Origin: a virus
Direction: 5' to 3' (one strand)
Length of the DNA: 64,000 nt
Virus record (IMG/VR): IMGVR_UViG_3300028374_000796
The notes under the pieces were generated by a model. The model saw nothing but the letters and a program-made list of their open reading frames with translations, did not search any database and had not been told where the DNA came from. Every line of letters begins with the position of its first letter. The first letter of the stretch is position 1. Both the position numbers and the translations under genes were made by a program. Below, piece by piece: positions 1-64,000 of this stretch.

Positions 1-1976
1 AGCAGACCTTTCGCTTTCTCATAAGGTATGTCGAGAAGCCGGGGAGAAGGCTCATCAAAAAGCTTGGTTCTGATTTTCTTAGCTTTTTTGTCTACCTCAT
101 AAATCTTTCCCACTTCTCCATTGAACACATCCAGATTATAGTCATTTTCCACGATCATTATTCGATCTTCCTCTCGAAAGAACTTGCCCTTACCCAAATT
201 GACTTCTCTTTGACTCTGTCTTGGATTAAGAGACTCTTTAATCTTCTCATTTAAAATATCAACTCCCAAAGGACCTTTGTAAGTAGGACTAAATACCTGG
301 AAAGTGGCGTCACCTTTACCCTTGTAAATCTTCTCTACTACATGAAGAATCCCCGACACAATTTTATCAGGGTCACTTTCTTCGATGAATCTGAAATCGG
401 TTTTGGAAACCGTTGGGTCCCCAATCAACAGTTCCTTTCCTTGTTTGATTCTATGAGCGTTAACGACAATATCCGAAGCGCCCTGTTGACGGAAAATTTC
501 GGTTAGATTAACTCTGTGAATTTTTCCGGAGTTAATCATTTCATGCAAAACATTGCCTGCACCCACTGAGGGTAGTTGATTATCATCCCCCACAAATACC
601 AGAATGGTAGAAGGTTTAAGGGCAGATAACAGATGATACATCAAGTTCTGGTCTAACATTGAAATTTCATCAATGAGAACGGCGTCCGTAACATACTTGT
701 TTTTCTCATTGAACTTCCAGCTTCCGTCTGGAGAATATCCAAGGGTCCTGTGAATGGTACCTGCGTCTTCCCCTACGACGGTAGAGAGTCGTTTAGCAGC
801 AATTCCAGTAGGACTCATCAGTTTGAATTTCTTGCCGCTTTGTTTGAAAAGGCGGACAAGAGCCTTGGAAACGGTAGTTTTCCCTGTGCCCGGCCCCCCT
901 GTTACTAGCAAAACCTTGTTCTCATTTAAGTCTCTAATAGCGCTTTCTTGCTCGTCACTAAACTGGAATTTATAAATCCGTTGATATTCTTCAATAAAAT
1001 CATCGGTATTGATTTTGAGATCGTGGTCGTCGTCACTAAATTCTGAGAGCATACGAGCACAGTTCATCTCTACTTCATAATTCCATTTCAGATAGACCCG
1101 ATCATCTTCCAATACAATTCGGTCTTTTGCCTCTCTTTCTTTTAGTGCAGCTTCCACATCGTTCTGTCCTAAGAATCTTCCAAAGGGCTCTATACCCTTC
1201 TTAGCAGGCATTCGATTAAGAGCCTTGTGTAGACCACTCTTATTTAGATAAAGGTGCCCTCGTTGCTCTGAGGCCACTGTGATAAGGTATTCAAGGAGGG
1301 AAGCGATCCGAAACTCTGAATCGGGTGCAAATCCCATCTGCAAAGCAATCTTATCTGCGGCAGGAAATGATACGTTTTCAACTAGGGCTAACTCATAAGG
1401 ATTATTCTGGATAATATCCAGTGTCTTCTCGCCCAATGTAGCATAAATGCTTTTGACTAAATACGAAGGTAAACCCATTCCCAAAAGAGCCTGAGATACC
1501 TTACCAAACATTCGGGCTTGTCTCCATTCCCTAGCAATGGCTTCTGCTTTCGTATCAGATAGAAAATCTAAATCCCGCAAAGCGTCAGGTTCATTATCAA
1601 GGATATCAAATACTTCATCCTCCCCGAAGTGCCCAACGATCTTACCTGCTACAACAGGACCCACTGAGGGCAACTGTGCTGCAATATAACCTTCTTTGGC
1701 TTCTCGACCGTCATAGATAGGTTCATAGGATTCTGCTTTAAACGTATATCCATATTTCGGGTGTTTTTCCCACTCTCCTTTAACTTTTATTTCAACTCCA
1801 GGATAGATACGAGGGCTGAAAAAATAGCCTTTGATCTTGGCATTTTTACCATTACCTGCATCAAGGTTGAGAGCCTGAAAAATATAAAAGTCCGAATCCT
1901 TATCTGAAAAGTAAACTTTAGTTACTCGGGCGCGAAAAGATTTGGTACGGGTTTGTGATAGGCTGGAAAAATTCAT
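1..1976 (-). CDS. recD2: RecD2/TraA-family SF1B helicase (3' end runs off the window)
   Basis: Absent from the ORF track because it has no stop in the window. ATG at 1976. My translation shows an N-terminal OB/HhH region, Walker A VTGGPGTGKTT (about 870-905), motif II VLIDEISM and VGDDNQLPSVG. Confidence 0.9.
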   Translation of the reverse strand, partial: MNFSSLSQTRTKSFRARVTKVYFSDKDSDFYIFQALNLDAGNGKNAKIKGYFFSPRIYPGVEIKVKGEWEKHPKYGYTFKAESYEPIYDGREAKEGYIAAQLPSVGPVVAGKIVGHFGEDEVFDILDNEPDALRDLDFLSDTKAEAIAREWRQARMFGKVSQALLGMGLPSYLVKSIYATLGEKTLDIIQNNPYELALVENVSFPAADKIALQMGFAPDSEFRIASLLEYLITVASEQRGHLYLNKSGLHKALNRMPAKKGIEPFGRFLGQNDVEAALKEREAKDRIVLEDDRVYLKWNYEVEMNCARMLSEFSDDDHDLKINTDDFIEEYQRIYKFQFSDEQESAIRDLNENKVLLVTGGPGTGKTTVSKALVRLFKQSGKKFKLMSPTGIAAKRLSTVVGEDAGTIHRTLGYSPDGSWKFNEKNKYVTDAVLIDEISMLDQNLMYHLLSALKPSTILVFVGDDNQLPSVGAGNVLHEMINSGKIHRVNLTEIFRQQGASDIVVNAHRIKQGKELLIGDPTVSKTDFRFIEESDPDKIVSGILHVVEKIYKGKGDATFQVFSPTYKGPLGVDILNEKIKESLNPRQSQREVNLGKGKFFREEDRIMIVENDYNLDVFNGEVGKIYEVDKKAKKIRTKLFDEPSPRLLDIPYEKAKGL

Positions 1977-2123
1977 TTAGTGACCATTACCTGTGAGATC
2001 TTATTGGAGATGTTAAAAATATCTAATTCTTTAACGCTTTAGAAAGGGATCCTGTTCCAAAAAAGGGTGAAGACCTTTTCCAGATCTCCACCCTTCTTAT
2101 CCCCTCATTCCTGTAGTTAAATC

Positions 2124-2315
2124 TTAACGAGAAACACTTACACTTGTACTTGTATTTGGAGGTACCAAAAAGTCTTGACCCAGATAATAGACCGTACCCT
2201 GTCCAAGTGAATCCGCAATGGCCATTTGAACATCAGCATCTTTATGAAGACGTAAATATTCCAAATAGGTGGGAGTCAACTGTGTTCTAATGGCTTCGAT
2301 ACCTTCTGCTCCTTT
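2124..2315 (-). pseudogene. Start-less remnant resembling the C-terminus of an SPFH/prohibitin-family protein
   Basis: 63 open codons in frame directly after the RNA ligase TAA: KGAEGIEAIRTQLTPTYLEYLRLHKDADVQ...; resemblance is by eye only. Confidence 0.3.
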
Positions 2316-3395
2316 TTAATTATACTCAGTTGCTTCGCCACCACGTACCAGATAAGATTCTGATACGTTTTTCAAAATTACACGTCCCAGTCGCGGGTGC
2401 TGGCGTTCCTTGATAGGTTTAATTACTACACCTTCACGGATATGAAGTTCATCCCCTGTAACTTGTTCTTGACCATCAGTGATATCCTCCAATACTTCTT
2501 CGGAGAAGGGACCTCTATAGAGAACAGGAACTCCAGGAATATCATACGTTTCCAGAAAAGCGTCTAAGTCTTCTACGTTCAAATAATGACCATCGCTTTC
2601 GTATCCAATATGAACATCGAAAACTGCAAGCCCGATCTCAGAGGAGTTTCCGCCGTATGAGAGGTCCTGGATACCATAAACTTCGCCAAGAATAAAGACC
2701 GGTTTTCCGTAGAACTCTACAGCTTGTTCTAATTTCTTGGGAAGACCCTGCTGTCGGGCAGCTTTCAGATACAGGTTATCTTTGTTTGCAGTAGAGTTAG
2801 GCTTGAATACCAGACCTTTAGAACCTAATCCTTTAGAGGCGACCACTAGGGGACCATACTCGGGATCCTGATCTTCTTCAAGAAGAAAACCTGCTTGAAA
2901 ATTTGTACCGTGAATTTTTTCTGTAATACAAACTTCTTCTCCGTCTTCCAGTACCTCTGGAAACCGTTTGATATTTTCAAGATCGTATTTCATGGTTTTG
3001 GCAGGTCCCAAGGCATATACCTCACCACCCATATCCAAAGGAATCTTCGGGACGTATTTTTCGATTCCCAGTTCTTCGGCCACATCCTGACCTTCCTCCC
3101 ATTCGGATCTGGCTGGGTAGCAAAGTCCCTGTGAAAGAACACCACGTAATCGAGCAGCCTTAACTCTATTGCCCTTAGATCCAGCTAATTTCCCTTCCAA
3201 ACCCATTTCTTTCAAAATAGGATTAGGGACAATAGATCCTTCTGGAAAATAGGCAACAAGATCCCCATCCTTGAATTGGTCTTTTCCGACAATAGACTTG
3301 AAATTGGTACCAACGATTTGAGCAATTTCAAGTCGGTCAGCATTGGGATGATTTTCAATACGAACTTTAACTACTTCTACTACAAATTCTGCCAT
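2316..3395 (-). CDS. RNA ligase, DRB0094-like (N-terminal OB fold plus nucleotidyltransferase)
   Basis: N-terminal HPNADRLE...GK...F..GDLV.YFPEGS; adenylation motif EKIHGTN; motif IV EGVVIK; motif V ILKNVS. Confidence 0.9.
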   Translation of the reverse strand: MAEFVVEVVKVRIENHPNADRLEIAQIVGTNFKSIVGKDQFKDGDLVAYFPEGSIVPNPILKEMGLEGKLAGSKGNRVKAARLRGVLSQGLCYPARSEWEEGQDVAEELGIEKYVPKIPLDMGGEVYALGPAKTMKYDLENIKRFPEVLEDGEEVCITEKIHGTNFQAGFLLEEDQDPEYGPLVVASKGLGSKGLVFKPNSTANKDNLYLKAARQQGLPKKLEQAVEFYGKPVFILGEVYGIQDLSYGGNSSEIGLAVFDVHIGYESDGHYLNVEDLDAFLETYDIPGVPVLYRGPFSEEVLEDITDGQEQVTGDELHIREGVVIKPIKERQHPRLGRVILKNVSESYLVRGGEATEYN

Positions 3396-3415
3396 TTTAC
3401 TACCTACTATTATCT

Positions 3416-4066
3416 TTATGTCAATAAGTTATTCAAATCTCCACTCATCTCCCTAAGGAACTCTTTTGCTCCGATGACCGCCTCTTTTTCATTTTTATAA
3501 GAATTACTAGTTTCTAAGGCATACGTAGGGAAACTTATAGAAAGGACCACTTCATCCTTCCTCCTCTTAAATCGAATTTGAGGCATCAAGGTAGAAGACC
3601 TTACATCATATTGTCCAGAATTACCAGAGGAAAAATTAAATCTAGCAGGATCCATTTTTCCATTCCACAGAGCCAGCCTAAGATTTTGGATCTCCGTACC
3701 GTTTTTAAGGTCTTTATCATGGCTTCCATCTTCTCTCATGACTAAGGTAGCTTCTCTAGGATATATAATAGTACGGTTACTATCCTTGGGATCTCTAGCA
3801 GATAAAAGACCCTTTATCCATTCACCACTTACCACAAGTAAGGTTCCTTTGGATAAATTTTTTGTCTTTTTCACTAAGCAAACGATATCATTCCTCTTGG
3901 GATCCTTAGAACCGTCTGCATACAAAAGATCATCTCCTTCTGGAACATAACTATACCAAGTAGGATGTCCAAAAAAGATTTTATGACATTGAGTACAGAT
4001 AGTCTCCATTGGTGAGCACCAACCATAAGAACAGCGGATACATCTATGGTGATAAGGATTTGTCAT
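3416..4066 (-). CDS. Hypothetical protein with an N-terminal Cys cluster
   Basis: 216-aa ORF in a tightly packed operon; CxxC...CxxC near the N-terminus. Confidence 0.7.
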   Translation of the reverse strand: MTNPYHHRCIRCSYGWCSPMETICTQCHKIFFGHPTWYSYVPEGDDLLYADGSKDPKRNDIVCLVKKTKNLSKGTLLVVSGEWIKGLLSARDPKDSNRTIIYPREATLVMREDGSHDKDLKNGTEIQNLRLALWNGKMDPARFNFSSGNSGQYDVRSSTLMPQIRFKRRKDEVVLSISFPTYALETSNSYKNEKEAVIGAKEFLREMSGDLNNLLT

Positions 4067-4281
4067 AGGTTGCGATCCCTTCGTTGGACCTCTTTTACCA
4101 CACTATCCTCAGGTAATCGATCTGCCATGACTCTGGGGCATGAGATATATTCAGGAGGGTCATCGCTATATCGTGCGATCAAAGAACTATGACACGAATA
4201 GAGGTCATAAGTTAGGCCTCCGTGTTCATACTCACCAAGGAAAGTACATTTATCACAATCATGTTCGTAATTCTTTTTCAT
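4063..4281 (-). CDS. Small hypothetical protein
   Basis: 72 aa; overlaps or abuts both neighbours on the same strand; HDCDKC motif. Confidence 0.7.
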   Translation of the reverse strand: MKKNYEHDCDKCTFLGEYEHGGLTYDLYSCHSSLIARYSDDPPEYISCPRVMADRLPEDSVVKEVQRRDRNL

Positions 4282-6240
4282 TCAACTTTTCTCCATCATA
4301 GCAAAAAGCTCATCTTCTCCAATGATGGGAGTCTCATACTTATGAGCTTTTTTAGCCTTGGATGAAGTAGAAGTCTTATCATTACATACTAAATAGGTCA
4401 AGCTCTGTGAGACACTTTTCTTCACATCCCCACCATTATCCTTGATCATCTTCTCGATGACCTTACGAGGCTTGTCCAGCTTTCCAGTAATACAAAAAGA
4501 CATACCTTTCAAAGGACCTGCATTGGAAACGATGCTCACATAGTTTAGCAAATCTTCAATCATGTCTTCCCGATCTTTTAATCCTTGAACCAGTGAAGAG
4601 GCTTTCCCTTCCCCAACTCCTCGGGCGGCAGAAATTTGAAGTACCGAAGAAGTTCGGATTTGGTCCAATGTATCCTGACCCGATTTCATGACCTTCTTAA
4701 TGGTACTATTTGAACAGATTGGAATATTGAGTCCTCCCAAAAACTGATCCAAAGTGACCTCAGTTCTGGAATGCAAAAGGTCCAATAGCTTATTGGCAGT
4801 TTTCAACCCTACAATAGCTCCTCCCGTATTTTGAAGATTAGCAATGTCATCAGGATCTAATCGGTAGAGATCTGCAATCGTAGTAACCAAACCTTCTTCT
4901 ACCAGAGCGTTTAAGACGAACTCTCCCCAGTCCAAAAGGTCAAGGGAAGCTACCCATGCCTTTAGAGTGCCGGATACCCTAGAAGGGCATTCAGGAGACT
5001 CACATGCGAGATATTTACCGTCTACTACCAACGTAGAAGAACAGGACGGACAGTGTGTAGGGATATCAAGGATCCCTTCCGAATTTTTCTTAATGACTTC
5101 TTGAACTCTGGGGATCACGTCATTAGCCCTTTTTACCAGAATATCATCTCCAATATTCAACCCTAATTGTTGGATATAAGAAACATTGTACAAAGAAGCT
5201 CTTTGCACTTCAGCGCCTACCAACGTTACCAGGTCAAAAACAGCGACAGGGGTTACTCTTCCCGTATTACCCACTTGCCAGATTACTTCTTGGAGAGTAG
5301 ATGGTGCCACTTCTGCGCTAAATTTAAGAGCGACAGATCCGTGTGGACGTCGGTTTCGATCCCCTGCCCGATTAAAAACCTTTTGGTCGTGATATCGAAT
5401 GACCAGACCATCAATTTCATAGAACAATTCATCCCTGTGATGGTCTTCATAGGCGACATAGACCTCTCCAATTTCTTCCATAGACAAAGGACCTCCATGT
5501 CCTGGAGTCATTAGATCACAAGAATCAATGAAGATAAACTTTTCGGTTTGATCTTCAAAGTTGTAACCGTCAATGAAAGCTTCGTAGACATAGACCGAAA
5601 GATATTCGCACCTTTTTGCTTTTTCACGAGACTCTACTCTGGCCAGACCTGATGCAGCATTTCGGGGATTAGAATAATCTTCAAAATGAACATCAAACCA
5701 GTCGTGCGTTAGGACGATCTCTCCCCGAAAAGTGCCGGTAATGGGTTTAGACTGTGGATTAGGGGGTTCAATATGACGGGGAACTCCACGCATCAAAACT
5801 ACGTTGGCTATGATATCTTCTCCAAGGTGGCCGTCTCCCCTAGTAACCGCAGAAACCAATTTACCTTTTTCATATTGAAGAGCAATAGAAATTCCATCCA
5901 TTTTCTCGGACCAGAAAAGGACTTTTTCTTCGGAAAGATCTGAGGCTTGTGATCTTAGAGCAGGGCCGCTCGATTCCAACCATTTGCTCATATCCTCTAG
6001 TGAGTTAGCCTTGTTTAGCGAACCCATAGGAATAACATGAGGAACTTTTTTCCACTTGGTCTTAGTGTCTGCTTGCGCTCCGACATTAGCGAGGATTGAG
6101 GAATCGGGATGAAGGTCTCGGAGTTCATCTTCTAGAGCATCGAAAGCTTGGTCACTGATCTCAGGATCATCGTTATAGTACGCTTCTCGATGGTACTCAA
6201 TCAGTTGCTCTAGCTCTTCAATTCTATTTTGATCACTCAT
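4282..6240 (-). CDS. ligA: NAD-dependent DNA ligase
   Basis: YY..DP.ISD..FD domain Ia; EKMDG adenylation motif; IDGLV; QVGNTGRVTPVA OB fold; Cys4 zinc finger; HhH repeats; C-terminal BRCT (FCITGKL). Confidence 0.97.
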   Translation of the reverse strand: MSDQNRIEELEQLIEYHREAYYNDDPEISDQAFDALEDELRDLHPDSSILANVGAQADTKTKWKKVPHVIPMGSLNKANSLEDMSKWLESSGPALRSQASDLSEEKVLFWSEKMDGISIALQYEKGKLVSAVTRGDGHLGEDIIANVVLMRGVPRHIEPPNPQSKPITGTFRGEIVLTHDWFDVHFEDYSNPRNAASGLARVESREKAKRCEYLSVYVYEAFIDGYNFEDQTEKFIFIDSCDLMTPGHGGPLSMEEIGEVYVAYEDHHRDELFYEIDGLVIRYHDQKVFNRAGDRNRRPHGSVALKFSAEVAPSTLQEVIWQVGNTGRVTPVAVFDLVTLVGAEVQRASLYNVSYIQQLGLNIGDDILVKRANDVIPRVQEVIKKNSEGILDIPTHCPSCSSTLVVDGKYLACESPECPSRVSGTLKAWVASLDLLDWGEFVLNALVEEGLVTTIADLYRLDPDDIANLQNTGGAIVGLKTANKLLDLLHSRTEVTLDQFLGGLNIPICSNSTIKKVMKSGQDTLDQIRTSSVLQISAARGVGEGKASSLVQGLKDREDMIEDLLNYVSIVSNAGPLKGMSFCITGKLDKPRKVIEKMIKDNGGDVKKSVSQSLTYLVCNDKTSTSSKAKKAHKYETPIIGEDELFAMMEKS

Positions 6241-6283
6241 TATAGATTTTTCCTTTATTTTGAATTCAATTATACCTGTGCCC

Positions 6284-6312
6284 TATATACCCTGGTTCTA
6301 GGAAAATTACAA
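6284..6312 (-). promoter_or_regulatory. Promoter, CCAGGG family (TTGTAA-N17-TATATA), upstream of ligA
   Basis: Minus strand reads TTGTAA ttttcctagaaccaggg TATATA; six other copies with the same geometry. Confidence 0.75.
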
Positions 6313-6321
6313 GCTCCAAAT

Positions 6322-6357
6322 AAAAAACCGCCCCTCATCCCTAAGGATGGAAGCGGC
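6322..6357 (-). terminator. Probable intrinsic terminator after 6382-6786
   Basis: Imperfect GC-rich hairpin followed by a T run on the minus strand. Confidence 0.45.
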
Positions 6358-6381
6358 TTAGTAGGTATAGACTCGAAAACT

Positions 6382-6786
6382 TTAGATGCGAGACTGTTCT
6401 TTATACAGTTCAATCATATCCACGATCTTACCTGCTGCGAACGTCTCACCAGTACGGGAGGGATCATTCACACTTCGGGGTCCGGTTCCGGAAATCTGTA
6501 CGATCACGGTGCCTTCGTCGAACCGGACAGAATATTTCATCTGACGAGGATCGAAAGATACCTCAGTGTCCTGACCGCGATAAGATACTATATAATGATG
6601 TCTTCCGACCTTTTTAACGGATCTCATAGCCTCTTGTTTCTTTTCCTCACGATATTTGATATAAGCGGGATCCCAGTCTTCTTCTGAAGCGTTAACTTCG
6701 ACCGCTGCAATAATTTTTTGGAGATGAGGTCTAAGTTCAGGGGTATCAGAACCCAAACGAATAAGTTGGTTTTTCAAGTTTGACAT
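6382..6786 (-). CDS. Hypothetical protein with the shared N-terminal leader
   Basis: Begins MSNLKNQLIRLGSDTPELRPHLQKII. Confidence 0.85.
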   Translation of the reverse strand: MSNLKNQLIRLGSDTPELRPHLQKIIAAVEVNASEEDWDPAYIKYREEKKQEAMRSVKKVGRHHYIVSYRGQDTEVSFDPRQMKYSVRFDEGTVIVQISGTGPRSVNDPSRTGETFAAGKIVDMIELYKEQSRI

Positions 6787-6835
6787 AGGAAGCGTCCTTT
6801 GGTTAAGTATAAAGTAGTACTACATAAAAGCTAAA

Positions 6836-8335
6836 TTACAGGTTCAATAGATCCATTATTTCATCCACCCTATTAGAAGTTTCAGGATCTTCATCGTCAT
6901 TAGAATCATCGTCTAACATTTGATCGAAAGTGTCCTTGATTTCTTCTTCTTTTTGATGCGCATCAAATTCCTTCTGGAAGTCATCAAACCACTCATCTTT
7001 CTCCATAGGTTCCTGAGGAACATCGACCACTTTGTGGCCATCTCTAACTTCTTTATAGAAAATATACTTGACAGGAACCTTGCGTATTCTTAACTCTCTC
7101 GCAATGGCTAACCTGTGGTTTCCTTCTCCAACTTTCGCGTATCCGTTCTTTCCGAAAATAACAATAACGGGCTGTTGATCTTTTCTCCATCCGTTCTTAG
7201 CCATATCTTCTTTGATGGCATCCCATTTCTGAGGTCCCGGCAGGTCTACGTCTTTTCCGTCAACGAGCGCCCACCCTGCTCTTGCTGTGGATCGGGTCCA
7301 AGTATACTCTCGTAACTGCCAAAGCTCTCTGGGGGAATGATAGGCATGGATATGAGCATCATAGGTTTGATCAGATTCTAATGCCCATCTCTCCGCAACT
7401 TCCTCCAGTGAAAGATTCTCTTTGCGTGGATCATAATAGTCGTTACGGGCTACAATAACCCTTTCAGCTATTCTGGTAGCCATAAAATGTTGGGAAGCAA
7501 TCCTAGAAGCTACAGATTTCTTATTTAGAGTTCCCATAGGCTTTCCTTCCTTTATATAATGCTCTTCAAACCCAGGAACAAGATACTGATTCCGTAAAGT
7601 TGCATCTTCATGGCCTAACTCTTTGCAAACCTCTTCAAGGGCTTTTTTGAACTCTTGTTCTAGAAGTTCTTTTTTCTCTTTTTTATCAGAAGGAAGATTT
7701 GGACCCTTTTTTCGCACTTCTTTAAGAGCCTCCCGCATTAGATCGTTCGCATGATATCCTCGAATATCCTTGGCAGTGATATCAAATTCTTCCAAATAGT
7801 TGTTTACGTCGGCAGCGCGAATACAAAGAGAATCGTCTTCGTCTCCCTCACATTCAAATATAGAGTCATCTTTGGACAGATTTTTTAAACGTTCTTTCAG
7901 TACCTTAACTAGCTGTTTATCATTAACAGTTTTGTCCTGTTTGACCCCTGATTTTCCTACATATTTAATCTTGGCTTTACCCTTGGAAAAAGTAACATGC
8001 TTCTTTCTCCAGGTCGTTGTTCCAAAATGACCATGATCATCTGCGCTATCTAAATTACCCACCCTAGAGTAGGTTTCATCCATGAGTCCTACTGCCAGTG
8101 CTTTCATTCGCACCTTCCAGTCATCTGACTTCAGGTCTTCTTTTACCTTCTTTCGGATCTTGGAAATAGATGAATCAAGTTTTTCCACTTGATCTGCTTT
8201 TGCCTTATTACGTTCTTTGATCTGGTAATTTGAATACTCATAAACAGTATCCCCACTTTCAGTGGTCTTTTTAGATTTGTATTGGGTCTTTGGCATAATA
8301 AATTTACTGGTTGCGGAGTATATCTGCCAAGGCAT
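6836..8335 (-). CDS. DNA topoisomerase IB catalytic domain fused to a ParB/Srx-like domain
   Basis: Catalytic pentad present: R (YSRVGN), K (YVGKSGV), R (AKDIRGYHAN), H (LGHED), Y (LRNQYL). The C-terminal half has PVIV...VGEGNHRLAIA. Confidence 0.88.
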   Translation of the reverse strand: MPWQIYSATSKFIMPKTQYKSKKTTESGDTVYEYSNYQIKERNKAKADQVEKLDSSISKIRKKVKEDLKSDDWKVRMKALAVGLMDETYSRVGNLDSADDHGHFGTTTWRKKHVTFSKGKAKIKYVGKSGVKQDKTVNDKQLVKVLKERLKNLSKDDSIFECEGDEDDSLCIRAADVNNYLEEFDITAKDIRGYHANDLMREALKEVRKKGPNLPSDKKEKKELLEQEFKKALEEVCKELGHEDATLRNQYLVPGFEEHYIKEGKPMGTLNKKSVASRIASQHFMATRIAERVIVARNDYYDPRKENLSLEEVAERWALESDQTYDAHIHAYHSPRELWQLREYTWTRSTARAGWALVDGKDVDLPGPQKWDAIKEDMAKNGWRKDQQPVIVIFGKNGYAKVGEGNHRLAIARELRIRKVPVKYIFYKEVRDGHKVVDVPQEPMEKDEWFDDFQKEFDAHQKEEEIKDTFDQMLDDDSNDDEDPETSNRVDEIMDLLNL

Positions 8336-8510
8336 CTAGCTCTTTTAATCCAACAACGGTACAACGGACCTCTTTATCGAGATACTGGGCTAGGACCTCT
8401 TCTAAGTCTACCAGGGTTCCGTCTACCTGTTCGATTTGATAAGGGCCATCTTCTTCTTTTCGGAGATAGCCTTCTAATAGATGTCCTAATGATGAGGGAA
8501 ACTGACTCAT
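8304..8510 (-). CDS. Small hypothetical protein
   Basis: 68-aa ORF co-oriented with and overlapping the next gene. Confidence 0.6.
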   Translation of the reverse strand: MSQFPSSLGHLLEGYLRKEEDGPYQIEQVDGTLVDLEEVLAQYLDKEVRCTVVGLKELDALADILRNQ

Positions 8511-8537
8511 AAAAATTCCTTTACTTGTAGTATCTAA

Positions 8538-8954
8538 TTAGTTGTAAACTTCAATGCTAGGCAGCTGAATAGCCATTTTAGCTGTATCTCCCCTTTCAAT
8601 TAAGGTAACAACATCTTTCCAGGCGGAGTCTTCGATCTTCATGTTCGCAGCTTTTTCAATTTCCGAACGAAGACCTGAAAGCCCTTTAGTTGTGATAGTA
8701 GTTTCCGAGCTATTATGTGTAATTCTCCATTCCGCATCTTTAGGAATAGGATCCCCAATTCGATGATCTCGATTCATGGGACCTCCAATCCAAATATGTA
8801 TTTGGTTTTGTGAATTTACTCTTAAAGGTTTAAGAGCAGTCTTCTCCAGTGTAGCTAGAACAGGACGGAGGTGATATCTCAACTCAGGGTTAGTTGATCC
8901 TAGTTTAATAAGTTGTTCTTTTAGATTAGTCATTTTAGCCTCTTTTTTAGGCAC
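8538..8954 (-). CDS. Hypothetical protein with the shared N-terminal leader (probable start ATG 8933)
   Basis: MTNLKEQLIKLGSTNPELRYHLRPVLATLEKTA. Confidence 0.85.
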   Translation of the reverse strand: MPKKEAKMTNLKEQLIKLGSTNPELRYHLRPVLATLEKTALKPLRVNSQNQIHIWIGGPMNRDHRIGDPIPKDAEWRITHNSSETTITTKGLSGLRSEIEKAANMKIEDSAWKDVVTLIERGDTAKMAIQLPSIEVYN

Positions 8955-9001
8955 AAAAAGGAAAGGAACAGTATTTCTACTGTCCCTTTAATATTAATTC
9001 T

Positions 9002-9196
9002 TTATTCAGCATCTTCCGCTGGTAGCTCAGGTGCTTCAACAACAACTTCTTCTTCGCTATCAAGAAGCTCCTCAACTTTTTCAAAGGCTGCATCAAAAGC
9101 GCCAAGGAAGTAGGAAGCTCCCATAACAACTGCTACGACGATAGAGGCTAGAAGTTTACGAGATTTGATTTCCTGTACTATTTTACTGAGATTCAT
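9002..9196 (-). CDS. Small single-pass membrane protein
   Basis: Hydrophobic LLASIVVAVVMGASYFLGAF, acidic tail, GGAGA RBS. Confidence 0.7.
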   Translation of the reverse strand: MNLSKIVQEIKSRKLLASIVVAVVMGASYFLGAFDAAFEKVEELLDSEEEVVVEAPELPAEDAE

Positions 9197-9263
9197 AATA
9201 TCTCCATAAGAGAAAAGGGAAGTGGTAATACTATCCCTCCCTCATTATGAAAAGAATATCAAA

Positions 9264-12200
9264 TTAGCCACAAGAGCCATTTCCACAATCTAGGCATTTG
9301 TCGCAGCCTCCCTCGTAAATCAGATTCGGAGAGCCACATGCCTCACACTCTTTTCCAACCACTACCGTACCGTCCTCGATGTGAGACGTAAGAAACTTAC
9401 GGGCGGCAGTGAGGGTAGAGGCGATATAATCGCCTTCGATGTCTGTGAGTGCATGTACGACGGACACAATACCAATATTATGCCTGAGAGCCATACCAAT
9501 CATCTTACAGAGACGAACATGATGGAGATCGTCTTTGATCTTTTCCAACTGTTCATATACCAGATCAAAGTCAACCCCTTTTCCAATAAGGAGCTTGGTT
9601 ACACTTTTAACAGCTCTATTTAGAGAAACATATTCTCCATCTGCCATGTCATTTGTATGAACCCAAAAAGCAATTGGAAACTGATCATCATCGGGGAGAT
9701 AGGAAAGATGAAGATAATATTTATTACCTTCTGCTTTTACTTTTACCGTATCGCCGTTACTGAATTTGGGAGGCAATTTAGTATCCCTTACGATAACACC
9801 TTCGTCGGTAATCTCAGCGTCTTCGTCCAGTAAGCCCCTCTCTTTAAGTAATTCAGAGAGTGAACTAGCTGTAGATTTAGAGGTTGGTTCGGATCCCGAA
9901 ACTGCCAGTACGTTTTCCATGATCCCATCTCTGTAGGTAGTGAAGCCTACCAACTTGGCTTTCCATGCCTGAACATAGAGATCTTTGAACTCATCAAAGG
10001 GATAGTTCTTTGGTAAGTTACAGGTTTTAGATACTGACTGATCACAGCTTTCTTGGATAAGAGCTTGGACTTGAACATGCTCATTTACTTTAAGGTCTTG
10101 CGCTGTTGACAAATATTCTGCGTCCTGATCGATATCATTGGGAAAATGTTTTAGGACCCAACTATATCCATAGTCCTGTACTTTCTCTACAAAGCACAGT
10201 CCTCGGTTATGAGGTTCATAGTGCCACATCCTTCCGTTATACTCCCCTCTCCATGCGGTAGAATCTCCAACTTCCACTTCTTCAAGGATGTCTTTTACAT
10301 TGTCCCTTGTCAGACCGTGGGGCCACTTATCTGAAATTACAGTTCGATCATATCCGAAAGAGAAGACCGGCTCAATTCCATTTGATACCATATCACAAAT
10401 AACTGATGAGTTCCCTAGAGGCGGATTCGTCAGTCTTTTAGCATTCCTGAGACCATATTGACGAACCAATTCTTTGGTGCTGTCCGCTGCGGTACAGTAG
10501 TCCTTGAAATAAGGAGTATCCAGATATTTTTCCTCATACATTGGGAAAGGACCACGTTCTCTAGCCAAAAGAGCAGATGCTCTAAGGGTTTCATCATCCT
10601 TAGCCTGTTGAATTCTACGGACAAATTCATTACCTCCATCCCCACCATAGCGGATCCCCATCATAAACATGGCAGATCCCAGACCATTCACTCCCATTCC
10701 ATATTGACGGATGTTTTTAAGTGCCCAATCATATGCAGGAAGAGGAACCGCGCCGATATCATTCACATTATCTAACATTCGTGCAAAGGTATTAATAGCG
10801 TCTCTATAGCCTTCATAATCAAAAGACCTATCATCCCTTACAAATCTAGTGAGATTGACTGAGCCTAGCAGACAGACCGTTGTAAACCCGATGAGGTGGT
10901 TATCAAAATCTCCCATATAAGGTTCTAGATAGGGGGCTGGTTTGTATCCTTTATCCAAGTAGGAAGTTCCTGGAATTTCGCCACACCCTCTAGATACAAT
11001 ACCGTGCGTATTCCAGTCATCAGACTTAGGTTCATATAAATCGTAAACTGTATCCTTTCCATCTAGTTCAATGGATTCTATTTTCACCTTCCACTTTGTT
11101 CCAGTTAACTGCCTACCGCATACAATACTCTCTAACTGATCATGTTTATCCGGGTGTGAAATACCTCCGGTAAACCTATAAACAGCCTCAATACAATCAT
11201 TAGTTAAATGACCTTCATACACATCGTGATTCCGAACAACCTCTCTACCATAGATCGACCGAAGATCGCCCGCCTTAGCCACCTCATACAATTTATAATC
11301 AGCACCAGAGATCAAGCAAACTTCTCTAAAAAAGTTGTGCAATTTTTGACTAGTGCTTTTAAAACGGATGGACGGATATCGACTTGAACGATTAACATTA
11401 CCATCAGAACTAATTAATCCATCTAGAACCCCAGAGAGAAACTCTGAGTTACTATTCAACCACCATTCAGGGGGACATTTCTCATGAGAATATTGAAGGT
11501 TATCAAGACCTACTTTTTCAAAAAATTCAGAAGCTGCCTTAGACTGCACCCTCAAGTGCATCGCATTTCCTTCTGCGCTGTGGTCTTCACAAAAAGTCAT
11601 TCCTGCCTTTTCCAAAGCCCCCGTAAGATAAGAATTATCTTCGACTGAATTGGCAGACAAAATAAACCTTTTAAGTTCCGACCGACAACCATCCCCCAAC
11701 CAATATCCCGCTAGAAATCCATCGTTCCTAGTAAGATCTATTCTGTTAGTAGTTTTAAACCGATAAGGCTGCTTTCTAACATAATCCCCGACTTTCAAAT
11801 CCTTTAGGCGGACGGTATTATCCCATTTTTTACGGCAATTTGAATTCTGCATAACATGGAAAATATGTCCTTCAGTTACACGAAGAGAAGTACCGTCTGA
11901 AAACTTCACTAAATACACGGGACAGTCCTCATGTACTTCTATTTCCTGAACAGGATCAAAACCTAAAGATGTTTGGATTTTATCTCCAACCTTAACATCT
12001 TCAACAGGGACAAGACCTTTCTCCGTAGCAACTAAAGTACCTTTAGCAACGCAGGGATTACTTGCAGTAACAGGACCTAGATACACCAGGGGATTTTGAC
12101 GATTCATATTGTCAAAGAAAAGAACGCCGGGTTCTGCTCGGTTATAAGTAGACTCCATAATAAGATCGTAGAGTTCTACTGCTTTTACCTGCTTATAGGT

Positions 12201-13091
12201 CTTTCCTTCAAAATGAAGGTCATACATGGTATCGTTTTCTACAGCTTCCATGAAGGCATCATCTACCAGAACGCTGATATTGAATTTCGTGAGCTTTCCA
12301 CTTTCTTGCTTGGCTCTTACGAATTCTTCAATGTCGGGATGCCAGATAGGAAGGGCGGCTAACATAGCGCCTTTCCGGGGCATAACTTTTTCGATTCGAT
12401 CCTGCGTATCATCGTCCAGATGATTAGTTAGACGATCCTCGTAGCCATCATTATCTCCTTTAACGATCATAGCAGACATTTTGTCCCATAGTTCCATATA
12501 AGAAACTACTCCGGGATGACGAATGCCAACCCCTTTGATCAGAGTTCCACGGGGACGAATGAATCCAAAATTGATTCCGTATCCGCCTTCGCTTTTTAGA
12601 GTGTCTGCTGCTTCCAGTAGAGACAAGAAAATATTAGTGAGAGAATCCGGTGTTTGATCCGTTTCCATATCACAAACGATCTTAGCATCTGTATTAGGAA
12701 CGCTCTTTGCGTAAGAAATCTTAGCGTCAGAAACAGGAGAATTTATGAAGCAATTAAGTAGAGTTGCTTTATCAAAGATTGTTCCTGCATTCGCAGTAAT
12801 ACGTCCCCCTGTGGTGCATTTAAGGCCGTCTGCGACCCATCGTTCCCCTTCCAGATCTACATAAAAGTCTTCACCACCTTTGTCAGATTCCTTAGCAGGT
12901 TTAAAATCCACCAACGTTTTCAAAAATCGATCGTACCATACTTCTACTTCTTTTTCTGTAGCTTCATAATGGGATCTTTCCACTTCTGCCAGGGCCCTAG
13001 CAACTCTTTGAAAAGTTTCAAGGGGTGTTTCGTCTCCGAATCTATATTTAGTCTCCCAGTTTTCGCGTGCTAAAAGGGTTTTAAAAATCAT
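9264..13091 (-). CDS. nrdJ: Class II (AdoCbl-dependent) ribonucleotide reductase with an intein
   Basis: GGRITANAG, LLNCF, EGGYGINFGFIRPRG, FNISV, EPGVLF, NP|CGE split by the intein, CLLGSVNL, PPLGNSS, VSKTCNLP, C-terminal zinc ribbon. Confidence 0.95.
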   Translation of the reverse strand: MIFKTLLARENWETKYRFGDETPLETFQRVARALAEVERSHYEATEKEVEVWYDRFLKTLVDFKPAKESDKGGEDFYVDLEGERWVADGLKCTTGGRITANAGTIFDKATLLNCFINSPVSDAKISYAKSVPNTDAKIVCDMETDQTPDSLTNIFLSLLEAADTLKSEGGYGINFGFIRPRGTLIKGVGIRHPGVVSYMELWDKMSAMIVKGDNDGYEDRLTNHLDDDTQDRIEKVMPRKGAMLAALPIWHPDIEEFVRAKQESGKLTKFNISVLVDDAFMEAVENDTMYDLHFEGKTYKQVKAVELYDLIMESTYNRAEPGVLFFDNMNRQNPLVYLGPVTASNPCVAKGTLVATEKGLVPVEDVKVGDKIQTSLGFDPVQEIEVHEDCPVYLVKFSDGTSLRVTEGHIFHVMQNSNCRKKWDNTVRLKDLKVGDYVRKQPYRFKTTNRIDLTRNDGFLAGYWLGDGCRSELKRFILSANSVEDNSYLTGALEKAGMTFCEDHSAEGNAMHLRVQSKAASEFFEKVGLDNLQYSHEKCPPEWWLNSNSEFLSGVLDGLISSDGNVNRSSRYPSIRFKSTSQKLHNFFREVCLISGADYKLYEVAKAGDLRSIYGREVVRNHDVYEGHLTNDCIEAVYRFTGGISHPDKHDQLESIVCGRQLTGTKWKVKIESIELDGKDTVYDLYEPKSDDWNTHGIVSRGCGEIPGTSYLDKGYKPAPYLEPYMGDFDNHLIGFTTVCLLGSVNLTRFVRDDRSFDYEGYRDAINTFARMLDNVNDIGAVPLPAYDWALKNIRQYGMGVNGLGSAMFMMGIRYGGDGGNEFVRRIQQAKDDETLRASALLARERGPFPMYEEKYLDTPYFKDYCTAADSTKELVRQYGLRNAKRLTNPPLGNSSVICDMVSNGIEPVFSFGYDRTVISDKWPHGLTRDNVKDILEEVEVGDSTAWRGEYNGRMWHYEPHNRGLCFVEKVQDYGYSWVLKHFPNDIDQDAEYLSTAQDLKVNEHVQVQALIQESCDQSVSKTCNLPKNYPFDEFKDLYVQAWKAKLVGFTTYRDGIMENVLAVSGSEPTSKSTASSLSELLKERGLLDEDAEITDEGVIVRDTKLPPKFSNGDTVKVKAEGNKYYLHLSYLPDDDQFPIAFWVHTNDMADGEYVSLNRAVKSVTKLLIGKGVDFDLVYEQLEKIKDDLHHVRLCKMIGMALRHNIGIVSVVHALTDIEGDYIASTLTAARKFLTSHIEDGTVVVGKECEACGSPNLIYEGGCDKCLDCGNGSCG
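10986..12053 (-). mobile_element. Intein with LAGLIDADG homing endonuclease (356 aa), atypical C-terminus
   Basis: Starts CVAKGTLV after extein ASNP; LAGLIDADG-like GFLAGYWLGDG and LDGLISSDG; ends TVYDLYEPKSDDWNTHGIVSRG before extein CGEIP. Confidence 0.92.
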
Positions 13092-13150
13092 ACGTGTGAC
13101 TCCGTGTGGACAGATTTTTTCTACTGCCCTATCTATATAAAGGTTGTCGT

Positions 13151-14152
13151 TCAGTTGTGAATAATGAAACTCTGGAGTAAAAGGCGTCCGGGTTTCCCCA
13201 TTTTGGACTTCGCTTCTACGTCGCAGATAGTTCGATATGCCTTAAGCAATTCTTCGATGTTGCGGGTACTAATCTGGTCAGATACTTTATTGTCAAAAAT
13301 CCATTTGGATAAACCAAGTTCTGCTGCTATCTGACTGTCACCTGTTCCTGCATCTCTTAGGGATCTAGCTTTCAGGAGGTTCTCTATTCTATCAAAGAAT
13401 CCTCGAATTATTACTAACTCGGATCGGACCCACTGTGTCTCAGGGGTCTTTTCAAAATGACGGGCCATAAATTGGAGGGCAACATTCTTATTTCCCAATC
13501 CCCAATGCCGTACAATCTCAAAAGGAGATAAAGCACTTTGACTATAAAGAACCGCCTGAATATCCTCAGGCTCGATGATTTTCCTCTCGCCACAATAGAT
13601 AGCTACTTTATCTAATTCATTAGAAAGAGAAGGGAGAGAATTACCGACATTCATTACAATGGCTTCTGCAAAATCCTTTTTAAGTCGTAACCCTCTTTGG
13701 TTTGCTTCTTCCACTAACCATTCTCCCAGATTCCAGTCTTTAATCGTGTCACATTTAAGGGTATCAACGACTTTAAGAGACTTAAACCATTTCGCATCTC
13801 TCCCCCGATCGGTAGAGACAAAAACTACCACTTTATCCGTAGAAGGATTTTTGCAGTAGGCTTTTAGAAGTTTCTGGTTTTTTATTTTATTAGCATCCCT
13901 AACTACTATTAGTTTTTTCATAGAAAGAAAAGAGGCAGTTGCCTCTAAAAGGGCAGGTTCTAGCTCCTCATCGTCATCGCCGCCAACATAGGATTCATAA
14001 TGGTGATTCGGAAGAAGAATTTTGGCTCTAGCTAATTCTCTATCCTTAAAAAAAGATTCATTACCTAGAAATGAAACGACTTTAGGTTCGGAACTCCAAT
14101 CTATTTTTTTAATTGTCATCATTAAGCCCCTCTCTTCCTGTAAGGATCGCAT
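13151..14152 (-). CDS. holA: DNA polymerase III delta-like clamp-loader subunit
   Basis: SFL...KLIVVRDAN, VGNSLPSLSNELDKVAIY, IEPEDIQAV and C-terminal helical pattern typical of HolA; adjacent to holB. Confidence 0.8.
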   Translation of the reverse strand: MRSLQEERGLMMTIKKIDWSSEPKVVSFLGNESFFKDRELARAKILLPNHHYESYVGGDDDEELEPALLEATASFLSMKKLIVVRDANKIKNQKLLKAYCKNPSTDKVVVFVSTDRGRDAKWFKSLKVVDTLKCDTIKDWNLGEWLVEEANQRGLRLKKDFAEAIVMNVGNSLPSLSNELDKVAIYCGERKIIEPEDIQAVLYSQSALSPFEIVRHWGLGNKNVALQFMARHFEKTPETQWVRSELVIIRGFFDRIENLLKARSLRDAGTGDSQIAAELGLSKWIFDNKVSDQISTRNIEELLKAYRTICDVEAKSKMGKPGRLLLQSFIIHN

Positions 14153-15134
14153 TCTGTAATTGATGAGAAAAAGCCAACCCTCGTCGGTCTCTTAGATCAT
14201 GCAAATTTTTGAAAGCATCAAACACTCGATAGGATTTATCTTCCCAGTCCTCTTTAATAAAGAGAACGTCTTCTAGACGATCTTGATTCAGGATTTTTTC
14301 TATATTTTCTTCCAACAAAAGAACATCGTGAACGATCCCAAATAAGAAATCAAAAAATAAGGGTTGGTCATCTTCTGGAATTTTCCCTATAAATTTTAGA
14401 ACTATGTGGACGGGAGTCCTTCTTAGATTTTTGAAAAGACTGAAAGCTCGATTCCTTAGTTCAAACCCCGTAAGGGATTCCTCTTTGGAGGGCTGTACTA
14501 ACCTCAGGGCGCGATCTAAAGAACCCGAGCATAATCGAGAGGCAAGTATCTTTTCGTCTTCATCGAGTTCTTCTGGAGCGTCCAGAAGGTCATAGATGAT
14601 GTCGTCACTCAATGGAGCGAAATGAGTGGTCACTGTTCGGGATCTAAGAGTAGGGAAAACCAGTTCCAAATTGGTTACCGTGAAGATAAAAAGTGTATCC
14701 TCGAAACCATCCTCAATCGTTTTTAGGAGAGCATCACTTTGTTTATGCGAAGGAAAGTCCTGAATATCACCAAAAATGATAACCCGCTTTCGGGCTTCTG
14801 CTCTGGGCTTATTAGCCTCCTCCAATGATTCACGAATTACATCTATCTTAAAAGAAGATTCATCCTCTTCTTTTTTGAAAACATGGATATCAGGATGTGT
14901 GCCAGAATCAACCATTGAAATTAATCTCTGGTCTGTTTCAAAATCTCCGGTCATATTAATATGCTTTGCGTATTGCAGGGCGCAAAATAATTTCCCTGTA
15001 CCCTCTCTACCGTAAAAAAGTAATGCTTTTGGCCATTTCTTATTTGAGTGTAGATCTTTTAGATATGAGACAGTTTGGGACTGTCCCTTTACCTTATCTA
15101 AAGGGTAAATATTTTTTGAGGATGATGAATTCAT
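14109..15134 (-). CDS. holB: DNA polymerase III delta-prime-like clamp-loader subunit
   Basis: GQ..TV..L, ALLFYGREGTGK, HPDIH, IDVIR, ALLKTIED, PTLRSR (SRC-like motif). Confidence 0.88.
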   Translation of the reverse strand: MNSSSSKNIYPLDKVKGQSQTVSYLKDLHSNKKWPKALLFYGREGTGKLFCALQYAKHINMTGDFETDQRLISMVDSGTHPDIHVFKKEEDESSFKIDVIRESLEEANKPRAEARKRVIIFGDIQDFPSHKQSDALLKTIEDGFEDTLFIFTVTNLELVFPTLRSRTVTTHFAPLSDDIIYDLLDAPEELDEDEKILASRLCSGSLDRALRLVQPSKEESLTGFELRNRAFSLFKNLRRTPVHIVLKFIGKIPEDDQPLFFDFLFGIVHDVLLLEENIEKILNQDRLEDVLFIKEDWEDKSYRVFDAFKNLHDLRDRRGLAFSHQLQNAILTGREGLNDDN

Positions 15135-15223
15135 ATTCGTAGGTCTTAAAGAGTAATATCGTGGGTAGTGTTCTACTACCTCCAGAACTACTCAGACCTA
15201 CCCTTTGTTCCAAACCAAAATAC

Positions 15224-15254
15224 AAAATCCCAAGCCGTATATGACTTGGGATTT
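15224..15254 (-). terminator. Probable intrinsic terminator
   Basis: AAATCCCAAG / CTTGGGATTT perfect 10-bp stem in an intergenic gap. Confidence 0.55.
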
Positions 15255-15280
15255 CTAACTAGATGATATGTAAAAAGATT

Positions 15281-15559
15281 TTACATACTAAATGAACCAC
15301 CTTTGGAAATGGTCCAGGACCCATTGCATTCACTACATCTATATCGTACCCACTTCCGATCCCTAGGATCTTCCGTCATAAGAGCGCTATCACCTTCGCA
15401 GTCTGCCCTGGCCCTACAAGATACATGTACAATTCTCTGCTCAAGTAACTGACGCTGACCAAAAATCTTCTCAGGATCTTTGGAGGGTTCCTCTACCTCA
15501 GTCTCTTCTTCAGTTTCTTCCTCAATTTCTTGCGATTCTGTTTTATCTTCTTCGCTCAT
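15281..15559 (-). CDS. Small zinc-ribbon protein with acidic N-terminus
   Basis: CRARADC and CSEC motifs. Confidence 0.7.
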   Translation of the reverse strand: MSEEDKTESQEIEEETEEETEVEEPSKDPEKIFGQRQLLEQRIVHVSCRARADCEGDSALMTEDPRDRKWVRYRCSECNGSWTISKGGSFSM

Positions 15560-15572
15560 AATGGATTATACC

Positions 15573-15908
15573 TCATAATTCCTCAAAAGGAGGAAATTTT
15601 TGATTAACTGCATCTCTAACTAATTCTTCAAAAGCCTCCATGTCCTGTCGGTCCCAGGCCCTTCGGAGGCTCGCATTAAATGGAGGGTTTTCAAAAAGGT
15701 CTAAAAGTCTATCAAAATCTGCTCGGGTGATCTTCTCCTGCTGGTTAGAATTAGAGGGAGAAAATAAAACAAATCCTCTTTTGGGAGAAAAATTAACCGC
15801 CCAATCTTCACTAGACTTAAAAAAAGATTTGGCAAATTTTAAAACGATCGGATATGCTTTGTCCTGTGACAAGGACTGCGTATATCGCATTTTTTTAGAT
15901 TCGGACAT
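15573..15908 (-). CDS. Hypothetical protein
   Basis: 111-aa ORF in a co-oriented cluster. Confidence 0.7.
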   Translation of the reverse strand: MSESKKMRYTQSLSQDKAYPIVLKFAKSFFKSSEDWAVNFSPKRGFVLFSPSNSNQQEKITRADFDRLLDLFENPPFNASLRRAWDRQDMEAFEELVRDAVNQKFPPFEEL

Positions 15909-15953
15909 AAAAACCTTGCTCTTATTTAGATACCTAAGTATAAAATTAGAACT

Positions 15954-16613
15954 TTATGAATCATTGTCCGGTCTATTTTTCATTTCCTGGAGCTTTTCCT
16001 CAGCATGTGCGTACAGAATCTCTGCCACTGCAATATATGAAATTACTTTTTGCTCGTCATCCCAATGCGAGGTTGAATAAAGAAATTCTGCGGTGATTTC
16101 CGAAATAGATTTGGCCGCAGAATCGAGTCTCTGCTCTAATACTTTTTTCACTTCCAGAACGGTTTCCATATTCGAGGTATGAATAGGATAAACGCCGAAA
16201 GGATATTGAAGTCTGGCGAGTGTTAATTGATCCTCGTTTTCAGTATCTTCAAATTCTGAAAATATATCCTGAAAAACGTCTTCCCTAATTTCGGGAGTAA
16301 TGTCATCAAACCTGGTATATGGATCCCCTCCAATATGAGACTGCATTAGATGATCAAGACGATCCAGTGTGTCTTTTTGAAGGAAAACAGGAACTCGATT
16401 ATCAGAAACGTGTGAAGGAATGAATGGACGTTCTCCCGAGGATGCGATGAAAAAAGAATCAGGGAAATTATTATAAATATCATTGACCGCAGTCAATCCT
16501 AGATTGAACTCTTTTACCATTCGTTTCAAAAGGGTAACTCGGTCGCCTTTATAATTATCTTCCCAAAACTTCATCTGTTTGGGGCTAACTTTAACTTTTA
16601 ATGAACTGGACAT
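15954..16613 (-). CDS. Hypothetical protein
   Basis: 219-aa ORF, GGAGA RBS upstream. Confidence 0.75.
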   Translation of the reverse strand: MSSSLKVKVSPKQMKFWEDNYKGDRVTLLKRMVKEFNLGLTAVNDIYNNFPDSFFIASSGERPFIPSHVSDNRVPVFLQKDTLDRLDHLMQSHIGGDPYTRFDDITPEIREDVFQDIFSEFEDTENEDQLTLARLQYPFGVYPIHTSNMETVLEVKKVLEQRLDSAAKSISEITAEFLYSTSHWDDEQKVISYIAVAEILYAHAEEKLQEMKNRPDNDS

Positions 16614-16701
16614 TGCCTAACTCTCCGTAGCAGGTGATTACTTAATTTTTCTGAGATTAAATTATCATGATCGAAGGGAAAAATCAAGGATCAATAGAGG
16701 A

Positions 16702-16932
16702 TCAATCGACAACCTCAAGAACCACCCTCTGAGTATAAGGAACTCCTGCGCTACTATCATAAACATGAAGATGATCAACCACCTTAAACAAGCCTTTAAT
16801 TTTTCCAAAGGTAGGAATTGTAAAAGATAAATGGATTCGATCATCCAGATATAGGGCGGGAAGCTCAATAGTATAAGCTTCCTCACCCCATACCGTTGGG
16901 GATAAAATCTCTGTTTTAATTAAAGCGTTCAT
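16702..16932 (-). CDS. Small hypothetical protein
   Basis: ATGA-type overlap with the upstream gene. Confidence 0.6.
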   Translation of the reverse strand: MNALIKTEILSPTVWGEEAYTIELPALYLDDRIHLSFTIPTFGKIKGLFKVVDHLHVYDSSAGVPYTQRVVLEVVD

Positions 16933-18215
16933 TTTTTAATAAAGACTTCAGACACATCAGGATCGGTCTTCCAAAGTTTCTCCAAATCCTCGTTTTGGTA
17001 TTCAGTAAGGTCATCTTCGTCGACACCCTCAAAACTTTCGGCAGTAGAGCTTGGGGTTGTCGACTGATTTCCTTCAAACAGGAAGGTGAAATTGCCGTCA
17101 CCGTCTTCCTGGATCTCAGTAACCGACATGGCATATTGAGCGTCTGCTCTTTTCCTAGAAGAGAATTTAGGAATCTTGATATCCAACATACCTTGATCGA
17201 TCATATCATTAAGCATGTTGACCATCTGTTCCCTACCAACGGTCACATTGGTAGTTACAGTCGAAGGTACGATGGTAGTTACAGGACCTTTCTCTACAAC
17301 TTTGGGGGCGCTTGAAACTCTTTCCAAGAAAGGCTTGTTCTTACTTTCACTATTTCCAAACCTTGAATTGGGCGAAGTAGCTTTTACTCCTTCCATCGAA
17401 GATGTGAAGGCCTTCTCATTTTTAGCTTCCTTCTTGGGAGTTGTGGGGGCAGTAGGGGTAGCGACGACGCTTTGCCTTAACTCTGAAATGGAAAAAGTGT
17501 TTCCTTTTCCATTGAATTTTTTATTGAAAAGTGTCTCCATCCTATCTTCAAAATCTTTTTCGGTATCTTGAATCCCTTTGATAAGGTCTTCACTCTGAGA
17601 GTCTATATCCCCTTCAGTAAACAGTTCACTGAACATTTTTCTAGCTTTTTCCCCTGTATATGTATAAACTTTAGGAGTCTCTACGTCTACGTCTAACGTG
17701 TCTGAAAAGAACTGAAGGGCTTGGCCTTCTAATGCTTCTTTAAGTCGGTTACGGTTTCCCTCAGAAAGCCCAGGAACATTATCAATGGTGTTTCGAAGGT
17801 CCTGTTCATGGTCTACATCATCACCTTCAAATATAGCAAGCTTTTCGATGAGAACAAAATCTTTGAGAACGTCTAATAAGACCTCCAGATTATCTGCATC
17901 TTCATAGTTTCTCAGATGCTCGATTTCGATAAACTCGGCCACTTCTTCAAAATAGGAAGATAATTTCTTTTTAAGATCCCTGTGCGTCTTAGGAATTCGT
18001 TCCAAAGACATTTCCGGTACTTCACCTTTATAGATGCCCAGGTTATTATAAATTCTCTTAAATTCAAAGACATTATAACGAATATCCTCCATGTTGACAA
18101 CATTGATTAGAGATTCTAGTTCGCCCAGAAAATCTAACTGTGCTGTACTTACAGTGACCTTATCATGTTTAAGTTCATCTACGGCTTCTACCAGGTTTTC
18201 AGTGTCTCTTTGCAT
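16929..18215 (-). CDS. Hypothetical acidic protein
   Basis: 428-aa ORF, GGAG RBS. Confidence 0.8.
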   Translation of the reverse strand: MQRDTENLVEAVDELKHDKVTVSTAQLDFLGELESLINVVNMEDIRYNVFEFKRIYNNLGIYKGEVPEMSLERIPKTHRDLKKKLSSYFEEVAEFIEIEHLRNYEDADNLEVLLDVLKDFVLIEKLAIFEGDDVDHEQDLRNTIDNVPGLSEGNRNRLKEALEGQALQFFSDTLDVDVETPKVYTYTGEKARKMFSELFTEGDIDSQSEDLIKGIQDTEKDFEDRMETLFNKKFNGKGNTFSISELRQSVVATPTAPTTPKKEAKNEKAFTSSMEGVKATSPNSRFGNSESKNKPFLERVSSAPKVVEKGPVTTIVPSTVTTNVTVGREQMVNMLNDMIDQGMLDIKIPKFSSRKRADAQYAMSVTEIQEDGDGNFTFLFEGNQSTTPSSTAESFEGVDEDDLTEYQNEDLEKLWKTDPDVSEVFIKK

Positions 18216-18246
18216 AATATCGTACTCCTTTCTATTTTAGGATAAA

Positions 18247-18810
18247 TTAAGATTCTTCATTAATGTGAACTGGGTCGGTCACAGCTAAGTTCGTTGTTGC
18301 TTTCTTGAAAAGTCCTCGGTCTTTTAAGTGAAGGACAAACTCCTGAACACTCTTAGCGTCTCTTAGAGACGAGCTTTCCTGACGCAACTTTTTAAGAAGG
18401 TCAATAGAAAATACGATTTTATGCTCTTCATAAATAAGAGCGGCTACATCTCTAACTAAATGATCTTCTCCATCATTTTCCTGAGAAGATATGAAAGTAA
18501 AAGGTTCTTCAACCCCCCCGCTTTCAACTCTCATTCGATCATAACAAAAAACGATCTCGTTATGATCTTCATTTTTATCAATCTGAATCTCTCGAAAAAC
18601 AAAGAATACATCTCCATCACATAAACGATCGGGACTGGGAGGAGTTTCAGGTAGGATGGTTAGATCAACAGGACATTCATTATCATTAGGATCTGTATTC
18701 CTTTGTAACCACATAAGTAATTGTGCAAACCTACCCTGTGAAAAGGGAACTAATAATGAACCCACTCTTTTGACTTCTAAATTTTTTCGTTTGGATTTAG
18801 ATTCCTTCAT
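18247..18810 (-). CDS. Hypothetical protein
   Basis: 187-aa ORF. Confidence 0.75.
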   Translation of the reverse strand: MKESKSKRKNLEVKRVGSLLVPFSQGRFAQLLMWLQRNTDPNDNECPVDLTILPETPPSPDRLCDGDVFFVFREIQIDKNEDHNEIVFCYDRMRVESGGVEEPFTFISSQENDGEDHLVRDVAALIYEEHKIVFSIDLLKKLRQESSSLRDAKSVQEFVLHLKDRGLFKKATTNLAVTDPVHINEES

Positions 18811-18818
18811 AATACTAG

Positions 18819-19091
18819 TTACTCCTTGATATCTAGAATGATCGCTCGATTCCTTCTACCACCAATAGCGTTGAAGATAGTTTTCATACTTTCAATGATG
18901 ATTCCACCTCTCCCAATAATTTTTCCTCTATCATCAGGAACTACATCAATAGAAAGAACTGTAGTAGAAGAAGTTTCTGTTACTTCTATCTCTACTTCCT
19001 CAGGAACGGCTACTAAATTTTTAATGATATTTTCAAGCAGAAGCTCAGGACTTTCAGGATCTTCAAATTCGTACATCATTTTGGACTCCAA
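18819..19091 (-). CDS. KH-domain RNA-binding protein (KhpA/YlqC-like)
   Basis: LV..PEEVEI...V.PDDRGKIIGRGG.II..MKTI: GxxG loop and single-KH layout. Confidence 0.88.
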   Translation of the reverse strand: MESKMMYEFEDPESPELLLENIIKNLVAVPEEVEIEVTETSSTTVLSIDVVPDDRGKIIGRGGIIIESMKTIFNAIGGRRNRAIILDIKE

Positions 19092-19462
19092 GTGTAGATT
19101 ATTTTCGTCTTATCAAGAAGACTCATGTCCTCTCTCACTATACTATACGATGAAATTTAGAATAGCACCTGAAAAAAGACAAAATAATCCATCTAACTTA
19201 TCAAAAAATCGTAAAATCTAATGATAGCACATACATTTAACCCCAACCACAATACTCTCTAACAAGATCCTAGTTTTAGAATCTTGTTTTTATCTATCTT
19301 CTACTTCGATACAACCTCTATCAAAACTCATTTTCATTTCTATCTACTTCATTACTTTCGAGAACAACCGTTTACTACTTTTACTTCATCTACTTCATTT
19401 ACAACTATAAACACCGTTAACACTAATGCTACCGCTGTTATTACTATTTCTACTGTTATACT

Positions 19463-19580
19463 TACTTCTGGTTCTACACTTGCTTTTACTTCTGGTTCTA
19501 CTTATACTGCTGTTTTTACTTTTGCTTTTACTTCTGGTTCTACTTATACTGCTGTTTTTACTTTTGCTTTTACTTTTGCT
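19463..19580. repeat. 42-bp tandem repeat (2 full units plus partial units) in a low-complexity non-coding tract
   Basis: TTTTACTTCTGGTTCTACTTATACTGCTGTTTTTACTTTTGC at 19484-19525 and 19526-19567. Confidence 0.9.
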
Positions 19581-20392
19581 TTAGCTTCTATAGTATTTAC
19601 TGTATTTTTGGTAATGGAAAAAGAGTTTCACTCTCTCTTTATATTCTATATTACTATCATATATATTAGATATAATATTAGATAAGTATATAGAAGAAGG
19701 AAGAAGGTTACTATTATTAGAATAGAATCCTTCTCTGATAAAGATACTAGGATCAATCCTCTTAGTTGTGTTTGTATATGTTGTCATATTACACTCTGTT
19801 AGAAATTGACCTGAATTACTTAACCCTTAGAAATTTCTTCTTAGCAGTCTACTCAGTCCTTACTGAGTTCCATGTCCTAAAAAGTTTTAACAAGTCATGA
19901 AAACTATTTTTCAATGCCGGTCTTCTTCTTACGAAGATCCATGCGGCCTAATTCTTCTTGTCTGATCTTTTCCTTATTACGAGAAAAGGATAAACGAAAA
20001 GAAGATGAGACTTGAAATCTCTTTGGGAGTCACTGAGAGGATAATTCTTAGTAAGAAGACTCTCAGTCTCTCTCATCGGTTTTTTTCTGAATTAGGGAAA
20101 TCGGTAAACCCTTTAACTCTGATTCTTCTTACTAGGGATTGATCAGAGCTGCTTCTATGATCTTAGAACAAAATGAAAGGGAATAAACATTCCCACTAAA
20201 TTCCAAACTACTTACTAGAACCTTCTGACAGGCTTCTGAAGCTATTCTTAGTAGAAGGACGATATAGGAGCCCCGTTTTCTATAGAAAAGCGTTAGAAGG
20301 GACGTGAGAGTAGTTATTCTTTTTATATCTAATCACTTCTAGTAGTGACGGGAACCCCTTTTTCTAAATTTCATCTATCTAGAGTTTTCTGA

Positions 20393-21337
20393 ATGTCAAA
20401 CCTAAAAGAACAACTTATTCGACTTGGATCTAAAAATCCTGAACTAAGGGATCACCTTCGTTCTGTCTTATCTGCACTTCCTTATGATTTTGAGGATTAT
20501 GATGGTACTATCGAAAAGTTCGAGGATAGTGTCCATGCCCTTAATGCTCTGGTAACTTATATGAGAGGACAGGAATGGCGTCGAGCTATGAAATGGTATG
20601 AACGTCTTCCACGATCTACTCAAGAAAAAGTTCCTTCTAAAGTCCTCAATCGTATTCGTGACGGAATTGAACAAACCGAAATGTCTTTGGATCAACCACG
20701 AGCTTCTTTGAAACAGTCGGTGAGTTTGGTAGGAATGAAAACTCCCTGGGGTCCTGCACAAAACGTTAATGAGATCGACGGCACCAAACTTTTCTTTGTA
20801 GATACCCTAGGACACGGGGGAATGGCTGTAGGAGGTTCTTATTTGAAAGGACTAAGTTCTCAGGCGAAGACAGAAGGAATCCTTCAGGGAGGTTTCTACT
20901 GGTTTGAGGAAGATATTGCCTGGATGCTTCCAGTTTATGAAAGCGATGAAATCCTAAGAGCATGGCACCAGAAGTTTGGGTCTACCCTTACTAGGGATAA
21001 ACTAGAAGAACAAATCGCACGGTGGTTTCCCAAGTACCTTGAAAACCATAGAAAAGCTTCTAGGAGAAGAGTAGCCATGAAGATTCCGAAGTTCGGAGAT
21101 AGATATCTCGATACGTTCTTTCGTGAAAAGGATCTTAGAGAGCGTAGATATGAAGTAGAAGCCCCAGACGGAACTCCACACTCCATTCCCACTGGCGTTG
21201 TACTAGAGTATATTGCACAGACTCATGGGCGTGAAAGAGAACAGATCAAAGATATTGTTAGAAATCTGGATCTAAGAAACGGCGATTTTTACCATTTCTT
21301 TGAGCACCTAGCAAAAGCAATTGCTGCCAACTACTAA
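20393..21337 (+). CDS. Multi-module protein with the shared N-terminal leader
   Basis: MSNLKEQLIRLGSKNPELRDHLRSVL; internal TPWGPAQ...GHGG...WFEEDIAW module (resembles DUF7007-type proteins from memory, unverified). Confidence 0.85.
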   Translation: MSNLKEQLIRLGSKNPELRDHLRSVLSALPYDFEDYDGTIEKFEDSVHALNALVTYMRGQEWRRAMKWYERLPRSTQEKVPSKVLNRIRDGIEQTEMSLDQPRASLKQSVSLVGMKTPWGPAQNVNEIDGTKLFFVDTLGHGGMAVGGSYLKGLSSQAKTEGILQGGFYWFEEDIAWMLPVYESDEILRAWHQKFGSTLTRDKLEEQIARWFPKYLENHRKASRRRVAMKIPKFGDRYLDTFFREKDLRERRYEVEAPDGTPHSIPTGVVLEYIAQTHGREREQIKDIVRNLDLRNGDFYHFFEHLAKAIAANY

Positions 21338-21356
21338 ACTCTATAGCGGTCTAAAA

Positions 21357-21398
21357 TAAAAAACCCCGATCCTTTGAAATGAGGATCGGGGTTTTTAT
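21357..21398. terminator. Bidirectional intrinsic terminator between convergent genes
   Basis: AAAAAACCCCGATCCT ttgaaatg AGGATCGGGGTTTTT. Confidence 0.85.
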
Positions 21399-21419
21399 TT
21401 GTGAGATTCCTAGTCTAAC

Positions 21420-21923
21420 TTAGACGTTCGGAAACCTAACTGAGGGGGCCGGAGAGACGACCGAGATGACATCCTCTACTCGTTCCCGCTGCAAAGGTGT
21501 GAGGGCACTGAGCGCCTTCTCATAATCTTCCTCGACCTTAAATGAAGTTACCTCCCGGAAGATGGCATTGAACTCGGTTTCGGACAGTACATCATTGTCC
21601 CGAATTTCCAGAACCGTTTCCGTATCATTCGACCTCACCATAATACGATCGGAGGTAAAGACCACCTGGACATTGCCGTCCGGAGTTTCGATCTCTACCG
21701 TTTCACGGGCTTCGCCTGCGATCATACTGGCATAGGACCGAAGTTCTTCTTTGGCTTCGTCCAACTCTTTTTTGAGCTTCTTGATCTTCGAGTTGACTCG
21801 AATGCCTTCCTGAGCAACCGAAATAATATCGGCACTCTCGTTTCCTTCTACTTCGTTTCTGTTCATTTCGTTTTCGTTCAGTTCTGACATGTGCTTCTCC
21901 TTTTGATGTGTTAACAATATCAA
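21420..21923 (-). CDS. Hypothetical coiled-coil protein (probable start ATG 21890)
   Basis: AAGGAG RBS before MSELNEN; TTGACT-N16-TATTCT promoter-like sequence upstream. Confidence 0.75.
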   Translation of the reverse strand: MILLTHQKEKHMSELNENEMNRNEVEGNESADIISVAQEGIRVNSKIKKLKKELDEAKEELRSYASMIAGEARETVEIETPDGNVQVVFTSDRIMVRSNDTETVLEIRDNDVLSETEFNAIFREVTSFKVEEDYEKALSALTPLQRERVEDVISVVSPAPSVRFPNV

Positions 21924-21987
21924 GGGGGAACATCCCCCACGACGTATTGTAAGAATACAGACATTTTTTAGAAAGTCAAGCCTTTTA

Positions 21988-22707
21988 TTATTTGACCCAT
22001 TCTTCTAGATCGGTGCCCATCACATTATCTCGCATTTTCTTAACATTTTTCATTTTACTTTCCATGTCATTAAATTTGAGAGCTTTGGCATCTTTCTTCT
22101 CTTCTTGCTCTGCCAATCGGGTCAGGATTTTATTACGAGCTTCTGCACAGGCAGAAGAAAGTCTACAGTGTTTCGTACATTCCTCATCTGTCTCATCGAA
22201 ATATCCCCAACACTGGTCTTCTACATATTCCTGTTGACGATGAAATTCCGATTCAGTAATATCTAGGTCGGGATCTCGGGCCACAATAGTAGCTACGCCT
22301 TCCCGAACGTTGATCACATCCACGCCCACCACTGGGATTCCATCTCCATCCTCAGAAGACGAAGGCGATTGTCCAGTTACAATCCGAAGTACCTGATCAT
22401 ATTGACTAGTAGATACCAGAGGTTTGATGTCCGAAAGAATTGGCTCATCCCCTTGCATCAGATCCCGATCTTCAAAAATTGAAGAAGGCCTGAAACCCGA
22501 GTCAAGCCTGACCAAGAATTTGACGATATCAGGAAGGGAATAACCACTTTTTCTTCCATCATCAGGATCCTTCACCTTCCCCATAAGGTTGGGATAGTCG
22601 TGAGAGAATCGGCTCACTTGACTATAATTAATACCCAAGAGTTGTGAAACTTCATCAGGTCGTACAAAGTTAACGCCATTTTTTTCAAAAATCGTGCTCA
22701 TTTTCAA
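21988..22707 (-). CDS. Putative HTH DNA-binding protein with a C-terminal Cys4 cluster
   Basis: RPDEVSQLLGINYSQVSRF (HTH-like); CWG...ECTKHCRLSSAC. Confidence 0.6.
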   Translation of the reverse strand: MKMSTIFEKNGVNFVRPDEVSQLLGINYSQVSRFSHDYPNLMGKVKDPDDGRKSGYSLPDIVKFLVRLDSGFRPSSIFEDRDLMQGDEPILSDIKPLVSTSQYDQVLRIVTGQSPSSSEDGDGIPVVGVDVINVREGVATIVARDPDLDITESEFHRQQEYVEDQCWGYFDETDEECTKHCRLSSACAEARNKILTRLAEQEEKKDAKALKFNDMESKMKNVKKMRDNVMGTDLEEWVK

Positions 22708-22781
22708 TACCTCTATTATGCTTTCGTTGAATTACCTCTGCCAATATCTTACAGGAACTCGACGGTTACTGCAAGGTGATT

Positions 22782-25154
22782 TTATCCCTCAGAAAGAAGC
22801 CGTCTCATCTGGTCAAAGATGAATTGTGTCATAAGGGCGGGAAAACTATCCATATCAGACACATACAAAGAGTTAGGATATTTTTCAACATACCTAGCTT
22901 CATATCCAACCCCAATAAACATGACTTCTACGTCTTGTGTTTGTAGGGTTTCAATCTGACGCTCCATAATGTGGAAATAGTCTTCGTGGGTCCAGGAGGT
23001 ATCGGTATAGCAGGGATACCCGTCTGTAACTACAAACATGATCTTCTGGTCTTCCAACCTCTGCATCAATCTATTTCCGCAGAACTCGATAGCATCGGGA
23101 AGCGGAGTCAAACCGTAAGCTTCCGTTTGCGTCAGTTTACGGTAAGAGTTGATATTGAAAGGTTCATCAAAGGATCGAAAGACACGATATCGACAACCAT
23201 TGGTTCTCGAAAACTTTTTATTAACGTTTCTCCTAAATTCGCGAGTATCTTTCGACGGATTCTGTTTGAGATAGTCCCTGAGAGCATTATTTTCGTTCGT
23301 GGTGAATCCAATAATCTCAAGGGGAACTCTCAGTTCTCCGATGGTCAGAGCCAGAGTAGCTAGAATCTGTCTTGCAGTTCCCAGGTATGAACACATGCTT
23401 TGACTTTCATCCAACACTAGAGATACCGCAGAATTTCGACGATTTGATTTGACTTTTTTCATAAAAGGTCGTGGTCGTTTTTTATACACCACCTCAGAGA
23501 TAGATCTTGACGAGAGCCGCCGACCTTTTTCCTGACGATGTTTCATTCTACTTTTTTTCTGTCCCCGGAAGAAACTCACCATTCGTGGACGAATATAGAG
23601 GGTATCCCTTTTCGTTTTATCTGCAATTTTATTGTAGATATCGATCTCTCTCTGGGTTCCTTTAGGCTCCAGATGAATAATGGTATCTACATCTCTGGAA
23701 AACGGCAGAACCGATGGAGGCGCGTCTGGCGTAGACTGGTCATCCCACTCTTGCTTAAGGGCAGAATTGGTGTCCTTCATCCCATTGAATTGAGCGTCGT
23801 TATCGCTGAGATCGTCCAAAATATTTTGGTCAATATCCTCTAGATCGTCCTCATCCTGATCTTCTGCTTCTTCAGGGTCCCCAGATTCAATGGAGTTTTG
23901 CTCATCTCCATCTCCCCCTTTCGGAGCTTCATTATTTGCGTCGGGATCCTCTTCTGCTTCTGAATCCCCGTCGCCAGTGTCGTCTCCATCGTCATCTCCA
24001 TCAGAATCTTCTTCTTCCTCATCATCGCCAGATCCACCGGATCCTTCTTCTTCCTCATCACTTTCCTCATCATCGCCAGACCCGGTATCTTGCTCGTCCC
24101 CCTCTTCATCACCCTCACCATCCTCAGGATCCCCAGGGTCCGGAGAATTGCCCCCACCAGAGCCGGGCATAGGTTGCCCTTGCCCATTTCCACTGGGCCC
24201 TTGCCCCGGCTGAGTAGGACCTTGCTGATTTTGCTGTTGCTGTTGAGCCTCGACAAGCTCAAAAAGATCTGCAATAATCGCAACGGACCTTAGAGCCAAC
24301 TCAAAAACATCGTAAGAAGACGTAGTTTTATCCGAATCCTTGATGATATCTTTGAATAGAGTGTCTACAATACGAACTACATCTTCATTATAATCATCAA
24401 AAGGAGCATTAAAGAGATGATGCTCGATTTTGTCCCGTAAGTAACATGTCAGGTGATCCATGGCACTAAAAGACTTTAAGGGCTCCCCTGTATAGGGATT
24501 AATCAAGGGTTCCCCATCATCATCCTTGATAGGATGACCATTATCGTCAACCATAGGACTGTTTAGAGGACGATATCGACGGGCATATTTCTCCCGTTCC
24601 CAGACCAATTCATGAACCGCCTGAATTCGATCTTGCGCACCTCTAAATTCTTTGATACCCAAACGCTCGATATAGGCATCCTCAAAAATATTATTCAGCT
24701 TTTTGAGGGTATTATGTCTGGCACCATAATTGACCTCTGGATCAAAATACTTATCCATGATCTGGGCCATTTTTCGCGTATTAAGCTTCGTCCCTCGTTC
24801 TGTGTAGAGAGAGTGAAAAGCTTCATGAAGAATGCCGCCGTCCAATTGATTAATATACCGCTGAGTGACCCAGGTAGGGGTCTCAGCAATTACAATTTTG
24901 TTAACTCTTTGAATTTTCCCCTTAGCATTTCTCCAGACTTTTTCGACTTCCTTAATTCCAAAAGTTTGCGGATTTTCTTTCTTACAAAATTTGGTAAATT
25001 CAACCATCCAATAGATGGTTGGAAAATCATTGGCATTGTAGAAATCCGATCCGACACTTTGAACCGTGACATCGCTATCTTTCAAGATTCCCCGAGTCAA
25101 AGCCTGGTGGCCCGACTTGAAGATCGATCCCCGCATTTTCTTTTGTTTTGGCAT
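22782..25154 (-). CDS. CobT-like vWA protein with N-terminal HEXXH domain and acidic linker
   Basis: ILHEAFH; long D/E/G/Q-rich linker; MIDAS DESQS...TPL...VTDG. Confidence 0.88.
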   Translation of the reverse strand: MPKQKKMRGSIFKSGHQALTRGILKDSDVTVQSVGSDFYNANDFPTIYWMVEFTKFCKKENPQTFGIKEVEKVWRNAKGKIQRVNKIVIAETPTWVTQRYINQLDGGILHEAFHSLYTERGTKLNTRKMAQIMDKYFDPEVNYGARHNTLKKLNNIFEDAYIERLGIKEFRGAQDRIQAVHELVWEREKYARRYRPLNSPMVDDNGHPIKDDDGEPLINPYTGEPLKSFSAMDHLTCYLRDKIEHHLFNAPFDDYNEDVVRIVDTLFKDIIKDSDKTTSSYDVFELALRSVAIIADLFELVEAQQQQQNQQGPTQPGQGPSGNGQGQPMPGSGGGNSPDPGDPEDGEGDEEGDEQDTGSGDDEESDEEEEGSGGSGDDEEEEDSDGDDDGDDTGDGDSEAEEDPDANNEAPKGGDGDEQNSIESGDPEEAEDQDEDDLEDIDQNILDDLSDNDAQFNGMKDTNSALKQEWDDQSTPDAPPSVLPFSRDVDTIIHLEPKGTQREIDIYNKIADKTKRDTLYIRPRMVSFFRGQKKSRMKHRQEKGRRLSSRSISEVVYKKRPRPFMKKVKSNRRNSAVSLVLDESQSMCSYLGTARQILATLALTIGELRVPLEIIGFTTNENNALRDYLKQNPSKDTREFRRNVNKKFSRTNGCRYRVFRSFDEPFNINSYRKLTQTEAYGLTPLPDAIEFCGNRLMQRLEDQKIMFVVTDGYPCYTDTSWTHEDYFHIMERQIETLQTQDVEVMFIGVGYEARYVEKYPNSLYVSDMDSFPALMTQFIFDQMRRLLSEG

Positions 25155-25285
25155 TATTACTCCACTTCACTACACAAAATTACAACTGTCTAGCGCCATA
25201 TTTGCATAAGACGGTCTGACTGTCAAGGTAAGATGGTGAAAAGTGAGATGATGAGAAAATACTTTTCACCATCTCACTTTTCGTT

Positions 25286-26491
25286 TTACATCATGATATC
25301 CATGGCACGCTTAATCACCGCTTGTCGTGTGGTAAGATCATACCATTCTAGCCAATCCTTCGCAGCATCTTTCATCATATCGTCATAAGGCTTATTGTCA
25401 TTTTCGGCGTAAAGCTCTTCTGCGCTCTGCATCCATTGCACAAGACGACGGTGAGAGAACGATGCGAAAATATCATTGTTTTTGATCATTTCCCGAATGG
25501 AAGCGGTTACTTGCATGACACGCCCAAATTCCTTAGGAATGGTATCTGCCAACACCGGGAATTTCTTTTTGAGAATTGCTTCCTCTTCTTCCGGCTCCAG
25601 AAAATGAAACTGGATAACCCGTTGGAAACGATCCAAAATCGACTCGTCCATTTCCTGTACAGAAGAGTAATATCCCGTCATATCACCACGACCCGCAGAG
25701 TTGGCGGTTGCGACAATTCGAGTGTCAGGGTGAACCTGTACGTTGATTCCCAGTTCTGGAATGAACACGTTCTGCGAATTATCTTCTAGAACGTGTCTCA
25801 AAACCTCGTGATATTCCGCAGGAGCGCGATCAATATCATCAATCAAGCAAACAACCCCTCGGCGTTCGCCATCAGGACCAACCCGACCCTCAAGGTCTTT
25901 AAGCAGTTTGCCTTTGATAAACTTGGTAACGTTGTTTCCAGTAGCTTTATCAATGACAACGGCCTCTTTCCCCAGATAAAGTTCGGGGTCCAAACCTTCC
26001 CGCATAGGATAGTGGGAAGCTTCCATGTTCAGGTCATGGGTCAGAGCACGCACAACTGCGGACTTACCAGATCCTGCGGGACCATAGATGAAAATAGACT
26101 TTCGATTGTATTTGAGAGCGCGTGCAAAACGCTCAGTAGACGCGGATGCGTCTCCCTTTCGGGGATAGGAATATTGAAAAGGTCGATTGAATTTGTCTAG
26201 AACTTCACCTTCGTTCCGTTCCAGTTGAATTCCTCCCACTTTAATGATATCATCAAAGCGTTTCGTACCTTTTCTTTCAGGTGCATTATTATTGAAAGCT
26301 TCCCATACGGAATTGGAAGCGATAGGACTATCACTTCCAAATTCCTCCAAATAATCTCCTAAAACCATCGAATGTGCATCATTCAGGTGGTCTTTCAGGA
26401 AATGGTATTTTGTGAGGGGAAGACCTTTCTTCGCACAAACAAGACATTTAACTTTAGGACTAAGGGCGCTTAAACTCATTACAAACTCCAC
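25286..26491 (-). CDS. MoxR-class (CobS/CbbQ/NorQ-like) AAA+ ATPase with N-terminal Ros/MucR-like zinc finger
   Basis: GPAGSGKS, LIDDIDR, VATANSAGRGD, DESILDRF; N-terminal CLVC...LKDHLNDAHSM...YLEEFG. Confidence 0.9.
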   Translation of the reverse strand: MEFVMSLSALSPKVKCLVCAKKGLPLTKYHFLKDHLNDAHSMVLGDYLEEFGSDSPIASNSVWEAFNNNAPERKGTKRFDDIIKVGGIQLERNEGEVLDKFNRPFQYSYPRKGDASASTERFARALKYNRKSIFIYGPAGSGKSAVVRALTHDLNMEASHYPMREGLDPELYLGKEAVVIDKATGNNVTKFIKGKLLKDLEGRVGPDGERRGVVCLIDDIDRAPAEYHEVLRHVLEDNSQNVFIPELGINVQVHPDTRIVATANSAGRGDMTGYYSSVQEMDESILDRFQRVIQFHFLEPEEEEAILKKKFPVLADTIPKEFGRVMQVTASIREMIKNNDIFASFSHRRLVQWMQSAEELYAENDNKPYDDMMKDAAKDWLEWYDLTTRQAVIKRAMDIMM

Positions 26492-26550
26492 AGCTTTGAT
26501 TTCTGAGGCAACTTATTACCTCAAGTAGTACCAATAAATACGGACCACTA

Positions 26551-26579
26551 TCTATACCCTGGAGTTTGCAATATTTCAA
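26551..26579 (-). promoter_or_regulatory. Promoter, CCAGGG family (TTGAAA-N17-TATAGA), upstream of the AAA/vWA pair
   Basis: Same geometry as the other six copies. Confidence 0.65.
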
Positions 26580-26625
26580 GTCCTTTTTACAAAAAAGACC
26601 AAAAAAGTTTAATTAGTCCTAAAAT

Positions 26626-27603
26626 TCACCCGGCCATCAGTTCCATAGCATGAGGTTTCAGGTCTTTTAGAAGGTCCTGCAATTTGTCTATATAGTAATA
26701 GACTTTTCGGGGGGAATCCACACCAATGGCTTCATAAAGAGGTAGGGTCTGGACTCGTCCCTTGTCTCTATTGAAAAACGTGATTTCTCTTCTCGCGAGA
26801 TCTGTTCTACTTTTAAAATCTGGCTCTTCCTTGATCGCTTTCCAGATTCGTAGGATTTTTTCATCGCCGCGACTTTGAATATATTTATCGATTTTTCTCA
26901 GAAAATCTCTAATTTCCGCACTTCCTTCCGACAGACTCATCCAAGAAGACGCTTCGGATCTGGTCATTGGGTTCATTTCTAAAAGGTTTAGAACAATATT
27001 AGAATCTCCTCCTTCAGGATTTGAATCGAAATTATCGGAAGTATCAAAAGGAACCTGGTGATAACCTCCATCTCCCATAGGTCCTCGCTGCCTTTGCTGA
27101 AATTTACGATCTTTATTATGTGCTTTATCGTTTACTTGCTTTCTCAAAAGCTTTTCCATATCAAGTGCATCTTTCCCTTCTTCTCTCCAGTCTTTAATCT
27201 GTTGCGCTAAATTTCCCTGAGACCATTGTCCTTTACTAAAGTCAAGATTCCCCGTATCCTGGTCTACGTCAAAGGAATCCAGATTTTGACCTAACAGAAT
27301 ATCCTGAAAAACTGCGGACATTACTTGCTCTTCATATTTGGTGTCCCATTTCATTTCAATGGCGATCCTTTTTACGGTATTAATAAAGATGGATCCCCAA
27401 GGAAGGTCCGGAGGATTCTCCAGTCCTGCACTTCTAAAATGTTGCGCCACCGCTATATTAATGGTGTTTTTATCATAGTCCGCAGTTTTCATGCGACCTA
27501 AGTGAGCGATCCTCATAAGAGCATAAGCCACTTTCACAGGCTCGTCGATAGTCTGTGAAACTTGAGAAGTAGCTTGTCGAAGCATCTGTTTAATTTTTAG
27601 CAT
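26626..27603 (-). CDS. Hypothetical protein, possibly a very divergent sigma-like factor with an N-terminal leader
   Basis: 325-aa ORF; leader ends RIAHLGRMKTA; C-terminal HTH-like SRTDLARRE...IGVDSPRKVYYYIDKL. Confidence 0.7.
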   Translation of the reverse strand: MLKIKQMLRQATSQVSQTIDEPVKVAYALMRIAHLGRMKTADYDKNTINIAVAQHFRSAGLENPPDLPWGSIFINTVKRIAIEMKWDTKYEEQVMSAVFQDILLGQNLDSFDVDQDTGNLDFSKGQWSQGNLAQQIKDWREEGKDALDMEKLLRKQVNDKAHNKDRKFQQRQRGPMGDGGYHQVPFDTSDNFDSNPEGGDSNIVLNLLEMNPMTRSEASSWMSLSEGSAEIRDFLRKIDKYIQSRGDEKILRIWKAIKEEPDFKSRTDLARREITFFNRDKGRVQTLPLYEAIGVDSPRKVYYYIDKLQDLLKDLKPHAMELMAG

Positions 27604-27710
27604 TATCTATTCCTATTGAGAGCGTAAAGCGATTGACAGGCAACCCTCTATCTGTTAGTAAAGGATGACGAAGTGTTTTCATACCTACCCTAATAGAAAA
27701 GGATTACCAA

Positions 27711-28244
27711 ATGTCAGATGTTCAACCGTTAGCGCCTTATATCAAATTAGAGGATGGATTAGAGGAAATGAAAGGACATAAGACCTCAAAATCCTATATT
27801 ACTGCTCTAATGAATATTTATGTTAGAGATACTCCCTTTCAACAATTGCAGATCGTAGATTTGCATCAAAAGGTTCAGAGTCTTGTCCCAGGGGAGATTA
27901 CTTATTCTTCAAATACCATTAGTCGGCAACTTCGACGATTCCGAAAGGAAGACTTGGTAGTTATTTTCGATGATCATGAAGATGATTTGCCTCAGGAAAG
28001 GCTGTTTGTCTGGGCACAGGCTGTGCCAGATTTTGCAAAGGAAGTACAGGAAAAAGAAAACGAGCAAGAAGCAATTGATAATGAAGAATTGGATCGACTT
28101 TTGGAACAAGCAGAGCAACAAACCAAAAAATTGGTGCTTTCAGATGATGACTCTTCTGAAAGCAAAAAATATTCTGCTAGAAAGAGAAATCCGGCCACAC
28201 CTTTTTTCAAAGCTCTTTTCCGTAAGCTACTGGGCACTCCTTAA
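27711..28244 (+). CDS. Hypothetical protein, possibly winged helix
   Basis: 177 aa; IVDLHQKV...SNTISRQLRRFRKEDLV. Confidence 0.7.
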   Translation: MSDVQPLAPYIKLEDGLEEMKGHKTSKSYITALMNIYVRDTPFQQLQIVDLHQKVQSLVPGEITYSSNTISRQLRRFRKEDLVVIFDDHEDDLPQERLFVWAQAVPDFAKEVQEKENEQEAIDNEELDRLLEQAEQQTKKLVLSDDDSSESKKYSARKRNPATPFFKALFRKLLGTP

Positions 28245-28777
28245 TTATTATGTCCGGAAGCCCACAGAGACGCTGTATCTTTGAGTTTCTTTCGTTCCTT
28301 ATCCACTCGATAAAACGAAACATTCAGGATTTCAGCGATCTCTGTTTTTGTGTATCCCATAGAGGTTAGCATTAATAATCTCTTTGGGATCACATCCTCA
28401 TCATCGAGATTCCTCTCGACATAATCTACAAAATCTGAAACGTATCCGCCTTCCTCGTTTGGAGGGGAAACCCATTCTTTCGAGGAAGGAACTGCTATCT
28501 GATGTTCAAAAGATAAGGCATTTTTAAGGGGGGATCTTTTATCTTTTCGCAATCCAGAGCTAAATACTCCAGAAGCTACTAGATAGATATAATGGGAGAT
28601 TGAAGATTTTGAGGAATCGTAAGGCGCAGATGTATTTAGTTTGACGATCTTTTTGCAGACATCCTGTACCAGATCGTCTGCGTCGGACCCCCATACTGGA
28701 AATTTTGCTCTCACAATTCGGGAAACATCTTCGTAATGTTTGGTTAAATCTAGTCCTAATTTTATGGTCTTCATCAT
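28241..28777 (-). CDS. ECF-like sigma-70 family RNA polymerase sigma factor
   Basis: Region 2 ADDLVQDVC and YIYLVASGV; region 4 GYTKTEIAEILNVSFYRV. Confidence 0.8.
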   Translation of the reverse strand: MMKTIKLGLDLTKHYEDVSRIVRAKFPVWGSDADDLVQDVCKKIVKLNTSAPYDSSKSSISHYIYLVASGVFSSGLRKDKRSPLKNALSFEHQIAVPSSKEWVSPPNEEGGYVSDFVDYVERNLDDEDVIPKRLLMLTSMGYTKTEIAEILNVSFYRVDKERKKLKDTASLWASGHNN

Positions 28778-28858
28778 ATAGTTCTTGTTTTAGAATGTAG
28801 TTGTTGCTTTCACCTGAAATAACAACTGACTAACCAAACATAATTCAAGAGGACTAAA

Positions 28859-29461
28859 ATGAGTAAAGTATCCCAAGAAAAAGTTGATACCCTCCTTGCA
28901 GATATGAAGGAAAAGCTCCCCGACTATAAAATTATTTATAAAGATGAACCCTTACCAAAAGTATGGTACGTCCGATTTATAATGTTTATGGCATCTCTCT
29001 GGGGATTTTTCAATCGAGGTTTCCGAAAAGCCTGGAATACTAGAATTTCCAATGGGATTGGAGACTATATTATATTCCCTTCCCGAGAAACGCACGGCGA
29101 CTTGAGAGATTTTAAAACCTACATGATTCTCAGGCATGAATATGTTCACCTATTGGATTCTAAAAAATACGGTCTTTGGTTCCAACTGACTTATGGTTTA
29201 TTGCCTTTACCTATTTTATTGTCGGGCAGAGCACACTGGGAATTAAGGGGATACTCTCAAAACTTGATTGTTCTTCATGAGGAAGGTAGAACGATTTCTG
29301 ATAAATATCTAGATAGTGTTGCATCCCAATTCTGGAAACCTCTTTATTTCTGGATGTATCCCTTTCCAGGCTCCATTAAGAAAAAGCTCCGTAAAATACG
29401 AGACGGCATAGAAGCCGGGGAGATTAAAGGTTTCAATCCTGACATTAAACTCTGGGATTGA
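28859..29461 (+). CDS. Zincin-like protein
   Basis: ILRHEYVH followed by a downstream Glu (HWELRGY). Confidence 0.75.
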   Translation: MSKVSQEKVDTLLADMKEKLPDYKIIYKDEPLPKVWYVRFIMFMASLWGFFNRGFRKAWNTRISNGIGDYIIFPSRETHGDLRDFKTYMILRHEYVHLLDSKKYGLWFQLTYGLLPLPILLSGRAHWELRGYSQNLIVLHEEGRTISDKYLDSVASQFWKPLYFWMYPFPGSIKKKLRKIRDGIEAGEIKGFNPDIKLWD

Positions 29462-29511
29462 ACCCCTACATTCAACCCATTGGATCCGTGCCTCCAAGGC
29501 TATTACTTCTT

Positions 29512-29889
29512 TTAGAGGGCTTTTCTTTCCTCAGATTCTTTCATGGATTCTTGAATTGGAAGTCGCGATACTTTTTCGGCGGTAAGGTATTCGCTGGCTT
29601 CCTTTTGAGAAAGAATTACCAAACAAATAGGTTTAGGACGTACCCATTTTTCCCATTTATTGAGGATCGTTTTAAACAGTTCTTGTAATTCTTCCAGATT
29701 ATCGGAAGTTTCATAGAAATTATATTTGTAGGGAAACCAGGTAGGGAAATCCCCATTCCTTTTCTTAATCCTAGCCAGTGCATATTTCTTTCCCTTAAAG
29801 TCACTTTCTTTGACCTCCATATAAAGGGATTCTTTTTGCTGATCCTCGGTAGTTATGTCAACCTTAAGTGTTTTGATTAAATCAAACAT
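29512..29889 (-). CDS. Hypothetical protein
   Basis: 125-aa ORF. Confidence 0.65.
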   Translation of the reverse strand: MFDLIKTLKVDITTEDQQKESLYMEVKESDFKGKKYALARIKKRNGDFPTWFPYKYNFYETSDNLEELQELFKTILNKWEKWVRPKPICLVILSQKEASEYLTAEKVSRLPIQESMKESEERKAL

Positions 29890-30013
29890 GGTGGTCGCCT
29901 TCTCTCAATGGTCAAAATTCAAAAGGAACTCTATAGGAATCTAGAGTTAAGGTCAAGCTTGCTTCTCACTCTAGAACCTGATACATTATGAAAAGGCATG
30001 TAACTTTCTATAA

Positions 30014-30310
30014 ATGAGAAGTAGTATTATGACGACAAGCAGAGATCCGATAAAAGAATGCTTTAACGATAGCGCTGAATTTGGTCTTTTCAAAGATGGA
30101 GATCTGATTGTAAGTTCCAGTGATCCTGAAGAATTAGAAATGTATATCAGTGTCCGCAGTAAAATGCCTTTTCCTGTTCCAACCTTTACCATAGAGGAAT
30201 TAGAAACTTCTGAAAATGCGGTAGAAGAAGACTCTCAGGAACCTGATGTAGAAAAAGAAAAGGCTATCCTAGTAGATCCTGAGGAGGATAAGGAAGAAGA
30301 TAGTACTTGA
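30014..30310 (+). CDS. Small acidic hypothetical protein
   Basis: 98-aa ORF; its stop codon overlaps the -35 box of the next promoter. Confidence 0.65.
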   Translation: MRSSIMTTSRDPIKECFNDSAEFGLFKDGDLIVSSSDPEELEMYISVRSKMPFPVPTFTIEELETSENAVEEDSQEPDVEKEKAILVDPEEDKEEDST

Positions 30311-30335
30311 CATAGGAATAAATATCCTCTAATCT
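30307..30335 (+). promoter_or_regulatory. Sigma-70-type promoter for the tmRNA-like RNA
   Basis: TTGACA-N17-TAATCT. Confidence 0.75.
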
Positions 30336-30352
30336 TGGTTGGAAGTGACAAA

Positions 30353-30482
30353 GGGGGTGTACTGGTTTCGACTTGGATGTTGAGGCTAATGTAGCATTCA
30401 GGAGTTGATCGAACGGCTCCTTAAAAAATCGATCCGTTTATAATTGCATCAATCTTCGTTTCCTCCCTACCCGGGAGGATGA
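30353..30482 (+). ncRNA. ssrA: tmRNA 5' fragment (acceptor 5' strand, D-loop, helix 2 strand, pseudoknot 1, resume signal); no 3' half found
   Basis: GGGGGTGTACTGGTTTCGAC start; PK1 stems GGAG/CTCC (30401-4/30417-20) and GATCGA/TCGATC (30407-12/30429-34); ATAATT-GCA resume context at 30446; then hairpin TCCTCCC/GGGAGGA. Confidence 0.75.
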
Positions 30483-30484
30483 TT

Positions 30485-32179
30485 CTACCTGTTCAAAAAC
30501 CAGTTTATAATAAACCAGACCTCATCCAACCCTAGGATGGGGTCTTTTATTAGGGGCCTATTATACCATGCTATTTGAAAATAAGAACTATCCCGACACT
30601 CTCCTATCTGTACGGGACCGTCTTTTTGTATTTCAAAGGTTCTTTCCACCTCCTCGGGTGGTGTTCCAAACTCCGTAACGACTTCACCACCTCCTTGAAG
30701 CGTCTTATACAGATCGATATCTGTAACTTCATCGGGAGAGGAGGAATACACCTCATTTATGATAGCGTCTAGGATAAACTCTCCTCCCACAGTCTGCCCT
30801 CTCAGTAGGATAGAAAAAGCATCGTTTCCGTCAAAAGCCTCCTTAAAAATAGCAGTACGGTGTTGGGATGTGCATCCATTTGTAGTGATTACAAGGTCTT
30901 TTTTGGACCGATCAGTTGGGGAAGTTCGGATCCTCATTACAAGTCCGTTATTCCCTGCCTTGAAGATCTTGCAATTGCCTTTTATCCTACCTGATATAAA
31001 TATTGTATATTCTGAATTTGCTAAGAGAGACCCTAAAGGAGCAGTAGAACCAATCCCATCTTTTGGATATTGTAGTGCAGGGCCTCCTCCATAATAATCT
31101 TTTCTATACTTGGGCCTCAACTCCAAATCTACATGAGAAGAAAAATCTCTATTGCTATCTGAATTGGAAGCTATTCCTTTCCATGTGGGAACTCGATCGC
31201 AGTCGTCAAAATTTTCCTCAGAAGGGTTTGTGGCGGTGTGCCAAGAGATAACTCCCAGAAGATCTCCAGGATCGTGAGTAGGAATAGCTGTACTCGACGA
31301 CAAGCTCTTTGATGTCTGCGCACCTGTTCTGATAACTCTTCCTACAGACTCCGTATCTGAAAGGCTCTGAAGAGTTGAGGAAGACCGAAATTTACCCTCC
31401 AAATTAGATGCTATTTGTCTTAGTTCATATTGATATGGCTTTTTCCTGAGAATTAACATATCTGCAATGTCAGCATCAAGCAATCCATGCCTATCGTGAT
31501 ACCCTAATTGGACCAGACCCGCAGTATTTAATTTTAAGGAAGACCCTGATACCAAATAAGGGGCATGAGCTTTTAAATCAAAATAAGCCTTTTCATTTAA
31601 ATTAGGACCAAACGAAAATGAATAGAGTTTCCATTCTCCAACCTGAGCCTCAGTTCGGTAGCGGGCACTTCCTTCCCCGGACCTTAATTGTAATTCTACC
31701 ATATCTCCATTTAGAAAAAGATCTGCGGACGCCGTCCCCACTCGAAAAAGAGTTCCTATCCTTATTGGAATCCTAAGTTGATCATTTATGGGATAGGGAC
31801 GAATACGTACTAGAGCCAGAACTGTTATACTAGTAGTGGAATTCTTAACGTGCCTAGCATCTATAATTTCATTGGAGGATAAAAAGTCACCCCTTTCAGA
31901 ATCGAATTCTAAATAGGACAATGCTTTATGATAATCTCGAAGAAGCCGTGGACCGGGATTTATGAAGGATGTTAGAGCTAAAGGACCTTCAAAAATTTCG
32001 GAATCTATATGTCCGAAATTCTTTTCTACCTCATTTACATTATATCGTGCTAGCATATTTCCTGAATATGTGGTAGATATAGTAGTAGAAATAGATCTTG
32101 TGGAGACTGAAACAACCGATCCAAAGTTTTCAGAAGAGGAGATCGAGATTAATTGGGATTTACCTGTAACATTTGCCAT
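30485..32179 (-). CDS. Beta-rich protein with a probable LamG/concanavalin-like domain (possibly structural or receptor-binding)
   Basis: 564 aa; WKLYSFSF, LVQLG...ADIADMLILRK..YQYEL pattern resembles LamG domains. Confidence 0.6.
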   Translation of the reverse strand: MANVTGKSQLISISSSENFGSVVSVSTRSISTTISTTYSGNMLARYNVNEVEKNFGHIDSEIFEGPLALTSFINPGPRLLRDYHKALSYLEFDSERGDFLSSNEIIDARHVKNSTTSITVLALVRIRPYPINDQLRIPIRIGTLFRVGTASADLFLNGDMVELQLRSGEGSARYRTEAQVGEWKLYSFSFGPNLNEKAYFDLKAHAPYLVSGSSLKLNTAGLVQLGYHDRHGLLDADIADMLILRKKPYQYELRQIASNLEGKFRSSSTLQSLSDTESVGRVIRTGAQTSKSLSSSTAIPTHDPGDLLGVISWHTATNPSEENFDDCDRVPTWKGIASNSDSNRDFSSHVDLELRPKYRKDYYGGGPALQYPKDGIGSTAPLGSLLANSEYTIFISGRIKGNCKIFKAGNNGLVMRIRTSPTDRSKKDLVITTNGCTSQHRTAIFKEAFDGNDAFSILLRGQTVGGEFILDAIINEVYSSSPDEVTDIDLYKTLQGGGEVVTEFGTPPEEVERTFEIQKDGPVQIGECRDSSYFQIAWYNRPLIKDPILGLDEVWFIINWFLNR

Positions 32180-32293
32180 GATGAAAGATCCTTATAAAAT
32201 GACTTGCAAATGATAAAATTCTAGGATATGGTACCAGAATCAGAATAATACTTCCTTTACTTATAGGAAGAGACCTGGAATTAAATAATAACG

Positions 32294-33607
32294 TTGGAGA
32301 AGTTAATGAAGTGGAGTATTGCTCTTAGTCAGTATTTGGGATCGAAAGCTGTGGTAGACAAGATCAATCTGCCTCAGAAGTATTATAATATGGTCGATTC
32401 CTCTCTAAAGGAGTTGGAAAAATGGTCCACTACATTCAAAGGTCTGGAGGTCGATAAACCACACACTTATTTCCAGACAGGATTAAATGTGATGAGGAAG
32501 ATCTCCGTTCCCGAGGAAGAGATCAAAGTCCATACTAAAAGTCTAATTGTCCGGTATGCAGAGAAAAAAGACTTTGTACGTCTGGAAAACTGCAATACTT
32601 TTTTATACTATCAGGATATCATCCGGCGTAATTATAAAAAAGCGGTCCCTATTATTGAGGGAGACAAGGGAGTTTTCCAGGTAATCCCCATGGACAGCGG
32701 AGAAAATTTCCATTTCTATGAACTGAATAAGAAAGACTCCGAAATGGAATACCTTCCTTTTCTTCCAGATATGACAAAAAAACCCAACCGAAGGCTCGCA
32801 GTAGAAAAGTCACTTGCCTCTTTATATTGGGAAAATAGACAGATCCTCAAACTTGATTTGAGAAATGATGTCATTGAATTCGATGATGTAGACCACATTG
32901 ATAGGAAATATGAAGGGGAACTCACCAGCGTTTCGGGTAATCTGCTTAGGTGTAGAGACAATGGGATACGGAGGGCTATGCTGTTCCAGGGACCTCCTGG
33001 AACGGGCAAGAGTACGCTGGTAGGAAACATTGCAGAGGTAATTTCAAAAAGAACAGTGATTCTTACGCATTCCTTTATGGAATGGGTTAATGAGCACCAA
33101 TGGGATACTCTTCTACGGATTCTTCAACCCGAGATGATTATCGTTGATGACATTGATCGCATTTCAAGGGTTATGGAACGGAAGTTGTCTCTTTTCGAGG
33201 ATCATTACTGTAAAGTTCCTTTCATTCTTATGACTTCGAATCATTATAATTTGCTGCCCGATGCTTTTAAACGGCCCGGAAGAATTGATGAGATCATTGA
33301 AATGCAAAATCCGGTTCGGAAAATTAGATACGAGGTTATCCGTTCGATCGCAATGCAGGAGAATATGGAAGTTCCAGATAATCGAATGTCTATTCTTGAT
33401 GAAATTCACGAAGAATATGCAGGTGCTTATATCGTAGAGCTTTTGCGTAGAGTAAAAGCTTATGGGTGGGACTATCAAATCCCCGCATATGACTTAACTT
33501 TCCGGGAATTAAAAGAAGAAACCCGCGAAAAATGGAATCGGGGTCCAACAACGGTAAAGATCGATTCGGATGATGACGAACTAGAGGGAGTTGAGGAGAC
33601 AGTATGA
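32294..33607 (+). CDS. Classical-clade AAA+ ATPase, paralog 1
   Basis: FQGPPGTGKS, IIVDDID, MTSNH, AFKRPGRID. Confidence 0.92.
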   Translation: MEKLMKWSIALSQYLGSKAVVDKINLPQKYYNMVDSSLKELEKWSTTFKGLEVDKPHTYFQTGLNVMRKISVPEEEIKVHTKSLIVRYAEKKDFVRLENCNTFLYYQDIIRRNYKKAVPIIEGDKGVFQVIPMDSGENFHFYELNKKDSEMEYLPFLPDMTKKPNRRLAVEKSLASLYWENRQILKLDLRNDVIEFDDVDHIDRKYEGELTSVSGNLLRCRDNGIRRAMLFQGPPGTGKSTLVGNIAEVISKRTVILTHSFMEWVNEHQWDTLLRILQPEMIIVDDIDRISRVMERKLSLFEDHYCKVPFILMTSNHYNLLPDAFKRPGRIDEIIEMQNPVRKIRYEVIRSIAMQENMEVPDNRMSILDEIHEEYAGAYIVELLRRVKAYGWDYQIPAYDLTFRELKEETREKWNRGPTTVKIDSDDDELEGVEETV

Positions 33608-34965
33608 GTTATTGGACATCATTTATAGGATGTATAGTTGCGTCAAAAGTGTTAGTAGACGAAACCAAAATTCCATATCAGTTTTATGAAGCCCTTAAAC
33701 CTACTGTTTCTGAGATCGAGTCGTGGTCTCAGACTTTTGGTTCCCTTGAAATAGATAAACCTCACACCTGGGTCAAAACGGGTATGAAAGTGTTAGAAAG
33801 AGTCTCACATGTTCGGGATCCTTATAGTAAAATATCAACCGATTTGATTTCAGAGTCCATGCGTAGATTAGAACATGGATACATAAATTTTGAGGCGGTA
33901 TCCGATATCATTAGGGAAGCCGTTTTGGAGGCAGACATTAAGTTGATTTTTGAAGACAAACCCTACCGTCTTTACCATGTGGCTCTTCCTAATAAAACTT
34001 CCATGTTTATGAGAACTAGTTGGTCTTATAAAGAATATATGACCAATAAAAAAGATACTACGGGATTGGAATGTAAATTTTTTCTTCCTTCTAATATCAA
34101 GAAACTTAAACCGGTGTTAGAAGGAATTGGAGATTTGTTCTGGGAGACTAGAAAGCATCTAGTTTTAGATAAGGTGTCCAGTTACAAAGAGATCTCTTAT
34201 AAACCTCTTGAAGTAGAAAATAGAGGATATGACGGCGACGCTTTCGACTACATAGAAGAATGGAAAACTTTTAGGGAAGCTGGGGTTCGCAGGTGTGTAC
34301 TACTTCAAGGCGATCCAGGGACAGGTAAAAGTACGCTGGCCCGTGACGCTGCAGCACAGCTCTCTAAAAGAACCCTTCACCTTACCTCAGATTTCTTACT
34401 AAACATCGCACGAGATGAATGGAGCATTCTAAACCGAACGTTACGTCCTGACGTGATCGTAGCAGATGATATTGACCGCATCAGTCATGACCACCTTGCT
34501 AATCGACTTCATCTATTTGAAGATGCCTATCATCAAGTTCCCTTGACTATTTTCACTGCTAACCACTATACTAACCTTCCTGACGCTTTTCTAAGACCGG
34601 GAAGGATCGACCAAATATTAGAGCTAGATGGCCCCGATGATAGCAGAAAAGCGGAAATATTGAAATCCTTAGCAGCAAAAGAAGGAGTTTTAGATATCCC
34701 TAAAGAGAAGATGAAAATACTTCTCAGGGTGTATCAGAATTACTCCGGTGCTTATGTGGTAGAATATCTTAGAAGAGTTAAGGTCCTCGGTTGGGATTAT
34801 CAGATCCCTAAAAAGGACTTGACATTTCAGAAGATCTATGGTTTTGAAAATGATTTAGAAAACGAAACTTCGCAGGAGAACCTCGTATCTTTTAGGGTTC
34901 ATTCTGAAGAAGATCGAGACTCAGGACGGAAAACTCTAAATATCAACCCGGTCACACTAAATTAA
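33604..34965 (+). CDS. Classical-clade AAA+ ATPase, paralog 2
   Basis: LQGDPGTGKS, IVADDID, FTANH, AFLRPGRID. Confidence 0.92.
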   Translation: MSYWTSFIGCIVASKVLVDETKIPYQFYEALKPTVSEIESWSQTFGSLEIDKPHTWVKTGMKVLERVSHVRDPYSKISTDLISESMRRLEHGYINFEAVSDIIREAVLEADIKLIFEDKPYRLYHVALPNKTSMFMRTSWSYKEYMTNKKDTTGLECKFFLPSNIKKLKPVLEGIGDLFWETRKHLVLDKVSSYKEISYKPLEVENRGYDGDAFDYIEEWKTFREAGVRRCVLLQGDPGTGKSTLARDAAAQLSKRTLHLTSDFLLNIARDEWSILNRTLRPDVIVADDIDRISHDHLANRLHLFEDAYHQVPLTIFTANHYTNLPDAFLRPGRIDQILELDGPDDSRKAEILKSLAAKEGVLDIPKEKMKILLRVYQNYSGAYVVEYLRRVKVLGWDYQIPKKDLTFQKIYGFENDLENETSQENLVSFRVHSEEDRDSGRKTLNINPVTLN

Positions 34966-34968
34966 ACC

Positions 34969-35748
34969 TTGACAGAAAAAAGGATGTATGATATGTCGAG
35001 CCAAACTGAAGATGAAATTTTAGAGTTTTACCAAAGAAGGAACGAACTGCAACATGAGGTTATATTAGCAGTTCAAAATGGGGATCCCTTAGCTTATATT
35101 AATGTTTTTTCGGATAAAGTCCCAGAGATCGTTGAAATTGATAAACAGATCTTTGCCTGGGAAAATCAAGGCAATACCTTGAAAGACTTGATTACTAAGG
35201 TCAGTCTAGTATCCTCTAGTTCTAATACCGAGTTTGATGATTATGAAGGTAATCTTTGTGTAGAACTTATGAATCGGGGTTTCCATTCTTTAACCCCAGA
35301 TAATAAAGATCGGAAACGAATTGAAGATATGCTGAAAAAAAGTAGTCCCGAAAGCGCTGCATCTCGAATGCAGCAGGCTACTTCTCATAAGGATAAACTT
35401 TTCCGAAGGGGAAAGGTGCTTATGGAAGTGGATAGACCAGATCTGGCCAAAGGTTTTTGGACTCAATTGGGAACTGCATTCGGAGTTCCAGCGCCCAAGG
35501 CGTGGGGAGGTTCCGGGGTATCTCCTACAGGTCCTAGTAGCGTAAAAATAAAATCAAAATCTGATTATTCAGATGATGAGAAAATTGATTTTTTCGATTC
35601 TATGATGGAAGAGGTAACTTTCAGGTTTCGGGAAGTGGTAGAAAGAGGGGATGAAATAGAACCCAAAGCAATTTCTACTTTCATTAGGGCCACAACTATG
35701 TTAGGGTCAGAAGCGTCTAAGATTATTAACGAAAAACTCAATTCGTGA
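34969..35748 (+). CDS. Hypothetical helical protein
   Basis: 259-aa ORF continuing the operon. Confidence 0.75.
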   Translation: MTEKRMYDMSSQTEDEILEFYQRRNELQHEVILAVQNGDPLAYINVFSDKVPEIVEIDKQIFAWENQGNTLKDLITKVSLVSSSSNTEFDDYEGNLCVELMNRGFHSLTPDNKDRKRIEDMLKKSSPESAASRMQQATSHKDKLFRRGKVLMEVDRPDLAKGFWTQLGTAFGVPAPKAWGGSGVSPTGPSSVKIKSKSDYSDDEKIDFFDSMMEEVTFRFREVVERGDEIEPKAISTFIRATTMLGSEASKIINEKLNS

Positions 35749-36449
35749 GAAATAAAATGAATAGCTGGAAAAACAAACTTAAAGATAGTCTTAAGAGCGG
35801 GTTGAATAAAGCAGTAGACCACGGTCTGGTTTCTACAGTTAATGCTGTAGGTTCTTTTAATGACAGACACCCCCAAGCAGGAAGAATTGCAGCACAGGCT
35901 GCGGGGTCAGTTGCTATTGCAGGACGCAAGGTAACTAAGGATCAGATTTTAGGTGCCATGGGAAAATGCGGCAAAAGTGGTGCGGTTGGGGCTGTCATCG
36001 ACGGTGCTCTAGGTGCGAGCCAAGCAGGAAAAATGTACTATAATGGGTTGATTGGGAAAGATATTGTGTTCAAACATATCGCCCAAGAGGCAGGATGTGG
36101 TCTTATTTCCTCTGCCGCAGGAACCGCAGGAACCGTAACTTTTACCTTGATAACCGGATCAATGGGACCCGCTGCTTTAATTACAGGAATGGGTGCTTCC
36201 ATAGGAACTCGATATATTTACCGTAATATAGTGGACACTGCCCTCCCTACCGTAGAAGATTTGGAAGAAGAAGAAAACGAAGACGATCTGAATGAGATCT
36301 TAGAGAAAATCGAGAACTCGTATCAGCGGCCTCCCTCATTAGATAATGATGATGATGATGATGATGAAAAAGAGGAAGTAGACGAAGCAGTAAGGGAAAA
36401 GGACGGGGCAGAAGCGACGATTAAGGGTATGATGTCCGAATCAGAATAA
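35745..36449 (+). CDS. Glycine-zipper-like membrane-interacting protein with acidic tail
   Basis: GAVGAVIDGALGASQAG and AAGTAGTV...MGPAALITGMGASIG. Confidence 0.7.
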   Translation: MRNKMNSWKNKLKDSLKSGLNKAVDHGLVSTVNAVGSFNDRHPQAGRIAAQAAGSVAIAGRKVTKDQILGAMGKCGKSGAVGAVIDGALGASQAGKMYYNGLIGKDIVFKHIAQEAGCGLISSAAGTAGTVTFTLITGSMGPAALITGMGASIGTRYIYRNIVDTALPTVEDLEEEENEDDLNEILEKIENSYQRPPSLDNDDDDDDEKEEVDEAVREKDGAEATIKGMMSESE

Positions 36450-36485
36450 TGTTTCAAAACTTTACACGAAAGGTCCTAAATATCC

Positions 36486-36513
36486 TTGACTCAGAAATAA
36501 TAGACCGTATTAT
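36486..36513 (+). promoter_or_regulatory. Sigma-70-type promoter upstream of the first GHKL gene
   Basis: TTGACT-N16-TATTAT. Confidence 0.55.
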
Positions 36514-36636
36514 TGATTTGCAACATGGAGATGAAAGGAAGTTGAGACTTCCGCTTAGTTTTTCTGTGAAAACAAACCTCACTTAATAAATGACTAAGCC
36601 TGAGCTTAGTCATGACTCTTCTAAAAAGGATACACC

Positions 36637-38901
36637 ATGAAGACTCGTGAGACTGTTAATCGTCTGTTAAAAGCCGAAAGTGAAGATGAAGTGTCGCAAA
36701 TTATCCAGTCTGTTCCTGAGATGCGCAATGAGGAAAACTGGAATCCCTATGGCAACGTCGAAAATAACTTCGGGGTCATCGCCAACCAACAAAGCGATGC
36801 GCTCTCTGCATTGGTGGAGAAATTTGTAAACACAACAGATGCTCTGATGATGCGCGTGTGCTATGAAAGGGGAATTCACCCGGAGAGTCCAGAAGCTCCA
36901 AAGTCTTTGCAGGAAGCCGCAGAATTTTTCTTTGGAGTTCCTAACGGGAGTCTGGCTAATGTTCCTGACCAGGAACGTCGAAGGGAATTGGCAGATAATG
37001 CCTTTCTGGTAGCCACTGGATCTCGTAGCAGGCCCACCTTGTCGATGATCGATAGAGGAGAGGGTCAGCATCCCCGAGACTTTGAAAGAACGTTTCTGAG
37101 CCTCCAGGCGTCCAATAAGCTTCGGATCCCTTTCGTACAGGGAAGGTTTAATATGGGAGGAACAGGCGCGCTTCCTTTCTGTGGACGTGAGGGGTATCAA
37201 TTGATCCTCTCTCGTAGACATCCTAATACGGTGCTGGAAGGCGAAGAGAACCGATGGGGCTGGACTCTGGTAAAACGACGACCCCCTGCCAAAGACGAAA
37301 GATCTCCCTCCTATGTGTATTTTCGACTGAATGGCGAGATCCCTTCTTTTAAGGCAGGGCCACTTCCTCTTATCCCCCAAGGGGAGGATCCACATGTTCG
37401 GGAGTTGGAAGGAGGATCCTATATCAAGATGTATGAATATAAGGTATCCCCTGCCACAATCGTAACTGCGGATCTTTATCGTCGATTGAATCTTAAGCTG
37501 TTCTACCTACCGGTCCCTATCACGATGTATGAAGCGAGGGATTATCAGTCGCATTCAAGGGCGGCTCTTCTGAGCGGACAACGAAATCGGATGGAAGATG
37601 TTCGTTTTCGTGAAGATGTTGTGGTACGTCCCGATTTTCCCATCGAGTCTCGCATTCAGATTCAGAAAGGAGAGTTCATCAACGTTAAGGCATGGCTTCT
37701 TAAAGAGGATGTGGTCACTTCTCGTTGGACCCGTCCCTCGGAAGCTATCTGTTTGACGGTGAATGGACAAACCCATGCCACCTATGATCGTCGTTTTTTC
37801 TCTCGCGATAGCGTCCAGAAGGACTATCTCAAAAATCATTTGATGGTTGAAGTGGATTGTTCGGATCTTTCTACGGATCTCATCAGTGATATTTTCATGG
37901 CCTCCAGAGATCGCATCCGAAACATCGAAGAGACTCACAAAATGGAGAAGGCTCTGGAGCGTATGTTTCGAGAAGATACGACGCTTCAAAAGTATGATAC
38001 CCTCTGGCGTGAAAAGAAGTTGCGGGAGCGAATGGACGAAGGAAAGTCTGCTATCGAGATCCTGAAAGGTTTCATGGAAGCAAGTCCCGAGATCGCTGCC
38101 CTCCTTGGAAAAGGAAATATGCTGGACATCCCTAAGGGAATGGAAACGGATGGCGTTACCCGCCCAGACGATCCCTTTCGGGGGGAGAAATTTCCCAGTC
38201 ACTTGACCCTGCGCAAGCCGGATAACGGGGTATTAGAAATCCCGGAAGGTAAATCTCGAAGCATCATTTATGAAACGGACGTCGAGAATTCCTATATGTC
38301 TCGACCTTTTAATCCTGGAACCCTTAATATTGTCAAAGGTTCCGATTGGGTCCAGACTTCCAGCCTTCGGAGTGGGAACCTTATTCTTAAAATTGTTCCA
38401 CCCAAAGGATCAGAAGTTGGAGATCACACCGAAGTTGTTATTCAACTATCCTCTCCACATGCGGGAGAAACTGGATATTTTGAACGGGCAGTCCAAATTG
38501 GAATTGTGGCGGTCATTGAGGATGAAGACAAAGAGCCGAAAGAACCCAAGGATCCCAAAGATAAATTGAACCTTCCCTTGATTACGGGTATTCGAGAAGA
38601 TGAGTGGGAGATGTTCGGGTGGGATGAATATTCGGTAGCTACTGTTAACACTTATGAGGGTGGGGCAGACATCTATGTCAACTTGGATAATAGGAATCTT
38701 CAACACACCCTCCGAAGTCGAGAATACGCGGGAAGGGAAGAACAGATCGAGAACCTATTCAAAATCGGAGTAGGACTCATCGCCTTCGGTTTGAAAAGCA
38801 GGGTAGGAGACGAGTTGCTGGAAGAGACGATGGAAAATGTTATGGCTACCATCGCATCCGTATGGCTCCCCACGGTCCTCAAACTTCGCCACCTGTTGTG
38901 A
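36637..38901 (+). CDS. GHKL (HSP90/MORC/sacsin-like) ATPase-domain protein, copy 1
   Basis: Bergerat-fold boxes LVEKFVNTTDA, IDRGEG, QGRFNMGGTG, GWT. Confidence 0.8.
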   Translation: MKTRETVNRLLKAESEDEVSQIIQSVPEMRNEENWNPYGNVENNFGVIANQQSDALSALVEKFVNTTDALMMRVCYERGIHPESPEAPKSLQEAAEFFFGVPNGSLANVPDQERRRELADNAFLVATGSRSRPTLSMIDRGEGQHPRDFERTFLSLQASNKLRIPFVQGRFNMGGTGALPFCGREGYQLILSRRHPNTVLEGEENRWGWTLVKRRPPAKDERSPSYVYFRLNGEIPSFKAGPLPLIPQGEDPHVRELEGGSYIKMYEYKVSPATIVTADLYRRLNLKLFYLPVPITMYEARDYQSHSRAALLSGQRNRMEDVRFREDVVVRPDFPIESRIQIQKGEFINVKAWLLKEDVVTSRWTRPSEAICLTVNGQTHATYDRRFFSRDSVQKDYLKNHLMVEVDCSDLSTDLISDIFMASRDRIRNIEETHKMEKALERMFREDTTLQKYDTLWREKKLRERMDEGKSAIEILKGFMEASPEIAALLGKGNMLDIPKGMETDGVTRPDDPFRGEKFPSHLTLRKPDNGVLEIPEGKSRSIIYETDVENSYMSRPFNPGTLNIVKGSDWVQTSSLRSGNLILKIVPPKGSEVGDHTEVVIQLSSPHAGETGYFERAVQIGIVAVIEDEDKEPKEPKDPKDKLNLPLITGIREDEWEMFGWDEYSVATVNTYEGGADIYVNLDNRNLQHTLRSREYAGREEQIENLFKIGVGLIAFGLKSRVGDELLEETMENVMATIASVWLPTVLKLRHLL

Positions 38902-38908
38902 GAATATT

Positions 38909-38945
38909 AAAAAGAGAGGGGGTTTCCCCTCTCCCTTTTTTATTT
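38909..38945 (+). terminator. Intrinsic terminator
   Basis: GAGAGGGG gttt CCCCTCTC followed by a T run. Confidence 0.8.
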
Positions 38946-39079
38946 TCACTTGCACTAACCCTCACAATATGTTATACTAATTAAGTTAGTAGGAGACAGT
39001 GGACGTCTAAAGATCCCTCCTAACTCTGAAGTAAAAGGCGTATTAGTGGCGTGAATAGTTTACGTCGTTATTTTAGTAA

Positions 39080-39598
39080 ATGGAGTGTTGTATGAAGTGT
39101 TGGGAGATGATTTTTGGAGAAAATTGTTGGGATCGTGATATTATCAACATCGTACAGAAAGAGCAGGTGCTAGATATCCCTAAATTGAGAATGAAAAATG
39201 CTTATGACCTGATAGCTATTATGAGGATTTTTCTCAAAATAGCAGTGAAGCATAAACTGGGATTTGATCGGTGGATTTTTCTTGTGGAGCCTGTGACTAA
39301 AGATCCCCGATCCTATCGCATGGAAGTGGAGTCTTATCGTAAGATCAAATTACTAGCAGGACCCAGGAAGTTGGTCAAGGCTTCAACACAGGTTCAGGCA
39401 AACCTACAGGATATCCCCCTTACCCTCCGGTCGAAAATAAAACAGGACGTGGTGAACAGTATTCACGCCTACGATCAGATCGATAGCCAAGAGATTTATT
39501 CCAACAGTTCTAAGGCCATTTTCCAGATCAAACCTCCGTCCCTAGTTAAGAGAGAACGGATCCTTCGACGCCGGAAACAAGAAGTAGGACCCTCATAA
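39080..39598 (+). CDS. Hypothetical protein
   Basis: 172-aa ORF; TTGCAC-N17-TATACT promoter-like sequence near 38950. Confidence 0.65.
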   Translation: MECCMKCWEMIFGENCWDRDIINIVQKEQVLDIPKLRMKNAYDLIAIMRIFLKIAVKHKLGFDRWIFLVEPVTKDPRSYRMEVESYRKIKLLAGPRKLVKASTQVQANLQDIPLTLRSKIKQDVVNSIHAYDQIDSQEIYSNSSKAIFQIKPPSLVKRERILRRRKQEVGPS

Positions 39599-39964
39599 AT
39601 GTGTTATACGATATTAGTGAAAAGTGCTGAGGAGGAGGAATACTACCATCTAATGCCGATGGAGTGGGTTCATCATGTTCAAATCCTCATAGATCTCGAA
39701 AGAGAATCTGCATCGTACCTGTCTGACTATGTCAAAAATATATTTGAAAAGTTTTTCCCTAATAAGTGGAAAGAGATAACTTTTTATACGGAATGGTCCT
39801 GGTCGGTATTGATAGTTGGATACGAAGGCACTAAGATATATCTACCCAAGGGAGTGCCTGAATGTGTTAGAACCTATGTCATTGCCTTGCTCTATATGTC
39901 CAAGGGTAGTGTAGCGGATTTTAATGAACTGTTAAAAAATGAGAGAGCGAATTTCGATGTATGA
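39599..39964 (+). CDS. Hypothetical protein, paralog of 39939-40385
   Basis: YHLMPMEWV and TYVIALLYMSKGSVADFNELL align with the neighbour. Confidence 0.7.
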   Translation: MCYTILVKSAEEEEYYHLMPMEWVHHVQILIDLERESASYLSDYVKNIFEKFFPNKWKEITFYTEWSWSVLIVGYEGTKIYLPKGVPECVRTYVIALLYMSKGSVADFNELLKNERANFDV

Positions 39965-40385
39965 CTATGAAAAAAGGTCACTCTGTATTCTTGAAGAAGG
40001 AAATGAGGGCAGGGTTATAAACCGCTATCATATTTTACCTTTTCCTTTGTTAGAACAGATTCAGGAAATCACAAGCCTTCACCAGTATTTCAGTGAAGCT
40101 TTAGACGAGTACGATTTTAAGATCCGGTATGGAAAATGGAACTATAAATCTATCCAAGGAAAAGGTTATCAAATTGAGAACGTGAACTGGAATTCTCCTA
40201 TTTATATTTTAGAGGAAGACCTTAATTTTGTATTGAGAAAAAATAAGGGAGATACAGTTGTTTATTGTTGGGATGCTAGAGTTTCTTTTTATCTGGCGGC
40301 AATTTACACAATGGCAGACAAAGATGAAGATGAATTTCAGAAATTGCTAATATCCGATTTGAAAAATTATCAGCACCTAGGTTGA
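39939..40385 (+). CDS. Hypothetical protein, paralog of 39599-39964
   Basis: YHILPFPLL and FYLAAIYTMADKDEDEFQKLL. Confidence 0.7.
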   Translation: MRERISMYDYEKRSLCILEEGNEGRVINRYHILPFPLLEQIQEITSLHQYFSEALDEYDFKIRYGKWNYKSIQGKGYQIENVNWNSPIYILEEDLNFVLRKNKGDTVVYCWDARVSFYLAAIYTMADKDEDEFQKLLISDLKNYQHLG

Positions 40386-40687
40386 AAATGTATTTATGGT
40401 AACTGTATATAACGCTCCTCTTGAAGATGCTCCAACTCTTAAGAGGGATAGCGAATGGAGCCTTACATATCAGGGAACTATATTTTCGTATCCACTCTGA
40501 TCGATGTAAAAATATCCGCTTACTATGTAGATGATTTTATAAGATATGGATATGACGGTTATGTAGCCTGGTCGGCGGGTGCCATGACTTGTAGAAGGTC
40601 GAACCCCCTAACTTTTTACTTGTAGTCTAGGGCGGAATATGATAGAGTAACGTGTCGGTTCCTTTTAAATAAGGGGAACCGACATCT

Positions 40688-40762
40688 AGGCGCGTAGCTC
40701 CAATTGGTAGAGCATCTGATTCCAAATCAGAGGGTTGTTGGGTTCGAGTCCCACCGCGCCTG
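40688..40762 (+). tRNA. trnW: tRNA-Trp (anticodon CCA); 3' CCA not encoded
   Basis: Acceptor AGGCGCG/CGCGCCT; D stem GCTC/GAGC; anticodon stem TCTGA/TCAGA with loop TTCCAAA; T loop TTCGAGT. Confidence 0.93.
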
Positions 40763-40795
40763 TTTAGTGACTAAAGTAAATGGAGTAAATACGAA

Positions 40796-41863
40796 ATGAC
40801 AGTAAGACAAATGTTTATCCCGACGATTGGAACTGAGTTTCGAGTGGAAGAAGACTGGACCTTCGATCTCTACGCAGAGAGTCGCAACAACCCCCTCCGA
40901 AAAGCTCTGGGTTTAAGTAGAGCCTCTTATTCCACTTCCCCCACCTATGATAAGGTTACCCTCAAAAAAGGAATCACGTTGATAGTGGATCGGATCTATA
41001 TCCGAAATAACGCTAAACAATATGATTCTATCACTTTCCGAATTGGAGATGTACCTGACGGCGTACCGAAAAAATTTCGCAAGAAAAGATTTTGGGCCAA
41101 ATTAGGGGATATCAATAATATTCAATTCACTCCCGTATCTGGAGTGCCTAGATCGGATGGGTTGTTATTTGTTCTGTTGAAAGTATCCCCGAATACGTAT
41201 CAAGCGCCTTCTAAGGGCTATGATAATACTTTCACCGAATTAGACACTGCAAAAAATCATGTTATCGAGAAACATGAAAATCCAGAGAAAGCCTATATTT
41301 TTCAGGTACCTCCCGGAAAAGAATTCCCTGACAGTTACCAAAATCGAACATGGGGCGCAGGCATTCCTGGATACGATGTTAAGGGCATCGAATCTAAATA
41401 TGACCTTGTATATGAACCCGTAGGTCCTTTGGGCAAAGGGCGGTCCGTAGACCTTCGTAGGTCACTATATAAAAGAAAGCATAGAGGAACCCCTAATGAC
41501 CCCAGAGATTTTTTTATGGAGTCAGAAGATCGGGAAGCGATCGAAGAAGCGGACTCTATCTATGTGATGGTAGATGACCTAAGAAGATCTTCAAGAAGCG
41601 ATAAATCTAGCGATGCGTTCGGATCTGTCATATTTAGATCAGGATCTAAATGGCAGGCGCGCCTTACAGGTAAAATGCGGTTGGAAGCTCCAGATCTTCA
41701 CAAAAAGATTTGTGATATCTGGGATACGGAGGGTTATATTCCCCTACGCACATTATCAGAAGGGGTATCGTTGTTGGAAGATTTTTTTGAAGAGAACCTA
41801 GACTCTTATGGTAAAGCTTTACCTCCAGTGGAAAGTTATAATTATACCTACTGGCGATCTTAG
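40796..41863 (+). CDS. Hypothetical protein
   Basis: 355-aa ORF with GGAG RBS. Confidence 0.8.
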   Translation: MTVRQMFIPTIGTEFRVEEDWTFDLYAESRNNPLRKALGLSRASYSTSPTYDKVTLKKGITLIVDRIYIRNNAKQYDSITFRIGDVPDGVPKKFRKKRFWAKLGDINNIQFTPVSGVPRSDGLLFVLLKVSPNTYQAPSKGYDNTFTELDTAKNHVIEKHENPEKAYIFQVPPGKEFPDSYQNRTWGAGIPGYDVKGIESKYDLVYEPVGPLGKGRSVDLRRSLYKRKHRGTPNDPRDFFMESEDREAIEEADSIYVMVDDLRRSSRSDKSSDAFGSVIFRSGSKWQARLTGKMRLEAPDLHKKICDIWDTEGYIPLRTLSEGVSLLEDFFEENLDSYGKALPPVESYNYTYWRS

Positions 41864-41865
41864 TG

Positions 41866-42927
41866 TTACAGATCAAATAAGAAAGGGAAGATGTGAGATC
41901 GAAGTTGAGGATTTTGTAATGCAGTCCTAGCTAGAACTCTTCTAATTGAAGATTCTTTCTTATCCTCATTGTCGCTTTCTTCCTTTTCTTTGTCATCTTT
42001 CTTTTTTTGCTTTTCTACGGTATCTTTCAATTCGTCGGGAACTCCTTTTGCTAAGGTAGCTCTCAACCTTTTTAGGTCTATTTCTCCATTACTAACAAAA
42101 AGACGTAGGAATTTCATATGGCCTTCTGTGATCTGGAAGAAAAAACTTAAAATTTCATCCATCACGTCATCTGGAATAGGTTCGCCGTCTTTATCTGTAT
42201 CCGTAAGCCATTTTTTAATTTTATCGTGATTGGTATCTTTATTTAAAGGATCTAATCCTATTTTCTCCATCATTTTTTTGCTTTCCTCGCTAAGAGTTGC
42301 AGAAGATTCCGCAGCTTTTAATTCTGACAGCGCCTCTTTGAAAGTTTTATCATTTCTAGCGTCAATGGTGTCCATAAGATTGGTGAGTAGTTTCTCCCCT
42401 TCTTTTTCATTGAAAAGGGTGACAACCAATCCCATACACATTTCTGCTAGTTCTCCAAAGGAAACTTCGTGATTGGTAAATTCTTTGAATTTCTGTTTAA
42501 TGGTTGCCTTGGCCTTATTGATAGCGCCTTTTAATTTCCCTTTATTTTCTTTGATAAAATTCTTGGATTCTTCTTCCGCCTTTTCATCTTTCTCGTCAGT
42601 CTCATCGGAGTTTTCTTCCTCATCACCTTCTTCTTTATCTTCTTTATCTTTTTTAGACTCTTCAGATTTTTCGCTTTCTTGCCACTGCTTTTTGATCTGT
42701 AAGTACCTCTTGTGAGCGCCGGAGTCCCTGGGACTATTCTTCAGGGTTTTAACCAGAACCTTATCCGAACTATCTGTATCAGGATTGTTTACCTTCTCAT
42801 TTAGAAGTTCTTCATAGGACATAGATTTGCTGGTTTTATTTACTAGAGGAAGTAAATGTGGACGCAACTCTGGAGTCTTATATGCCAGCCGGATAATTTC
42901 AGTTCTTAATTTGGACATAAAAAACAC
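41866..42927 (-). CDS. Hypothetical protein with the shared leader at both termini (probable start ATG 42918)
   Basis: N-terminal MSKLRTEIIRLAYKTPELRPHLLPLV; C-terminal SIRRVLARTALQNPQLRSHIFPFL. Confidence 0.85.
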   Translation of the reverse strand: MFFMSKLRTEIIRLAYKTPELRPHLLPLVNKTSKSMSYEELLNEKVNNPDTDSSDKVLVKTLKNSPRDSGAHKRYLQIKKQWQESEKSEESKKDKEDKEEGDEEENSDETDEKDEKAEEESKNFIKENKGKLKGAINKAKATIKQKFKEFTNHEVSFGELAEMCMGLVVTLFNEKEGEKLLTNLMDTIDARNDKTFKEALSELKAAESSATLSEESKKMMEKIGLDPLNKDTNHDKIKKWLTDTDKDGEPIPDDVMDEILSFFFQITEGHMKFLRLFVSNGEIDLKRLRATLAKGVPDELKDTVEKQKKKDDKEKEESDNEDKKESSIRRVLARTALQNPQLRSHIFPFLFDL

Positions 42928-42977
42928 ACTTGAAGTATAGTGAAGTCTCCAAGTGTGTTCTTTATCAAAACATTAAT

Positions 42978-43382
42978 TCAAAGATCTATGATGTCCCTCC
43001 AGTCTTCGCCGGTTTCAGATCCCCACTGCTTACGGGGTGCAAGCAGGTGACCGTTCATGTTGTAGTCTGCTCCACAACATGTACAGGTGTTGGTGAATTT
43101 CACCAGAGCAACCTTAGACCCGCATTCTTCACACAAACCAACTTTCGGGACCTTCGTTACCCGGACCTGACGAGTAACCCCTTTATTGACGATAGGCTGA
43201 CTATGTGAGTTGGAAACGCATTTCTCATAGGCAGCTTTGGCAGCATCGGGAAGGCTGTCTACATCGACATTTCCGTTCTCATCGCAGCTAAAAGAGAACC
43301 CCCAACCCTCTTCCCCTTCCCAGTCGAAAGAGAGAGTATAGCTAATATGTTCAACTTTCTTTCGGTTTTGGATAATTTTGAT
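42978..43382 (-). CDS. Zinc-ribbon protein with an apparently non-AUG start (absent from the ORF track)
   Basis: My translation: IKIIQNRKKVEHISYTLSFDW...GFSFSCDENG...CEECGSKVALVKFTNTCTCCGADYNMNGHLLAPRKQWGSETGE; no in-frame ATG/GTG/TTG before the upstream TAA. Confidence 0.7.
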   Translation of the reverse strand: MKIIQNRKKVEHISYTLSFDWEGEEGWGFSFSCDENGNVDVDSLPDAAKAAYEKCVSNSHSQPIVNKGVTRQVRVTKVPKVGLCEECGSKVALVKFTNTCTCCGADYNMNGHLLAPRKQWGSETGEDWRDIIDL

Positions 43383-43421
43383 TCCTAGGGTGATAGAAAG
43401 TGATCCTTAACAACTTCACCC

Positions 43422-43450
43422 TATATACCCTGGAGTCCTAGAAATTACAA
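43422..43450 (-). promoter_or_regulatory. Promoter, CCAGGG family
   Basis: TTGTAA-N17-TATATA with CCAGGG abutting the -10 box. Confidence 0.75.
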
Positions 43451-43601
43451 ATCTTTTTTAAATAATTCACATTTCCGGGAATTTATTATATAGAATCAAA
43501 CGCTTCGATCAATGACCGTCCAAATATGGACCCGTCATATGAATATATAACTTGCTTACAAAACGTAAGCCAACACGAAACTACACTAGTAGGTCTTTAG
43601 A

Positions 43602-45902
43602 ATGGCTGTAAAGAATACCACACCATCCTCAGTATCATCCTCCAAAACAACCCTAAGTTCAAATTACGATTTGAAAACCCTTCTCTCATTCGAGACAAAA
43701 GAGGAAGGTAGGCACCTTCAAAAATTGATCGAAAAGAATCCAGGGCTGGTTCAACATAAATATTTTGGGGATGAACCTAATAATGCGGGAAATATCCATT
43801 TAAATGGAAAACCCGAAGCAAGTGCAGGGGAACGAATCACGAACGGATGTGATGCTAAAATTGAAGAAGCCATCTATAACGGACTGGCTGCTCAGTATGA
43901 CAACCCTTTTGATATTGGAGAAGCAGTTTTCGACGCCAATAAAACAGGGGTGTCCGTAGCATCTAGGCCAGTACACCTTCGATTGAAAGGAAAGTACGAT
44001 AAAAAAGCGAAGTCAGTGACGATGGATGTGCGGGATTATGGAATAGGAATTCCAGTCAAACGCATGTTGAAAACTATTCTTAATTCCAAAAGTGGAACCA
44101 AATCAAGCGATCCTCGTTATATTGGCAGGTATGGTCATGGAGGGTCTACTACTTTCTCACATTCAAATTTCTCGATGGTAGTAAGCCGTCATATTAATTC
44201 TAAAAAGGTGGGAGTAGCTTTTGTCAAGTATTGCGCCCCCGGAGATATGAATCCCATTACGGGAGAGGAACAACGAAGGAGCGGGACATATCTAACATTA
44301 GTGGACCCTAATACGGGAGAGCCTTTCGTGTTCAACGCTTTTGATACCAATGGCAATGAGATCTTCAAGCCCGGCACGCATATTCGACATTTTGAATATG
44401 AGATGGATCCGAGGGACCTTGTTTTTTACAGCAAACCCACCCGTCAAAAGTCTTCTCTTTATAAAACGATGAGGACGATGTTCCCTAACCCTCCAATTCC
44501 TTTTGCGGTTTTTGACGACCGCATGGGAGCAAAAGGGACTCAGCTTCATTATACGGTTTACGGATCCTTTCGTTCCCTTAGTAGTAATGTAAAAAAGAAG
44601 GTCGAATATGACAATTCCGCTACTGTTCCAGTTGGAAAGGGTAATATCAAACTCTACTGGTTTATTATCGACGAAGATTCCGTGCGTGATAATTATATCA
44701 ATAATTTCGTCAACTATGGGTATTCGGGTAACGTATTTTTGAGCGGTCAGACCATCGAAACATTGCCAGCACAGATCGTTAGAGATTCTGGGATTCCCTT
44801 TTTGGAAAAAGGAATCGTTCTCTTTGCAGATCTCGATGGTCTCGACGATCGGACCAAAGATCGCGTGATGACTGCGACCAGAGAAAGTCTAAATACTAAC
44901 TACCGAAATCTCATTCATGAACATCTGGTATCGCATCTCAAAGAAGATGATAGAGTGCAAGAAATCCATCAAGAAAGACGAAATAATCTAACTTCTACGC
45001 CTTCCAATCAGGATACCATCAAGCAGTTGAAGAAATATTTTGAGAACTACCTTACGGGTTCTGGAAATAGTAGAACTCCAAATCCTAATCCCAAACCTAA
45101 AGTTTCTCCTACCCCTATTGCGGTAGCAAATAGCTATATAAAGGTTATTTCCCCTAGACGGGCTTTGTATCCGGGCCAGAAATTTTCCATTAGGTTTCAG
45201 ACCGATATCGATAATTCAAGGTTCGATCAGAATTTCTTTGAAATTACTGCTAAGGACCCTCAGGTTCTTGAGGTATCCAACTGGTCGATCAGTGATAACC
45301 AGAATGCAACACAGGGCCATAAAACACTGGCAGGTCTACAGGTTAACCCCGGCGCACAGGTAGGGGATTTCTCCACCATTACTTTGAAAGTGAAGCTACC
45401 TAACCAACAAGAAGTGGAAGTGGAAATAGCTTGTGCCATCGTGGAAAAACCGGATCCTAAGAAAACCAGTCAAAAGGTTCCGGATTTCGATGTGAAATGG
45501 GTTAATAAGAATCAAACAGACCTGATTAGAAATCTGGACCTTTTTGACGAGGATGGAAATGTCATGGAAGATAAGGTAGGTCACGTCGAGAGAGGTGGAG
45601 ACGGTTCAATTACCGTTTACTTGGCGAGGTTCAACGAAGAAGTAGTTGCGGCGCTCAAAGCGATCGAAGATAATGGTACTGCTAAAACCCGATATGATCA
45701 TTACCAGGAGTTTTTCCTGTCAGGATATTTTGACTTTCAGGTAGCAGCAGCTGCATCTGCATTTCTTCTCAAAGATGACGGGCAGATTCAAACTCCAAGC
45801 CCCAAAGATACCCCAGATACCGAATTGGAAACCGTAATGAAAAGCGCTGCTAGGAGCGCAGTAGCTTACTGGAAAGTAAATCTTCTAAAAATTGCAAATT
45901 AA
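43602..45902 (+). CDS. GHKL (HSP90/MORC/sacsin-like) ATPase-domain protein, copy 2
   Basis: ERITNGCDA, VRDYGIG, IGRYGHGGS, GT; Ig-like C-terminal region. Confidence 0.8.
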   Translation: MAVKNTTPSSVSSSKTTLSSNYDLKTLLSFETKEEGRHLQKLIEKNPGLVQHKYFGDEPNNAGNIHLNGKPEASAGERITNGCDAKIEEAIYNGLAAQYDNPFDIGEAVFDANKTGVSVASRPVHLRLKGKYDKKAKSVTMDVRDYGIGIPVKRMLKTILNSKSGTKSSDPRYIGRYGHGGSTTFSHSNFSMVVSRHINSKKVGVAFVKYCAPGDMNPITGEEQRRSGTYLTLVDPNTGEPFVFNAFDTNGNEIFKPGTHIRHFEYEMDPRDLVFYSKPTRQKSSLYKTMRTMFPNPPIPFAVFDDRMGAKGTQLHYTVYGSFRSLSSNVKKKVEYDNSATVPVGKGNIKLYWFIIDEDSVRDNYINNFVNYGYSGNVFLSGQTIETLPAQIVRDSGIPFLEKGIVLFADLDGLDDRTKDRVMTATRESLNTNYRNLIHEHLVSHLKEDDRVQEIHQERRNNLTSTPSNQDTIKQLKKYFENYLTGSGNSRTPNPNPKPKVSPTPIAVANSYIKVISPRRALYPGQKFSIRFQTDIDNSRFDQNFFEITAKDPQVLEVSNWSISDNQNATQGHKTLAGLQVNPGAQVGDFSTITLKVKLPNQQEVEVEIACAIVEKPDPKKTSQKVPDFDVKWVNKNQTDLIRNLDLFDEDGNVMEDKVGHVERGGDGSITVYLARFNEEVVAALKAIEDNGTAKTRYDHYQEFFLSGYFDFQVAAAASAFLLKDDGQIQTPSPKDTPDTELETVMKSAARSAVAYWKVNLLKIAN

Positions 45903-45904
45903 AT

Positions 45905-45933
45905 TTGTAATTTAGGAAAGACCAGGGTATATA
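45905..45933 (+). promoter_or_regulatory. Promoter, CCAGGG family, driving the candidate ncRNA
   Basis: TTGTAA tttaggaaagaccaggg TATATA. Confidence 0.75.
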
Positions 45934-45935
45934 GG

Positions 45936-46328
45936 GTGAGTCGAGGGGAAACCCTCTTAATACTGGCAAGGGATATTGGCCATAGGAATAGATAAAGGAA
46001 CTCTGAACATAGTGGAGTTCGCCAATGGCATCGACCCCAAACAGGCTAAAGCCCAAGGAGTCTGGTATGAAGTGCGCGGGATTGAAAGATCCCCTTTGGT
46101 CGACCCAATATGGACGTTAAAATAACGGACCATTTCAAAGTCTTGAAAGGAAAAGGTCAAAATCCTTTTGAGAGTGGTAACCGGATAATACCGAAGCAGC
46201 ACGCTATTTTTACTTGATATACAAAACACCTCTCCTGCGAGGTGCAGAAAAATATGATTTTATGCAGGCACCTTCAAGATAGAGAAAAAAGGAAGATCCT
46301 TAGCAGATAGTTAAGGATCTTCTTTTTT
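45936..46328 (+). ncRNA. Candidate ~390-nt structured RNA of unknown family
   Basis: Bounded by a promoter and a terminator; many stems (GAGGG-GAAA-CCCTC; ATTGGC/GCCAAT; GAACTC/GAGTTC; GGGAT-TGAAAG-ATCCC; TTTCAA/TTGAAA; AAAAGG/CCTTTT; CACCTC/GAGGTG); no convincing plus-strand ORF. Confidence 0.55.
46292..46328 (+). terminator. Intrinsic terminator
   Basis: GAAGATCCTTAG / TTAAGGATCTTC followed by TTTTTT. Confidence 0.85.
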
Positions 46329-46378
46329 GTTCTTATAAATAGATCCAGTGTTAACGTTCCTAAGAGGCACTTACTATT

Positions 46379-47323
46379 ATGGTTAAAACAAACTCAAAAT
46401 CTTTTCGTGATTTTCAAATGAAGGTTGATTCCTTTGAGGACCAAATCGAAGAATTGATTGAAGGCATCGATTTGACCTCGGATAAAGTCAAAGACCTGAA
46501 CTTTGACTTTGCCAATCTTATTCGAGAACTCAAAGAGGTCAAACATAGCGATGATGACTATAATATTGGAGAGTCGATTATGGACCATATGAAAATGGAC
46601 CTCCAAAATGTTAATGACCTGACCCAAGGTTGGGACAAACAAAAAAGAAATATCCTTCGCCTTCTTTCTTTCCTCCACGATATCGCCAAACCCGAGACAT
46701 TTGAAATGCGAGGGGATAAGGCAACGTTCTATGGGCATCCTGATAGGGGCTATGAAGTATCTAAAGTTATCCTTGATCAGTTTACTGAGGAAACCGAAGA
46801 AATGCGAGAGTATGTAGCCAAGTTGGTGAAATATCATCACCATATTTATCAGTTGGCGCATTCAAAGAAACAACTCAAAGACCCTAACCAGCTTTCCTAC
46901 TTGAAAAAGTTCATTCAAGAAGGTGCCGAAACTCTTCAAGACCTAGCTCTTTTCGCAAAAGCAGACTCTATGACTCCGCAAGGTCTGGCAGAAGTCAAAG
47001 AATCCATTAAAATAATCACTGAGGATATCAAACGATATCGAGAACAAGAAAAAAGAGAGAATGAAAAAGAACGTAAAATGGAACAATTGGCAGATGAACG
47101 GGTAAGGGATGAAAGAAAAGTCCGTTCTATTTTAGAAGAAAATTCTTCTCTTTCAGCGGAAGGGGTTCAAGCAGTATTAGATCTAATACCGAAAGTGTCT
47201 GATATTAACCGTTACTTAGGGAAAAACAAAGAGTACAACGCCATCAAAGCCCTCCAGAGCTATTTGCAAGGAAAGTCTAACGTAGCACAGGTAGTTGCCT
47301 TAAGAACCCTGTATGGTCGTTGA
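46379..47323 (+). CDS. HD-domain phosphohydrolase (resembles the HD region of multifunctional CCA/poly(A)-type enzymes)
   Basis: H..DH, FLHDIAKPET, FYGH, YHH, KAD. Confidence 0.82.
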   Translation: MVKTNSKSFRDFQMKVDSFEDQIEELIEGIDLTSDKVKDLNFDFANLIRELKEVKHSDDDYNIGESIMDHMKMDLQNVNDLTQGWDKQKRNILRLLSFLHDIAKPETFEMRGDKATFYGHPDRGYEVSKVILDQFTEETEEMREYVAKLVKYHHHIYQLAHSKKQLKDPNQLSYLKKFIQEGAETLQDLALFAKADSMTPQGLAEVKESIKIITEDIKRYREQEKRENEKERKMEQLADERVRDERKVRSILEENSSLSAEGVQAVLDLIPKVSDINRYLGKNKEYNAIKALQSYLQGKSNVAQVVALRTLYGR

Positions 47324-47463
47324 CCTTTAGTCTTATCTATGTTAACGTTTTGTAGGCAATCAATAAAAGAGGTAGTTATAAAATGAGTAAAAAAGAATTG
47401 GATGTTTGGAGTGCCCAGGGTATATTAAGCTGAAGGGTCCTTTTTTATTTGTAAGGAATTGAG

Positions 47464-47859
47464 ATGTCGATATCGAAAAAAGAAGAAGAAAGACTGATTA
47501 GGGATATCAAAAATTATTTCAAGGATCAGTGGCCAAAAACACAATGGAAATTAATAGATAATAGTCTTCACGAAATGTCCCCTTACCTTCAATTTAAATC
47601 CAAAACAGGCATCACCATACTTTTGATTTATAAAGGATCCCTTGATAAATGTTGGGGTTCAATTGCTAATTTCCAATCTACATTGTCTGATAATGACATA
47701 CCTTTATCGAATAACGTTAAAGCTACCGACTGGGAACCTGCGATAGACAATGCTCTTGAGCAAGCTGTCAATGTTTTAGAGAGAGACACCGAAAGAAGCT
47801 TGAAAGCTCTAAAATCCTTACTGGAATCGGATCATATTCGACAGGCTAGAAGACGTTGA
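47464..47859 (+). CDS. Small paralog-family protein (L..xWP..W family)
   Basis: IKNYFKDQWPKTQW...DWEPAIDNAL. Confidence 0.75.
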   Translation: MSISKKEEERLIRDIKNYFKDQWPKTQWKLIDNSLHEMSPYLQFKSKTGITILLIYKGSLDKCWGSIANFQSTLSDNDIPLSNNVKATDWEPAIDNALEQAVNVLERDTERSLKALKSLLESDHIRQARRR

Positions 47860-48021
47860 CACCTTATGAGTTGGGATCAAAAAGAGCAGGAGACATGGTT
47901 AGAAGAAGGTAATGTCTGTATGCTTTGGACAGTGTAGTAGTAGCTACTGCTCAACATTTCATGACGATGCCTGGAGACAGGGAGATACCTTCTATTTTGA
48001 GGGAAGGAATCGTAGAAACAT

Positions 48022-48534
48022 TTGTTGAATTGCCAGATGATCATTGGGAAAGTAAAGGGAATTAAAATGGTTGAGGAAGTTAGGTTAGTACAAAGGATGA
48101 CTGCTAAAAACAATCCTGCAAAGGACCAGAAGGGAATTGATAACTATTTCCGTATGGATTATATGGGGAGCGCTGAATTTGAATTTGGTGCCCTCCCCAA
48201 AAGTTTGCGAATTATGCGGGAATCTCAGGAAGAAATTGTTATTTCGGAGATCAACCTTCCCTACATGAACAAACCGCTCTGGTATGTAGGACCTCAAAAC
48301 GAATATGGAAGGGCCGTGAATGTGGTGCGCCGCTCATACGACCCTGAAGAAAGTTATTCTACTTTCAAAGAACCTACTTTCATTCAAGAAATGCTGGAAG
48401 GCAACCTCCATCGCTATAATGGTTGGTGGGCTATTCAATACGATCATGGAGGTCCTGAAAATTGGACCCCTTTCGCCCTTTTCATAACCGAAAAAAATGC
48501 TTCCCTTTGGAGAAAAGGAATTGAAAATGCTTGA
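48022..48534 (+). CDS. Hypothetical protein
   Basis: DYMGSAEFEFGALPKSL conserved-looking motif. Confidence 0.75.
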   Translation: MLNCQMIIGKVKGIKMVEEVRLVQRMTAKNNPAKDQKGIDNYFRMDYMGSAEFEFGALPKSLRIMRESQEEIVISEINLPYMNKPLWYVGPQNEYGRAVNVVRRSYDPEESYSTFKEPTFIQEMLEGNLHRYNGWWAIQYDHGGPENWTPFALFITEKNASLWRKGIENA

Positions 48535-48676
48535 ATTAGTTATCGTCTACGTTATCGTCTACATTATCGTCTACATTATTGGCGCATTGATTTATCGAAC
48601 TATTGATTCTAGATTTCCTTCTGATACCGCTGAAAACGAAGAAGTGACCCAACACGTCGAAAAAATGAGAGTCTAA
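48527..48676 (+). CDS. 49-aa single-pass membrane peptide (absent from the ORF track)
   Basis: MLELVIVYVIVYIIVYIIGALIYRT...; the TM segment is built from a 12-bp tandem repeat (TATCGTCTAC(G/A)T x3); AAGGA RBS. Confidence 0.55.
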   Translation: MLELVIVYVIVYIIVYIIGALIYRTIDSRFPSDTAENEEVTQHVEKMRV

Positions 48677-48764
48677 TACTCTTTGAGTAATAGCTAGGCC
48701 AGGGAATTTCTATTTATAGGGTTTTATCATTAGACGTTGATAACACTTATAACAAGGAATTCCT

Positions 48765-49724
48765 ATGTTTAAATTTTTACGTTCCCTACTGGAACAATAT
48801 CGAACCCTAGTGAAAATATCACAAAAACCCTCAGAGGTAGCTCCCCCTATTATGTCTAAAGAACCTATCGAGATAGACCGTTTAGCTTCAGCGGTATCGT
48901 ATAACGCATTGAAGGTGCCTATCTTAGCCCCAGACGGCTTTCCTAAGTGGGCCAAAATAGAAGCCTTACCTGGCACTGAAGAATTCGCCTACGACGTTGC
49001 TAGGGCGCAAAAACATCTGGGACTTAAAGCGGATGGTTTTTGTGGTCCTTCTACTATTAATGCGATGGCGGAAGAGGACCGAAAGGATCACAGATCTATT
49101 ATCATCGGTCCCAAAGCCTATCCAGTATCAAGTCAGGTTATTACCTACCTAGATGACCCAGAAATTGTAGATCTTTCGGGAAGAAATAGAACTCTGAAGA
49201 TACGTCAGGTTTGTTTGCACTATGATGTAACGTTCAATTCAATGAGCACAGTGTCTATACTCCGATCCCGAGGACTTTCCTATCACTTTTTGATTGATGG
49301 GGATTTAGATGCTACTATCTATCAAACACACAATCCTACGATTACTGCATGTTTTCATGCAGGCACTATCAATAATTATTCGGTGGGCATCTGTATCAAT
49401 AACCCTGCGGATCCTTCCTATCAGTCAAGGGATGAAAAAAATAGAGGGAGAAAAAGAGAAAAGAAATCGGATACGGTACATGAAGAGAATATAGAGAGAC
49501 TGGAGTTTTTTGAAGAACAGTTGATCGCTTCGCAGGAGTTAGTTTCCATTCTTTGTCATTCTCTTGATATCCCTAAAGTTGTTCCTAGGGATAAGGATAA
49601 CAAAGTTCTGAAAGGAGTGATCCCAAACTTCGAAAAATTCTCAGGTATTCTTGGTCATTATCATGTGAGTAGTACAAAAACAGACCCTTCTCCACTGGAC
49701 TGGGAAGCTTTCCTAAAAGACTAA
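48765..49724 (+). CDS. N-acetylmuramoyl-L-alanine amidase (Amidase_2-type endolysin) with a peptidoglycan-binding motif
   Basis: AQKHLGLKADGFCGPST; LHYD, SYHFLID, HAG..N..SVGI, GHYHV...KTDP. Confidence 0.88.
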   Translation: MFKFLRSLLEQYRTLVKISQKPSEVAPPIMSKEPIEIDRLASAVSYNALKVPILAPDGFPKWAKIEALPGTEEFAYDVARAQKHLGLKADGFCGPSTINAMAEEDRKDHRSIIIGPKAYPVSSQVITYLDDPEIVDLSGRNRTLKIRQVCLHYDVTFNSMSTVSILRSRGLSYHFLIDGDLDATIYQTHNPTITACFHAGTINNYSVGICINNPADPSYQSRDEKNRGRKREKKSDTVHEENIERLEFFEEQLIASQELVSILCHSLDIPKVVPRDKDNKVLKGVIPNFEKFSGILGHYHVSSTKTDPSPLDWEAFLKD

Positions 49725-49868
49725 ACTTGTAGAAAGCCTTTAAATATGGTAAGGTTCTGTTTCCTTTCAGGAAACTGGACCGTCCCCTTTAGGGGGACCC
49801 GCCGTGGATTTTTGGTACCCCTTTTTATCGTCGTTAAACAGGGTTTGCTGTTATAGAAAACGAGAGGT

Positions 49869-50333
49869 TTGAAGATGCCCGAAATGCCCGTAGAGTCCGT
49901 GGAAATTTCAGAGTGGATATTAGATTATCTGAATAAAGAATATCCACCCACATCCTCAGATCAGAAATGGAAGATAGACCGTTTCTGCGACGAATCTGAA
50001 TGGAGTTCTATTGCGGGATCCCTCATATCTTTTGGCGAGATGTCTTTTGCTTACTCATATGAAAATTCCCCCTTTCAAATTGAGGTTGGAAGTGTTAGAG
50101 ATGAAAAAGAAGAATGGTCCGCTTTTATATTCTATAAAAAAGGCTACCGTTATGATGATCAGGATCATCAGTTTCTATACAAAAGCGATTTTTTTAATGA
50201 GTGGGAAGATTCTATAGATCAAGCAATTTCACATTTTTATGAAAAACAAAAATTGGATTTTGAAAAGTTCTACCTTAAAACAAAAAGAGCCAACGAAGTG
50301 ATACAGATACTTAAAAATAGTCAGGAAGGTTAA
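49869..50333 (+). CDS. Small paralog-family protein
   Basis: ILDYLNKEYP...KW...EWEDSIDQAI. Confidence 0.7.
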   Translation: MKMPEMPVESVEISEWILDYLNKEYPPTSSDQKWKIDRFCDESEWSSIAGSLISFGEMSFAYSYENSPFQIEVGSVRDEKEEWSAFIFYKKGYRYDDQDHQFLYKSDFFNEWEDSIDQAISHFYEKQKLDFEKFYLKTKRANEVIQILKNSQEG

Positions 50334-50334
50334 A

Positions 50335-50832
50335 ATGAATAATGCTCAGATCTATCACATGGGAAATGTAGTAGACAAAGGATTAGAAATACAAGAACCT
50401 TTGAGAGAGTTGGAAGCGTGGAGGTCCCGTGCGCTTCGATGCCTTAGAACTATATGCCCTTCTATTTCCTGGGTTAGTGACCCCTTTGACGATGCTTACC
50501 TTTTGAAAAAAGAGGATGGATCTGCCATCCTTGGTATACGAATTTTTGGAGATGAGCCTCATTCTTTTACCTTTACCTTAAAATGTATAGTTCAAGATCT
50601 GGAAGCCTCATTACCAAGCAGTAATCCAGAAGTCAGAGCCGAAATTCAATATTCTGAACTGAAAGATGATATTCAGTTTAACATCACGTCTATTCCTTTT
50701 AATGATACAGAGATAATGCTCACTTCTATAATGAAGGATGCGCGAACCTCCTTGGTAGCTAGTCTTAATGAAAAATACGAAAATTTCATGAAACTGGCTG
50801 AAATAGTGAAATCACTGGGCGGCGGTGATTAG
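50335..50832 (+). CDS. Small paralog-family protein (divergent)
   Basis: LRCLRTICPSISW. Confidence 0.7.
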   Translation: MNNAQIYHMGNVVDKGLEIQEPLRELEAWRSRALRCLRTICPSISWVSDPFDDAYLLKKEDGSAILGIRIFGDEPHSFTFTLKCIVQDLEASLPSSNPEVRAEIQYSELKDDIQFNITSIPFNDTEIMLTSIMKDARTSLVASLNEKYENFMKLAEIVKSLGGGD

Positions 50833-50834
50833 TA

Positions 50835-51338
50835 ATGAATGTGAAAAATCCAATAGAAATAATCACGACATATCTAAGGGAGGAATGGCCTGACCTCAAA
50901 TGGAAAGAGGAACCTTCCTTAGAAGGAAGTGAACTCCATCGGTATGAAGAAAAAATAAAAGCGAAAGGTCTCTATTTTAAATCATCACTGCCCCGAATCA
51001 ATTGGCTACGAATGAGATGTGGACCTTCCTCCACTTTTAAGAGAGTTATAGGAACCAAGTTAGTGGGGCCACCACCGTCTAAAACCAACCCTTTCGGGAA
51101 AGGCACGAATATGTTTCAGAATGGACAGACGGTATGGGAAGCGTGTTTTGAATACCATGCGGACCATCGAGTTACTTATGCCTCGTTCATGGCGATTGAT
51201 CCCCTCCTAGCCATCGAAAGTGCTATCGAATCTTCCATCGAGCCCCTGCGAAATGACATGGATCAATACTTCAAAGAATATGAAAAAGTTTACACCACCT
51301 ATCAGGCTTTATTGGTATCTTCTAGTCGTAAAAAATAA
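50835..51338 (+). CDS. Small paralog-family protein
   Basis: ITTYLREEWPDLKW...LLAIESAI. Confidence 0.7.
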   Translation: MNVKNPIEIITTYLREEWPDLKWKEEPSLEGSELHRYEEKIKAKGLYFKSSLPRINWLRMRCGPSSTFKRVIGTKLVGPPPSKTNPFGKGTNMFQNGQTVWEACFEYHADHRVTYASFMAIDPLLAIESAIESSIEPLRNDMDQYFKEYEKVYTTYQALLVSSSRKK

Positions 51339-51409
51339 TGAGTCAGTTGACAGGATACCAGGATCTTTGATAGGATGATTTTACATTTTTAGGAAAGAAG
51401 AGGATTGTT

Positions 51410-51820
51410 ATGAAGAAAATTGGCGACGAAGCTGAATTGAGAAAAGAATTAAAAAAGACAGAAGACCTAGCAGATGAGTTGAATGACCGATGGTGGAAAT
51501 TGGATACGATTACGTCCTCCTATGTCATTTTAGTTTTTCTTCCTCTTTTCGTTTTGATCCTTCCGCTTTTCCTGACGCAAGTAACCCTGCGCCTTATTTC
51601 CCGGGGCTGTGAGTTTTTGTTATGGAAAATAGAACGATTTGGTAACCGATTGGTATCTATTTTGGATGTGGCCGGAGATTTCCTATTGAGCAAAACTCCC
51701 TTCATTAGAAAGGTCAAATCGGATATGGAAGACCTAGCGGTTCGGAGGATGGAACTTCATCATCAAGCACAGATCCTTCGCATGAGACTCCCGAAACCTA
51801 GCTTTCTGGTGGATGAATGA
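51410..51820 (+). CDS. Membrane protein
   Basis: TM segment YVILVFLPLFVLILPLFL between coiled-coil stretches. Confidence 0.7.
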   Translation: MKKIGDEAELRKELKKTEDLADELNDRWWKLDTITSSYVILVFLPLFVLILPLFLTQVTLRLISRGCEFLLWKIERFGNRLVSILDVAGDFLLSKTPFIRKVKSDMEDLAVRRMELHHQAQILRMRLPKPSFLVDE

Positions 51821-52188
51821 TGATCGTACTTTTTATAATATGGGGGATCCTTACCGCAATTTGTTTTATTGTCAACATTCATTCTGCTTTTAGCCATGGG
51901 AAAGAGGAAGGTTTTAAAACCGGCGTCAAGTCTTTTTCGGTGGGAATGGCTGTGACTACGTTCTGGCCTTTATTAGCTCCTATTGCTCTTATTATGTTGG
52001 TAATATCTCCGTTTTACGGCATCTGGTTGATGGGTAAGGAATATTTGGCTTATCGGAGTTTAAAAAAGAAAGAGAAACAAGAAGCCATTGAAAAGGAATA
52101 CAAAGCGATTCGGGAGGAAGACCATAAAGAGCGCGCAATCCTAGAAAAATCCCTGGCGATCTTAGAGGAAAAGATACTATTACAATGA
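51817..52188 (+). CDS. Membrane protein (two TM segments, charged tail)
   Basis: Hydrophobic N-terminus and FWPLLAPIALIMLVISPFYGIW. Confidence 0.7.
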   Translation: MMIVLFIIWGILTAICFIVNIHSAFSHGKEEGFKTGVKSFSVGMAVTTFWPLLAPIALIMLVISPFYGIWLMGKEYLAYRSLKKKEKQEAIEKEYKAIREEDHKERAILEKSLAILEEKILLQ

Positions 52189-52203
52189 ATGTGAGCTCAA
52201 CGA

Positions 52204-52728
52204 ATGAGTGATATTGAAAAGATAAAAGAGAAGTCTCTCCTTGTGCTTGCTTTTCTGAAAGAAATGTGGCCCTCATTCCGGTGGGAACTGACTGAAAAAG
52301 TGAGAGCAAGTGCGGATACTGAAAAAGTCAAAATGAAATTGTGTTTTAAGGGAGAACCTTTCTCTAGGTCTAGAGAGAAGAACAAAGACGTTTTACTTCT
52401 TTGTATAACGGGTCCACATCGAAAAATTTTTAGAGGAGGACAAACCCTTTTGAGATGGAAATGCCACTCTCTTTATGAAAATGAAGGGAAGAACTCAATC
52501 AAGAGGACCTTGATTAAAGTTGAGGGAGAAGGGCGAAATAGCAATCAGGCGATCAAAACCGTTATGGATAAAATAGAAAATGAGATCAAAAAAGTGATTG
52601 CTAACGCCTATGAGGACATACAGGATCTATTTCGCATGTATCAAAAGATAGGGGAGGAAAGGGGAGTGAAGATTTCTCTGGAGGAGAATGATAATAATAA
52701 GGGGGAGAAGGACACTGCAAAACGTTGA
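52204..52728 (+). CDS. Small paralog-family protein
   Basis: VLAFLKEMWPSFRW...NQAIKTVM. Confidence 0.7.
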   Translation: MSDIEKIKEKSLLVLAFLKEMWPSFRWELTEKVRASADTEKVKMKLCFKGEPFSRSREKNKDVLLLCITGPHRKIFRGGQTLLRWKCHSLYENEGKNSIKRTLIKVEGEGRNSNQAIKTVMDKIENEIKKVIANAYEDIQDLFRMYQKIGEERGVKISLEENDNNKGEKDTAKR

Positions 52729-53293
52729 AAGTACCACAGAAACCGTAACATAAGGAATTTAGGCTCATCCACTGGTGATGATGAACATCATTTCCTTCCA
52801 GTCTGTTATACCTGAAAGCTAGAACATGAATAATTTCATGTTTAAGGATGTCTTTCCAATCCTCATCTGCTTTTAATTCGATGCGATTCCTACCTGCGCA
52901 GCCTCTTATCTCTTTGCTTTGGCTTATCTCCCAACAATATTTCCAGGGTTCTTCCTCTTCTAAAAATTCAATAAAAATATTACGGAAAGAAGTGGTAGCA
53001 GGATCACGGTGAAGATGATGATGGATATGCGGTTGCGAAATGACTGTCTCATAGTCCTCACAGGCTTCTTCAATTACAGATAGAAACCCTTCCGGTGGAT
53101 TCAGGGCAATTACACGATCTGAACAATGAAAAGGAAGTTGAACCGAGGATGATTCTGAGGATGATGGCTCTGGACCGGAAGTAACGTAGAGGCAGGAACA
53201 GGACAGAAATAGAAAGGTTCCCAAAATTATAAAAAATAATATTCTCATTTCCCTTACTCCTTCCACATCTTCTTCCCTGTTTCTAAAAAACAC
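52601..53293 (-). CDS. Signal-peptide/lipoprotein-like zincin
   Basis: MRILFFIILGTFLFLSCSC; ILKHEIIH; Cys-rich. Confidence 0.65.
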   Translation of the reverse strand: MFFRNREEDVEGVREMRILFFIILGTFLFLSCSCLYVTSGPEPSSSESSSVQLPFHCSDRVIALNPPEGFLSVIEEACEDYETVISQPHIHHHLHRDPATTSFRNIFIEFLEEEEPWKYCWEISQSKEIRGCAGRNRIELKADEDWKDILKHEIIHVLAFRYNRLEGNDVHHHQWMSLNSLCYGFCGTFNVLQCPSPPYYYHSPPEKSSLPFPPLSFDTCEIDPVCPHRR

Positions 53294-53303
53294 ATATGAG
53301 AAC

Positions 53304-53525
53304 TTATCCTTCCTTCCCTAGATGCCCTAAGATAGGACGGAGGTGAGGTCTTAATTCTGGAATCTGGAATCCTATTATTATCAATTCCCCCTCCAACCAA
53401 TCCTTTTCTGTATTGATAAAGGAAAGGATCTTCTGTATAGAAGGTTGCAACTTTTTATTATGGAAGGCGATTTTAACTAACTGTTTCTTTGTTGATTTCA
53501 TATTGTTATTTGATAAAGAGAACAT
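53304..53525 (-). CDS. Small protein made almost entirely of two leader-like motifs (probable start ATG 53501)
   Basis: MKSTKKQLVKIAFHNKKLQPSIQKIL...LEGELIIIGFQIPELRPHLRPIL. Confidence 0.7.
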   Translation of the reverse strand: MFSLSNNNMKSTKKQLVKIAFHNKKLQPSIQKILSFINTEKDWLEGELIIIGFQIPELRPHLRPILGHLGKEG

Positions 53526-54033
53526 TATTATGACTATGAGGATATTTAGATTTCAATGACTTCCAGATCCTCTGTGCGTCCCCCGTGGTGCCGCCTATTG
53601 CAAGGCATGACCATGGCACCATGAAGAAAGACCCTTGGGAACGTAGTGTCTCTATGGCTTTCTGATACAGAAGCTTGCCTAGTTTCTTTCCCCTCCATTC
53701 CTCTTTGAGATAGGCCATATAGACCGACCAGATTGGAATATTATTAGAAGGAACAAGACCTTGGTTCTCTTGTAGCTCTTGAAAGGAAGGTCCACAGTTT
53801 CGGATCATAGGAGAAGAATCGTTGAATCCAATGAGTTCGATGAACCCGAGATGGTTTTCCTCCTCTCCATTATACAGGACCACATTCAAAGTAGAAGATC
53901 CTACCGGGGCCTGAGAGGAGGAAGAGGCCCATGATATTTCGATCCTTGGACTGAAGATGTCTCTTTGTAAAAGAAGAGCGTCTGCTACTTTCCTTGCTAT
54001 CACTATTCGTTTGTGGTAAGGGAGCTTTTTCAT
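53506..54033 (-). CDS. GNAT-fold acetyltransferase-like protein with an N-terminal RKVA motif
   Basis: Acetyl-CoA-binding motif A YLKEEWRGKKLGKLLY; TTGDAQRIWKSL. Confidence 0.75.
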   Translation of the reverse strand: MKKLPYHKRIVIARKVADALLLQRDIFSPRIEISWASSSSQAPVGSSTLNVVLYNGEEENHLGFIELIGFNDSSPMIRNCGPSFQELQENQGLVPSNNIPIWSVYMAYLKEEWRGKKLGKLLYQKAIETLRSQGSFFMVPWSCLAIGGTTGDAQRIWKSLKSKYPHSHNNVLFIK

Positions 54034-54038
54034 GATAC

Positions 54039-55655
54039 TTAGTCCATGCGGACTTTATCAGAAATTGCAGAGATAAATTCTTTGACCGCTTTTTTCCATT
54101 TTTCAGGTTCACGGGTCTTCAAGGCTCTAAAGAACTCCGCCGTTTTGATTCTATCGTTTCTCTCCAAACGAACGTTCACTGCGCGATCCAACTCTTTAAA
54201 TTCAGCCTTGTTGAAATCTCCTACCCATACACGGGCAGCAAGCCGTCTCCATTTCTGTGGAATAGTTCGTGCTTTCTGAATGAACCGATCCACTTCGTCC
54301 TGGATACGGGTATAAAACTCTACTTCTCTGAGGGCATGTTCTTTCCGTCCTCTCAAAGGACCTCCTTTCTCTCGAATGGAAAGAGAAGGCGTCCCAGGTC
54401 TTCCTCCACGCAAGTCTTTGAGTTTTTCCAACACGCTCTGTCCAACATGCTGACATTCATGCCGTGCAATTCGGATGATCTCTGTAATATTGTTCTCAAA
54501 GTCATCGACACTTAGAGCATCTTTCCACATGTCCACCTGAAGCTCTTTTTTTGTGTGGTGCCACTGACCTCCCCTTTTACTGTGCCCCTTGAAGTCCAGG
54601 ATCACCAGAATCTCATGAAGCGATACCGATTCAAGGGAGGCATAGATAGCAGTCCAGTTAATATCTTCCAACGTTTCTTCGGTAAATTCGATTGATTCCT
54701 CATAGAGCTTTTCTACTCGTTCAATCAACTCTTCCAGATCTTCATAAAGAGTATCTTTAGAGGTTTCAAAATTAGACCCCAGTACATAAGATCCTTCTTC
54801 GGAGTAAGTGACCTCTAGGATGGTAGAAGGTTCCCTCATCATCTCGATGGCAATACCCTTTCCCCTATAGGCGTCAATGTGAAACGCTAGGCTCTCTCCT
54901 TGACCAAGAGCTTCTAGTTTAGAAGAAACTTCCCCTTTAGCTGCCTGCAAATAGGCAATCAGGTCCCTCACTTTCTGTTTGCTTTCTTTCATAGACCGTT
55001 CGACAGGTGACCATCCACTCAGGTCTATTTCGATGGTGGTTCTTGCAGTTGTCTTATAGGATTTGGCTTTGGTCGTATAGTCGAGACAAGTTTTTTTAAT
55101 ACGGGAGAGTTCTACCAATGAAGTGTCAGGACCTTGTTCCCTAACCTTTTTAGATTTTCTTGCTTTGACTACGAGTTCCCCAATCTCTTTCTGGTAGATC
55201 TTTCGCATTTTATTCCATATTTTAGCCACAGTAAACAAACCGTACTCTCTCCCCTTACTTCGTCCTTTCTTTACATAAGCATAGGAAAAATGGGGTCTCC
55301 CAAGAATTACTTCTACACCGATCCAGATCTTTTTTCCTATATCTGGTTGAATTTCAAACGTTTCCTCTTCTCCGTCTCTAAAATCTTTCCTATTGAGGAA
55401 GTCGAAAATGGTGGTGAATTTTTCCCTGCCTATCGCTTCTGCTCTCTGAGGATCCATAAGGGAGGAAGATTCTCCACTTTCACTTTTCAGGGTGGCGAGT
55501 CTTTTCTCTGTGAGAGCCAGTATATGTCCTGCATATTTCTTTACCATGAAGGTAGAGACTTCTTTAAGAAGGGCGGGAGGGGCTTTGAAGATACCTGCCT
55601 TTTTAGAGTAGCTACTAGCAATGCGACGAGATAAAAGGGTTTTATTATAACTCAT
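54039..55655 (-). CDS. Large protein with an N-terminal RRIA motif and a C-terminal zincin domain
   Basis: MSYNKTLLSRRIASSYSKKA; ARHECQH...EVEFYT. Confidence 0.8.
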   Translation of the reverse strand: MSYNKTLLSRRIASSYSKKAGIFKAPPALLKEVSTFMVKKYAGHILALTEKRLATLKSESGESSSLMDPQRAEAIGREKFTTIFDFLNRKDFRDGEEETFEIQPDIGKKIWIGVEVILGRPHFSYAYVKKGRSKGREYGLFTVAKIWNKMRKIYQKEIGELVVKARKSKKVREQGPDTSLVELSRIKKTCLDYTTKAKSYKTTARTTIEIDLSGWSPVERSMKESKQKVRDLIAYLQAAKGEVSSKLEALGQGESLAFHIDAYRGKGIAIEMMREPSTILEVTYSEEGSYVLGSNFETSKDTLYEDLEELIERVEKLYEESIEFTEETLEDINWTAIYASLESVSLHEILVILDFKGHSKRGGQWHHTKKELQVDMWKDALSVDDFENNITEIIRIARHECQHVGQSVLEKLKDLRGGRPGTPSLSIREKGGPLRGRKEHALREVEFYTRIQDEVDRFIQKARTIPQKWRRLAARVWVGDFNKAEFKELDRAVNVRLERNDRIKTAEFFRALKTREPEKWKKAVKEFISAISDKVRMD

Positions 55656-55740
55656 AATAGACCAAATAGGAAAGAGAAATACTATAAGCTATAAGGTACA
55701 AAACGAATATTCCACTTTGACCCCCTCTTCACTGATCTGA

Positions 55741-56277
55741 AAATATATATGAAAACGAGATATCGGGTTTTTTCAAAACCAAAATCCTCTCAGAAAGAGG
55801 GGGGTCTGATCACGAAAGGACTTGTTTTCTAGCTTCTTCTATGATATAACCTAGAACGGGGGGGTGGTGGGCAAAGTTTTTTAATAATACTAAGGAGAAA
55901 GAAGATATGAACCAAGAAACACTATTACTAGAATCAAATGCTCAACTGAAATTGGGAAATGAGGCTTTGGAAGAAGCCAAAACCTGTTTGGACTCCAATA
56001 AGCTATCAGATCTTTACCAGATGGCTTATATTCACTTCGATGAAGCCGAATATTACTATCAGGTATGGGCTGATAGCTTTCAAGAGGGATCCCCAGAGTA
56101 TATAGAGGGTATGGCCCTCAAGCGGAAGTCTCGTGGTCTTAGAATCAAAGCAAAGAACTTGAGAGACAGTTGAATATTACTATATGAAAATATATATGAA
56201 AACGACTTTTTGTGTTTTTTGAAATGAAAAAGGCTCTCAGAAAGAGGGGGGGGGTCTCTCATAAGAAAGGCTTGTTT
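55741..56277. repeat. Two diverged copies of an ~90-bp intergenic module (55741-55828 and 56188-56277)
   Basis: Both read AAATATATATGAAAACGA...CTCTCAGAAAGAGGGGGG(GGG)TCT...AAAGG(A)CTTGTTT. Confidence 0.75.
55907..56173 (+). CDS. Small helical hypothetical protein
   Basis: 88 aa, AAGGAG RBS. Confidence 0.65.
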   Translation: MNQETLLLESNAQLKLGNEALEEAKTCLDSNKLSDLYQMAYIHFDEAEYYYQVWADSFQEGSPEYIEGMALKRKSRGLRIKAKNLRDS

Positions 56278-56311
56278 AGGGTGGTGGTAGCGCTTATGGT
56301 GGTAGTATGCT

Positions 56312-56764
56312 ATGCTGTCATTAAATGAGAATAGGGACAGGTTAAAAATGATGATGCTATCCGAAAAAGAGAAGAGAGAGATATTAGATACATTGTCTGA
56401 GGTATCTAACAATTCTATTGTAAGGAGGTGGTGGTGGAAACCCACTACTACCTTGTGCAATAATAATGATGATGCGGAGGGATGGGCCGTCCAAGAACAT
56501 AGGGAAGATGAAGAGGGAGCTAGTAATGTGAAGTACCACCTTATCCTTACGTTTGGTATTGACCCTATGGAGGGAGGCTATTGTGTCCGATCCTATTTAA
56601 GACCCGAAGGTAGGGATGATCTGACTCGACAGCTTTCGTATAGAAAATTTAATGGAAATATGAATTGGCATCAAAGGCTCGACGATTTCTTTTCCCATAC
56701 TACGGATAATGTAGAAGAAGCCTTTGAAGATTGTTATATTGCTCTCCACTTGTTATATAGTTAA
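56312..56764 (+). CDS. Hypothetical protein
   Basis: 150-aa ORF. Confidence 0.6.
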   Translation: MLSLNENRDRLKMMMLSEKEKREILDTLSEVSNNSIVRRWWWKPTTTLCNNNDDAEGWAVQEHREDEEGASNVKYHLILTFGIDPMEGGYCVRSYLRPEGRDDLTRQLSYRKFNGNMNWHQRLDDFFSHTTDNVEEAFEDCYIALHLLYS

Positions 56765-56832
56765 AGATATGAATTTTAGAGAAGAAGATAGAAAATACGA
56801 TCACGATATGGAAAGGAAAAAGGAAAAAGGAA

Positions 56833-56994
<162 letters not shown>

Positions 56995-57693
56995 GGGGGA
57001 AGGGGAATCACACTTCCTTTTGACCCTTGAATCGAAAGGATCTACTCAGTACTGGCTCCGATTGTATATAAAGGAGAAAGGGAAAGGTCTTGATGCCAGA
57101 AAGATATCAGTGCAAACAGTTGATTGTGACACCCCAGACGACTGGTCTTCTACTATAGATAAGTTCCTTTGTCAGACAAATTGCAGGACCTAGAAGACAC
57201 TTTCCATATCTGCTATGAAGGGATTCATTTGCTGGAAGACTATAATATATAAGAGACGGGGCAGTTCTCCTTTGTAAAAGAGAAAGCTACTGTAGAAAGG
57301 ACCCCCTCTCACACGAAAAGGGTTATTTTTCTAACTGCTGCTTAATTTTATACCGGCTACAGTTACATTCTTCAGCAATTTCCTGTAGAGTCCACGCTTT
57401 AACTAAGTACATTAAATTCCTCTCATATAAACACCCTTACCTGACAAGGAAGGCTGTTCTGATCATTTTTCCACTTTGCCTCTCATTTTTTCCGTATGGA
57501 CTCAATACGCCTTTTTCGGAGGGTAGGGGGTCCTTTTTTTGAATAAGCGCGCGGTTCTGACATATCTGATCGAAAGGGTGATCTTAGGCTTAGTAAATCT
57601 TAGTAACATTTGTTTCGGAAACAAAAATAAGGCAAGCTTTATTTTTTACTGAACAAGCTATCAGCTTATTATACATCCTCATTGAAATTAATT

Positions 57694-57722
57694 TTGTAAT
57701 CTTAACATCACCAGGGTATATA
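57694..57722 (+). promoter_or_regulatory. Promoter, CCAGGG family
   Basis: TTGTAA tcttaacatcaccaggg TATATA. Confidence 0.75.
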
Positions 57723-57880
57723 AGAGGGAAGAAGATACCTTATACTAGGAAGCTAATCATGAAAGCCCTAACCTACCACCATTGACAATACCACCGTCTC
57801 AGATTAGAGCCTACTTGATAGAAGTACCAGTATCAACCGTTGAAATTTAAGCACACTCTTTTAAGAAAGGAAACCAGATT

Positions 57881-58306
57881 ATGACTACGAAGAAAGCCGA
57901 ACGTATTGTGAATCAATTTTTGGAAAGTGTACAAGAGAACCTCAATAAAGAGATGGGTTCTCTTTATCACGCCATTCTCTCTAGCATCATAGGACCACCG
58001 CCTGCCATAGCTATAGAGAAGGTAGGGTCTCCTTCTGTGGTCTATTATGATGAGGACGCTGCAGAAGAAGGCTGTGTAGGCATGGTGGTGAATGCTAAGG
58101 TACTGGTTCAATGTAAGGTACCTCCTAGGTTGGATATCCTTGAGACGAAGCTCAACAATGCCTATGAACGGCTCATTGCTCAACGCATTCCGGATGCGGA
58201 AGGTGGTGAGTTGGACTTACCCAATTGTCAGGTAGAAGTGTCTTTCTCTCCTGACAATAATTGTCATTTAGATTTGGAGCTTGTTTTTCACCTGAGGTGG
58301 ATTTAG
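57881..58306 (+). CDS. Hypothetical protein
   Basis: 141 aa, AAGGA RBS, downstream of a family promoter. Confidence 0.7.
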   Translation: MTTKKAERIVNQFLESVQENLNKEMGSLYHAILSSIIGPPPAIAIEKVGSPSVVYYDEDAAEEGCVGMVVNAKVLVQCKVPPRLDILETKLNNAYERLIAQRIPDAEGGELDLPNCQVEVSFSPDNNCHLDLELVFHLRWI

Positions 58307-58869
58307 TTTCCGAAACAAAAGGGTACCTGATAAAGTTAGTTACTGAACGCTTTTTCAGAAGAGGTTAGATATGCGAATCAAAGCGAAGATGGTATCCTTG
58401 ATATAGGACTACGCAGCGATTCGTAATATTGGATTGGGAGTGGAACGCTTGGCTTGGTTTCGACGGCGACGGACCTTCGAGAGTAGAGCGTATTAAAGTG
58501 GATCAGATACGGGAACTATGTCACTCACATAGAAAAACCCCTCTATGTTACAGGGACATAGGGGGGTTATCTGATTCTTTTAGTATTTCCAGTTGAGTTT
58601 ATTCAAAAACCCCCGACTTCCTTTCTTTAATAGATATCTGAGATGGGCAATGGGGTCCGCCTCGTCTGTTTCTAGGATCTTGATGGCAAAAGCAGCAGAA
58701 GACAACAGAGCAATTCTAGCACCCCTCATCAATGTCCTGTATGAGCAAAGGGGTTACTTCCCAAGATGCTTTGAGAGTGTGGAAAGTTCTTAAGAGAGAA
58801 GGTTTAAAAGTAGTTGTCCCAGGACTGTCAAACTCACAGAAAATTTTATCATATCATAAGGCACAAACA

Positions 58870-58908
58870 ATGAAAGATTTAAAGAAAGAACTTATTCGTC
58901 TAGGTTAG
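58870..58908 (+). pseudogene. Truncated leader-only remnant
   Basis: MKDLKKELIRLG followed by TAG. Confidence 0.55.
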
Positions 58909-58964
58909 CCTACTAATATATACCAGAGGGTTTTATTTTTTCAAATCTTTTTTCGGAGGAATCA

Positions 58965-59610
58965 ATGTCTCATTCAATTTCACAACTAGCACAACGAGTG
59001 GCTAATCGCTCTTTCCACTTTGAAAATAAAGCCATGGAGCGAATGGCGGCTTCAAATAAACTGGAACTAAAAGGCTAAGATCGTAAAGACTATGCGGACG
59101 AGGTATTTAATATGGTTAAGGTAACTTATGCCAGTATTGGAGTACCTGCTTCCAGTGCTTCTTACCTCCTTAAATATTCTTTATGGTGGGTTTACCTCAA
59201 TGCGGATGGAAAACCAATAGCTTTCAATTGTTTTAAAGAGACTAAATTTGGTTTGAAATCAGGACTTGCAGGTAGCGATGGCACCTCGGAAGGTAAAGGG
59301 CTTTTGGTAGACCTTATTAGAGTTAAATTTAAGAAAGAAGGTATTTATGGCGAAGTATCACACAGTGTAAAAGGCATTGCAATGGCAGCAGGTGCTCCCG
59401 TTGTTCCTGCTAGTTAAGATACTAGGAAAGCCTGTTGACATCTCAGAAGATGGTATGCATTATACTCGAAATATCACCAATGTAGGTACGGTTGAGAAGA
59501 TTATGCTAGGTAAACCTCGCGGTGTTTCTACGATAACCGCTGCTGGTGCTTCTCCTATAGAGGATGATCATTCCGATCGGGACGCACACCTTCAATGCTT
59601 GATAATGTAA
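58965..59610 (+). pseudogene. Disrupted gene with an RVA-type leader
   Basis: MSHSISQLAQRVANR...KG*DRKDYADEVFNMVKV...: in-frame TAA at 59076-59078, then a frame change near 59410 linking the track ORFs 59112-59417 and 59377-59610. Confidence 0.7.
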
Positions 59611-60100
59611 GAGACTTTTTCAACCATTAGATCGTGAGAGTTTCTCAATCGATGGCTGTCTTCAACTTCAATTACGTTGATTCCATGTCCTTCACAAAAC
59701 GTTGTTACTGTATCTAGAGGTACAATTTCATCAAGGGTACCGTGGATTACGAAGGCATTCTCAGGATCCGGCATCGACGTGATTTCACTGGCAGCTTCAT
59801 TATGAAGAGCAGGAGCCAGTAGTACATACCCTTTGATCCTCTCAGGATGTCTGGAGTAAAGTAGCGCAGCCAGCAGCCCTCCATAAGAAGATCCTACCAC
59901 CACTAGATTTTCCATTCCTTCCGTAAGATCCTCGATTACCATCAAAGATCCACACCTTGGAAGTCTGGAGAATCTACAGAAAAATTCTGATGTAGGGTTC
60001 CGTACTTCGATCCATGAGGACCGCTTTCCTTTCCATGTAAAAACAGGACATGGTTATCCCAGTCCTCAGGATCATATTCTAAACCTTTTATGTCAGTCAT
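59592..60100 (-). pseudogene. Split alpha/beta hydrolase (YqiA-like esterase)
   Basis: N-part 60100-59942 (VLFLHGKESGPHGSKY...PDFQG) stops; C-part 59945-59592 in another frame carries GSSYGG, GTLDEIV and SH. Confidence 0.75.
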
Positions 60101-60148
60101 ATCGTACTCCTTCCTAGTAGTGGTTGTCTATCTTTCTTCCTTCACCTA

Positions 60149-60177
60149 TATATACCCTGGTTCTCAGGGAATTACAA
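60149..60177 (-). promoter_or_regulatory. Promoter, CCAGGG family
   Basis: TTGTAA-N17-TATATA. Confidence 0.75.
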
Positions 60178-60204
60178 AACTATTTTCATGATAGTTCAAG
60201 TTAA

Positions 60205-61005
60205 TTACGCTTCAACAAATTCTCCCTTGTCATTTAACTTGTACGCAACATCTGGCAGTAACCCATCTTCTCCGATGTATCCAACTTTTGTTCTCCTTCT
60301 GCCCTCACAATAATACTCTATCATTATCTGTCCATATTCGCCAGCTTTGGCAGTTCCATACTTGCCAGCACTGGCTGATCCAAACTTGCCAACAGTAGCG
60401 GTACCATGTCTTCCCGCAGTGGCAGTTCCATACTTGCCAGCACTGGCTGATCCAAACTTGTCAACAGTAGCGGTACCATATTCGCCAGCAGTAGCTGAGC
60501 CATCATATCCAGCACTGGCTGATCCAAACTTGCCAACAGTAGCGGTACCATTATCTCCGACAATGGCTGTACCATGTCTTCCCGCAGTGGCAGTTCCATG
60601 GTCCCCAGCAGTGGCTGTGCCACCCTTCCTAACTTCAACAGTCGCCCCAATGACATCTGTATGGCCTCTATCTAGCAGGTAGCTAGTGGCAGAAGATTGA
60701 TCTCCTACATGAACAACTCTGGCCCAAGGGGCCTTCACTTTACCTACAAGATCTACGATCAGATCTGTTGGCATCTCTACGACCATCCAGATGGCACTCT
60801 CACTCCAGTCTAACAGGTTGCCCTTCCCCTTACCGTATAGGGCACCCTGCAGTCCACCTCCACAGACGGCTTCATCTGTCCAGTCATCGCAGGCAGCTAC
60901 AGACCCAATTTCCAAGGGCCACTGGAAACCCCTGTCGGATGTTCCATCCGAGTTACAGGTTCTCAATACTAAAGAAGTTTCCACATCTAGGTTAAAGTCT
61001 TCCAT
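60205..61005 (-). CDS. Phage protein with 8-aa Gly/Ala/Thr repeats (probable beta-solenoid)
   Basis: N-terminal LVLRTC...GFQWP...CGGGLQG; repeats of TATAGxxG; C-terminal VGYIGEDGL.PDVAYKL. Confidence 0.85.
   Translation of the reverse strand: MEDFNLDVETSLVLRTCNSDGTSDRGFQWPLEIGSVAACDDWTDEAVCGGGLQGALYGKGKGNLLDWSESAIWMVVEMPTDLIVDLVGKVKAPWARVVHVGDQSSATSYLLDRGHTDVIGATVEVRKGGTATAGDHGTATAGRHGTAIVGDNGTATVGKFGSASAGYDGSATAGEYGTATVDKFGSASAGKYGTATAGRHGTATVGKFGSASAGKYGTAKAGEYGQIMIEYYCEGRRRTKVGYIGEDGLLPDVAYKLNDKGEFVEA
60340..60630. repeat. 24-bp coding tandem repeats organised in 72-bp higher-order units
   Basis: CAGCACTGGCTGATCCAAACTTG recurs at 60366, 60438 and 60510 (72-bp spacing). Confidence 0.85.
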
Positions 61006-61058
61006 TTTTGCTTCCTTTGATCTCAGGTTCGTTAAGTTGTTTGCTCTCTCTTACACTC

Positions 61059-61087
61059 TATATACCCTGGAGATCTTGGAATTACAA
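61059..61087 (-). promoter_or_regulatory. Promoter, CCAGGG family
   Basis: TTGTAA-N17-TATATA upstream of the repeat protein. Confidence 0.75.
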
Positions 61088-61095
61088 ATCTATTT

Positions 61096-61383
61096 TCATT
61101 CCCAATGCCCCGCACCTTTGAAACAAGTAACGCTAATTTCGATGAGGGTGGGGACTCCGTAACTATGAATTGTGGTAATATTGAAATTGCACCGTAGAAG
61201 ACGTTCGATACGTCGCCGCTCTTCTTTCGACTCCAGACTCACATAAATTCGGGAGTCTCGTCCATACGTCTCATTACTTAGGACCTTCATCTTAGGCTTA
61301 CTATTAGTCATCCTCAGCAGAAAAGAATTTATTCCCGAAAACCGAATGCTGAAAACACGGATGATGATCCTAGCTATCGACAC
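61096..61383 (-). CDS. Small hypothetical protein
   Basis: 95-aa ORF; true start uncertain. Confidence 0.45.
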   Translation of the reverse strand: MSIARIIIRVFSIRFSGINSFLLRMTNSKPKMKVLSNETYGRDSRIYVSLESKEERRRIERLLRCNFNITTIHSYGVPTLIEISVTCFKGAGHWE

Positions 61384-61474
61384 GACTAAAAGTCTCCTTG
61401 ACTCTTTGTCACTTCTCTGCTAAAAATAAGATCCATTATTTTCCTGTCAGAAAAACAAATGAGTAAATCAGCCT

Positions 61475-61885
61475 ATGAGTACTATTCCCTCATTTCAGGA
61501 AGTCGGTCAGCACCTCCAGGAGCGCTATCCTACCTTCAATTGGGACCTTGACCCTCCTCACGCAGAGAAACGTCTCCTGGGTCCACAGGACCATCCTCTG
61601 GGCGTTATCTATTGCTTTACTGCAACCCCGATCAGGGTACAATTCCTTTTTCATGAGAAAAAAGAGAGCGTTAGCTTCCAGATCTGGTATCTAGCTCCCC
61701 AAGGATCAGGAGAAGAGAGGTGGTCTTACTTAGTTGTAGAAGGGGGTGACCCTCCCTCTAATTGGATTCAAATCGCTGAGACGGCATTTGAGAGGGTCTA
61801 CAATGAGGTAATACCCGCAGTTGATAACCTACTGGACATCTGGACCAAATGTCATAACAGTTTACCCTTTAAAAGAGAGAAATAA
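61475..61885 (+). CDS. Small paralog-family protein
   Basis: VGQHLQERYPTFNW...NWIQIAETAF. Confidence 0.7.
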   Translation: MSTIPSFQEVGQHLQERYPTFNWDLDPPHAEKRLLGPQDHPLGVIYCFTATPIRVQFLFHEKKESVSFQIWYLAPQGSGEERWSYLVVEGGDPPSNWIQIAETAFERVYNEVIPAVDNLLDIWTKCHNSLPFKREK

Positions 61886-62595
61886 GTATCATTGTCAAAG
61901 CCAGAAAGGTACTTCACGTAATTCTAACACATAATACATACCAAATGCTAGTTACCCCGAAAGAAAAAAAAGCTATCTCTCAAATAAAGTACCTTCTCAA
62001 GAAGTCTCAGAATTATAAGGACAGATCCAAAACTGCCCTTGACAAGGAGACTAGTAACCAGCTATTATATGCTAAATCCCAACAGTATAGTTCAGAGGCG
62101 TATAAATGAAGATCACTATACCTTTCAAAACAGAATACGAGAAGAGAGTTTGGAAACTACTCGAAAGTTACTTTATCTTTAATAATAAATATGCTACCAT
62201 GATGGAGGAGTATATATGATCATCATTGGAAAAAAACGGTTTCCAGTACTAGACCCTCCTTCGATAACTCGCTAGGAGTTCCCGGAGGTTATATCTATAA
62301 GAAGGTCATAGACGCTAGCCCTGGAGATCTTGGAAAATATTCAAAGGGGATGCATCCATAATCTCCGACAGTGGCAAAATGATGTAAATGAAAATGAAAA
62401 TGACGAAGTAGAGCCAATCACAATCAAGACCCCGAGCAAGACCACGACCACGACCCAAGACACTTTCCGATCACAGACAGTAATACCATCTCTTATATTG
62501 TAGAAGACCTCGTTACCCTTGTCCAAAAATTCAGATCGGAGGATCCTGACCTCCTTCTAGAAGAACACGATGATAACTATTTCCAGATACGGTAC

Positions 62596-62796
62596 TTGAT
62601 GTTGAGGTCAAACCCTAAGGTGCAAATAATACGGTCATGGTCCAATCCTCATGATCCCGAAGATGATCCCCCCCCTATCTTCCAATTCACAATATCTAAA
62701 CAGACTAATAAAGAGACATTTAGTGTGCAAAGTGATGTCTCCTTAGAAGATGCTATTGCCAAAGCTATAGAAATGGGTTTGGTTATCCCCTCTTAA
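62596..62796 (+). CDS. Small hypothetical protein or gene remnant
   Basis: Ends VQSDVSLEDAIAKAIEMGLV; a related, frameshifted copy lies near 63350. Confidence 0.4.
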   Translation: MMLRSNPKVQIIRSWSNPHDPEDDPPPIFQFTISKQTNKETFSVQSDVSLEDAIAKAIEMGLVIPS

Positions 62797-63146
62797 GTGT
62801 CTCTTACCTTGTATACCTTCCTCACCATCATCATTATAACTTTATACTTTACCAGGGGTAAACCTCTCTTAGCGTGTCTCATAAGGGATCTTGGTTACTC
62901 ATCGTTTCAATATTTTAACACTTCTTACTGAGATCTTCAATATTTTAAGATCCATATCGTTCTATTTCTAGGGATCTTAGGATCATTATCATCATCATCA
63001 TCATTATAATCTAGGATCCTGCAAAATATGAAGACCTCCTCAGCACTCTCCTAAGACGTTTCTATAGATGATAACAGTCCTAGTACCAATGAACCCTCCT
63101 CTTGTCCTTACGTTCTCTCTCCCTTACCCTCACAATGGGTATTTAA

Positions 63147-63530
63147 TTGAGTACTCTACCTACGATAATAGGAAACTTACGGCGTGCTGCGATCATCTAC
63201 CATCAGACCCACATCATGAAGACCCACATCATGACTGGCTTATCCACACAGACCCCTAGTATGCAGTCATTGAAGAGGATACCAAGGATACCAAGGATAA
63301 AGATGATGTCTCTTCCACTATCACTTGACCATGTCCCGAATTTCCAGAACAGGATACTAATAGAGTTGAAAGTGATGTCTCTTAGAAGATGTAGCCTTAT
63401 GTGCAAAAGAGTGATACCTTCTAATATGGAGGACTATATAGAAACCTTGCAATATGGAGGACACCTAGAACCTCCCATCCTAGAGGATGCTGTCAAACAA
63501 GCTATAACAGATCGCATTGTCATCCTATAG
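63147..63530 (+). pseudogene. Degenerate region containing a frameshifted copy of the 62596-62796 C-terminus
   Basis: AAAGTGATGTCTCTTAGAAGATG versus AAAGTGATGTCTCCTTAGAAGATG (1-bp deletion); ends LEDAVKQAI. Confidence 0.4.
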
Positions 63531-64000
63531 TGTATCTTGTTTTGTATGATAGTGCGTATTCTATCCTGTATTGTAACATATGCCTTTAAAACGTCTCATA
63601 AGGGTTCTGGCTTTGTTGTTGCACTCTGTTACTCATCGTTTCGATTTTTAACACTTTTTTACTTGACTTTTCGTTTCTTCTTACTGGGATCTTCAGTGTT
63701 TTGAGGTTACCCCTCTCTTCTTCCTGATGATCATACTTCCCCTAACGGGATCTATACTCAGTGCCCTTTAAACCAGGATCTTCTTGTTCTTTCCTAAGAT
63801 CCCGAATAGCGAACATCGCACTTCCTGTTTCTTTTTCTAATCTGGATGAACTCAGTTTCTTCAGTGTTTTGAATAGTCAATATCTGGTTAATAAGGGGTA
63901 TTTTATTCAAGAAAAAAGGGGTTTTTAATACGCATTTAAAAGAAGAAGGGTTGAAAGGTGCTTTTATCCGTCCTCATCGTCATCCTCATCATCACCCTCC

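Follow-up and report, generated by a model that had tools for sequence, protein, structure and literature searches.

tmRNAs of huge phages have been reported previously (PMC7162821), and the large-phage tmRNAs compared here (L002, L004, L006, L011, L017, L029 and L031) are one-piece molecules of about 440-460 nt; their tags are long and acidic and end in LAA, and they also possess further pseudoknots, a T arm and CACCTCCACCA. Partial tmRNAs are also known. The tmRNA of mycobacteriophage DS6A consists of the tRNA-like domain only (PMC4131195), and known tmRNA gene fragments, most of which arose in bacteria when an island integrated at the 3' end, lack one end and cannot form a tRNA-like domain. 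Viral solitary repeat units and RNA anti-CRISPRs, Racrs (Camara-Wilpert et al. 2023, PMC10651486), are built from a single repeat in sense orientation with a promoter-like site upstream and an intact Cas6-type hairpin and handle, and viral mini-CRISPR arrays and repeat-like regulatory RNAs (PMC6858448; bioRxiv 10.1101/2023.03.03.530964) from a repeat, a spacer-length segment and a hairpin.

In the window, by which we mean the whole 64,000-nt stretch of viral DNA that was analysed (IMG/VR record IMGVR_UViG_3300028374_000796), part of a tmRNA gene lies next to a CRISPR repeat. We regard the locus as probably a tmRNA relic that was cut off at its junction with a solitary CRISPR repeat, and not as a new kind of tmRNA. 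It would be a composite, in which the tmRNA 5' relic and one perfect repeat stand in the same orientation, with the 3' end of a convergent gene directly behind them. The features are as follows.

30014-30310, + strand: 98-aa upstream ORF, acidic at its C-terminus, from the ORF list; no Pfam or PHROGs match
30307-30335, + strand: promoter-like site, read from the sequence
30353-30372, + strand: acceptor 5' strand (GGGGGTG) and D-loop signature of a tmRNA, without variation in alignments A1 and A4
30373-30399, + strand: 5' strand of helix P2, by alignment to full phage tmRNAs; no 3' partner within the window
30400-30434, + strand: pseudoknot 1, with stem 1 at 30400-30404/30417-30421 and stem 2 at 30407-30412/30429-30434
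30446-30448, + strand: resume codon GCA, invariant in alignment A4
30458-30486, + strand: solitary type I-E CRISPR repeat of 29 nt, GTTTCCTCCCTACCCGGGAGGATGATTCT, in sense orientation, by identity to array repeats
30487-30518, + strand: 32-nt segment in spacer position, antisense to the final 10 codons of P0001, the convergent gene
30517-30553, + strand: terminator-like hairpin with 11 bp and a 7-nt loop, then TTTTATTA, from a terminator scan
30485-32179, - strand: convergent gene P0001, 564 aa, of no known family, from the ORF list; no Pfam or PHROGs match

Judged by homology and predicted structure, the segment 30353-30449 is a genuine remnant of a tmRNA gene, carried by what appears to be a giant lake phage. 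It comprises the acceptor 5' strand, the D-loop signature, the 5' strand of P2, pseudoknot 1 and the GCA resume codon, and it is homologous to one-piece tmRNAs of about 450 nt from large phages. The tmRNA 5' signature, the well-paired pseudoknot and the resume context that had been described in the first-pass annotation were all borne out. The 20-mer GGGGGTGTACTGGTTTCGAC (30353-30372) has an exact match in 36 IMG/VR contigs, in 29 of which ARAGORN called a tmRNA at this site, and most of the remaining contigs were either cut by the end of the locus or aligned as full tmRNAs. Pseudoknot 1 forms all 11 of its pairs in the window; across the phage tmRNA family, changes on both sides were observed in 10 of the 11 pairs, and 98% of cells were paired as against 76% in shuffles, with none of 500 shuffles as good. 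The homology stops at the GCA or within about 3 nt of it, and from there the window diverges from all full tmRNAs. Against Rfam RF00023 the segment scored 24 bits, as compared with a gathering score of 47, with a good alignment over the first ~100 nt only; after about nt 100 the posterior probability was low, and the T arm was represented by 6 nt where 18 are expected.

The surviving piece would correspond to about the 5' fifth of a one-piece tmRNA gene of ~450 nt, and comparison with its relatives indicates that the tag, pseudoknots 2-4, the P2 3' strand, the T arm and the acceptor 3' strand have all been lost beyond the resume codon. Since the acceptor 3' strand, the T arm and the degron are all missing from the 64-kb window and from ~105 kb of related contigs, 30353-30449 cannot act as a tmRNA, and with everything 3' of the resume codon gone there can be neither alanine charging nor ribosome rescue by the fragment; charging by alanyl-tRNA synthetase calls for an acceptor stem that has its 3' strand (G3:U70, ACCA end). 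Three readings of the locus had been proposed earlier, namely a pseudogene, a trans-encoded two-piece tmRNA and a decoy of host trans-translation, and only the pseudogene fits, as all that followed the resume codon is lost and a 25-nt remnant is found elsewhere. This second remnant, which belongs to the same tmRNA lineage and has the lineage-specific P2 start CTTGGAT, lies after a tRNA cluster in the related contig L037, demonstrating that truncated tmRNA copies recur. Full-length relatives share 47 invariant columns; the window departs from 7 of them, including three in the A-rich tract ahead of the resume codon, and this may hint at relaxed constraint on the relic. The intact pseudoknot 1 and first 20 nt fit a recent truncation, and they fit selection on the 5' part equally well.

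The checks that had been suggested for locating the missing half did not yield it. Neither ARAGORN nor Rfam at the gathering threshold called a tmRNA in the 64-kb window, Rfam in E-value mode found no second tmRNA piece in the whole window, and a search for sequence complementary to the P2 5' strand returned chance G-U-rich runs only. The manual reading had found no T arm with an acceptor end nearby, and in agreement with it a T-arm plus acceptor pattern had 0 matches in the window and none in the related contigs L037-L051 (~105 kb). It had also noted that the upstream acceptor piece was absent; the 98-aa ORF lies there, and ARAGORN makes no call. Candidate acceptor ends were rejected. A CACCTCC at 30647, which came from a forced Rfam alignment, is the antisense of conserved E-V codons of P0001, lacks a T arm and continues with T instead of ACCA; the two exact CACCTCCA sites, at 60855 and 61511, have no T arm upstream.

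The frame that starts at the resume codon reads ASIFVSSLPGRMILPV… as previously described, without the ALAA-type degron (the tags of the relatives end in LAA), and its codons 5-14 are CRISPR repeat. What might be taken for a tag ORF (…VSSLPGRMI…) is a type I-E CRISPR repeat, 29 nt long and perfect, of which positions 30458-30485 are identical (28/28) to the array repeats in the related contigs L038, L042, L043, L044, L047 and L048; in the arrays, too, position 29 is occupied by C or T. This identity went unnoticed in the earlier reading, and it changes the nature of the locus. The repeat folds into a hairpin with a 7-bp stem (30461-30467/30473-30479) and a 5-nt loop (30468-30472) at -12.8 kcal/mol, and its 3' tail, (A)UGAUUCU, occupies the position of the 8-nt handle, 30479-30486. 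With the 21+8 geometry of the E. coli type I-E repeat, which we assume to apply here, Cas6e would cut after 30478 and leave that handle. No second repeat was found in the 64 kb at up to 3 mismatches, the repeat being single copy in the window. An apparent second repeat at 30519-30547, in the 61-nt register, was rejected, as its 13/29 identity is background (the sequences after other terminal repeats reach 10-14 at their best offset).

The same repeat is present in lake-metagenome contigs, both in arrays with a 61-nt period (29-nt repeat, 32-nt spacer) and as other solitary copies. Repeat-spacer-repeat unitigs were seen in three sequencing runs, and the repeat-junction unitigs had depths of 7-18x, near the phage's 15x; parts without cover in runs X4, X7 and X9 were excluded from the evidence. 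In two of these contigs a cas7e-cas6e-cas5e-cas8e-cas11e cluster adjoins such a repeat (L038, 2869-7756; L049, 8441-13328), and Cas7e, Cas6e, Cas5e, Cas8e and Cas11e were assigned by Pfam and PADLOC with E-values of 1e-11 to 1e-71. The promoter-like motif TATATACCCTGG, of which the window has 9 sites where 0.2 are expected, is shared with the array-bearing contigs L039, L045, L047 and L051. The window and the Cascade-bearing contigs probably come from the same phage, as judged from this motif together with the leader, the repeat and the depth. Relatives differ in whether they carry leader-plus-array cassettes, the breakpoint falling exactly at a repeat end, and in the same lineage a repeat separated by 27 nt from a truncated copy sits just upstream of cas7e. 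No exact match to the repeat occurs in GTDB genomes or in IMG/VR, and a degenerate repeat pattern gave 30 single-copy chance matches and no arrays in bacterial genomes. No relative was found in IMG/VR searched with P0001, the P0001 and P0003 alignment, the AAA ATPase and the 754-aa protein, in INPHARED searched by blastn and tblastn, or in a scan of JGI metagenomes with the P0001 and P0003 alignment, and the five matches of a P2-specific 18-mer in IMG/VR were all chance occurrences in coding sequence.

The most likely origin of the locus would be recombination at a CRISPR-repeat boundary that severed the tmRNA gene. On the other side of the junction, the TAG stop of P0001 (30485-30487) consists of the last two repeat bases and one flank base; P0003, which is 70% identical to P0001, runs three codons further, and P0001 ends exactly at the repeat. 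The near-consensus promoter of the first-pass annotation was confirmed as to its -35 box, a perfect TTGACA (30307-30312), but not as to its -10, which is weak (TAATCT at 17 nt, 30330-30335, 3/6; or TCTAAT at 15 nt, 30328-30333), and a consensus promoter scan did not list the site. The stop codon of the 98-aa ORF overlaps the -35 box, and thus read-through from this ORF could also supply the transcript. From these signals we infer that RNA across the site would be made from the TTGACA promoter or by read-through of the upstream ORF. The phage Cas6e would then bind the transcript and cut it at the base of the repeat hairpin, giving a 5' product of ~126 nt, made up of the tmRNA relic and a Cas6e-capped hairpin, and a 3' product of ~70 nt, which would start with the 8-nt crRNA handle and be antisense to the last 20 codons of P0001. 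Such processing might in turn affect the stability of the RNA or P0001, and the tmRNA part, either a passenger or a structured leader at the 5' end, would take no part in trans-translation. The terminator-like hairpin, which had been placed at the stop of the convergent gene, instead lies within the last 20 codons of that gene (30517-30545). It folds at -18.1 kcal/mol on the + strand versus -15.3 on the - strand, and the opposite strand of 30517-30553 is conserved coding sequence, KDPILGLDEV, which is kept in P0003; a terminator in such sequence could be fortuitous.

A split tmRNA, whose piece in the window would pair in trans with an acceptor and T-arm piece encoded outside it, is in our view very improbable. 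The first 20 nt and pseudoknot 1 are perfectly kept, and ARAGORN calls attest that permuted two-piece tmRNAs do occur in phages, but those known derive from one permuted gene, whereas here neither the upstream sequence, nor the window, nor the ~105 kb of related contigs contains an acceptor piece. The A-rich tract ahead of the resume codon is altered, and what follows that codon is a CRISPR repeat and not a tag, with neither a degron nor a nearby stop. It is harder still to credit that the RNA is a decoy, disrupting trans-translation in the host through binding to SmpB or the ribosome. SmpB binds the tRNA-like domain, which is made up of the T arm and the acceptor stem, and the fragment in the window is the opposite half, without either of these. 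A partial phage tmRNA, that of DS6A, has nonetheless been discussed as an SmpB titrator (PMC4131195). A stronger alternative, though an unlikely one, takes the repeat as the functional core of an RNA that acts on CRISPR-Cas proteins and has co-opted the promoter and 5' end of the tmRNA. As a Racr-type RNA it would tie up Cas6e, Cas7e or Cas5e of the host or of a rival phage; as a one-guide mini-array, with a repeat, 32 nt and a hairpin, it would load Cascade. A perfect solitary repeat ~150 nt downstream of TTGACA is the arrangement of viral solitary repeat units (PMC10651486). Furthermore, the 29-nt hairpin begins exactly one spacer length past the repeat and is followed by a U-run, and a genuine array in L043 ends in the same way, its last repeat giving way to ~30 nt and then a terminator hairpin. 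However, the lineage encodes the cognate Cascade, so that sequestration would hit its own system, and no GTDB species genome has the repeat as an array that could mark a host. As for a mini-array, none of the array spacers targets the window, the putative second repeat does not rise above background, and the 32-nt "guide" is the 3' end of P0001, with no further match or target in the available sequence.

Misassembly near 30450 had been raised in the first-pass annotation as a possibility, and it would take the form either of a longer array collapsed to one repeat, with the relic as the array leader, or of flanks drawn from different repeat-bearing places. The concern has a basis, as the repeat is high-copy in the source metagenomes (summed depth 936 versus ~15 for the flanks), many arrays of the lineage are located at contig ends, and the independent k=31 contigs terminate or begin precisely at the repeat, X1 records 1 and 2 overlapping by 30 nt, so that none of them bridges the join. 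Nonetheless, the right-flank contigs in X1 and X4 begin two bases before the repeat with TC, which are the last two bases of the left flank, an agreement with a 1 in 16 chance otherwise, and the depths of the left and right flanks are alike (15.1 and 15.9). The same assemblies resolve arrays with 3-7 repeats, and among the other perfect solitary repeats of the lineage two were assembled identically across independent samples (L039/L045 and L038/L049). Taken together, we hold an assembly artefact to be improbable. No less improbable is a chimeric sRNA with a function of its own, in which the tmRNA 5' domain is kept as the body, the 3' end is made and capped by the phage Cas6e at the repeat, and the reuse of 25 nt at the second locus reflects the same design. 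Survival of the same 25 nt at a second locus with unrelated flanks is not predicted by pure decay, and such an RNA could possibly be a stable structured carrier that delivers or titrates Cas6e or Cascade, or a regulator of the convergent gene.

Reading the locus as a tmRNA relic cut at a solitary repeat replaces a tempting wrong lead, that of a new half or split tmRNA, with a concrete and testable picture: a giant lake phage that probably has its own type I-E Cascade would carry single repeats scattered in its genome, one of which marks the cut point of a tmRNA gene. The locus forms a compact unit of promoter-like site, structured leader, one repeat and terminator-like hairpin. If solitary repeats in a phage that encodes Cas6e are sites of RNA processing or 3'-end capping, the use of CRISPR repeats would extend beyond immunity. 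Repeat boundaries may also serve as recombination breakpoints that remodel nearby genes.

Like the one-piece tmRNAs of large phages, the locus has the identical first 20 nt, a matching P2 5' strand, pseudoknot 1 and GCA; stem 2 of pseudoknot 1, GATCGA/TCGATC, is identical to that of several of them, and the identity is 57-69% over the first ~100 nt, but none of their 3' features follows the resume codon. It resembles known tmRNA gene fragments in its missing end, and differs from them in that it lies in a phage, breaks off behind the resume codon and borders directly on a CRISPR repeat. It shares with the DS6A gene the character of a phage-borne partial tmRNA, although DS6A retains the tRNA-like domain and the window only the 5' strand, pseudoknot 1 and the resume codon. 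The order of repeat, spacer-length segment and hairpin recalls the viral mini-arrays, from which the locus is set apart by having no recognisable second repeat and no target, and by a 32-nt segment that belongs to a neighbouring gene and is not an acquired spacer. The closest likeness in layout to the viral solitary repeat units is the single sense repeat behind a promoter-like site, with its hairpin and handle intact; Racrs, however, mimic host repeats and occur in elements without cas genes (PMC10651486), whereas here the repeat matches the arrays of a phage lineage that itself carries Cascade.

The + strand from 30353 reads GGGGGTGTACTGGTTTCGAC, then a stretch resembling the 5' strand of tmRNA helix P2, a pseudoknot and TTTATAATT-GCA. 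That this is the 5' part of a tmRNA, as the first-pass annotation held, was borne out by comparison: the 20-mer at 30353 was matched exactly in 36 IMG/VR contigs, and in 29 of the 36 ARAGORN called a tmRNA at the same spot, many of these lying within tRNA clusters on large phage contigs. When the window was aligned with a family of full-length tmRNAs from IMG/VR phage contigs (L002, L004, L006, L011, L013, L017, L029 and L031), it could be followed along these one-piece genes of ~440-460 nt up to the resume codon and no further. Over the first ~100 nt it was 57-69% identical to the family, whose members are 65-99% identical to one another, and it deviated at 7 of the 47 columns otherwise invariant in the family, three of the seven in the A-rich tract preceding the resume codon. 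Pseudoknot 1 (PK1), previously described as well paired, is genuine. In the 11-sequence alignment 98% of its cells were paired as against 76% in shuffles, both sides had changed in 10 of the 11 pairs, and pairing dropped to 18-47% in slid controls; in the window all 11 pairs are formed, two of them compensated relative to L006. The near-consensus promoter reported upstream was retained in part, its -35 being a perfect TTGACA, while its -10 is weak and the site is absent from the consensus scan listing. In the wider family of ~450-nt phage tmRNAs (L002, L004, L006, L007, L013, L017, L023, L029 and L031; IMG/VR) the tags are unusually long and acidic, such as AESNNSDLLTEAEYIFNNADEILAGAEEFSLAA, read from the aligned GCA of L006; in L013, L023 and L029 ARAGORN places the tag start later or overlooks the gene.

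The remainder of the tmRNA is missing. ARAGORN found only a tRNA-Trp in the window and called no tmRNA, the Rfam tmRNA model gave 24 bits where the gathering score is 47, with good alignment over the first ~100 nt only, a T-arm plus acceptor pattern had no match in the window at up to 3 mismatches, in agreement with the earlier manual search, and a complement search with the P2 5' strand gave no convincing partner. Since none of these searches revealed the missing half, the fragment by itself cannot be aminoacylated. A CACCTCC at 30647, taken as the acceptor 3' strand in a forced Rfam alignment, was rejected; it lies within conserved codons of the convergent gene P0001 and has no T arm. In the related contig L037 (JGI metagenome), which bears arrays and has Cascade at its other end, a 25-nt remnant of a tmRNA 5' end, GGGGTGTACTGGTTTCGACTTGGAT, was found at 1010-1035 (-), ~110 nt after a tRNA cluster; beyond it come unrelated sequence and a small ORF. 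This remnant has the same lineage-specific P2 start as the window, and the phage group therefore appears formerly to have had a tmRNA of this type, of which truncated copies are now seen. The half-tmRNA is real; its best reading is a relic, the pseudogene among the options first offered. The L037 remnant lies within the 5' leader of the small ORF, which is Cys-rich with a signal-peptide-like start.

What lies at the break was overlooked by the first-pass annotation. When Logan contigs from four lake and salt-lake runs were compared over 29800-31200, 30456/8-30485/6 proved to be a high-copy repeat, with a summed depth of 936 against ~15 in the flanks and 43 matching records in one run. Unitigs of 88-90 nt carry the 29-mer twice in direct orientation, separated by 30-31 unrelated letters that differ in three runs. 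Scanning JGI metagenome contigs with the 24-mer repeat core gave 15 stretches, including arrays whose 3-7 repeats keep strictly to a 61-nt period, preceded by a conserved leader ending in the palindrome GTGAC-TTTTT-GTCAC; several arrays stand on a single contig, and solitary copies also occur.

30458-30486, + strand: CRISPR repeat, GTTTCCTCCCTACCCGGGAGGATGATTC(C/T)

The repeat folds into a 7-bp stem with a 5-nt loop and a 3' tail, and its layout is that of type I-E. The frame after the resume codon, formerly read as a tag, is thus a codon reading of the repeat (VSSLPGRMI). What is new, and of greater interest than the half-tmRNA itself, is where the relic stops: at a solitary type I-E repeat belonging to a giant phage that carries CRISPR.

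The repeat is accompanied by Cascade genes on other contigs, and a motif is shared with the window.

L038:2869-7756 and L049:8441-13328: type I-E effector operon, cas7e-cas6e-cas5e-cas8e-cas11e (Pfam and PADLOC, E-values 1e-11 to 1e-71)
L038:2532-2620 and L049:8104-8190: repeat, 27 nt and truncated repeat (GTTTCCTCCCgtattt), just upstream of cas7e
Window 6284, 26551, 43422, 45922(-), 47415(-), 56093(-), 57711(-), 60149 and 61059: intergenic sites of motif TATATACCCTGG

The gene order is unusual, and these two contigs are phage-like; neither cas1 nor cas2 was found in their examined sequence. The repeat pair before cas7e might act on the operon as a crRNA-like autoregulator. The array-bearing contigs in general look phage-like. 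Many of their ORFs belong to no known family, and among their genes are those for tRNAs, an intein-bearing IMPDH, adenylosuccinate synthetase, thymidine kinase, aspartate carbamoyltransferase and NAD synthase. Motif TATATACCCTGG, which often has …AATTACAAA after it, is strongly over-represented in the window (9 sites, 0.2 expected), occurs in the array-bearing L039, L045, L047 and L051, is absent from the 36 IMG/VR loci, and is probably a lineage-specific promoter. This sharing, together with a repeat-junction unitig depth of 7-18x, similar to the phage's 15x, the absence of the repeat as an array among GTDB species genomes and the lack of any match between array spacers and the window, indicates that the repeat belongs to the phage lineage.

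Several further features of the lineage were recorded. Inteins/LAGLIDADG elements are inserted in the ribonucleotide reductase large subunit (window 9264-13091, -) and in IMPDH (L047:2505-4688, -), and a 1418-aa Type ISP restriction-modification enzyme (L046:4208-8464, -) shares its contig with a solitary repeat beside a tRNA-like gene. A tRNA-like sequence between tRNA-Pro and tRNA-His (L037:1230-1390, -) is split by ~70 nt and may hold an intron. ARAGORN reported A34-anticodon tRNAs (Asp-atc, Tyr-ata, Gly-acc) on L037, L041, L044 and L051.

Misassembly near 30450 had been raised as a concern, and the Logan contigs do break exactly at the repeat, which no independent one bridges, since their k of 31 is barely above the repeat length. 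A collapsed array or chimeric join is nevertheless improbable. In X1 and X4, two of the lake and salt-lake runs, the contigs of the right flank start with TC, two bases 5' of the repeat, and the left flank ends in the same TC, an agreement with a 1 in 16 chance if the right flank had followed a spacer. Depth is equal on the two sides, and JGI assemblies resolve multi-repeat arrays and arrive at the same solitary repeats from independent samples (L039/L045, L038/L049). Together these support a single repeat. Even with a collapse or chimera, the relic directly precedes at least one repeat, as a 10,972-nt X1 contig spans 29800-30485.

Both edges of the repeat look like breakpoints, because on one side the tmRNA homology runs to 30449, with the repeat beginning at 30458, and on the other P0001 (564 aa, no known family) has its stop at 30485-30487, a codon made of the repeat's last two bases and one base of the flank, and falls 3 codons short of the only relative found for it, the 70% identical P0003. 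Elsewhere in the lineage, a leader and 6-repeat array in L038 (700-1190) face unrelated sequence in L049 (6560-6760), homology restarting exactly after the last repeat. Relatives of the neighbouring genes were found in neither IMG/VR nor INPHARED. The hairpin formerly placed at the convergent stop lies instead at 30517-30545, where it encodes P0001 residues 545-554; since these are conserved in P0003, the terminator-like hairpin (-18.1 kcal/mol on the + strand, -15.3 on the -) may be fortuitous.

It might be argued that a solitary repeat behind a promoter is an RNA anti-CRISPR of the Racr type or a one-guide mini-array, a layout which it fits (PMC10651486). We consider this unlikely, since the phage has its own cognate Cascade, no host array with this repeat was found among GTDB species genomes, similarity to a "second repeat" is at background level, and the "guide" is only the end of P0001, with no other target in the sequence examined. 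The remaining options of the first-pass annotation fare worse. A two-piece tmRNA encoded in trans is highly improbable, as no partner was found in all the sequence examined, and a decoy of trans-translation, for which the fragment lacks the tRNA-like domain, is the least probable of all.

For the relic joined to a repeat, a likely working may be proposed. RNA crossing the site, whether started at the TTGACA promoter or reaching it by read-through from the 98-aa ORF upstream, would be bound at the repeat hairpin by Cas6e and, by analogy with type I-E, cut after 30478, giving a Cas6e-capped 5' product of ~126 nt and a 3' product of ~70 nt that would start with the 8-nt handle and be antisense to the end of P0001. 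At other loci a ribosome-binding-like site and ATG come within 10-20 nt after the last or solitary repeat (L039/L045, L040, L042, L047, L048), placing such arrays or single repeats in protein-gene 5' leaders, for example of thymidine kinase (L047) and NAD synthase (L040), which suggests that repeats of this lineage serve as RNA processing sites. Here no ORF follows the repeat, so any effect would be on 3'-end formation, stability or P0001.

Compact arrays and CRISPR systems without adaptation genes have been recorded in huge phages (PMC7162821; PMC11656645), and tmRNA pseudogenes that lack one of their ends form a recognised category (PMC4131195), the fragment described here likewise being without one end. 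The locus thus combines two known kinds of element, a tmRNA pseudogene and a viral solitary repeat unit.

Follow-up and report, generated by a model that had tools for sequence, protein, structure and literature searches.

We describe a candidate RNA gene in a large uncultured phage. On the plus strand of the window (the 64,000-nucleotide stretch of DNA analysed here, part of a 177-kb contig), an independent unit at ~45938-46334 would give rise to a folded RNA of ~395 nt, and it is probably a stand-alone gene whose RNA acts through its fold. The predicted RNA belongs to a previously undescribed family, whose three members so far all come from a single lineage of large uncultured phages. The original prediction had offered two readings, a stand-alone large phage non-coding RNA or a switch controlling readthrough into the gene for an HD hydrolase downstream. 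Comparison of the three sequences supports the former: the putative gene has a conserved promoter and terminator, no conserved long protein frame and a fold backed by compensatory changes, the attributes by which a stand-alone structured RNA gene would be recognized. The switch is disfavoured, since the gene after the RNA in the distant homologue is not HD, distant HD genes lie on contigs in which no copy of the RNA was found, and we found no segment that would compete with the terminator stem.

A promoter-to-terminator unit between two phage genes

The window encodes an NAD-dependent DNA ligase, a topoisomerase IB, clamp-loader subunits, a ribonucleotide reductase, an RNA ligase and an amidase-type endolysin. 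Between a GHKL-like gene and an HD-domain gene lies a gap that holds a promoter-like site, ~395 nt with short frames only, and then a strong terminator. The features of this locus are as follows.

43602-45902, plus strand: GHKL-like gene, with its stop codon at 45902
45905-45933, plus strand: predicted promoter of the RNA, with the -35 element TTGTAA at 45905-45910, a 17-nt spacer, CCAGGG at 45922-45927 and the -10 element TATATA at 45928-45933
~45938-46334, plus strand: predicted RNA transcription unit, ~395 nt, bracketed by promoter and terminator
46286-46328, with a T-run to 46334, plus strand: intrinsic terminator with a 19-pair stem and a 5-nt loop
46379-47323, plus strand: HD-domain (HD phosphohydrolase) gene

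The promoter is one of a family. TTGTAA-N17-TATATA, in which CCAGGG invariably precedes the -10 element, is found seven times in the window where 0.57 copies are expected, which bears out the family promoter that had been placed ahead of the RNA. The copies lie at 6284, 43422 (-), 45905 (+), 57694, 60149 and 61059, with a weaker one at 56731. Elsewhere the motif stands ~40-45 nt upstream of a ribosome-binding site and start codon; the copy at 45905 is the exception and is followed by ~395 nt without a conserved frame instead of a short leader. From its position, the transcript would start near 45938-45941. Two of the copies, 43422 (-) and 45905 (+), lie on either side of the GHKL gene and point outward.

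DNA similarity searches in near and distant modes returned no close relative of the window among 50,697 phage records, tblastn with the HD and GHKL proteins gave no match in the phage records, and protein-guided searches for the locus in viral contigs found none. Among 5.8 billion proteins, seven relatives of the HD protein and five of the GHKL protein were recovered.

The RNA core is more conserved than the neighbouring genes

The close homologue is represented by contigs from one study (L001, L002 and L013-L017), which keep the order GHKL, gap, HD and hold one identical copy of the gap. Compared with L001, the promoter at 45905-45933 is identical, and the first hairpin and the terminator are also conserved, while the 3' part of the unit is variable. 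Conservation along the unit is uneven. The ~90 nt after the first hairpin are 54% identical and carry indels of 10, 3, 3 and 2 nt, whereas a ~160-nt core is 94-96% identical (94% at 46055-46154). Flanking genes reach ~80-85% (74-93% per 100 nt) and other intergenic DNA 40-68%, so the core is under stronger constraint than the adjacent proteins.

The distant homologue lies at ~4337-4695 of L012, inside a 448-nt gap two genes downstream of a GHKL gene whose protein is 51% identical to that of the window. Its blocks follow the same order as in the window: AGGAGTCT, ATG, a GAAA-capped hairpin, GTCGAC, a bulged hairpin, TTTCAA, AGTGG, CGGA and CGAAG. This copy was first spotted by eye in the gap, and nhmmer with the window RNA had missed it; a covariance model built from the window and L001 only, with L012 left out, located it at 4440-4581 with 36 bits (E ~1e-8). 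The same model matched none of 25 other loci, and no copy of the RNA was found on three contigs with more distant GHKL or HD contexts (L026, L027 and L028). One weak model match, at 15662-15813, was rejected as it had none of the conserved blocks and fell in coding DNA.

Pattern scans extended the search. Six exact or degenerate patterns gave 0 matches in viral contigs. Two patterns gave 0 matches in metagenome contigs; of two run on genome contigs, one gave 0 matches and the other 8, about the number expected by chance, none of them fitting the model. The early patterns were too strict, and one would miss even L001. A third lineage has a GHKL protein 65% identical to that of the window and retains the promoter: its three independent contigs L009 (6334-6364), L010 and L011 all end inside the family motif, ~10 nt past the GHKL stop. 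This common end is probably an assembly break at the repeated motif, and the sequence beyond it is possibly a fourth variant of the RNA.

Compensatory changes point to a shared fold

The predicted structure consists of a variable 5' arm, the conserved core and a variable 3' domain, with these elements.

45940-45944 with 46100-46104, plus strand: possible long-range helix (GTCGA/TCGAC), its 5' strand overlapping P1 by two bases
45943-45956, plus strand: P1, a GAAA-loop hairpin of 5 bp, shared by the window and L001 and lacking in L012
45979-45986 with 46022-46029, plus strand: P2, outer helix of the P2-P3 arm
45987-45997, plus strand: purine-rich internal loop of the P2-P3 arm, 11 nt
45998-46005 with 46013-46020, plus strand: P3
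46044-46053, plus strand: P4, a small GC hairpin; all three copies have a hairpin here, differing in sequence and loop size
46078-46093, plus strand: Hb, a 6-bp hairpin (7 bp in L012) with a GAAA loop
46099-46104, plus strand: invariant GTCGAC palindrome, 3' partner of the possible long-range helix
46110-46133, plus strand: Hc2, a hairpin in two tiers, with a conserved bulge of a single A and a GA bulge
46141-46173, plus strand: Hc3, a hairpin of 11 bp closed by an 11-nt loop; the L012 version is shorter and interrupted
46173-46206, plus strand: 3' end of the core, with the invariant blocks AGTGG, CGGA and CGAAG
46227-46273, plus strand: variable 3' domain, with alternative CACCTC / GAGGTG / GCACCT pairings around a CCTGC/GCAGG stem

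Five helices (P2, P3, Hb, Hc2 and the base of Hc3) are common to the three sequences and carry the case for the fold. Over these helices, both partners have changed in 12 of 31 pairs, compared with 0-2 in slid controls, a count drawn from three distinct sequences and hence two independent comparisons, too few for a formal covariation statistic. The core helices contribute 17 pairs, 98% paired; both bases differ in 6 of them, against 0-1 with the partners slid by 1-3 columns. This alignment was guided by the model and so fitted to its structure, and the base pairs of Hc3 were picked after the L012 sequence had been viewed. The P2-P3 arm, in a plain MAFFT alignment, contributes 14 pairs, with 88% of cells paired and 6 both-side changes against 0-2 in slid controls. 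Most of its unpaired cells belong to P3 of L001, because the 5' strand there is shifted by an insertion, and one position of P2 reads U-A, G-C and U-G among the three sequences. Two pairs have changed on both sides in each of Hb (100% paired), Hc2 (7 pairs, 100% paired) and the base of Hc3, whose top is not alignable. The small CGG/CCG hairpin at the 3' end of the core is lost in L012.

Minimum-energy folding of the window and L001 without constraints already gave all five helices. Many of their pairs, as read from the helices, are G-U and could hence form on the plus strand only. The search for homologues and covariation that had been suggested as a check on the RNA thus yielded, in the form in which we ran it, five helices with compensatory changes over three sequences. 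The structure proposed at the outset, with at least eight stems including two GAAA-capped hairpins, is likewise recovered: the two hairpins are P1 and Hb, and the minimum-energy fold has more than eight stems. That fold also contains a long-range pairing between the AGGAG region and the 3' domain, which we rejected because it is missing from the fold of L001.

Folding energy gives a weaker signal. The whole unit folds with z = -4.1 on the plus strand against -2.6 on the minus strand, but once the terminator is removed the window copy falls to z = -1.4, no better than many shuffles, while L001 gives z = -3.4. Much of the signal of the unit comes from the terminator, so folding energy alone cannot carry the claim. 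At the level of the alignment, z is -6.9 on the plus strand and -4.5 on the minus strand. The comparative evidence is stronger than the single-sequence folding energy.

Two long-range helices are tentative. The GTCGA and TCGAC segments, put forward earlier as a possible long-range pair, are both in place and would join the 5' end to GUCGAC by 5 bp in the window, 4 bp in L001 and 7 bp in L012; forcing this helix in constrained folding costs 5-13 kcal/mol, and we leave it tentative for that reason. The second would pair CUUUG (CUUCG in L012) with CGAAG. The two helices cross, so that a pseudoknot would result if both are real.

The core carries an invariant, putative ribosome-binding motif

Within the most conserved part of the RNA lies a putative start signal that had gone unremarked in the original prediction.

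46056-46069, plus strand: putative ribosome-binding motif AGGAGTCT, three variable bases and ATG, invariant in the window, L001 and L012
46067-46120, plus strand: mini-frame of 17 codons and a stop; read directly from the sequences, 17 codons in L001 and 23 in L012

The sole substitution between the window and L001 within the mini-frame is silent. Only ~5-6 of the 17 residues match in L012, where the conserved nucleotide blocks (the GAAA-loop hairpin, CCCCTT and GTCGAC) fall in different frames by way of small compensating indels, which argues for selection on the RNA and not on the peptide. Third-position changes at the shared end of the peptide, silent in appearance, each have a compensating partner in Hc2. 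Across the window, AGGAG-N5-8-ATG is found at 11 places, 6 of which open frames of fewer than 30 codons. We considered a type I toxin messenger of the hok kind and rejected it, as the 17-residue product is charged and not hydrophobic and no antisense promoter covering the mini-frame was found in 45000-47500.

Other frames of the region do not behave as proteins. The 49-codon plus-strand frame at 45976-46125 (ILAIGIDKG...WTLK), which had been named as the frame whose conservation would count against an RNA, is broken in L001 by the indels of 10, 3, 3 and 2 nt and has no matching frame there. Its 49-residue translation (45976-46122) did give multi-stretch HMMER matches in giant proteins of 4190, 1360 and 440 residues (best E = 3.7e-12, 7 stretches); as the frame is broken in L001, we gave these matches no weight. 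A 35-codon frame at 46110-46217 shows 3 replacements, 1 stop and 2 silent changes in L001, and L012 has no start codon at its place. Minus-strand frames of the region are broken in L001, and searches with the minus-strand 90-codon frame found no relatives.

The RNA does not always adjoin the HD gene

The context of the L012 copy separates the RNA from the HD gene. There the RNA is preceded by its own promoter motif, TCTGCTATAAA, and followed by a terminator-like hairpin of its own; past this hairpin the motif recurs ahead of the next gene. That gene is not HD; it is a homologue (27% identity, E = 7e-11) of the window gene at 47464-47859. In the window this gene lies after HD, so that the window lineage, unlike L012, has HD between the RNA and that gene, and no HD gene was found anywhere on the L012 contig. 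Conversely, no copy of the RNA was found on the contigs of more distant HD homologues (42-58% identical), and in one of these, L003 (2226-4903), the HD gene comes directly after an RNA ligase gene and a gene of 214 residues. Together these contexts indicate that the link between RNA and HD is not conserved, and the L012 arrangement, with promoter motif and terminator-like hairpin but no adjoining HD gene, favours a stand-alone RNA over a switch dedicated to HD.

The promoter-like motif of L012, found at 4323-4333 before the RNA and at 4709-4719 before the next gene, recurs in place of the window family. Transcription from it would begin with GGTGAG, bases similar to those at the start of transcripts from the window promoters.

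In the window and L001, 44-50 nt separate the terminator from the start of HD, and no promoter was found in this interval; HD would therefore be transcribed by readthrough in these two lineages, at a level set by the terminator. The terminator itself was correctly foreseen, but its stem has 19 pairs and not the 12 bp first given, and all 3 stem substitutions in L001 keep pairing. Just upstream, the CACCTC, GAGGTG and GCACCT segments occur where they had been reported, and L001 retains both pairings of GAGGTG through wobble changes and one compensatory change. None of these alternative pairings overlaps the terminator stem, no segment competing with the 19-pair stem was found, and we recognized no clear counterpart of the pairings in L012.

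Relation to known RNA families

Searches with Rfam 15 (4227 models, among them tmRNA, RNase P, SRP, 6S, group I and II introns, ROOL, GOLLD, OLE, raiA, HEARO and all riboswitches) returned, at gathering score over the whole window, only a tRNA elsewhere. None of the three copies has a gathering-score match, in agreement with the earlier view that the RNA is of no recognizable family. With E relaxed to 10, the window region and both homologues gave terminator and hairpin look-alikes only, with no family common to the three, and ARAGORN found no tmRNA.

To our knowledge, few large folded phage RNAs have been described, namely ROOL, GOLLD and the packaging RNA of phi29. ROOL and GOLLD are large ornate RNAs of roughly 600-800 nt that are often found in phages and prophages. 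Like them, the RNA described here appears to be stand-alone, spans several hundred nucleotides with multiple helices and GNRA loops, and resides in phage DNA; unlike them, it shows no similarity to the ROOL and GOLLD models of Rfam, measures ~350-415 nt, is represented by three sequences and carries a ribosome-binding look-alike. ROOL and GOLLD form RNA-only assemblies (PMC12286853). Staphylococcus RNAIII (with hld) and SgrS (with SgrT) offer another likeness, as structured RNAs of regulatory size that have a promoter and a terminator to themselves and contain a very short frame preceded by a good ribosome-binding site. Production of the hld and SgrT peptides is established and their sequences are conserved, whereas the putative mini-frame peptide differs between copies, and complementarity within the window yielded no base-pairing target.

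Leaders that control a terminator, such as the T-box, share with the RNA a place upstream of a gene, a terminator at the end, alternative 3' pairings and a T-box-like stretch containing UGG. This stretch, AGAGTGGTAACCGG at 46169-46184, resembles the T-box consensus, and its GTGG part is invariant in all three homologues. It has no match to RF00230, however, lies ~100 nt before the terminator without overlapping it, and belongs to an RNA whose link to the downstream gene is not conserved. Were both tentative long-range helices real, they would cross as P3 and P7 do in the core of a group I intron, with a hairpin in the place of P8. Against an intron, the RNA has no exons, lies between complete genes with its own promoter, has no match to Rfam group I models and leaves ~58 nt between the hairpin and the second strand. 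Read directly against sponges of the CsrB/RsmZ type, the RNA shows five conserved GGA-containing blocks, most of them in stems, bulges or junctions, and no repeated hairpin unit.

Discussion

We favour a stand-alone RNA in which a variable 5' arm (P2-P3) is joined to a conserved core of ~160 nt made up of the GAAA hairpin, the invariant GUCGAC, the bulged two-tier hairpin and a long hairpin. Such an RNA would most likely work in trans, as a scaffold or decoy, its fold presenting a protein or the small ribosomal subunit with purine-rich segments that are conserved and unpaired, the ribosome-binding look-alike among them. Taken by itself, the scaffold-or-decoy mechanism is a tentative proposal that we would not expect to hold in this form. 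Complementarity searches for an RNA target within the window gave matches at about chance level and no target, and no partner gene was found that always adjoins the RNA. In the window lineage the terminator may also limit the transcription that reaches HD, which would be a side effect of the position of HD and not a conserved role.

The conserved AGGAG-N6-ATG suggests ribosome loading and is a poor fit to a purely non-coding RNA. As the main alternative, the RNA could be a dual-function molecule or the messenger of a small gene, in which this is a real start, the function lies in a product of 17-23 residues or in the act of translation through Hb, GUCGAC and Hc2, and the folds control or respond to it. 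The motif, its spacing and the ATG have stayed fixed in three copies while spacer bases and following codons vary, and the frame is open in each of them with nothing but a silent change between the window and L001. Yet most residues differ in L012, the conserved blocks shift frame, and the third-position changes are answered by partners in Hc2; such motifs, often opening short frames, recur across the window, and a gene of 17 codons leaves ~330 nt of conserved, covarying flanks unexplained. On this evidence we judge a translated function unlikely. Less probable still is a leader acting in cis, be it a riboswitch, an attenuator or a T-box-like sensor, by which the amount of readthrough from the terminator into HD would be set. 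It would account for the closeness of HD to the terminator with no promoter between them in the window and L001, for the retention of both GAGGTG pairings in L001 and for the T-box-like stretch, and the nearest annotated relatives of the HD protein, the HD domains of CCA-adding enzymes, would suit such a sensor. It does not account for L012, where the RNA precedes a different gene with its own promoter motif, or for the more distant HD homologues in contexts without the RNA. The most conserved part of the RNA, moreover, lies 80-230 nt upstream of the terminator, the 19-pair stem has no competitor that we could find, and no copy matches an Rfam riboswitch or T-box.

The region might also have no function at the RNA level, being a 3' tail of the GHKL transcript with its terminator, decayed coding DNA, or a transcribed DNA-level site for protein binding or replication. 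No terminator was found between the GHKL stop at 45902 and the region, and the window copy, taken minus its terminator, does not clearly exceed its shuffles in stability. But the five helices contain G-U pairs confined to one strand along with compensatory changes, the core exceeds the adjacent genes in conservation, and a dedicated promoter is present in all lineages, including the third, where it directly follows GHKL; the cumulative GC skew turns near 30-32 kb, away from the RNA locus. We regard this explanation as very improbable.

A more speculative idea, and the one to which we give the least credence, is that the RNA senses tRNA 3' ends or engages the ribosome, with the UGG-containing T-box-like stretch or the ribosome-binding look-alike capturing a tRNA acceptor end or the 30S subunit, and couples this to tRNA repair by the phage. 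The functions concerned would be the HD phosphohydrolase that adjoins the RNA in two lineages and the RNA ligases, one in the window and one ahead of HD in L003. Beyond its close phage homologues, the HD protein is nearest to the HD domains of CCA-adding enzymes; together with the RNA ligase of L003 and that of the window (2316-3395), it looks like part of a split tRNA-repair toolkit. The tie between this theme and the RNA is only positional and holds in two of three lineages. If true, RNA repair in a large phage would be under RNA-based control of a new kind.

Large phages hold many unexplained accessory regions. The stand-alone RNA that we favour would add to them a new-looking family with its own promoter and terminator, a core that surpasses its neighbour genes in conservation and a ribosome-binding look-alike within the folded core. 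Its present reach is narrow, at three sequences from one lineage. If expressed, it would offer a compact subject of ~350-415 nt for structural work, and it could help to explain how large phages use RNA over host translation or RNA repair.

Two further observations concern the surroundings of the locus. The stretch at 43004-43394, which holds a minus-strand frame, meets an alignment gap of ~300 nt against L013 and is missing from this close relative. A 14-nt same-sense repeat, with ~0.2 expected by chance, links 45982-45995, in the region of the variable P2-P3 internal loop, to 27603-27616 (-), the ribosome-binding region of the gene at 26626-27603 (-); this repeat is not retained in L001.
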